Below, in pieces: positions 1 through 24,822 of a stretch of 24,822 nt of DNA. The translations under genes were made by a program, and so were the position numbers. Source of the DNA: a virus (taxonomy: Duplodnaviria > Caudoviricetes); the IMG/VR virus record IMGVR_UViG_3300012041_000061, positions 1-24,822 of that record; one strand, given 5' to 3'. Under the pieces are notes generated by a model. That model saw only the letters and a program-made list of their open reading frames with translations, made no database searches and was not told the origin of the DNA. Positions within the stretch are counted from its first letter, which is position 1, and every line of letters starts with the position of its first letter.

Positions 1-519
1 CTTGACCATGTGGATCGGGTCCAAGACCGCCACGCGGCCGTCCATCGGGGTCGCGACGTTCGTGAGCCGCGCGCCCGCGGTCATGTAGGTCTCCATCGAG
101 GTCGGCGTCACGCCGGGCGTGCCCTCAGCCTTCCAGACGGTCGGCGTCATGCGCGTCAGGCCGTCGTAGTCGATGGTGTTCGCGAGCTGCTCGCCCGCGG
201 GGTTGACGTAGCGCTTGCGGGTTTCTTCGACCACGACCGTCGCGTCGGCGGTCGACCAGGACGTGCCGATGTTCGCCTGGTCGGTGAGGGTGACGGGGAC
301 GGTCTGGTCGTTAATGGGCTGGGCCTGGAAGGCTTGCCCCTTGGTCGTGCGGAAGCGTTGCGGGAGCCGGCCGGAGACGGTGTAGCCGACCTTCGCGCCG
401 CCCGCCTTGAACTTGTCATCGTACCAGCGCTCGATGTTCGCCGCGAATTTGAGCTGATTGACGGCCACTCGGGCCACGTCCTTGAGCACCCATGAGGGGG
501 TGATGAAAGTATTCGCCAT
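1..519 (-). CDS. Major capsid protein, P22 gp5-like (5' part; runs off window start)
   Basis: Not in the ORF track because it has no stop in the window. Manual translation MANTFITPSWVLKDVARVAVNQLKFAANIERWYDDKFKAGGAKVGYTVSGRLPQRF... resembles P22-type coat N-termini. AGGAGG SD upstream; directly follows the scaffold gene. Confidence 0.9.
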   Translation of the reverse strand, partial: MANTFITPSWVLKDVARVAVNQLKFAANIERWYDDKFKAGGAKVGYTVSGRLPQRFRTTKGQAFQAQPINDQTVPVTLTDQANIGTSWSTADATVVVEETRKRYVNPAGEQLANTIDYDGLTRMTPTVWKAEGTPGVTPTSMETYMTAGARLTNVATPMDGRVAVLDPIHMVK

Positions 520-571
520 CGCGACCGCCCTCCTTCGAGCGGGGCGCGCGCATGGACGACGGACCTACGGG

Positions 572-1600
572 CTAGCGGGTGCCGGGGACCTTGAGCTTGC
601 GGTTCCAGTAGCGCGCATGCTCCGCCGCGGACGCCGTGTCACCGGGAGGATCGTCCCCCATGACTGGCGAGCTCCCGACCGGCTGAACCGGGGGCTTCGC
701 AGTGCTGAGTTTGGGCGGCGCGGCTGGGCCGGCCCCATTCCGGGGCGCAGCACGCGGGCCTAGCTGGGATTCCAAGAGACGGCGCATCACGGCGGCAGCG
801 GCGACGGGAGTGTGTTGCGACTCCTCGGCGAGCTGGGTGCACTCCTCGGGATGCGTGGCGAGGTAGTACACGAGGTCGGCGGCCTTGGGCGACTCCGCGA
901 TCGCCAGTTGCATGACGGCCGAGACCTGGAGGCCTAGTGTATCAGCCTCTGTCAAGACCTGATCGTAGTCGGGGTAGTCTTTGCGTCCTTCGGCGAGGCG
1001 GTGCTCGAACGCGGTGGCCTGCACCTTGGCGGCCTGCTCGGCGTCCCACTGCTGGCGCGCCTCGGCGAGCCCCTGCGCGCGGTCCCAGCGGGCCCACGCC
1101 TGGACGTAGGCGGTGTAGGGGTCGGGGGCGTCGGCAAACTGCTCGAACTGCGGCTCGCCGGCGGACCCGTTGGTCGGCGCGCTATACCCCGGCGGTGTGA
1201 CAGGACTGGTCACACTGGGCTGTCGCAACCGCTGGAGCTCGGCCTCGAGCTGGGCGGCGCGCTGCTCGGCCTGCGCCTTCTGCGCGATCGCCTGCTTCAT
1301 GCGCGCGACGGGGTCGTGGCGCGGGAGCGTGTCGTCGCGGCGGCGCGCGGGCGCCGCGGGCTCGGCCGCCGACTCGAGCGGGAGCGGCGCCTCGGCCGGC
1401 GGGGTCTGGCCCTCGGCCTTCGCGAACCGCCCCTGCGGGTCCCGCACCGGCGGCGGGGGCGTCGTGCTCTCGTGCGGCCGGCTGTCGCCGTCCCCCTGCG
1501 GCGCGGCGGGGGTCGTCATTTCGGCGCGCAGGTCGGCTTCGGTCGCCGTGTTACTGGTGACGGTGACGCCGCCCTCGGTGACGCTGACGGTCTCGCCCAT
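572..1600 (-). CDS. Scaffolding protein
   Basis: Lies between portal and coat; low-complexity N-terminus, coiled coil, 'YPDYDQV' and 'DLVYYLATHPEE' motifs typical of P22-like scaffolds; basic C-terminal tail. Confidence 0.85.
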   Translation of the reverse strand: MGETVSVTEGGVTVTSNTATEADLRAEMTTPAAPQGDGDSRPHESTTPPPPVRDPQGRFAKAEGQTPPAEAPLPLESAAEPAAPARRRDDTLPRHDPVARMKQAIAQKAQAEQRAAQLEAELQRLRQPSVTSPVTPPGYSAPTNGSAGEPQFEQFADAPDPYTAYVQAWARWDRAQGLAEARQQWDAEQAAKVQATAFEHRLAEGRKDYPDYDQVLTEADTLGLQVSAVMQLAIAESPKAADLVYYLATHPEECTQLAEESQHTPVAAAAVMRRLLESQLGPRAAPRNGAGPAAPPKLSTAKPPVQPVGSSPVMGDDPPGDTASAAEHARYWNRKLKVPGTR

Positions 1601-3958
1601 TTACAACGGCCCTCCTGGGCCTTGTGGCGGGCCCTGTGGCGCGGGCGGCGCACCCCCCCCCGGCGCGCCCTGCGGCCCGCCGGCGGGCCCCGGCGCCTGC
1701 TGCGCGGCCATCTGCGCCAGGTCCCGCTCCTGCTGCTGCTGCGCCGCCTGCTGGTCCTTCTGGAACGCCTGCGCCTCGAGTTGGTCGATGCTCCGCTGCA
1801 CGCCCTGCAGCGCCACACGGTCGGTCGCGCCTTGCACCCCGAGGGTCGCCTGCTGGAGCGCCGACTGCGCGCTCAGATCGGCCTTCAGGAGCTCGACCTG
1901 CGCCTTGACCGCCTCGATCCGCTCCTTGCTCGCGAGCTCGAGCTGCGTCACCTGCACCTGCGCGTCGGCCTTGACCTGGTCGGTCTCGATGACCTGCGTC
2001 TTCGCCTGGAGCTCCTGCGTGAGGAGCTGGATCATCTGATCGGCCTGCGCGACCTGCTGCTGGAGTTGCTGCACGCTCGGGCCCTGGCCTTCCTGCTCTT
2101 GGAACTGCGGCGGCAGGGTCTTCTTGGCGATGGCGGCCAATTTCTTGGCCCCCGGAAAGTCGAGCTCGTCGAGCCAGAAGGGCGCGAGAATCGGCGCGAG
2201 TTGCGGCGCCACCTGCATGATCGCCGCGATCGCCTCGGACGTCTCCTCGCGGCGGGTCGCGTAGGACTTGCCGACGACCGCGGTCACGCTCAGGTCGCCC
2301 GCCTTCAGGTCGATCACCTCGGCGCCCGGCGTCCCCGGCGGCACGGCCTGCGGCTGCCCGTCCGGTCCCTTCGCAAACGGGATGTTCACCATGAGCGATC
2401 GCCGCTTTTCATCCTGCCCCAGCGCCGGCACGACGCGCCCGGGCCGGTCGTAGATGCGCGGGATGAGGTCCTTGAGCACCTTGCCCTCGTACAGCATGCT
2501 CACGCTGGCGAGGTTGTCGAGGTACCCGCTCGAGCCGACCTCCGCCTGCCCCTGCAGCGCGCGGATCGCGACGCCGCTCCGGTCGTGCGGATCGAGCTGC
2601 CCCAGGGACACCGGCGGCATGTTCGTCGTCCCGTGCAGATCGTCCTTCGCCGCCGCCGCGGCGAGCGTCACGGCCTGAATGGCGGGCTCGGCGACGTTGC
2701 GCTGCGGGGGCGGCGCCGGGCCCCCGCTGTAGGTCGTCAGCCGATACGGCAGATACGGGAGGTTGCGCGTGTTGGCCTGCTGCCACCACGCCTCATAGCC
2801 CTCGAGCTGCCCGTCCGCGATGAGCCACTGCGCGCGGGGCGCGAGGCCCACGGCCTCGACCTGCGCCGAGCGCATGTAGTTGTAGGACTGCTGGGCATCG
2901 CGCGCGAACTGCACGAGCCCCGACCAGCGGCGATCGCCGTTCAGGTTCGTCTCGTCGCCGATGACCGGGATGATCGGGATAAAGCTGCCGTTCCAGTCCT
3001 GCGGCGCGGTCAGCTTCTCGACGCCGTTCATTAGGCACCACTTCACGCGGCGCGCCGTGACGACCGTGCGCCGGGGGAGCGGCGTGCCGCGGTCCTTTTC
3101 GACGGTCGCCAGGATGTCGGCCGGGATCTGCGTGACCGGGATCACGGATTGGTCCGGCAGGAGCACGAGGGTCTCGGTGTCCTCCTCGACCTCCCAGTAT
3201 TCGGCGATCCGCACGCTCGCGCCGGCCGTCCCCGCGTTCGTGCTGATCCAGGTCGGAATGTCGTTCCCGATCGAGGTCAATTCACGGTCGGAGTAGGACG
3301 CGAGCGTCGAGTCGGGGTATTTTTTCTTGTACTGCGAATGCGGCAGGTCCTGCGTGAGAAACGCAAAGGCGCCATCGCTCCAGTCCGGCTCTTGCGCGAA
3401 CGGGTCCAAGTAGACGGCCGCCTGGTTGAGAATGCGCTTATAGGTGATTTTCTGGTCGAAGGTCTGGGTGTTCGCATACTCGGTCAGAATCCGATACGCC
3501 CCGAACCCGCACTTGGCCGCGCGCTCGAACGCCCACTGCCGCGCGATGTGGGCGCGGGAGTCGGCCTGAATCGCCCGCGCGATGTCGTCGTAGGCCTGCG
3601 CGACCGCCTGACTGACGCCCTCGCCCTCGGGCGCGAAGGAGAGCCCCAGCTTCGCCTGCCGCGCCGTGTTGATGACCTGCTGCACGGGCCCGCGCAAGAG
3701 GTTGAACTCCAGGCACGGCCGCGCCGGCACCGGCGGCAGCCCCGAGCCGCCCTCCTGCCCACCGCGGGCCCGCCGGATGTCCTCGGGCCACTGCGCGCCG
3801 CGCTCGTCGACGAACCGCAGGTCCTCGAGCTCGCGCTTGCGCTGCTCCTGCATCGCCTCGTCGCAGAGCTTAAAGCGCTCGAGCGCGGCCTCGTGCGCGG
3901 ACGTGTCGGGAACCTCGGGGTCGGTCGGGGTCTCAGGATAGACGGGGTCGGTCGCCAT
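1601..3958 (-). CDS. Portal protein, P22-like
   Basis: 785 aa; 'GAQWPEDIR', 'RPCLEFN', 'DPFAQEPDWSDG', 'IPIIPVIG', 'ARDAQQSYNY' motifs; C-terminal Gln-rich coiled-coil barrel. Confidence 0.93.
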   Translation of the reverse strand: MATDPVYPETPTDPEVPDTSAHEAALERFKLCDEAMQEQRKRELEDLRFVDERGAQWPEDIRRARGGQEGGSGLPPVPARPCLEFNLLRGPVQQVINTARQAKLGLSFAPEGEGVSQAVAQAYDDIARAIQADSRAHIARQWAFERAAKCGFGAYRILTEYANTQTFDQKITYKRILNQAAVYLDPFAQEPDWSDGAFAFLTQDLPHSQYKKKYPDSTLASYSDRELTSIGNDIPTWISTNAGTAGASVRIAEYWEVEEDTETLVLLPDQSVIPVTQIPADILATVEKDRGTPLPRRTVVTARRVKWCLMNGVEKLTAPQDWNGSFIPIIPVIGDETNLNGDRRWSGLVQFARDAQQSYNYMRSAQVEAVGLAPRAQWLIADGQLEGYEAWWQQANTRNLPYLPYRLTTYSGGPAPPPQRNVAEPAIQAVTLAAAAAKDDLHGTTNMPPVSLGQLDPHDRSGVAIRALQGQAEVGSSGYLDNLASVSMLYEGKVLKDLIPRIYDRPGRVVPALGQDEKRRSLMVNIPFAKGPDGQPQAVPPGTPGAEVIDLKAGDLSVTAVVGKSYATRREETSEAIAAIMQVAPQLAPILAPFWLDELDFPGAKKLAAIAKKTLPPQFQEQEGQGPSVQQLQQQVAQADQMIQLLTQELQAKTQVIETDQVKADAQVQVTQLELASKERIEAVKAQVELLKADLSAQSALQQATLGVQGATDRVALQGVQRSIDQLEAQAFQKDQQAAQQQQERDLAQMAAQQAPGPAGGPQGAPGGGAPPAPQGPPQGPGGPL

Positions 3959-4134
3959 CAGCGGGCCTTCTCCATCTTCGCGATCGTCTCGTCGAGACGT
4001 TTCTCCAGCCGTTTGATGTTTCGGCGAATCGCCGGGCTCGTCCTGCCAGGCGGTAACTTAATCTTTCGCTTCCAGTAGCGGACATGCTCAGCCACCGACG
4101 CCGAATCTGCGGGGGGGCCGCTGGTTCTCGGCAT
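3958..4134 (-). CDS. 58-aa protein carrying a paralog of the scaffold C-terminal motif
   Basis: MPRTSGPPADSASVAEHVRYWKRKIKLPPGRTSPAIRRNIKRLEKRLDETIAKMEKAR; GAGG SD; its TGA overlaps the portal ATG (TGATG); 15/22 identity to the scaffold tail. Confidence 0.8.
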   Translation of the reverse strand: MPRTSGPPADSASVAEHVRYWKRKIKLPPGRTSPAIRRNIKRLEKRLDETIAKMEKAR

Positions 4135-4137
4135 CGG

Positions 4138-4404
4138 CTAGCCTCGGAACCGCTCGCCGGCGGCGGCCTCTTCGACGCGCGCGCGCACGTCGGGGTCGGG
4201 GATGGCCTGCAGCGTCGCGGCGAAGTCGGCGCGCGTGCCCAGACGCGCGAGGCGCAAGAGCTTGCGTATCCGCTCGGGGGTCACCGGCCCGCGCAGGAAC
4301 TTGGCCGCGAGCGCCTCGCGCACTAGGTCGGCGGGCATGCTGTCTCGGGCAGTATCGCACACCCTGTCAAGAGTGACAGCTGTCACTTTGCACAGGATCG
4401 TCAC
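4138..4404 (-). CDS. Hypothetical protein (start GTG 4404 or ATG 4338)
   Basis: Fills the gap in a tightly packed operon; stop lies 3 nt before the next ATG. Confidence 0.6.
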   Translation of the reverse strand: MTILCKVTAVTLDRVCDTARDSMPADLVREALAAKFLRGPVTPERIRKLLRLARLGTRADFAATLQAIPDPDVRARVEEAAAGERFRG

Positions 4405-4942
4405 GGGTTCGCCTCAAAGAACGCGCGCGCAAACCCCTCCGGCGTCACACTGCGTCGCGCCTTCCGATCCGCCGTCGGCGGCAGCCGGTGCATCTTCGAG
4501 CCCTCCGTCGCCACGACGCGCGCCTTGCCGGGCGGCGTGAAGTGTCCCCAGAGAGGAGCGTGCGCTTGGTATACGGGTCGCCGTAGTCAGCCGGATCGAA
4601 GGCCATCTGCGGCGGGCCGAGATACCACGACAGCCGCCCGACCGGGTTTTCGAGGGCCCACCACTTTGGCTGTTGGACCCACGCGACCCGCACGCACGCA
4701 TCCACGAGGCTGAGCGCGGCGAGGAGTGCCGGATCACCCTTCTCGGCCCACCAGCGGGCGCCAGAGCCGGCCAAGTGGGTGCAGTCCGGGGCGGCGAGGA
4801 TGCCCCAGACCCCGGCGCGCGAGCGCTGTATGAGGCGCACGTCCTGCCCCTTGCCCAAATCGTAGACCTCGACGCAGTAGCCGGCCTCGCGATACGGGGC
4901 CGACCACGCGCCCGAGCCGCCGCACAGGTCCCAGATCAGCAC
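4401..4942 (-). pseudogene. Small phage DNA cytosine methyltransferase-like gene with a +2 frameshift at about 4551-4552
   Basis: Motif I 'WDLCGGSGAWS', motif IV 'AAPDCTH', motif VI 'ALENPVG'. After YTKRTLL an extra TC shifts the frame; the shifted frame reads WGHFTPP...RSVTPEGFARAFFEANP* to TGA at 4401-4403. GTG start overlaps the terminase TAG. Confidence 0.75.
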
Positions 4943-6378
4943 TAGCCCATCCACGAGCCCGGCCCGAGCGGGCGCGGCCCACTGGCGGGCGGCTCGCTGA
5001 CCGTGGGCGCCTTCCGCCGCGTCGAGAAGTTGAGCTGCAGATACTCGGCGCAGTTCTGCGCGTGCTCATACCAGCCGTCTTTGCTCGGGTGCCGCATCGG
5101 CTTGTGGTTGACGCTGATCATGTGCGCGTCCCAGACGTAACCCGACTCGCAGCCGTCCGCGTAGAACGGCCACTTGGACACGCCCCGCCGGCTCGAGACG
5201 AGCAACCACCGCGCGTCGTCAATCCCAAACCCCTCGCCGGTCGCCGTGCGCTGCCGCATCGCCTTCGCGAGCTCCTCGATCATCGCGAGCCGCACGTCGG
5301 GCGCGTTGCTGTTGTCCTGAAAATGAATGCGATGGCGCGCCGGGTAGTGTGCGCGCAGGATCTCGACGCCGTTCTGCCGCAGGCCCTGGCTCGACTGGTG
5401 CGCGCCGGCCGGGTCGCAGCAGGTCTTCAGATCGACCACGCCCGGGAACCACTCCTCGCGATACCGCGTGACGACGCGCATAAAGTCATCGAGGAACAGG
5501 TCCTCGCCCTGTACGCCGCCCAGGAACAGCACCGCGCCGAATGGGTCGACCTGCCGCGCGACCCAGCAGGGATGATGCTTGCCGAAGTCGATCGCCTCTT
5601 CGAGCGGGAGCGCGGGGTTGAACGTCAGCGGCCGGACGTGCAGTTGCCGATTGAACGCGCCCGCATACACCGGGTCGCCGATGACGTTCATGCCGCGCAG
5701 GCCGTGGAGCAGCGTCTGCCGCTTGGGGTGCCCGAGCGGGTAGGTCTCCTCGAGGTTGCGGATCGTGTCGGCGTCGAGGTTGTGCGCGTTGTCATAGACA
5801 CTCAGGGGGATGTAGCGCCGATGGGGGATCGAGTTGTCCGCTGGAAATTCGCGACTTATCCAATGAGTCTCCTCCACGGCTTGAGGCGTGATCACGATCT
5901 GATGCGGGTAGCCCTTCTGCGACAGCCGCGCTTTGAGCTCGTGGTACACGTCGCGCGGCATCTCCTCGGCCTGGTCGATGTAGACGCGCGCGAGCGTGAG
6001 CCCGCGGAACTTCGCGTAGCGCGTCTGCTGGTCCTGCGCCTTGAGCCCGCGGATGTAGGCCCGCGCGCCGTTGGGAAATTCGTCGTAGTGCTCCATCGCG
6101 TTCCAGCGCACGCGCAGGCCCGCCTTCTCGAGGATGCTGCGCCAGATCGGTTTGAGCACCGTCTGCATCGCGTCCTCCGTCCAGCGCGCGAGGAGTGTGT
6201 GCATGCCGGGGTGCGCGACGAGCGCGGTGATCTCTTTCCACAGCGCGATCGTGGTCTTCGAGGCCCGTAAGGCGCCTTCCACATCAAGGGCGTGCGTCTG
6301 GTCCGTGAGCGCGTCCCACTGCTTCCCGCGCCAGCGGATCGTGACGGCGCGCTCAGCGAGGGCGGCTTTCGGCATCAC
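4942..6378 (-). CDS. terL: Terminase large subunit
   Basis: Walker A-like EGALRASKT, Walker B-like VYIDQAEE, nuclease motifs 'AIDFG' and 'CDPAG'; upstream of portal. Confidence 0.88.
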   Translation of the reverse strand: MMPKAALAERAVTIRWRGKQWDALTDQTHALDVEGALRASKTTIALWKEITALVAHPGMHTLLARWTEDAMQTVLKPIWRSILEKAGLRVRWNAMEHYDEFPNGARAYIRGLKAQDQQTRYAKFRGLTLARVYIDQAEEMPRDVYHELKARLSQKGYPHQIVITPQAVEETHWISREFPADNSIPHRRYIPLSVYDNAHNLDADTIRNLEETYPLGHPKRQTLLHGLRGMNVIGDPVYAGAFNRQLHVRPLTFNPALPLEEAIDFGKHHPCWVARQVDPFGAVLFLGGVQGEDLFLDDFMRVVTRYREEWFPGVVDLKTCCDPAGAHQSSQGLRQNGVEILRAHYPARHRIHFQDNSNAPDVRLAMIEELAKAMRQRTATGEGFGIDDARWLLVSSRRGVSKWPFYADGCESGYVWDAHMISVNHKPMRHPSKDGWYEHAQNCAEYLQLNFSTRRKAPTVSEPPASGPRPLGPGSWMG

Positions 6379-6779
6379 TAAACCAGTTCACGGGCTGGCA
6401 AAGGAATCGCGCCGACGCTGGCCATGCTGCCATACGGCCACACCTCGCCGCTGGCTTCCCATCGTTGTCGCGTCGCCGCGAGTTCCTCGGCGGTCTGCGG
6501 GCGCCAGAGATGCAAGCAGGTCTGGCAGAGATCCACCTTGCGCCCGTCGTTGATGTGCAACTGCATCACGACCTCGTCGTCCCCAAACACCCGCCGTTTG
6601 ACACGGTCCATTTCCTCCCACGTCGGCAGGCGCCCACGCGCCGACACGCTCACATGGTCCCAACCGGCACCGTCCGATACCCTGAATACCACGGCGCCTA
6701 AGCGAAAGTCGCCGCAGTTCGTGCCGACCGGCCCATTGATCCGCAACTGCTCAAGGCGAACGTTCGGCTCTGACCGCAC
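6378..6779 (-). CDS. Conserved phage hypothetical protein
   Basis: 'GWDHVSVS...PTWEEM..VK...CLHLWRP' signature seen in many phage proteins. Confidence 0.75.
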   Translation of the reverse strand: MRSEPNVRLEQLRINGPVGTNCGDFRLGAVVFRVSDGAGWDHVSVSARGRLPTWEEMDRVKRRVFGDDEVVMQLHINDGRKVDLCQTCLHLWRPQTAEELAATRQRWEASGEVWPYGSMASVGAIPLPARELV

Positions 6780-6780
6780 G

Positions 6781-6999
6781 CTACCTCCCGAACAGCTTCG
6801 CGAGTTGGATCTCTTGACAGGCCCGGGTGCCGATCGTTTCCGCGAGGTCCGGCTTGCCGACGTCGAGCAGCATCGCCGCGAATCGGAACTTATCCGCCGT
6901 CTGGAGGGCGAGCGTCTTCTCTGCTAGCGCGGGCAGATCGGTCTTCGTGCTCGCTTGCTTCACTAGCCGGTGGAGGGTCTTGTCACTCGCCATTTCCAT
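6781..6999 (-). CDS. Hypothetical protein
   Basis: GGAG SD, tight operon packing. Confidence 0.65.
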   Translation of the reverse strand: MEMASDKTLHRLVKQASTKTDLPALAEKTLALQTADKFRFAAMLLDVGKPDLAETIGTRACQEIQLAKLFGR

Positions 7000-7003
7000 C
7001 GCG

Positions 7004-7165
7004 TTACTCCAGTCGCTCCCACGGCGGGGTGAGGAGATCTATGAGTCGTCTCGCGTTCTCGCCGCTGATGATGTGCGCGCCGACACAGTTCGCGAGGAGC
7101 ACGACCGCACTCCGCAGCCGGGTCAGTTCGGCTTCCAGTTCCGCGTGTGTGACCGGATCGGCCAA
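7004..7165 (-). CDS. Hypothetical protein (start uncertain: TTG 7165 or ATG 7204)
   Basis: C-terminal part of track ORF 7004..7357; helical 'THAELEAELTRLRSAV'. Confidence 0.5.
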   Translation of the reverse strand: MADPVTHAELEAELTRLRSAVVLLANCVGAHIISGENARRLIDLLTPPWERLE

Positions 7166-7172
7166 TGACGGA

Positions 7173-7400
7173 TCAGACCTCGGTTTCGTCCTCTTCGTCG
7201 GCATAGCTGCAATCCCACTCGTGGTAGTCGGTGAACAATGAACAGTGGCACTCCGGGCAGTGCGGATCGTCCGCGCACGCGGGGCACCCGCGATCACAGC
7301 GACGGCACCACATGCACTGATGGTCGACACAGAACTCGTGCACGGCTTTGTGGCCATCGAAGTCCTGGCACCAGGGATCGCACGCCTCCTCGCACATCAC
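7173..7400 (-). CDS. Cys/His-rich acidic small protein, probable metal binder
   Basis: 13 Cys in 75 aa including CxxC pairs; starts 3 nt after the terS stop. Confidence 0.65.
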   Translation of the reverse strand: MMCEEACDPWCQDFDGHKAVHEFCVDHQCMWCRRCDRGCPACADDPHCPECHCSLFTDYHEWDCSYADEEDETEV

Positions 7401-7403
7401 CCT

Positions 7404-7982
7404 TCACCCCTTCTCCTGCTGCATCACGATCCGCACGGGCAGCGCCGCGCCGTCGGGCGTCCCGATCTGCAGCTTGAGCAGGCCGAGATGCTGCGCGAGC
7501 GTCTTGAGCGCCTCGACCTTCGGCGCGAGCTTGATCTTGTGGATGTACTCAACCTCGCCCTCGTCCACCGTGCGCGTCGCGACCTCGACGCCGACGACCG
7601 CGCTCGCGATCGCCGCGTCGTAGTCTTTCGGCTGTTTCAGGCGCCCATCGGGATCGAAGATGCGCCGCACGTCCGCGTACGCGACGTGCGCGAGCTCCAG
7701 CAGCACGCGCTCGGCCGTGATGTCACAGCGCGCCTGCAACCGCGCCAGCGCCGTCTGCACGGCCGCCTTGACCACAGGTTTTAACAGGTTCTCGCTCGCC
7801 ATCTGTTGCGCGGACGCCGCCGGGTAGCCCGCGCGAATCGCCGCCTGTGTGCCGTTGTAGTCGACGAGGTATTCCTGAATAAAGCGCGTCTGCTTGGTGG
7901 TCAGCGGCCGGGGGGGCGCCGTCTCATCGACCATTTTCCCGCGCTCGGTAATATGGTGTCGCCCGTCCGTCTTATCCGTCAC
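7404..7982 (-). CDS. terS: Terminase small subunit (start possibly ATG 7934)
   Basis: 'LTTKQTRFIQEYLVDYNGTQAAIRAGY...ASENL.KP' and 'KVEALKTLAQHLG' Terminase_2 signatures. Confidence 0.92.
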   Translation of the reverse strand: MTDKTDGRHHITERGKMVDETAPPRPLTTKQTRFIQEYLVDYNGTQAAIRAGYPAASAQQMASENLLKPVVKAAVQTALARLQARCDITAERVLLELAHVAYADVRRIFDPDGRLKQPKDYDAAIASAVVGVEVATRTVDEGEVEYIHKIKLAPKVEALKTLAQHLGLLKLQIGTPDGAALPVRIVMQQEKG

Positions 7983-7994
7983 TGTGGGCTTTCC

Positions 7995-8231
7995 TCAATG
8001 CACCCGCCCCCCGCGCGGCACGATCGGCGGGAGCGTCCCGTTGAGGCGGATCAGCGCGTCCGAGAACGTCGTCGCGCTCAGCCCGTCGAACACCGCCGCG
8101 AGGAGCGCCACCAGATACTGCCGGCGCATCGCGTCGGTAATCTCGAGCGCGTCCTCGCCCGCGTGCGCGCGCAGGATCTGGTCGAACCCGTCGGGCAGGC
8201 GCAGGCGAATGGTGTGCTCGCGCGTCGTCAT
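7995..8231 (-). CDS. Hypothetical protein
   Basis: GGAGG SD before ATG 8231 (MTTREHTIRL...). Confidence 0.6.
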   Translation of the reverse strand: MTTREHTIRLRLPDGFDQILRAHAGEDALEITDAMRRQYLVALLAAVFDGLSATTFSDALIRLNGTLPPIVPRGGRVH

Positions 8232-8444
8232 CGGTGCCTCCACGTATCCAAGCCGGACGCGGCTTGTGTTCATCGTCGTAACAGGGCCGACGCCGTCGCC
8301 GTGGCTTCTCCCAACCACACGGACCCAGAATTAGATGTACCTTGCGGTACCAACGGCGCCGGCCCATTCGGTTCGCGATCGGCGGTCATGTTCGGCGATC
8401 GCCTGGTGGTAGCACGGTCGACCACAGGGGATGCTCGCAAATCG

Positions 8445-8873
8445 TCAGACCTCCCTCACGTAGATCCCATGAATGTGCTCGGCGAACGTCTTACGTAACC
8501 GATACGCCTCGGTTTTCGTCACGTCGCTTTTGACGTCCTCGACCACGATTTCCCCGACGGCGTACACGCCGCGATCGCAGTAGCGAAAATCCGCGGTGAA
8601 CCGGCCCGCCGTGAAGACCACGAGCGGCGACCCCGACCGCCAGATCTCCATGACGTGCAGCGGAAACACCGGCTGGCACTCCAGGTCGGCAATGAGGCCC
8701 GCCTTCTCGAGCAGCCGGAGCTCGAGGTAGCGCGCGGCCTCCTTGCGCGACGCGAACCGCACCCCGTCGACATGGACCGGGATGGCGTGGTACTTGTTCG
8801 CCGGCGGCTCGCCGTCGACGAGCAGGCCCTCGCGCGCGGCGTAGGCCGTCCACGACTCCGCCCGCGCGCTCAT
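8445..8873 (-). CDS. DUF1064-family PD-(D/E)XK endonuclease
   Basis: 'NKYHA...VDGVRFASRKEA.RY..L', 'ADFRY', 'VVEDVKS', 'YRLRK'. Confidence 0.85.
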   Translation of the reverse strand: MSARAESWTAYAAREGLLVDGEPPANKYHAIPVHVDGVRFASRKEAARYLELRLLEKAGLIADLECQPVFPLHVMEIWRSGSPLVVFTAGRFTADFRYCDRGVYAVGEIVVEDVKSDVTKTEAYRLRKTFAEHIHGIYVREV

Positions 8874-8898
8874 CGCCGCCACAGTAGAAGTGTCCCCG

Positions 8899-10296
8899 TC
8901 ACACGTACCGCCCCCGGAGCGCCCGCCGCACGCCCAGGACGTGCCCGCGCACGACATACGCCGCCATCGTGTCCGCGCGCCCCGGCACGGACCAGCTCTG
9001 CCCCGCCGCGAGGTCGGTCTCGACGACCGTCTGATGCGTCAGCGGGTCGATCGCCGCCACATGACACGCGCGCGCCGCCGTGCCGGCCGGCACCGGCCCG
9101 ACCGCCTGGATGCTCTTGCACCCGGTGAGCATGACGACGAACTCCGACCCCGCGATCGCCGCGTAGTTCTTGTTCACCGCCGGCGCGACGTCGTCCGCCC
9201 CGCCTTCCCAGAACCCCTCATGCGGGTCGAGCGGCAGCGGGTGATCGCTCCGGCCGTTATTCACGACCTTCCAATTCTCGACGCCGAGCGGCAGCAGCGG
9301 GTCCGCGGCGCGCACACTGCGCATGATGGTGTCGATGTTCGGGACCTCCCACATGTTCGCGGGCCGGCCGTAATCGGGACTCGCGATCCCGAGCACGCCC
9401 TGCCCGACGTGGAGCACATACCCGGCGCCGCCGCACAGGATGCCGAGGAGCCGACAGCAGACCAGCTGGAGCGGGTCATCCATTGACACGACGCTCGATT
9501 GCGGCCCCTCGGGCTCGTTGTTGAAGACGGCGCCGGGGAAATCCTTGAAATCGTACGCCTGTCTGACATGGCTCCAGCCGTGATCGTGGCTGCTCCGCCG
9601 GGGGTGCAGCGTGAAGCTGTTCGCGCCGGCCTCGGCGGTCGCGAGCTTCATCGCGCCGTAGCCGCTCACGGGCTCGGCCTTGTCCTCAGCCAGCCACTGG
9701 TCGAGCGTGACGGCCTCCTCGCGGGCGCCCTTCGGCCGGGACAGCGCGACCAGGTTGGGCGTCTGCGCGACGACGACCTCGGCCATGTCGACGAGGTCGT
9801 CCATCGAGACCTTATCGAGCCGGTCCCACTCGTTCGCGCACTCGTAGTGCAGCACCTTGTGCTCGGCCCCCCGCAGGGCGTCGGTGACCTGGCGCGCCAG
9901 CTGCGCCGGGACGAACCGCCGCGCGCCGGTGTACTTGTCAAACTGCCGGCCGCCGACGATCGTGAGCTCGGTGCGCAGGCCGTACTGGTCATAGGCCGTG
10001 TCGACGAACCCGCGCAGGATGGCCGCGTAGTCGGGCCAGCTCGGCTCGATGCTCCGGCCCTTCCAATCGACCTCGCCGAGGATGCGCACGTAGTCGAACG
10101 CATGCGAGGCGAGGAACTCGAGATGCTCGACGACGCGCGCGCGTTCAAACTTCCAGCCGTAGAGCGCCCAGAAGAACGTGACGCCCAAGGGGTGGAAGAC
10201 GCCCGTATCGTCGCCGATCACGTGATGCGCCGCGCGCACCAGGCCCTCGCGCCGGATGGCGGTCGCGGGCGAGCCGTCGAGCAGGAGCAGGCTCAT
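8899..10296 (-). CDS. Putative clan GH-A (TIM-barrel) glycoside hydrolase-like protein
   Basis: 'FDYVRILG', 'YECANEW' (acid/base), 'TLHP', 'VFNNEP' (nucleophile), followed by a beta-rich C-terminal domain. Confidence 0.65.
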   Translation of the reverse strand: MSLLLLDGSPATAIRREGLVRAAHHVIGDDTGVFHPLGVTFFWALYGWKFERARVVEHLEFLASHAFDYVRILGEVDWKGRSIEPSWPDYAAILRGFVDTAYDQYGLRTELTIVGGRQFDKYTGARRFVPAQLARQVTDALRGAEHKVLHYECANEWDRLDKVSMDDLVDMAEVVVAQTPNLVALSRPKGAREEAVTLDQWLAEDKAEPVSGYGAMKLATAEAGANSFTLHPRRSSHDHGWSHVRQAYDFKDFPGAVFNNEPEGPQSSVVSMDDPLQLVCCRLLGILCGGAGYVLHVGQGVLGIASPDYGRPANMWEVPNIDTIMRSVRAADPLLPLGVENWKVVNNGRSDHPLPLDPHEGFWEGGADDVAPAVNKNYAAIAGSEFVVMLTGCKSIQAVGPVPAGTAARACHVAAIDPLTHQTVVETDLAAGQSWSVPGRADTMAAYVVRGHVLGVRRALRGRYV

Positions 10297-10299
10297 GGG

Positions 10300-11346
10300 C
10301 TAGTCCACCAGCGGGATCGCGAAGGACTCCCCCGCCTCGATGAAGACGGCGCGGTTCCCGTCCGCGCTCGGGACCCAGGTCTCCCACGCGCCGGCCGCCT
10401 CCGCCGGGCGCATCTCTTTCGAGCCATCGGGCTGAATCGAGAGGACCGTGCGGGTCTGCGGCTGGCCGTCGGGCCCGTGCTTCGGATAGTAGGTGTGAAA
10501 CGCGCCGGGCTTGCCGGGCGCCTCGAACGAGCGCGCGCGAGAGATGCAGAACGTCGCCTTGCCAGTGTCGTCAGCCATCGGAGGGTCCTCCTGCGGCACG
10601 CCGTAGGCGGCCGGTTTCCAGTCACTCGGGTCCCAGGGGTAGCGGCGGATGCCGTAGGTCTCGCCGGGGTTCGGGCCGTCGTTGAGCTGATAGAGCACGG
10701 CGACCGCGGTGTAGGCGCGCCAGAACGCCCATTCTTGGCCGATGCGCTCGGCCTGCTGCGCGTCGGTGAGGTTCCCCGGGCCCGTCGGGTAGCCGAACTC
10801 GGTGACGATGAACGGCAGCCCATCGCAGAGGCGCAGGAGGTGCTCGACCTCGGCCTCGCGCGAGTCGAACCCGTCGTGCGGGCGCTCAAAGGTGCCGTCG
10901 CCGTAGCGATGCACGCTGAGGCCGTGCAGGCCCGACGGCCAGCCGCTCCCGCGCACCCGCTCGAGCCAGAAGAGCGAGTTGCGGTCCAGGTTCGAGAGCG
11001 CGGGCGCCCAGAGGCGGAGATGGAAATACGCCGCGCGCTCGCAGGCGAGGTCGAGCTGGGTCCGGTACGTCGAGGGGAGAATGTCGCCATCCGGCTCGTT
11101 CCCCCACTCGACGTCCATGACCGCTGGGGTCACACCGAGCACGTCCAGGCGGGCGAGGTCAGAGACGATCGGCAAGGGGTGCAGCGCCGCCTTGTCGGCA
11201 TCGTCGATCATCGCGGCCATCGTCGCGCCGTCACTCGTCTGGCAGTCGATGCGCGCCCACCGGAAGCCGAGGGCGCGGATCTCCTCGAGCGTCGGCACGT
11301 CGACGCGCGCGTTGAAATGGGTCTGGAGGCTCGGGAAGTAACTCAT
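10300..11346 (-). CDS. Clan GH-A glycoside hydrolase (GH5/GH39-like) with C-terminal beta domain
   Basis: 'LGFRWARID', 'EWGNEPD', 'LSVHRY', 'PFIVTEFGY', 'LYQLND'; ATG overlaps the upstream stop (ATGA). Confidence 0.78.
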   Translation of the reverse strand: MSYFPSLQTHFNARVDVPTLEEIRALGFRWARIDCQTSDGATMAAMIDDADKAALHPLPIVSDLARLDVLGVTPAVMDVEWGNEPDGDILPSTYRTQLDLACERAAYFHLRLWAPALSNLDRNSLFWLERVRGSGWPSGLHGLSVHRYGDGTFERPHDGFDSREAEVEHLLRLCDGLPFIVTEFGYPTGPGNLTDAQQAERIGQEWAFWRAYTAVAVLYQLNDGPNPGETYGIRRYPWDPSDWKPAAYGVPQEDPPMADDTGKATFCISRARSFEAPGKPGAFHTYYPKHGPDGQPQTRTVLSIQPDGSKEMRPAEAAGAWETWVPSADGNRAVFIEAGESFAIPLVD

Positions 11347-11564
11347 GGCGGGTCGTCTCGGAGAATCCGCTCGATCGCCTCGAGCGCGTCCTTGATGTTC
11401 GCGACGCACATCCCGACGGTGCCCACGAGCGCCTTCACCTCGGCGTCGAGCGCGACCAGCGGACAGGTCGGGAGATGCCGCGGCGCGGCCCCGCGACAGA
11501 CGATGCAGATCACGCGGCGCCCCTCTTCCACGGTGAACCGCGGCGCCGGAAGGTTAGCGGGCAT
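11343..11564 (-). CDS. Small CxxC-H-C protein with coiled-coil tail
   Basis: 'CIVCRG...HLPTC'; coupled to the downstream hydrolase. Confidence 0.55.
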   Translation of the reverse strand: MPANLPAPRFTVEEGRRVICIVCRGAAPRHLPTCPLVALDAEVKALVGTVGMCVANIKDALEAIERILRDDPP

Positions 11565-11778
11565 ACGGCCCTCGACGGCTCGCGACGCGGAACCGGCGAT
11601 CCGGCGTCGCCATACCATGGCGTGACGTCGCCTTATTCGCCTCGATCAGGGCCTGCACCTCCTCGGCGGCTTCAATGCGCATCCGGTAGCGGGTCCAGAG
11701 GACGAACCCGAGGACCACGCACACGAGCAGCATCACGAAGAGCAGGACCCCGGTGACGGCGACAAGGTGGGTCAGCAT
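11554..11778 (-). CDS. Single-TM membrane protein (holin/antiholin candidate)
   Basis: N-terminal hydrophobic stretch of about 25 aa, basic C-terminus. Confidence 0.55.
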   Translation of the reverse strand: MLTHLVAVTGVLLFVMLLVCVVLGFVLWTRYRMRIEAAEEVQALIEANKATSRHGMATPDRRFRVASRRGPYAR

Positions 11779-11820
11779 CGATCGGGCGCCCCTTTCAGTG
11801 CCGCTTTTCGTCCCGTCGGA

Positions 11821-11990
11821 TTATGCACAGGCTTTTCCACAGGCTAACTGCTTGAGCGCACGACGATAACATCACTTTTCCACTTTTCCACAGGCCGTAT
11901 TCGTACGGCGCGCGAAACGCGCGCCGGTTGTATTCTCTTGTGTTGTCTTGTCTTGTCTTGTCTTGTACACGAACAAAGTTCGAACACGAA
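11821..11990. promoter_or_regulatory. Probable replication origin
   Basis: DnaA boxes TTATGCACA 11821-11829, TTTTCCACA 11833-11841 and 11884-11892, TTTTCCACT 11876-11884; IHF-like TAACTGCTTGAG 11845-11856; 9-bp inverted repeat 11906-11926; pentamer repeats; adjacent to the initiator gene. Confidence 0.7.
11936..11965. repeat. Six tandem TCTTG pentamers (one TGTTG variant)
   Basis: tcttg tgttg tcttg tcttg tcttg tcttg read directly. Confidence 0.9.
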
Positions 11991-12000
11991 TCCGCTCCCC

Positions 12001-12375
12001 TTACTCGGTGAACACTAGCTCTTGTTGTTTCAGCGTCAGATGACGCTTCGTGTACGTATCCGCCCGCCGTTCCATCGCCGGTATCCAGATCCCGCGGGAC
12101 CGCTGCCAGGCCTCGCGCTGAAAATGCCCCGTCCGGACGCAGATGTCGACGAGTTGCTGGAACTGGTCGTCCGACAGGAGACTCGCCGCCGCGAGGTCAT
12201 CCAAAGGGAGGGGCTGATCGTCCCGATCGAGGGCCCGCCCCGGATAGCAGCCATGTTTCGCCACATGACACCAGACGCCGGTCAGCCCCCCGAGGCCCGC
12301 CGGCCCCAGCGCGCGCGTCACCGCCCGGATCTTCGGGTCGTGCGGCATGTCGCTGTCGAGCTGGAACCACTTCAC
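12001..12375 (-). CDS. Replication initiator N-terminal-type protein (replisome organizer / Lin1244-like)
   Basis: 'MKWFQLDSDMPHDPKI...G.AG.G....VWC' N-terminal signature; only 124 aa. Confidence 0.72.
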   Translation of the reverse strand: MKWFQLDSDMPHDPKIRAVTRALGPAGLGGLTGVWCHVAKHGCYPGRALDRDDQPLPLDDLAAASLLSDDQFQQLVDICVRTGHFQREAWQRSRGIWIPAMERRADTYTKRHLTLKQQELVFTE

Positions 12376-12686
12376 CGCCGGGCCCCCGCAAAATACCGCG
12401 GCGCCTCGGTCGCGTCCTCGCCCTCAAGCCACGCCTGCACCTTCCGCCCGCTGTACCGCGCGACGTTCCCAATCCGCGGCCGGAGCTCGAACTGCTTGAA
12501 CTCGTTGGTCGCCTGGAGCTCGTAGGCGCGCGTGCGCCGCAGCTCGAGGATGGCCGCGAGGTCGTCGAGGTAGAGCACCCCCGGCAACGGCTCGCCGACC
12601 ACGAACGCACTATTCCCGTAGACGCGCGGGGCGTCGGGGGCGCGCGGCGGGTCGATGGTCGTGGCTGCGGAGGACCGGCGCGGCAT
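12372..12686 (-). CDS. Excisionase/AlpA-like winged HTH protein
   Basis: 'LYLDDLAAILELRRTRAYEL...RIG..ARYS...VQAWL'; AAGGAG SD before ATG 12686. Confidence 0.7.
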   Translation of the reverse strand: MPRRSSAATTIDPPRAPDAPRVYGNSAFVVGEPLPGVLYLDDLAAILELRRTRAYELQATNEFKQFELRPRIGNVARYSGRKVQAWLEGEDATEAPRYFAGARR

Positions 12687-12984
12687 GGGCGTCTCCTTCA
12701 GGGGGCGGGGCAGGGGTCCAGCCCTTCGTGACGAGGTAGTGGACGAACGTCCGGAGCTTATGGAGCGTGCGATCGAGCGGACGCATCGGCGGGGGGTCGT
12801 GGGTGCAGAGATAATGCACCGTGCGCCACGACATCGGCACGCCGGCGCGGGCCATCTCGTGCCCGACGTCGCGCCACGTCCAGTCGCGCGCCAGGCGCAC
12901 CGCATTGATCGCGAGGCATTCCGGCAACATCATCATTTCCGCCGTGGTGCAATCCCTACACAGGTTGCACGTATGCGACAGCAT
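12610..12984 (-). CDS. Cro-like HTH protein (start may be near 12936)
   Basis: 'VRLARDWTWRDVGHEM...MSWRTVHYL...RTLHKL'; divergent from the repressor. Confidence 0.65.
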   Translation of the reverse strand: MLSHTCNLCRDCTTAEMMMLPECLAINAVRLARDWTWRDVGHEMARAGVPMSWRTVHYLCTHDPPPMRPLDRTLHKLRTFVHYLVTKGWTPAPPPEGDAHAAPVLRSHDHRPAARPRRPARLRE

Positions 12985-13097
12985 TCACTTATAGGGACAT
13001 GACGACAAAAAAACAAGGGGCGAGATGTAGCACCGCGAGAAAACGTCCTACACCAGTGCTAGTGTGGGTTGTGCAACCCTTGCAAACTGTGTAAGAG

Positions 13098-13499
13098 ATG
13101 GCTAAGAGAGTCGCGGTGTTGGCGAAACTGCTCGCCGAATTGCTCGCGACGTACGGCGGCACGCAGAAAGATTTCGCGGACGCGATCGGGATCACGCGCC
13201 CGCATCTCAGTCACTTGCTGAGCGGCGCGCCGCAATACGCCACCATTAGTGTCGAACTGTGTCTCACGATCGCCGAGGTTGGGAAGACCTCCGCCTCGCG
13301 TGTCCTGCGCGCCGCCAACAAAGCCGACATCGCCGAACTGATCGAGCGGCTCTACGGCGGCCCTGCGCTCGTGCGCACCAGTGATCCCTCGGTGTCGGAA
13401 GCCGATCGCCGGCTGCTCGCCAAGTTGAAATCGTTGGATCGCAAGACCTACCGCGCGATCGTCACGCTCATCGAATCCTGGGCGGTGACGGCGCGATAA
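13098..13499 (+). CDS. XRE-family HTH repressor (CI-like, no S24 peptidase domain)
   Basis: 'TQKDFADAIGITRPHLSHLLSG'; divergent switch layout. Confidence 0.85.
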   Translation: MAKRVAVLAKLLAELLATYGGTQKDFADAIGITRPHLSHLLSGAPQYATISVELCLTIAEVGKTSASRVLRAANKADIAELIERLYGGPALVRTSDPSVSEADRRLLAKLKSLDRKTYRAIVTLIESWAVTAR

Positions 13500-13610
13500 C
13501 GTATCCCTCGCACATTTGTCGCACAATGTGGTAAACAACCCGCGGCCCGCCGTGGTAATCACCAGTTTGAGCGCCCCCACGCTCGCGGGCCCCACACACT
13601 CGGCGGAGGC

Positions 13611-13859
13611 GTGAACCTTATGCAGCGCGCGACGACTTCGCGGCGGCGGCGGCGGTCTCCTTCCCTGTCCACCCTGCTCACGCACGCCGTGCGTGATCTG
13701 CAGCGGGCGGCCACCGCGCTCACGGCGCTCGCCGGCGCGCTCGAGACGCAGGGCCTCACGCCGCCGGTGCGCGACGCGCTCGGGCACCTGATCGCGCGCG
13801 CGCAGAATCATCAGACACATCTCTGGCTCACGCTGGCGTCGGTGAGCACGCTGGCCTAG
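13611..13859 (+). CDS. Hypothetical helical protein
   Basis: GGAGG SD upstream; co-oriented with the repressor. Confidence 0.55.
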   Translation: MNLMQRATTSRRRRRSPSLSTLLTHAVRDLQRAATALTALAGALETQGLTPPVRDALGHLIARAQNHQTHLWLTLASVSTLA

Positions 13860-13894
13860 TGCCAGCGTGCCACTGTGTGCAACGTCGTTGCAAG

Positions 13895-14140
13895 CTACTG
13901 AATCAGTTGCCGGCGAATGATCTGCACGTACGCGCGGAGATTGGTCTCGATGTGGGCATAGTCGCGCGCGAGGTCAGCCGGGGACTGCTGCAGGCTGTTG
14001 ACGGCGAGAATCCACGCGATCTGATACGTGAGCGCCTCGATGATCACCTTGCCATCGGTCTTCGGGGGCAAGGTCACCTCGAGCCAGGTCTGTAACTGTT
14101 CTTGCAGATCGAGCGCGTGCGTCATAGGGTCCCGCGCCAT
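13895..14140 (-). CDS. 81-aa hypothetical protein coupled to integrase
   Basis: MARDPMTHALDLQEQLQTW...; ATG overlaps the integrase TGA (TGATG). Confidence 0.65.
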   Translation of the reverse strand: MARDPMTHALDLQEQLQTWLEVTLPPKTDGKVIIEALTYQIAWILAVNSLQQSPADLARDYAHIETNLRAYVQIIRRQLIQ

Positions 14141-15360
14141 CACGCACCGCCTTTCGCACGCTTCACGAGGCGCGGGCCGAACACGCCCTTGAGGCGGCCG
14201 TCGATCGCGTCGCTGACGGACCGCTGGCGCGCGATCGCGAGCGGCCCGTAGAACGCGCGCGTCGTCTCGGCTTTCGTGTGGCCCATGAGGCCCTGCACGT
14301 CGTCGAGCTGCACGTCGTGGGATTGCAGGGCATCCTGCGCGATCGAATGCCGCGCGTTGTACGGCCGAATCGCCGCGGGCCAGCCGCACACGCGCAAGCG
14401 CTTCGCGTGGAGTGACGTGTCGTACACGCCCCAGGCGTGCGCCTTGATGAACGCGCGCCACGCTTTCACCATGTCGGTGTTGAGCGTGACGGTATGCGCC
14501 GGCGCGCCCTTCGCGCTGCGCACAATCCAGAGCCGGGCCTCGAGCTTCACATCCGACGGCTGCGCGCGCATGAGCTGCGTCGGCCGCTGCCCGGTCGTGT
14601 TCAACACGAGATAGCGGCCGTAGGTGTCCGGCCAGTCGGTTTTCGCGAGCGCCTTCGCGACGAGCCGGATCGTCTCGACCTCGACGCCGACCGGCAGGCC
14701 GGGCTCGATCGCCGGAATCTTCGCGGCGTCGACCGCGGTCGTCGGCAGCCCTTCCGCGAGCAGAAACTCCCGCAGCAGGCGGCAGCGATGCCGCACCGTG
14801 CGGACGGCGACGACGAGCGGCCCGCTCGTGGTCGGGGTCGTGCGCGCGTAGCCGTCGATCGCCTTTCCGTGCCGGGCATAGGCCGTGACGGTGATGCGGC
14901 GGACCGCACGGGGCTGCCCCGGCGTGCCGGCGGGAGGCGGCGTGCGCCACGCGCTGATCACCACGTTGACGTCGGCCGTCGTAATCGCGGCCGGGGCCTT
15001 CGCCCCGATCGCCTGCCCGTCGGCGCCCGTCGCCCGCAGCCACGCGCGCAGGTGCGAGCGGTCGGCCTTGAAGGACACACGGCCCGTGATCTGCGGCCAG
15101 AACGTCTCGAGACGGGCCCCGAGCGTGGGGCCCACCTTGGCCCCTGGGCGCGGCGCGGCCGGCTCAAGGGGCGCGAGGCTCAATTCTTTCTTTTTGTCGA
15201 GCTGCCACTGCTGCATGACGTAGAGCGGCGTGTCGAGGCCACAGAGGGCCGCCGGCATCGAGTAGAGCGTGCCGTGGTGCTTGACGCGGACATCGTGGCC
15301 GGAGGCGTGCCGGTAGATTTGGGTCGCGATCTGGGTCTTGAGCTGCGGGCGTTTGGGCAT
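14140..15360 (-). CDS. int: Tyrosine integrase
   Basis: Catalytic set TGQR...K...YNARHS...MGH...FY; AGGAG SD before ATG 15360 (the track extends to 15465); next to att. Confidence 0.92.
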   Translation of the reverse strand: MPKRPQLKTQIATQIYRHASGHDVRVKHHGTLYSMPAALCGLDTPLYVMQQWQLDKKKELSLAPLEPAAPRPGAKVGPTLGARLETFWPQITGRVSFKADRSHLRAWLRATGADGQAIGAKAPAAITTADVNVVISAWRTPPPAGTPGQPRAVRRITVTAYARHGKAIDGYARTTPTTSGPLVVAVRTVRHRCRLLREFLLAEGLPTTAVDAAKIPAIEPGLPVGVEVETIRLVAKALAKTDWPDTYGRYLVLNTTGQRPTQLMRAQPSDVKLEARLWIVRSAKGAPAHTVTLNTDMVKAWRAFIKAHAWGVYDTSLHAKRLRVCGWPAAIRPYNARHSIAQDALQSHDVQLDDVQGLMGHTKAETTRAFYGPLAIARQRSVSDAIDGRLKGVFGPRLVKRAKGGA

Positions 15361-15484
15361 GGTTGGCGGCTCCTGTTCCGCCAGGGTGGAGCACCGGCCG
15401 AGCTCGTTGGGTATGTCACCCAAAGGTCGACTGGTTGCACTGATTGCACAAGTTGCACGGAGCATAACCCAACGAGCTCCAGAT

Positions 15485-15797
15485 GTCCACCACCCGGCCC
15501 TCCACCCGGGAGTCCGGACCCCACCGAAATCCTTAGGAAATCAGCGGACGGGGGCGGACGTGGGTGGACGCGCGGGAACTCCCACCCGCGCGGCCGATTT
15601 CGGGCTGTTTTCGCGTTTTCGTTAGGGTTTCTGGGGGTTTTAGGTGGTTGCGGGGGGGGGATTTGAACCCCCGACCTTTGGGTTATGAGCCCACAGGTGC
15701 GCTTGTAAGTGACTGATTAGACTCGGTCGTCCGCTGTCTACCACCCACGTCTACCACCCGCCGCCCGGTTTCGGCCCTGTTCACCCCTGTCCGCTCC
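15485..15797. repeat. Integrase arm-type repeats and IHF site around the att core
   Basis: GTCYACCACCC at 15485, 15736, 15749; three GYGGACG-ending units at 10-bp period 15542-15570; TGTTCACCCC/TGTCCGCTCC 15778-15797; IHF consensus AATCAG-N4-TTA on minus 15706-15718. Confidence 0.65.
15645..15693 (-). mobile_element. attP core: 3' half of initiator tRNA-Met(CAT)
   Basis: TGGG-CTCATAA-CCCAA-AGGTC-GGGGG-TTCAAAT-CCCCC-CCCCGCA-A-CCA. Three G-C pairs in the anticodon stem mark an initiator tRNA; no D arm or 5' acceptor strand upstream. Confidence 0.9.
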
Positions 15798-15942
15798 CGA
15801 CCGCTTTAGCGCAGGCCCAAAGGTCGTGACGCGCGGTGAATCCCGACAATGTGAGGGGGGGCAAATTGTCCGGATTACGATGTCTTGCGATCGCAATCAT
15901 CGCAATCCCCTACCGCTGGCGAATCCGTGCTATCCTCGCGCT

Positions 15943-16122
15943 ATGCCCAAACGCCGACACAGAAAGAACCCCGCCGCCGTCGAGCTCGGCCGCCGCGGCG
16001 GGCTCGCCCGCGGCAAGACCGTGCTCAAGAGTATCCCGGCCGAGACGCGCCAGGCGCTCGCCAGCCATGCCTCTCGCGCCCGCTGGGCGCAGGTGCGCGC
16101 GAAGAAGGAGGCGGCGTCATGA
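15943..16122 (+). CDS. 59-aa basic protein (KNPAAVxLGRxGG family), probably nucleic-acid binding
   Basis: 'KNPAAVELGRRGGLARG...ASRARW'; extended -10 TGCTATCCT ends 6 nt before the ATG (leaderless). Confidence 0.75.
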   Translation: MPKRRHRKNPAAVELGRRGGLARGKTVLKSIPAETRQALASHASRARWAQVRAKKEAAS

Positions 16123-16334
16123 GCCTCCGACTCGGCGCGCTCCACGACGCGCTGCTCGACCCCGGCAATGCTGAGAAGGCCGTACGGGCGGCCGAAGAGG
16201 TCGCCGGCTACGACAAGGCCCTTATGGACATCCGCGGCGACCTGCGGGTGATTCACTGGATGCTGGGGGTCATGCTCATCATGATCGTCGGGCTGTTCTG
16301 GCAGGGCTTCACGATCATGGGACGGTTGCCATGA
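16119..16334 (+). CDS. Small coiled-coil protein with C-terminal TM helix
   Basis: ATGA overlap; 'LHDAL...EKA..AAEEVA...IRGDLRVIHWMLGVML'. Confidence 0.75.
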   Translation: MSLRLGALHDALLDPGNAEKAVRAAEEVAGYDKALMDIRGDLRVIHWMLGVMLIMIVGLFWQGFTIMGRLP

Positions 16335-16522
16335 TGGTGCGCGAACTCTACGACGCGCTCATCTCCGTCGGCTGCGACAACGCGCTCGCGCGCGCGGCGG
16401 CCGAGGCTGTGGCACCAGCGGAGTATGTACACGAACTCGAGGCCGAGGTCGACGAGCTCTACAGGCGCGTCATAGAGCTCGAGGCGGCACGGCAGCCGGT
16501 GGACGCGCGATCACGAAAATAA
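16331..16522 (+). CDS. Soluble paralog of the preceding protein
   Basis: 'ELYDALISVG...ARAAAEAVA' plus coiled coil; ATGA overlap. Confidence 0.7.
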   Translation: MMVRELYDALISVGCDNALARAAAEAVAPAEYVHELEAEVDELYRRVIELEAARQPVDARSRK

Positions 16523-16526
16523 CCCC

Positions 16527-16555
16527 TTGACATTGCGCTGCCGCTAGCGCATACT
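16527..16555 (+). promoter_or_regulatory. Sigma70 promoter
   Basis: TTGACA-17 nt-CATACT. Confidence 0.8.
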
Positions 16556-16636
16556 GCTCTGGTATTCGCGCCGCGCCGGGGATGGAAGCCCCGGCACGAC
16601 GCTCACCACGCACAGCGCCACAGGAGGGCGCGGCAC

Positions 16637-16882
16637 ATGGCTGACCTCACTTTACCACTGACGCACTACTGGCCCTGGGACGGCGACGAGCAGCGCGCGG
16701 TCTGCGGCGTCTCGCTCCGCACCCTCACCACGCCCCACAGCCTCGCGCCGACCTGCCCCGAGTGCCAGCGCGTGCTCGCGGCCGATGCCGCGCTCGTCGA
16801 GGCCACCATCACGCGGCTCCAGCAGTACTTTCCGATCGAGGCGAGCCTGGTCGCGTATCATCGGCGGGGGGTGTTCCGATGA
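16637..16882 (+). CDS. Small zinc-finger-like protein
   Basis: AGGAGG SD; 'H...AVCG...TCPEC'. Confidence 0.7.
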   Translation: MADLTLPLTHYWPWDGDEQRAVCGVSLRTLTTPHSLAPTCPECQRVLAADAALVEATITRLQQYFPIEASLVAYHRRGVFR

Positions 16883-17376
16883 CCCTACTCGCCCGCCGTC
16901 CGACCAAGACCTACGCGCAGGCGCCCGAGGGGCTGTTCGCCGCCTGCTGCTGTGACGTCCAAAACCTCGGCCTCGTGCAGGGCGCCTACGGCCCGAAGCA
17001 CAAGGTCCGCCTCGTCTGGCAGCTGGATCTCACGACCGATGAGGGCCGCCGCTACGAGGTCGCGCGCGTCTACACGCTGTCGCTCCACGAGCGCGCGACC
17101 TTGCGCAAGGACCTCGAGAGCTGGCGCGGGCGCGCGTTCACCGAGAAGGAGCTCGACGGCTTCGACCTCGAGCGCCTGCTCGGCGTCAACGCGCAGCTCC
17201 AGGTCGTGCAGCGCCTCGGCGACGACGGGACGGTCTACGCGAACGTCGCGACGGTCATCCCGCCGGCGAAGGGGCACGCGAAGCTCGCGCCGGTCGACTT
17301 CGTCCGGCTCAAGGACCGGCAGAACGGCCAGGCCAACGGCACGCGCGAGGTGACCGTCGACGACATTCCGTTCTAG
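16879..17376 (+). CDS. SSB-like replication protein (NGO0469-like family)
   Basis: 'YTLSLHERATLRKDLESWRGRAFT', 'FDLERLLG', 'YANV', C-terminal DDIPF; ATGA overlap. Confidence 0.8.
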   Translation: MTLLARRPTKTYAQAPEGLFAACCCDVQNLGLVQGAYGPKHKVRLVWQLDLTTDEGRRYEVARVYTLSLHERATLRKDLESWRGRAFTEKELDGFDLERLLGVNAQLQVVQRLGDDGTVYANVATVIPPAKGHAKLAPVDFVRLKDRQNGQANGTREVTVDDIPF

Positions 17377-17383
17377 GCTGGAC

Positions 17384-17412
17384 TTGACAATGCGCTAGCG
17401 GTAGAGTATACT
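17384..17412 (+). promoter_or_regulatory. Sigma70 promoter, leaderless transcript
   Basis: TTGACA-17 nt-TATACT with ATG 7 nt downstream. Confidence 0.85.
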
Positions 17413-17419
17413 AGCTGTT

Positions 17420-17635
17420 ATGACAATGACGATTGCGCGGATTCGATGGCGCTTGAACGACCCCGCCGAGGATAACCGAGTACGGTGGACGAAGGTGCAT
17501 CACGTTTCGGTCCACAATGCCGACCTCACGGTGTGCCATCGCATCATCCCCCAGGCGTACATGACGGATTACGACGAGCAGATTCCGGCTGACGCGCCGG
17601 TCTGCACGCGCTGCAAGGAACTCGGCCTCGACTAA
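17420..17635 (+). CDS. Small zinc-binding hypothetical protein
   Basis: 'KVH...TVC...VCTRC'. Confidence 0.7.
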   Translation: MTMTIARIRWRLNDPAEDNRVRWTKVHHVSVHNADLTVCHRIIPQAYMTDYDEQIPADAPVCTRCKELGLD

Positions 17636-17704
17636 CTCGACCGCGCCGTGGTGAGGATGGAAGCCTCGCCGCGGCGCCCCAGCGCGAACAGGAGCGCGCT
17701 CACC

Positions 17705-18616
17705 ATGGCGACACTGACCAAGACCAAAATCACCAAGACCACGAACCGCTCGACCCGCTTCTACGACATCACCGACGCCGCCGGCCAGACGCAGCGCTAC
17801 CCCAGCGTGACCACGATCCTCGGCGCCATCAACAAGCCCGCGCTCGTGGGCTGGGCTGCTCGCGAAGAGCGCACGCTCGTCACCGAGGCCGCGGCCGCCC
17901 TCTACGCGGACACCCAGCAGCTCGCGCAGCCGCTGCCCCGGTCAGCCTACCTCCTCGCGCTCGAGCAGCGCCTGGGGCAGACCAAGGCCCACGTGAAGGC
18001 CCTCCAGCAGGCGGCCGACATCGGCACGCAGGCGCACCACGCGATCGAGCACGCCCTGCGCACGCAGCTCGGCAAGGCCGTCGGCCCCGCGCCCGTGCTC
18101 CCCGACGCCGCGCTCTGGGCGTTCATGGCCTTCGAGGACTTCGCGAAGGACGTCGCGCTGACGCCGCTCGCCGTCGAGCAGGTCGTCTTTTCGCATAGTC
18201 ACCAGTACGCCGGCACGCTGGACCTGGTCGCGGACCTCGACGCCAACGCGCTCCTCGCGCGCCTCGAGCGGCAGGGCCCGGTCGCGTCCACCTTGGGCGA
18301 CTGGCTCAAACAGCAGGGCGCCGTGCGCGCCGTCGTCGATTTCAAGACCGGGAAGGGGATCTATGGCGAGGCGCATCTCCAGGCGGTCGCCTACGAGCGC
18401 GCGCTCGCCGAGATGGGCCACGGCCTCGTCAACGGCGTGCGCGTGGACGGCGGGCTCATCGTGCGCCTGCCGAAGCTGACGACCGATCCCGACTTCGAGG
18501 TCGCGGTCGTGCCGCCGGCGCGCGAGCTCTTCCAGACGTTCCTCGCCGTGCGTCAGCTGTGGGATTGGACCTACGCGCAGGAAACGGCGTATCAGGCCAA
18601 GCGCAAGGTTGCGTAA
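17705..18616 (+). CDS. PD-(D/E)XK (RecB/Cas4-like) exonuclease
   Basis: 'YPSVTTIL...KPALVGW', 'GTQAH', 'YAGTLD', 'DFKTG', 'LQAVAY'; AGGAG SD before ATG 17705. Confidence 0.85.
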   Translation: MATLTKTKITKTTNRSTRFYDITDAAGQTQRYPSVTTILGAINKPALVGWAAREERTLVTEAAAALYADTQQLAQPLPRSAYLLALEQRLGQTKAHVKALQQAADIGTQAHHAIEHALRTQLGKAVGPAPVLPDAALWAFMAFEDFAKDVALTPLAVEQVVFSHSHQYAGTLDLVADLDANALLARLERQGPVASTLGDWLKQQGAVRAVVDFKTGKGIYGEAHLQAVAYERALAEMGHGLVNGVRVDGGLIVRLPKLTTDPDFEVAVVPPARELFQTFLAVRQLWDWTYAQETAYQAKRKVA

Positions 18617-18640
18617 CTCGTTTTTGTGAAAGGTATTCAG

Positions 18641-18988
18641 ATGAAAACATGCACCACGGTCGGTCTCGTCGTCCTGCTCGTCGCGCCGGCGTCCGTCTCG
18701 GCCCAGGGCTGGATGGAGATCCAGCGCTGCGCGAGTGGCTCCTCGTGCGTCGTCCCGATCCCGCCCCCGTTCCCGATCGTCCAGCCGACCCCGCCGCCTC
18801 CGACGTATCTGCGGCCGACGTATCCGATGCCCTTCTACACGCCGCCCGTGTATGTCGTCCCCGCCCCACCAGCGGGAGGCATCAACCCGTGGATTCCGCT
18901 GATGGTCGTGCCGCCGCCGCCCGCGCGGAGCGCCGTCGAGACGTGGTTCCTCTTGCAGCAGCTGGCGGCGCGGCGTCCGGCGCCGTAG
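18641..18988 (+). CDS. Secreted proline-rich protein
   Basis: Signal peptide ending 'VSA-Q'; Pro/Tyr-rich mature part. Confidence 0.65.
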   Translation: MKTCTTVGLVVLLVAPASVSAQGWMEIQRCASGSSCVVPIPPPFPIVQPTPPPPTYLRPTYPMPFYTPPVYVVPAPPAGGINPWIPLMVVPPPPARSAVETWFLLQQLAARRPAP

Positions 18989-18995
18989 CGCCCCC

Positions 18996-19187
18996 CTAGC
19001 CCGGGATAGCGGGCGCCGGCCCCCAGACGATGTAGTAGATCGCGATGACCGCAACCACGATGCGGAAGATCGCCATCAGGTCGCCCGTGAGCGGGAAGCC
19101 CAGGATGTTCAGCACCGGCCCGAGCAACGCAAAGAGCACCACGACACAGACGACGGCAATCAACGTGCGGATGAACAGGTTGCGCAT
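18996..19187 (-). CDS. Two-TM membrane protein, holin candidate
   Basis: 63 aa, two hydrophobic helices, GGAGG SD, last gene of the late operon. Confidence 0.65.
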   Translation of the reverse strand: MRNLFIRTLIAVVCVVVLFALLGPVLNILGFPLTGDLMAIFRIVVAVIAIYYIVWGPAPAIPG

Positions 19188-19197
19188 GGCGCCTCCT

Positions 19198-19488
19198 TCA
19201 GGCAATGTCCGCGGTCAGCACGCCGTCGACGGTCCAGAGCGGCACATCGTCGGCGTCATCGAGCCGGAACTTGTAGCCGGTCGCGAGCAGGTAGATGTTG
19301 GTCGCCGACATCCCGCCGGCATTCAAGACGATCGGGTTCGCGTTCGCGATCGTCCGCGCCGTGTCGCTATAGGTCGGCTGCGGCGTGTCGGTGCCGGCCA
19401 GGAAGCTATAGAGCTGGCCGGACGCGACGGGCACGCCTTCGGCATCGCAGAACTGGGGCTTGACCCACGGGAGCAAACTCGCCGCCAT
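19198..19488 (-). CDS. Stand-alone tailspike head-binding-like domain
   Basis: 'QFCDAEGVPVASGQLYSFLAGTDTP..TYSD...NANPIVL...YKF.L.D..DV.LWTVD' as in N-termini of podophage tail proteins. Confidence 0.72.
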   Translation of the reverse strand: MAASLLPWVKPQFCDAEGVPVASGQLYSFLAGTDTPQPTYSDTARTIANANPIVLNAGGMSATNIYLLATGYKFRLDDADDVPLWTVDGVLTADIA

Positions 19489-19523
19489 AACCACCTCACA
19501 ATGCGTTACACTAGCGCTACCGC

Positions 19524-19766
19524 ATGACCTACCGCCGCCTGCTTATCGATGGCCCCGCCGCGATCGTCGACGCCACCACCGCCGCCGGCGCGTGGCTCGA
19601 CGAGCAGATCGCCTTTGGCGTCACCCTTCTCTGGTACGCCTACTGGATCACCGTCGCGACCGTGATGGTTCTCTGTCTCCTTACCGTCGCCGCGTGGCTC
19701 GCGCTCGGGAGTCCCACACCCCTACCCGATGCGCCGGCCGTCCTACCCCGCGGGCCGCGCGCTTAG
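19524..19766 (+). CDS. Small membrane protein, antisense to the late operon
   Basis: Exactly fills the gap between two minus-strand genes; long hydrophobic segment; TACACT -10 upstream. Confidence 0.65.
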   Translation: MTYRRLLIDGPAAIVDATTAAGAWLDEQIAFGVTLLWYAYWITVATVMVLCLLTVAAWLALGSPTPLPDAPAVLPRGPRA

Positions 19767-21994
19767 GGCGTCGCGGGCTCAGGTTCCTCGGTCACCGCCG
19801 GCACCAGCGCCGGCCGGGCCTCCGTGATCGCCCGCTCGAGCGAGGCCGCCCACGCCGCGCGCGCCGCTTTTGCGCCCACCGGCAGCCGCAGGCCATTGAG
19901 GAGGAGGCGCGTCGTCCGCGGCGACAGCAGCAGCTTCGCGACCACTGGCGCCGCCAGCGTGTAGTTCAGCCCCACCCCACTCATCAGCGCCGTGCCTTCC
20001 GCGCCCTTAAACGCCGTCAGCGCCGTGCCGCTCGGGTTGGGATTCTCGGCGAGCTTTTTCGCCAGGAGGAAAAAGTGATCGAGGTCCTTAATGTGTGCCG
20101 CATCACGGAACAGCAGGAGCTTGGTCTGCGACCCGAGCGCCTGCCATTTTGCCTGTAAGCCCTGCGCCCGACTAAACCCGCCCTCGGCGGTCGCCGTCTG
20201 CAGCAGGTCCTCGAGAAACGCCCGACCCACGAGTGGCAGACTCTCCGGCGCCTGTCGTTGGAGGTCCCGCAGGAACCCCGCCGCCGCGTCCTTCTGCGAG
20301 GTCGCCTTCCGAAAGACCCCGACCCCTTCCGGATGGAGGTCCTCCAGAATCGCGCCCGCGACGTATTTCGCCCGCGTCGCCGCGCGCCCGGTCTCGAGCG
20401 CCCGTAAGACCTCCGGCCCCGCCGCCGTGGCCGCGTTGCGCACCTGCCTGTCCAAGTGCTTGACCGCCAACGCCGCCGCCCCTTGTCCCGCCGTCCGGAG
20501 CTCCGGGATGTCCGTGCGGGCCATCGACTTCAGATCCCCGAGCGCCGCATCCACGATCGACAGCGGGGCATGATCGCCAGCGGTCATCAAGGTATCAAGC
20601 GCGACGAGCGCACGCGCCTTCGTCCCCTGCAGCACATTGGTGAGCTTCCGTTCCCGGGTGAGCCGATCGTAAAGCGGCTGCAGCGCCGCCTTCGCTGGCC
20701 GGAGGTCGACGGGCAGCTTCATCACGACATCGACCTGCCCAGCCCCGGGCGGGAGAATCGGGCTCGAGATGTCCTGATACTTCCAGCCCCCCTCGGCGAG
20801 GCGCTTTTTCGCGACCGCGAGCGCCCCGCGGGCCGCGTTGGTCAGACGCCCAGTTCGGAGCGCGAGCGCGATCGAGCGCTGCACCTCGGCGCGCGTCATG
20901 TTGGAGGTGCCCGGCGCCGCCTGGAGGATGTCGTCATAGACCGGCGCCCCGGCGGCGCGATGCACGTAGTGTGTGTCCACGTCACTATCGCGGACCAACT
21001 TGCCGGGCTGGAACGGCACCGCGTCGAGCTCTTCGTAGATGCGCCGCAGTTCCTGGATCTCCGCCGGGGCCGGGAGCTCCCCGCCCAGTTCTTTCCGCAG
21101 CCGTTCCTTCACGGGCGTCGGCAGATCCTCGGGCACATAGTCCGCATGGAGCAGGTTCTCTTCCGCCGTCCGGAGTTGCCCGTAGGCGACATCGGCCTCC
21201 TTCGCATGCTGTTGCACCGTTCCGCGCACGCCCTTCCGCACCGCCTCGCCCGCGAGCTCCGGTGTCGTGGCGGCGCCCGGCGCCGTGCGTTCCGCGAGTT
21301 GTGCGCCTGTGGCCTTCAGCGCCGTCGCTTGCGCATCGCGCGCCCGCCGGCCGATGGGACTCCCAAGGAGCGACTCTTCGGCGAGCCGCTGCGAGCCCCG
21401 CAGGAAGGTGTTGCCGGTCGCCGTCGCGACATCCACCGGCACCCCCTGCCGCATCCCCCACGCGACCGCCTCGCCCAAAGGGTCGACGGCCGCGCGCGCG
21501 AGCTTCGGCACGATCGGGACCGTCGCGCCCGCGGGGTAGGCTTTCGTGATGACGCTCGGCAGCGCGATCTGCCCGAGGAGACCCGTCGCCTCGCCCAGCG
21601 CCCCCGCGACATCGTCGCCGGCGCGGATGCGCTCGCCGAGCGCCGTGGTCGCCGGCCCCAGCGCGGGCAAGAGTCCCGCGACGGTATACGCCGCGGCTTT
21701 CTCGTAGTCCCCCTGCCGATAGAACTCCCGCGCCTTGTCGAACTGCTCCCCGGCCGCGGTCGCGAGCGTCTCCAGCGTGCGCCCGACCGCCTCGGGACTC
21801 TTCACCGCCTCATAGAGCCCCGTGAGAATCGCCACCGGGTTGGAACTCTTCCAGAGGCCCGCGCCGTACCGCGCCGGCGCACTGCCCTCCTCCGCCGGGG
21901 CGGTGCCCGCATGCGGATCGGTCGAGAGATAGCCCGACGGGGCCACTGGGCGCCCCGCGTTGGGGTCGGTCGAGAGGTATTCATCGGGCGGCAT
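19763..21994 (-). CDS. Ejection/DNA transfer protein (gp16-like position)
   Basis: 743 aa, Ala-rich and helical; duplicated 'YLSTDPxAG' at the N-terminus; third of the ejection genes. Confidence 0.65.
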   Translation of the reverse strand: MPPDEYLSTDPNAGRPVAPSGYLSTDPHAGTAPAEEGSAPARYGAGLWKSSNPVAILTGLYEAVKSPEAVGRTLETLATAAGEQFDKAREFYRQGDYEKAAAYTVAGLLPALGPATTALGERIRAGDDVAGALGEATGLLGQIALPSVITKAYPAGATVPIVPKLARAAVDPLGEAVAWGMRQGVPVDVATATGNTFLRGSQRLAEESLLGSPIGRRARDAQATALKATGAQLAERTAPGAATTPELAGEAVRKGVRGTVQQHAKEADVAYGQLRTAEENLLHADYVPEDLPTPVKERLRKELGGELPAPAEIQELRRIYEELDAVPFQPGKLVRDSDVDTHYVHRAAGAPVYDDILQAAPGTSNMTRAEVQRSIALALRTGRLTNAARGALAVAKKRLAEGGWKYQDISSPILPPGAGQVDVVMKLPVDLRPAKAALQPLYDRLTRERKLTNVLQGTKARALVALDTLMTAGDHAPLSIVDAALGDLKSMARTDIPELRTAGQGAAALAVKHLDRQVRNAATAAGPEVLRALETGRAATRAKYVAGAILEDLHPEGVGVFRKATSQKDAAAGFLRDLQRQAPESLPLVGRAFLEDLLQTATAEGGFSRAQGLQAKWQALGSQTKLLLFRDAAHIKDLDHFFLLAKKLAENPNPSGTALTAFKGAEGTALMSGVGLNYTLAAPVVAKLLLSPRTTRLLLNGLRLPVGAKAARAAWAASLERAITEARPALVPAVTEEPEPATP

Positions 21995-23357
21995 TCGTCA
22001 CCGCCTTCCAGCCCTTCCCGTCCCATTCCGCGAGCTGGCCGTTCACGGTGCGTCGCTCGCCAACCTTGGGCCCCGGGACCCCAGCGGCCGACGGTGCGGG
22101 CGTCCCGCGCGGGGTGTACTCCCCGCCGGCCACGCGCAATGTGTTCTCGCGCTTCGCCGTGATGAAATCCGAGAGCGAGCTCAGTTTGGCTTTAATCTGC
22201 AGCACGCTGTCGGTCGTCGTCGGCGTGTAGCGGTCGAGCATGATCTGCTCGCTCGGCGTAAAACTCGCGCCCCCGCGCAATTTGGCGATCGTGCCCTGGA
22301 TGTTCCCGAGGAGGTTCCGGAGACGTTCCGGCTCTTCGCCTCCCACGCCGAGCCACTTGGCCCCCGCCGCGCCTGTGCGGCCGGCAATCGGCCCGACGCC
22401 CCGCCATTTAATCCGCTCCCCGAGGTTCAGCGCTTCCTTCCCCAGGTCCTGCACCGTCAGCATGGTCGCAACATCTTCCTGCTGCCCCGCTGTCAGCTTG
22501 AGGCCGCCTTCTGCCCCGCCCGCGGCGCTCCCGGGCGTCATCCCTAGCGCCTGGCTTTCTCGCACGTAGATCGGTTTCCCATCGGGCCCAATCACCGAGA
22601 CGATCCGCTCGTCGCGAGGCGCGGACGGTGTTCCCGGCACGGCCGCGATCTGCTCACCCCCCGGCCCGAACCGCACCGAGCCCGGCGAAAGCGTGAACTG
22701 CTCCGTGGGCGACTCGCGCGGCGGGCCCGCCGCAATCTGCTCCCCACCGGGCCCATAGCGCACCTGCCCCGGCCCGAGCGTGAACCCCGCCTCCGCCGCC
22801 GTCCCCACGCGCGCCAGCGCGCCCGCCGCGAACTGCTGGAGCGCCACCGACCCGTCGCGGTCGATCGCGTCGAGGAGCTGATCGGCCAGGGCGGCGGGGA
22901 GCGCGCCGATCTGCTTCGCGGCGCCAATCTCCAGCCGGCCGAGGTCGGGGTCAAACTGTTGCGCCGTCAGGCTCCGCGCCGTCCCCGCGAGATACTCCGC
23001 CCGCTTCTCGGCGGCGGTGAGGTTGGCCGTCTGGGTGCGCGCCATGCGCTCGGCGTTTTCGTCGAAGACTTTTTTGACCTCGAAGAGCACGGCGGGCGGG
23101 AGCTGCCGCCCGAGCGCCTTCTCATAGTCGAACGTCGGCTGCTTGGTCACCGGGTCCAGGCTGATCCCTGCGGCGAGCGCCTGCTCGATCTGCGCGTCGC
23201 GGGCGCGCTTGGCCTGCGCGTCGGCCGCGGCCGCCGTGCGCTCCTGGGCCTGCGCGCGCTGCCCCTGCAGCTGGAGCACCTGCGCGTAGGTCTCGAGCAC
23301 CGACGGCCCCGGCGCGGGCGGCCGAATCGACAAGGGGATGGACGGATCAATCGGCAT
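21981..23357 (-). CDS. Ejection/DNA transfer protein (gp20-like position)
   Basis: 'MPIDPSIPL' start; two 'FTLxPGxVRxGPGGEQIA' repeats. Confidence 0.7.
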   Translation of the reverse strand: MPIDPSIPLSIRPPAPGPSVLETYAQVLQLQGQRAQAQERTAAAADAQAKRARDAQIEQALAAGISLDPVTKQPTFDYEKALGRQLPPAVLFEVKKVFDENAERMARTQTANLTAAEKRAEYLAGTARSLTAQQFDPDLGRLEIGAAKQIGALPAALADQLLDAIDRDGSVALQQFAAGALARVGTAAEAGFTLGPGQVRYGPGGEQIAAGPPRESPTEQFTLSPGSVRFGPGGEQIAAVPGTPSAPRDERIVSVIGPDGKPIYVRESQALGMTPGSAAGGAEGGLKLTAGQQEDVATMLTVQDLGKEALNLGERIKWRGVGPIAGRTGAAGAKWLGVGGEEPERLRNLLGNIQGTIAKLRGGASFTPSEQIMLDRYTPTTTDSVLQIKAKLSSLSDFITAKRENTLRVAGGEYTPRGTPAPSAAGVPGPKVGERRTVNGQLAEWDGKGWKAVTNAAR

Positions 23358-23366
23358 GGGTCACCT

Positions 23367-24440
23367 CTAGTACGGCCGCATCGGATACGTGGGAACCGCG
23401 CCACCGCCTGTCGCGGCCGGCGAGGCTGTGCCGCCGCGCGTCAGGATCGCCAAGAGCGCCGCCTGTGTCGCGGCGTCCGCGCCCCCCAGCAGGCTCTGCG
23501 CCCGCGCATTCGCCGCGCCCACCGTCCCCGCCGCCTGCGCGTTCGCGTTCTGCGTGATGAGGCCGGTGCCCGTGTTCGCCTGGTTCGTGAGCAGGTTCCC
23601 CGCGTTCCCCGCGTAACTCGACCCGAGGTTCGCCTGTTGGCCGGCGGCGCCGTAGCCGAGCTGGCTCAGGCCCATGAGCTGGTTGTAGCGATTGTTGTAC
23701 TCATTCGACGCGAAGTCCTGCCCGTAGCGCGTGATCGCCTTGAGCGTCCCACCGGTGAGGAGCGTCCCGCGCGCCGCGGCCGAGCGCTCGAGCGCCTTCT
23801 GCCCTTCGCTAATGCGGAACTGGAAGCCGGGCGCCGTCATGAGCGCGGCCGTCGCGCCCCCGACGCCACTGAGCGGCGTCATCCCGCCGCCGCCGCCAAA
23901 CTGCCCGCTACCGCTCGGCCCCGGCTGAAAGGTCGAGACGGGCAGGCCGAGTGACTGCTGGTAGTCCGCGAGGACGACCTGCTGGCCGTCCGGCCCGATG
24001 ACGCGCCGCGTCGGGTTATAACTGCCCGACGGCCCGCTAATCGAGTTCCACTTCGGCTTGGGCCCGTCCCAGCCGCGGATGAGGTCGACGTAGGTCCCAT
24101 CGGGCATCACGATCGCGTCGTTACTCGCGATGGGGTTCCGACGCGAGCCGTGCGTCGCGCGTGTGGCATTGATCCCCTGCGCGCGGAGCGCGGCGAGGAT
24201 CGGGTCGATCAGCGCGGGGCTCGCGGGCTGCCCGGCGATCGTCTGCCGGATGATCGCGTAGGGGTCGACGCGCCCGGGCGCGGCACCCGTGGGGGCTGAC
24301 GGGGTCGGCGCACCCGTGACGGGGTCGAACGTGCCCGGCGCGCCGCCGGTCTGCGGGACGGCGGGCGCCGGGGCCTGGGGCGCACCTTGCGTGTCGAACC
24401 AGTCGGTCGCGCCGGGTTCGGCGTAGTCTTGCTGAGCCAT
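23367..24440 (-). CDS. Ejection/pilot protein (gp7-like)
   Basis: 'PGFQFRISEGQKALERSAAARGTLLTGGTLKAITRYGQDFASNEY' signature. Confidence 0.78.
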   Translation of the reverse strand: MAQQDYAEPGATDWFDTQGAPQAPAPAVPQTGGAPGTFDPVTGAPTPSAPTGAAPGRVDPYAIIRQTIAGQPASPALIDPILAALRAQGINATRATHGSRRNPIASNDAIVMPDGTYVDLIRGWDGPKPKWNSISGPSGSYNPTRRVIGPDGQQVVLADYQQSLGLPVSTFQPGPSGSGQFGGGGGMTPLSGVGGATAALMTAPGFQFRISEGQKALERSAAARGTLLTGGTLKAITRYGQDFASNEYNNRYNQLMGLSQLGYGAAGQQANLGSSYAGNAGNLLTNQANTGTGLITQNANAQAAGTVGAANARAQSLLGGADAATQAALLAILTRGGTASPAATGGGAVPTYPMRPY

Positions 24441-24443
24441 GAT

Positions 24444-24821
24444 CTAGATCCTCGTGGCGCCGCGCGCCACATAAAAGTCGACCTGCTCTGCCGGCACGGG
24501 CCGCGTCTCGCCGGTCGGCGCGCGGAGCGTGACGTAGCTCGACTGCGTCGCGGGCGCGGCGGTCCCGCCGCCACCGCCACCGAGGAACGCGCCGCCGGTC
24601 GCCCGGTTCGCGTCCGCGATCTGCTTGGTCGTGAGCTGGGAGAGCATCGACAGCGGGACCCCGCGGCCGTTCACGAGCGGATCGGCTGCCACCGCCGGAG
24701 CCATCGCCATCGGGGCCGCGCCCATCGGCGCCGCCGCGGCCGGCCGCGCGGCCGGGGCCGCCGGTAGCCCCAGCAGCGCCGTGAGCGCCGTCAGCCCCTG
24801 CCCGCCCTGCTGCGCATACGG
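24444..24821 (-). CDS. Virion/pilot-like protein, 3' part (starts beyond the window)
   Basis: Frame is open to the window edge: PYAQQGGQGLTALTALLGLP...YVTLRAPTGETRPVPAEQVDFYVARGATRI*. Confidence 0.7.
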   Translation of the reverse strand, partial: PYAQQGGQGLTALTALLGLPAAPAARPAAAAPMGAAPMAMAPAVAADPLVNGRGVPLSMLSQLTTKQIADANRATGGAFLGGGGGGTAAPATQSSYVTLRAPTGETRPVPAEQVDFYVARGATRI

Positions 24822-24822
24822 C

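Follow-up and report, generated by a model that had tools for sequence, protein, structure and literature searches.

A rare 58-residue phage protein resembles the C-terminal tail of its own phage's scaffold

We report a small gene, ORF58, in the head module of a sediment bacteriophage, and find that an early segment of its product resembles the C-terminal tail of the phage's own scaffolding protein. The window, by which we mean the whole 24,822-nt stretch analysed here, comes from a record that is a single contig; it is GC-rich (69%) and contains an integrase-family gene. Sequence comparison identifies the ORF58 motif as the helix and basic hook that P22-coat-type scaffolds, a large family, conserve at their C-terminus. 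The resemblance is real and unusual, the gene is rare, and the function we propose for it rests on homology and analogy. In our preferred reading, to which we assign a probability of roughly 0.45, ORF58 would be a mini-scaffold, young and dispensable, that vies with the scaffold for its site on the coat and could thereby tune procapsid assembly.

The head module comprises the terminase small and large subunits, a methyltransferase-like ORF, a 66-aa gene (orf66), ORF58, the portal, the scaffold and the coat (Table 1). The coat gene is cut by the contig end, and locus L045 holds a full-length coat (914-2149) that is identical to it over 173 aa. The phage has its own coat, scaffold and ejection genes. 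Upstream of orf66 lies a promoter-like element, and its pairing of TTGACA with a second hexamer 8 nt away recurs in 12 of 19 close loci, where it lies no more than 1.3 kb ahead of the portal; none of 19 controls taken from the portal body has it. In the window, a palindrome adjoins this element. We consider the element the likely start of the head transcript, in which case ORF58 would be co-made with portal, scaffold and coat. A weak scan found no terminator-like site between ORF58 and the portal, scaffold and coat genes. Two GTDB matches, a 3-kb contig in a Burkholderiales bin and a distant contig in a Patescibacteria bin, were not accepted as evidence of the host.

Table 1. Features of the head module, in window coordinates
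Feature	Position	Strand	Evidence
Coat protein, first 173 aa, cut by contig end	1..519	-	PF11651
Scaffolding protein, 342 aa	572..1600	-	phrog_8865, E 5.6e-18
Scaffold C-terminal motif, residues 318-339; predicted helix 325-336, RKLK 334-337	584..649	-	
Portal, P22-like	1601..3958	-	PF16510, E 9e-133; ATG overlaps ORF58 stop
ORF58, 58 aa, basic accessory protein	3958..4134	-	Intact ORF; second allele in L054/L039
Predicted basic amphipathic helix, ORF58 residues 34-57; possible dimerisation element	3964..4035	-	
Scaffold-tail copy, ORF58 residues 7-28; predicted helix 14-24, RKIK 23-26	4051..4116	-	Scaffold match
orf66, conserved 66-aa small gene before the variable slot	4138..4338	-	3' end holds GAGG site 4145-4142
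Conserved promoter-like element	4351..4387	-	16-bp palindrome 4387-4372, TTGACA 4370-4365, 8 nt, GATACT 4356-4351

The frame that the first-pass annotation called before the portal is indeed intact on the minus strand (4134-3958), and its TGA shares one base with the portal ATG, as had been claimed. The plus strand of the same region contains a stop. A codon model built on the core genes ranks the ORF58 frame best of the six but gives it a score of -0.025, against 0.25-0.43 for the core genes themselves; the frame's GC3 of 0.75 and accessory-type codon use are like those of other accessory ORFs in the window. The GAGG in the 3' end of orf66 stands 7 nt ahead of the ORF58 ATG. Among four public read runs, ORF58 is fully covered in two, both from freshwater sediment, partly covered in one and absent from one; one of these runs may be the window's source. 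We also considered a lysogen-expressed exclusion gene (a moron) and dropped it: across 3800-9000, neither a sigma-70 promoter nor a terminator came up in a consensus scan, a method of limited power on GC-rich DNA.

The resemblance to the scaffold tail is strong. Residues 7-28 of ORF58 and 318-339 of the scaffold are identical at 15 of 22 positions and positive at 18 (pairwise BLASTP E 2e-10), and all seven substitutions have BLOSUM62 values of at least 0, in line with the earlier description of the differences as mostly conservative. In a six-frame scan of the phage's own record, the scaffold tail scored 95 against ORF58, and 12 shuffled tails scored at most 43. A profile of 55 scaffold tails, built with the window's own tail and without ORF58, gave ORF58 30.2 bits (E 5.5e-7 in 2.0 million residues), a value within the range of true tails; the reversed-sequence null peaked at 16.1 bits. 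ORF58 retains the family's commonest residue at P7, P8, D10, A12, S13, A15, E16, H17, R19 and Y20, and contains the motif that our survey defined for environmental P22-coat-type scaffolds (a Pro/acidic run, an S-x-x-[ED]-H helix start, an aromatic residue and a basic run). Over the 12 residues from the His, net charge is +5 in ORF58, +4 in the own scaffold tail and +3 to +5 in nine other tails. The basic hook reads RKLK in the window scaffold and RKIK in ORF58, where at least nine residues follow it; scaffold tails stop at the hook.

At the DNA level, the two segments share 49 of 66 bases, with 19, 19 and 11 of 22 matching at codon positions 1, 2 and 3. Five of eight fourfold sites differ, and pS exceeds pN (0.59 versus 0.15, Fisher p 0.0013). 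This third-position bias, together with the excess of pS, argues that the likeness is maintained in the protein sequence and does not stem from a fresh duplication. When we simulated random decay of the own tail, 144,956 of 200,000 runs were free of a stop and 278 of 200,000 gave seven changes that were all conservative, a figure to be read with the caveat that the match was found through its conservation and that a donor scaffold could already carry the changes. None of the scaffold ends from 14 viral loci and 23 metagenome loci has the V18/K22 form of the motif, although the pattern used to collect them permitted it; hence, no direct donor for the ORF58 motif is known. Co-variation with the own scaffold, which had been expected, did not appear: the tails of L032 and L037 match ORF58 at 16 of 22 positions, the own tail at 15.

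To place the tail within its family, we collected 99 distinct scaffold candidates upstream of coat genes, dropped six wrong picks and kept 93, of which 55 have the His-centred tail form; an estimated 3,200 or so viral stretches match the coat patterns overall. A model of the window scaffold ranked the P22 scaffold first in Foldseek (9kyx_A, E 0.11, probability 0.95); three further entries for the P22 scaffold were among the matches. The Pfam P22 scaffold profile PF09306 matched one of 20 aligned scaffolds, at an E of 0.014 that falls short of the cut-off, and did not match the window scaffold, which also had no match among cultured phages. The closest solved coat is the chain pair 6mnt and 8skg (E 6e-6 and 1e-4), both of which we take to be CUS-3 coat. 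Acidic D14 in the coat N-arm is invariant in all 17 aligned coats. In P22, scaffold residues R293 and K296 bind coat D14, E15 and E18, according to the available text of PMC12005531. The corresponding text of PMC5644958 cites RKLK in the P22 scaffold and describes how the 80alpha scaffold and SaPI1 CpmB bind the coat N-arm via the same helix and hook. Homology, combined with analogy to P22 and 80alpha/SaPI1, thus suggests that both the scaffold tail and ORF58 bind coat.

Scaffold tails are also repeated within scaffolds themselves. Among 65 testable proteins, those with a detectable core motif and a body of at least 200 aa, a second copy of the own tail lies near the N-terminus in nine at p <= 0.01 and in 11 at p <= 0.05 (500 shuffles each); the doubled scaffolds are relatives and do not count as independent events. 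All nine N-terminal copies have lost the basic run, with charges of -1 to +1, whereas ORF58 keeps it (+5). The window scaffold has no such copy (p 0.63).

The segment that follows the motif in ORF58 is basic, as previously noted (pI 11.3; 16 K/R versus 6 D/E), and modestly amphipathic, with a moment reached by 4% of shuffles. AlphaFold2 predicts helices at 14-24 and 34-57 (mean pLDDT 80), the first of which shares its register with scaffold helix 325-336. The helix-turn-helix invoked for the scaffold tail is not borne out by the model, in which a long disordered linker leads to that single helix (pLDDT about 70-78). Structural comparison of the ORF58 model yielded no Foldseek matches and, with VIA, a best Z of 5.1 to generic helical hairpins. 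Neither the motif nor the scaffold had a relevant counterpart in profile searches of solved chains, ORF58 contains no Pfam family at E <= 0.01, and the searches found no homologue of its second helix.

We next consider how widely the gene occurs. From 23 distinct close portal starts, 20 loci have at least 300 nt of upstream sequence, and ORF58 is absent from 17 of them, which runs against its proposed conservation in relatives; it is also absent from L176. The three that have it, namely the window's own record, L039 and L054, represent two alleles. L054 and L039 are 92% identical to the window across the head module, and their DNA upstream of about 4340 is unrelated to it. Their allele is intact and differs at five bases: three synonymous changes, all in the motif, and two replacements, both in the second helix. 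This split (3:0 versus 0:2) is not significant (p 0.10). Between the alleles, pS is 0.07 in ORF58, below the 0.26 of the portal and the 0.24 of orf66, which points to a recent move of ORF58 between lineages.

Broader searches returned little else. A two-version DNA pattern of the motif found 15 viral loci, namely 14 scaffold ends and one chance match, and 24 distinct metagenome loci, 20 with a scaffold end only and four with ORF58, two of them the own record. Searches of 5.8 and 1.84 billion proteins revealed no other free-standing relative, and none was confirmed among 85 candidate stretches in viral contigs or 18 in GTDB genomes. Word-indexed searches, which spanned proteins of up to 102 aa, returned with ORF58 alone a single candidate, ORF58 itself; with a 10-row alignment, two of 15 candidates were confirmed, the second being a scaffold fragment; and with a 28-row alignment, five of 1155, the other four of which end at the motif as scaffold ends do. 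In phmmer against the 1.84 billion proteins, five matches appeared: ORF58 itself, one at E 4e-13 and three weaker. The four other than ORF58, to simple-repeat, TPR, Myb and DUF3606 proteins, were rejected as sums of weak repeats. Membership of DUF3606 was likewise set aside: a three-repeat DUF3606 protein reached E 7.5e-5, but PF12244 does not match ORF58 at any E up to 1. The best ESM Atlas score, 0.76, is uninformative, and the best matches in cultured phages and plasmids (E 3-8) are at chance level.

ORF58 occupies a hypervariable slot. In the 17 close loci without it, the stretch before the portal holds unrelated small ORFs, methyltransferases or nothing, and in six of these 17 a stop overlaps or abuts the portal ATG; coupling to the portal is thus a property of the slot and not of ORF58. 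Other head-gene fragments turn up in the same position. The 59-aa slot ORF of L060 begins as a copy of the coat N-terminus (25 of 27 nt) and still carries an acidic residue where the coat has D14. Its start scores 55 against coat, and other short ORFs among 5,567 reach at most 22; the one exception is L068, where a true coat start is split. Scanning for the start of L060 recovered eight true coats and L060 itself. The 69-aa slot ORF of L062 begins as a copy of the portal N-terminus (20 of 21 nt) and looks like a plain insertion duplication. L060 and L062 are each single-member clusters. Upstream of the L078 portal, a 137-aa ORF resembles coat residues 242-320, a piece of the insertion domain. 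These head-gene copies cut both ways, since they fit a chimeric origin without function as well as the repeated recruitment of interface peptides.

The nearest precedent is SaPI1 CpmB (gp6), a small helical protein of 72 aa that shares a helix and basic hook with a full-length scaffold, as ORF58 does by prediction. As described in the available text of PMC5644958, the CpmB motif is C-terminal and follows a dimerisation domain, whereas that of ORF58 comes first (7-28) and a helix follows; CpmB works with CpmA and was shown to make small capsids. CpmB is satellite-encoded and ORF58 lies in the phage's own head operon, between terminase and portal. No sequence match between the two was detected. 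We therefore regard ORF58 as CpmB-like in its proposed mode and not as a member of the CpmB family, given its reversed topology and its place outside a satellite. P22 gp8 offers a second likeness, through the P22-type coat and portal, the top-ranked fold match of the scaffold model, RKLK/RKIK and acidic coat residue 14 (PMC12005531; PMC5644958, available text). Against this, the window tail forms a single helix in the model, its motif is centred on a His, and it lacks a PF09306 match. No free-standing scaffold-tail copy is described for P22 in the available text of PMC12005531 and bioRxiv 10.1101/2022.12.13.520362.

In the 80alpha scaffold, a flexible linker likewise ends in a short amphipathic helix and a basic-hydrophobic hook, and the L-A-E at the start of the helix also occurs in the tails of L012, L019, L032, L037 and L053 (Table 2 of PMC5644958, in the text available). 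80alpha is a Staphylococcus siphophage with another coat family, however, and the likeness is one seen by eye that a profile search of solved structures missed. Phage P1 DarA and Hdf are phage-encoded extra internal head proteins for which a scaffolding function and a bias on head size have been proposed. Unlike ORF58 they are large, retained in the virion and tied to anti-restriction, with no scaffold-tail copy described in the available text of PMC12810830. A literature search that took in few subscription papers found no phage-encoded free-standing scaffold-tail copy.

Taken together, the motif repeat, the basic hook, the place in the head operon and the intact second allele make a second coat-binding peptide, the central proposal of the first-pass annotation, a fair inference; conservation, co-variation and a special link to the portal, offered alongside it, found no support. 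As a mini-scaffold, ORF58 would be translated from the ribosome site in orf66, at the time when the head genes are expressed. Its helix 14-24 and RKIK hook could dock near acidic residue 14 of the coat N-arm, much as the P22 and 80alpha tails do, and its second helix may pair two copies or grip the shell. By taking part of the scaffold sites, it would shift nucleation or assembly rate, scaffold loading or shell curvature. ORF58 is without the scaffold's oligomerising body and so could not stand in for the scaffold. A P22 scaffold fragment that lacks this body still drives coat assembly, into abnormal particles (bioRxiv 10.1101/2022.12.13.520362, available text), so a scaffold fragment of this kind is not inert, and CpmB competes with the 80alpha scaffold by a shared helix and hook (PMC5644958, likewise). 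Against the mini-scaffold reading stand the rarity of ORF58, its low codon score, the p of 0.10 in the allele test, the chimeras in the slot and the residues beyond the hook.

The chief alternative, somewhat unlikely in our judgement, is that the slot captures short pieces of DNA, ends of head genes among them, and that ORF58 is a translated chimera whose motif is useless. The differing or missing slot content of the 17 other loci, the single-member L060 and L062 copies, the low pS that marks a recent spread and the atypical codon use all fit such a by-product. It accords less well with the absence of any V18/K22 donor among the 14 viral and 23 metagenome loci, with an open frame in which seven of seven changes are conservative, and with a motif whose protein sequence is unchanged between alleles. 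We hold as a shade less credible, and unlikely, a more ambitious idea in which phages in the family would use the slot to mint small assembly modulators or decoys from their own head interface peptides: a scaffold tail in ORF58, a coat N-arm in L060 and a piece of the coat insertion domain in L078. ORF58 would then be a phage-encoded CpmB analogue that either tunes how its own phage's capsid assembles or interferes with a satellite or a host sensor. The tail copies at scaffold N-termini would be a second, undescribed way to double the same binding site.

We consider it improbable that ORF58 is a decoy that soaks up a host immune sensor or satellite protein recognising the scaffold, or that masks the coat site. 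Patchy presence in a fast-turnover slot suits arms-race genes, the slot also carries the L060 coat N-arm copy with its acidic residue, and mutations in scaffold or capsid are reported to give immune escape, with Avs receptors binding many structural proteins (PMC13728456, a review, available text); yet the receptors in that text recognise folds and not short peptides, our analysis identified no sensor or satellite, and head-operon timing would be late for a decoy. Lower still is the chance that the motif is a capsid-targeting tag through which the basic helix enters the procapsid and stays inside as part of a minor protein, DNA-binding or ejected with the DNA. Cargo fused to P22 scaffold residues 141-303 or 238-303 is packaged and a cationic truncated scaffold is retained (PMC9962691, available text), and the pI of 11.3 would suit such a role, but those fusions place the cargo N-terminal to the tail, the opposite of ORF58, whose helix is just 24 residues long and took both amino-acid changes between alleles. 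Least probable by our estimate is a recruiter or nucleator that bridges portal and coat to begin assembly, as the annotation had also suggested. The stop-start overlap and the placement of P22 scaffold hooks between portal and coat (PMC12005531, available text) speak for it. An essential role is hard to square with absence from 17 of 20 close loci, the overlap is a slot feature seen in six of 17 others, and P22 portal contacts largely involve a base domain, C-loop and residues 229-238 outside the hook, with no counterpart in ORF58 (bioRxiv 10.1101/2022.12.13.520362; PMC12005531, in the text available). Portal recruitment is thus unsupported.

Satellites are known to mimic scaffold tails as a means of acting against a helper phage. 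If the mini-scaffold reading is true, ORF58 would be a phage peptide directed at the phage's own coat, and assembly may be tuned or shielded by small accessory genes. If it is only a recombination scar, it still documents the birth of a gene from pieces of structural genes. In either case the His-centred scaffold-tail motif is widespread, and its reappearance at scaffold N-termini is relevant to whether scaffolds have second coat-binding sites.

Mixed alleles around ORF58, the 58-aa ORF that repeats the scaffold C-terminal motif, point to recombination at this site. Among the rows listed, a contig from the public sequencing run X1 covers window positions 3648-4256; it agrees with the window at positions 4010 and 4018, but its letters at 4135-4171 are of the type found in L054, a locus with a second ORF58 allele.

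Head-gene sequence recurs in related loci. In nine scaffolds (L072:8982-9968, L073, L085, L124, L132, L134, L136, L146 and L163) the C-terminal motif of the protein occurs a second time close to its N-terminus, and these additional copies lack the basic run. P0017, a called protein of 29 aa on record for 24 contigs, has the same sequence as the end of the tail in the scaffold of L119; it may be a gene-calling fragment or the product of an internal start. ORFs beside the portal hold copies of head-gene starts or resemble part of the coat (Table), and the 59-aa ORF of L060 retains an acidic residue at the position matching D14 of the coat N-arm.

Table. Coordinates of features in the window and related loci
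Feature	Location	Strand	Remarks
L060 ORF, 59 aa	L060:2150-2329		Immediately precedes portal; coat N-terminus copy at its start
L062 ORF, 69 aa	L062:5792-6001		Precedes portal; first 21 nt copy portal start
L078 small ORF	L078:4956-5369		Adjoins portal; like coat insertion-domain region, 60.5 bits
L013 small ORF	L013:7319-7807		Adjoins portal; like coat insertion-domain region, 28.1 bits
66-aa gene	window 4138-4338	minus	Conserved; without known family; first in head cassette
TTGACA / 8-nt spacer / GATACT-like element + 16-bp palindrome	window 4351-4387	minus	Conserved
DNA-methyltransferase-like ORF	window 4445-4954	minus	phrog_757, positions 16-171 of 247
Two promoter-like sites	window 16527 and 17384	plus	Canonical TTGACA-17-nt-hexamer; presumed control region
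Large ORF	window 21981-23357	minus	Beside DNA-ejection gene; ~100-nt internal repeat

At L068:8158-8543, a 290-nt insert, possibly an intron, interrupts the coat gene ~32 codons in, and at L082:9420-9899 and in L123 an additional ORF separates scaffold from coat; it contains a motif that may be of the LAGLIDADG homing-endonuclease type.

Ahead of the portal, the 66-aa gene has relatives at 14 viral loci, and a conserved basic ORF of 50-60 aa, absent from the window, sits in the same place in many relatives. The methyltransferase-like ORF looks frameshifted or truncated; its phrog_757 match stops at residue 143. The TTGACA/GATACT-like element with its 8-nt spacer was found at 12 of 19 close loci. 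This spacer is 9 nt short of sigma-70 spacing, and the element is possibly a late promoter that would need an activator.

What the first reader, a model, noticed from the sequence alone, without database searches (positions are those of the whole stretch)
15384..15491. Integrase leader carries degenerate copies of the host-side half of tRNA-fMet (pseudo-attB / anti-tRNA element)
Seen on plus: GGGTGGAGCA-N7-AGCTCGTTGGG-N7-CCCAAAGGTCG (15384-15429). Canonical tRNA-fMet reads GGGTGGAGCA-GCCTGGT-AGCTCGTYGGG-CTCATAA-CCCRAAGGTCG, so all three blocks and both 7-nt spacings are kept while the D-loop centre and anticodon loop are scrambled. The first two blocks are absent from the attP core and belong to the inferred host attB side; TTGGG is exactly what must pair with the attP CCCAA. 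A second, inverted copy (minus GGTGGACATCTGGAGCTCGTTGGGTTATG, 15491-15463) forms a 13-bp perfect inverted repeat with the first, although its distal part overlaps an arm-type repeat. All this begins 23 nt upstream of the int ATG. Inference, three alternatives: (a) a non-recombining decoy attB where Int autoregulates; (b) an int mRNA leader antisense to initiator tRNA or its cleaved 5' half, normally masked by the built-in tRNA mimic, i.e. a tRNA-sensing switch; (c) a guide-like RNA for attB recognition. I know of no described equivalent.
Basis: partly seen in the sequence, partly recalled or inferred. Interest (0 to 1): 0.9.

Follow-up and report, generated by a model that had tools for sequence, protein, structure and literature searches.

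The report
Inverted tRNA copy beside phage attP
Several soil and sediment phages that appear to integrate into the initiator-tRNA gene carry, 230-310 bases from their attachment site, a conserved back-to-front copy of that tRNA with the anticodon loop replaced, which likely pairs with the host half of the tRNA after integration and so would act as an RNA switch telling the phage it is integrated.

Summary
In detail: 34 of 49 bases match tRNA-fMet without gaps; the best of 200 shuffles reaches 30. It is not a one-off. Loop-replaced copies occur in 10 of 60 distinct fMet-type attP regions of this integrase family, in about four lineages. They lie 234-313 nt into the P' arm and are always antisense to the tRNA, whether int starts there (this window) or ends there. 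So the element follows att geometry, not the int leader. It is better conserved than the arms and reaches 9-28 nt from the overlap, where attP keeps only 8 nt. It would not mask the promoter's own mRNA. Best reading (about 0.4): a cis RNA switch that pairs with the host-supplied tRNA half in prophage read-through RNA. Rivals: Int decoy site (0.25), trans sensing of tRNA fragments (0.13), scar (0.1), guide RNA (0.04). There are no RNA data, leader covariation is not significant, and no copy was seen for other tRNA targets (0 of 12).

The parts
14140..15360 (-). int: lambda-type tyrosine integrase, 406 aa, with a beta-hairpin insertion (about residues 155-174) in the core-binding domain
   Evidence: PF00589; AlphaFold model, mean pLDDT 91, N-terminal sheet plus helix; Foldseek 397-column match to lambda Int 1z1b
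15365..15382 (-). GGCGG/CCGCC hairpin with the AGGAG ribosome-binding motif (15374-15370) in its loop and the spacer before the AUG in its stem
   Evidence: invariant in all 7 close loci including L051; folds
15380..15429 (+). Inverted copy of tRNA-fMet nt 1-49 with D-loop and anticodon loop replaced; reads tRNA-sense on plus, antisense in the int mRNA and in tRNA read-through RNA
   Evidence: conserved in L046-L050
15435..15458 (-). Three GTGCAA repeats at 9-nt spacing over the predicted transcription start; probable operator sites (inferred); they can also pair with the anti-tRNA strand in the leader fold
   Evidence: similar repeats upstream of int in L051, L002, L004; fold
15461..15489 (-). 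Predicted int promoter TGGACA-17 nt-TATGCT; predicted start near 15454. Its spacer holds the second B-type half-site (15478-15468)
   Evidence: only promoter-like site in 15250-16000, shuffle mean 0.1; same layout in L046-L050 by a pattern of my own
15486..15507 (-). Two P' arm-type repeats (GGGTGG at +182 and +194 from the overlap); the second abuts the -35 box
   Evidence: role inferred from lambda-type attP layout
15645..15693 (-). attP core: 3' part of tRNA-fMet from the anticodon stem to CCA; inferred 7-nt overlap CTCATAA at 15689-15683
   Evidence: contigs with tRNA 5' sequence branch off at 15693 (table 7)
15706..15718 (-). IHF-type site between the P arm repeats and the core (consensus recalled, not from a call)
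   Evidence: conserved block
15737..15759 (-). Two P arm-type repeats at -70 and -57 from the overlap
   Evidence: same offsets in 7 of 7 close loci
15816..15826 (-). Extra core-type half-site 126-127 nt left of the overlap
   Evidence: present in 7 of 7 close loci

Best explanation
The element is a selectively maintained, inverted, anticodon-replaced copy of tRNA-fMet in the P' arm of attP that likely works as a cis-acting RNA switch sensing integration. Shown: it is conserved above its flanks, always antisense to the att-core tRNA sequence, and complementary to tRNA nt 1-31, which the free phage lacks. Inferred: after integration the host tRNA promoter reads through attL into the P' arm; the host-supplied 5' part of the tRNA pairs with the copy and displaces a local masking hairpin. 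In this window's lineage that would open the int leader and lower the cost of ribosome loading, so int could be translated from host-driven RNA in the prophage. Cutting of the duplex by a double-strand RNase, with silencing, is the opposite outcome; I put it at about 40%. The anticodon loop is replaced because an intact overlap would make the copy a live inverted attB. Separately, the second copy marks the int promoter, which Int likely represses as DNA.
For: Recurrence: 10 of 60 distinct fMet-type attP regions with at least 330 nt of P' arm; 9 of 98 tree rows, at least 4 changes forced by strongly supported branches (quick tree). Orientation: every non-core tRNA match above 33 bits lies antisense at +234 to +313, in both int arrangements. 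Selection: L002 vs L004 element 41/43 identical, P' arm 95/141; L047, L048 and L050 vs the window 38-40/46, arms about 67%. Reach: 57 distinct attP left flanks are constrained only at about -8..-1, while the copies match at -9..-28, including the whole D-loop in L002 and L004 and all but its first base in L017. The distal block follows the tRNA (AGCA in 6 of 6, C at position 9), not the arm repeats (0 of 31 hits have C there). Local masks: leader hairpin z -1.6 to -5.0 on the mRNA strand, a stronger z than the opposite strand in 5 of 5; a terminator-like hairpin in L004 that folds at -11.4 on the read-through strand and -3.0 on the other; a tRNA-sense D-arm copy pairing with the element in L017. 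Modelled attL RNA pairs tRNA nt 5-31 with the element at probability 0.81-0.91 in five window-type loci (0.20 in L051) and 0.81-0.96 in L002, L004, L017. No terminator-like site was found between core and int in the window.
Against: No RNA evidence: the one RNA run laid has no contig on the element. Equilibrium folding ignores that pre-tRNA folds and is processed quickly, and any complementary copy would give such numbers. Leader covariation is not significant (60 of 500 shuffles as high). Block changes in L048 (one of two) and L002 break pairing with the tRNA. The ribosome-site effect is only 1.0-3.5 kcal/mol and the AGGAG motif is unpaired in all states. L002 has no stable local mask; L059 is split and models poorly (0.26). 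In modelled attP RNA of L004 and L017 the same positions also pair at 0.61-0.65, so the state contrast is weak there. Direct-repeat copies would be lost by deletion, which weakens the orientation argument. Terminator-like hairpins do not separate carriers from non-carriers (1 of 10 vs 9 of 50). Most relatives lack the element.
Confidence: 0.42

Rival explanations
1. DNA-level Int decoy: the copies are non-recombining core-type sites, with arm-type GGGTGG 11 nt away, that bind Int to repress the int promoter or to compete with intasome assembly.
For: Both window copies keep GGGTGG-N11-B half-site in fixed register in L045-L050. One half-site sits in the promoter spacer and an arm repeat abuts -35. 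Extra core half-sites recur in the family (-126 in 7 of 7 close loci; inverted pairs before the start codon in L008, L065, L081). All carriers lie in the clade with the beta-hairpin insertion (9 of 27 fMet rows vs 0 of 27 outside, counted from the tree), which could extend DNA contacts. L002's change at -5 is one that attP sites tolerate.
Against: attP needs only about 8 nt left of the overlap; D-loop identity in L002, L004, L017 and the invariant AGCA block go beyond that. Spacer length varies 5-7 nt. No promoter was found near the copy in the convergent lineages. In KplE1, mutating the core site did not alter repression (PMC2951348, passage read).
Confidence: 0.25
2. Trans sensor: the short int mRNA leader binds free initiator tRNA, or its halves after anticodon-nuclease attack, and adjusts Int synthesis.
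For: The predicted transcript starts downstream of the mimic, so the antisense blocks lack their strongest mask. Cofolding gains 23-29 kcal/mol with whole tRNA and 16-26 with the 5' half. L047, L048 and L050 match tRNA nt 1-3, which overlap the 5' arm of the ribosome-site hairpin.
Against: The loops that would give a toehold on folded tRNA are the parts not complementary in this lineage. In convergent lineages the antisense strand is not the int mRNA. The 5'-half control is weak: L051 also gains 15 kcal/mol.
Confidence: 0.13
3. Recurrent recombination scar: inverted attB fragments captured beside the P' arm repeats, kept only after the overlap was destroyed, with no function.
For: Patchy distribution; close relatives L003, L006, L055, L057, L051 lack it. 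L017's copy lies between duplicated arm repeats.
Against: Higher conservation than flanking arm DNA in two lineages; element-specific complementary flanks in L004 and L017.
Confidence: 0.1
4. Guide RNA that helps Int find attB, as bridge RNAs do for IS110 recombinases.
For: Complementarity to the target; an unexplained basic beta-hairpin insertion in the clade's integrases.
Against: 18 of 27 fMet-type members of the clade lack it although they carry the same att core; the enzyme has an ordinary lambda-type fold and arm/core att layout; no copy for other targets (0 of 12).
Confidence: 0.04

Closest known systems
KplE1 intS and other 'STI' tRNA-integrase loci (PMC2951348; passages and section 10 read)
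   Same: tRNA precedes int in the same orientation after integration; the int promoter overlaps att arm-type sites; STI and convergent layouts are the two common ones, as in this family.
   Different: The passages read describe no second, inverted tRNA or core copy; repression there does not need the core site. Here an extra tRNA-derived antisense block lies inside the transcribed leader.
Lambda sib retroregulation (recalled, not read)
   Same: An RNA duplex whose presence depends on att state would control int expression.
   Different: sib is wholly phage-encoded and is removed from int by integration; here the partner strand would be supplied by the host tRNA and appear on integration.
T-box riboswitches (recalled)
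   Same: A leader or terminator switch would respond to a tRNA.
   Different: T-boxes read the anticodon and the CCA end of a folded tRNA; this element lacks complementarity to both and would pair along the stems. No Rfam T-box match.
Heterobivalent tyrosine integrase att systems, lambda and mv4 (bioRxiv 10.1101/2023.11.06.565760; passages read)
   Same: Arm-type repeats, host-factor site, short inverted core sites around a 7-bp overlap.
   Different: Their attB is about 21 bp; the copy here keeps up to 28 nt of the B side.
IS110 bridge or seek RNAs (recalled)
   Same: Element-encoded sequence complementary to the target site.
   Different: Different enzyme class; here the crossover bases are removed and most members lack the copy.

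Membership tests
Lambda-type heterobivalent tyrosine integrase | Catalytic R-K-(H)xxR-H-Y set | tested here: met
   R259, K284, R337, H361, Y371 invariant in 44 of 44 rows; the HxxR histidine is an invariant Tyr (Y334)
Lambda-type heterobivalent tyrosine integrase | N-terminal arm-binding, core-binding and catalytic domains | tested here: met
   model; 397-column Foldseek match to lambda Int 1z1b, E 6.8e-8; arm-binding role inferred from the fold
Lambda-type heterobivalent tyrosine integrase | attP with arm-type repeats on both sides of an inverted core | tested here: met
   repeats at -70, -57, +182, +193/194; binding itself untested
Functional attB | 7-bp overlap identical to attP | tested here: not met
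   replaced by 5-7 unrelated nt in 9 of 9 copies aligned
KplE1-type autoregulated STI integrase locus | tRNA precedes int, same orientation, in the prophage | tested here: met
   core on the int strand 329 nt upstream of the ATG
KplE1-type autoregulated STI integrase locus | int promoter overlaps Int arm-type sites | tested here: inconclusive
   consensus promoter abuts an inferred arm repeat; neither is mapped experimentally
KplE1-type autoregulated STI integrase locus | Int represses its own promoter | not testable with these tools
   needs a reporter assay
T-box riboswitch | Rfam T-box model match | tested here: not met
   only a partial tmRNA T-arm hit in the window at E <= 1
T-box riboswitch | Specifier codon for the anticodon and a bulge for the CCA end | tested here: not met
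   complementarity covers tRNA nt 1-55 at most and omits the anticodon loop
Lambda sib-type retroregulator | Duplex depends on att state | tested here: inconclusive
   folding models only; contrast weak in L004 and L017
Lambda sib-type retroregulator | RNase III cleavage lowers int mRNA | not testable with these tools
   no raw RNA reads available
IS110 bridge RNA | DEDD/RuvC-type recombinase | tested here: not met
   tyrosine integrase
IS110 bridge RNA | RNA present in all members and co-varying with target | tested here: not met
   9 of 27 clade rows with an fMet core carry it; 0 of 12 non-fMet loci

The most novel reading that the evidence does not exclude
A new class of cis-regulatory RNA: a natural toehold-like switch built from an inverted, recombination-dead copy of the phage's own target tRNA. 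It pairs with the host-supplied tRNA half only after integration, or after the tRNA is left unprocessed or cut, and so couples integrase expression or termination to lysogeny and to initiator-tRNA status. It has been wired to different outputs (leader hairpin, terminator, masking stem) in separate lineages.
Probability: 0.4. Interest if true: 0.88.

Novelty: categorically new. Interest (0 to 1): 0.72.

Why it matters
tRNA genes are very common integration targets for temperate phages and islands, and how these elements deal with transcription from the host tRNA promoter is, to my knowledge, little studied. If the switch reading holds, a phage reads its own integration state through base pairing with the host's initiator tRNA, a logic unlike T-boxes or known integrase autoregulation, and one that a two-part reporter can test directly. 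The 'categorically new' rating applies to the element and rests on not finding it in nine literature searches; the integrase and att site are ordinary. If the decoy reading holds instead, it is a new variant of Int autoregulation with an unusually long attB contact.

Tried and rejected
Rfam scan: nothing on the element. ARAGORN: no tRNA gene in the window. Single-protein scan of viral contigs: no relative. GenBank phages: no tblastn match, so no cultured model. Genome searches (401 genomes each) found 3 and 5 genomes with a relative; the one shown with a whole tRNA-fMet (L262) has no copy in the P' stretch printed, so no prophage with both host tRNA and element was seen. Two further viral scans added no new carrier. 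The hairpin between the two window copies (z -3.55) was rejected as the main RNA structure: the upstream copy lies before the predicted start and its changes are uncompensated. An 'SD-sequestering hairpin opened by tRNA' was rejected in its simple form. Terminator presence does not separate carriers. ESM Atlas search of the insertion region gave only SAM-like integrase domains under 0.9. A second structure job (P0045) never finished. Read layering showed no joints and no RNA cover of the element; small-share runs are no evidence of habitat. The per-position tRNA match column was off by one and was redone; the Arg query in the BLAST part was the wrong isoacceptor, so only the generic test there is used. 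Earlier-findings look-ups returned nothing that bears on this.

Full report
Setting. The window is a 24.8-kb temperate phage contig with P22-like portal and coat genes, terminase subunits and a tyrosine integrase on the minus strand at 15360-14140. The attP core is the 3' part of tRNA-fMet on the minus strand (15693-15645), 329 nt upstream of the int ATG and in the same sense, so after integration int would lie just behind the host tRNA gene. The host is probably Acidobacteriota: two of three genome hits for the family are titled as acidobacterial MAGs (one of them, G001, is flagged unpublished), and a pattern with the exact blocks matches 76 of 151 genomes of G003's phylum (two of the 76, G027 and G052, are flagged unpublished).

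The observation. Coordinates and spacings are as stated. Window 15380-15428 matches 34 of 49 positions of the tRNA gene found intact in L061, without gaps; the best match in 200 shuffles of the whole window was at most 30. Contigs from runs X1 (possibly the source) and X4 repeat the stretch unchanged.

The att layout. Seven close loci (L045, which is the window itself, to L051; Int 73-100% identical) align as a lambda-type attP: GGGTGG repeats at -70 and -57, an IHF-type site (consensus recalled), the core, further repeats at +182 and +193/194, and an extra core half-site at -126. The AlphaFold model has an N-terminal sheet-and-helix domain, a core-binding domain with a beta-hairpin insertion, and a catalytic domain, and matches lambda Int over 397 columns. 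Across 57 distinct attP left flanks only about positions -8 to -1 are constrained, in line with the 7-bp core sites described for lambda and mv4 (bioRxiv 10.1101/2023.11.06.565760, passages read).

The second copy is mainly the promoter. The only promoter-like site in 15250-16000 is TGGACA-17-TATGCT at 15489-15461 (shuffle mean 0.1); a looser pattern of my own finds the same layout in L046, L047, L048 and L050. The B-type half-site sits in the spacer and an arm repeat abuts -35. The predicted transcript starts near 15454, so the mimic is not in it. This matches the 'STI' arrangement of KplE1 intS, where the promoter overlaps att and Int represses it (PMC2951348, passages and section 10 read; supplements not read). 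That part is a known kind of regulation, inferred here, not shown.

The first copy follows att geometry, not the int leader. Among 124 loci from two scans, 74 have an fMet core with at least 330 nt of P' arm; 14 of these, or 10 of 60 distinct ones, carry an inverted copy (labels assigned by me; L059 is a split, partial case). In L002/L056/L117, L004/L005, L017/L088 and L059 int lies downstream and convergent, and the copy sits at or beyond its 3' end. Every non-core tRNA match above 33 bits is antisense to the tRNA at +234 to +313. L004 keeps 27 plus 14 nt of perfect identity, D-loop included, around a replaced loop. In 9 of 9 copies aligned the overlap is replaced by 5-7 other bases. On a quick tree of 98 integrases the label needs 6 changes, at least 4 forced by strong branches; all carriers fall in the 40-row clade with the beta-hairpin insertion, 9 of its 27 fMet rows against 0 of 27 outside (these rows are not independent and the careful tree did not finish). 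Pattern scans of IMG/VR found loop-replaced copies with an opposite-strand core only in this family.

Selection and level of action. The element is better conserved than its flanks: 41/43 against 95/141 for L002 vs L004, and 38-40/46 against about 67% for L047, L048 and L050 vs the window. Its identity at -9 to -28 exceeds what attP needs. The distal block could be an arm site, since this lineage's arm repeats begin GGGTGG, but it continues AGCA like the tRNA in 6 of 6 loci, whereas 0 of 31 arm-repeat hits have C at the ninth position. Several copies come with their own complementary mask: the window-type leader folds into a long hairpin (z -1.6 to -5.0; consensus), L004's distal block forms a terminator-like hairpin before a U tract only on the read-through strand, and L017 has a tRNA-sense D-arm copy that pairs with it. 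Against this, leader covariation is not significant (60 of 500 shuffles), L002 has no stable mask, single terminator-like hits are expected by chance (shuffle mean 0.7), and one change each in L048 and L002 breaks pairing with the tRNA.

Mechanism. In modelled prophage read-through RNA, tRNA nt 5-31 pair with the element at probability 0.81-0.91 in five window-type loci (0.20 in L051, which lacks it) and 0.81-0.96 in L002, L004 and L017 (0.26 in L059). The AGGAG motif stays in a hairpin loop throughout; the cost of opening the ribosome site falls by 1.0-3.5 kcal/mol on pairing in 5 of 5 carriers and rises in L051. These are equilibrium models, and any complementary copy would score so; they show that the switch is possible, not that it operates. 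I commit to a cis RNA switch that senses integration (0.42), with opening of the int leader as the more likely output here and duplex cleavage as the alternative. Replacement of the overlap is expected under every reading, because an intact inverted attB beside attP should let Int invert the segment (inference). Rivals are an Int decoy on DNA (0.25), trans sensing of tRNA or its halves (0.13), a functionless scar (0.10) and a guide RNA (0.04).

Novelty. Nine completed literature searches and one on acidobacterial phages listed no description of an inverted, loop-replaced target-tRNA copy in an att arm; apart from the two papers named I saw listings and abstract starts only, the library omits most subscription journals, and no supplements were read. 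Lambda sib, T-boxes and bridge RNAs are compared from recall. The enzyme and att site are ordinary members of a known family; the element is, as far as these searches go, undescribed. Interest 0.72: real, recurrent and directly testable, but without expression data or a cultured host.

Noticed in passing
window 14840-14900 (minus; Int residues about 155-174): Basic beta-hairpin insertion in the core-binding domain, repeated several times in some homologues (P0041, P0045) and absent in others (P0037, P0039); flagged by pattern in 37 of 40 rows of the carrier clade and 2 of 58 outside. Function unexplained.
   Followed up: partly
window Int residue 334: The histidine of the HxxR catalytic motif is an invariant tyrosine in 44 of 44 aligned homologues.
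   Followed up: no
L002, L006, L057 at +168; L001; L008; window 15486-15507: Arm-type repeats of several lineages resemble tRNA-fMet nt 5-15 (10 of 11 bases in the L002 group), raising the possibility that attB itself holds an arm-type site; other lineages have unrelated repeats.
   Followed up: partly
window 15816-15826: Extra core-type half-site 126-127 nt left of the overlap in 7 of 7 close loci.
   Followed up: no
L008, L065, L081 at about +175 to +200: Inverted core-type half-sites about 10 nt apart just before a start codon, in a lineage without the insertion; likely Int-binding operators.
   Followed up: no
L017 3880-4000: The copy lies between two sets of arm-type repeats and is followed by a strong hairpin before the int stop.
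   Followed up: partly
L051 upstream of 2501; L060, L062: L051 lacks the P' arm repeats, the promoter copy and the element, with several GTGTAA-like repeats instead; L060 and L062, inside the same clade, have unrelated upstream DNA, so int-att arrangement changes quickly.
   Followed up: no
L033, L116, L127, L260: These members carry a different att core whose 3' end looks like tRNA-Sec (label recalled); others point to Arg-CCG, Thr, Pro or tmRNA-like targets.
   Followed up: no
window 16119-16522: Two adjacent short plus-strand ORFs with similar 5' ends (32-nt repeat, 72%), one with a weak DUF7310 coiled-coil hit.
   Followed up: no
window 19763-24440: Three long minus-strand ORFs (743, 458, 357 aa) without Pfam hits at E 0.01; probably virion proteins, not examined.
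   Followed up: no
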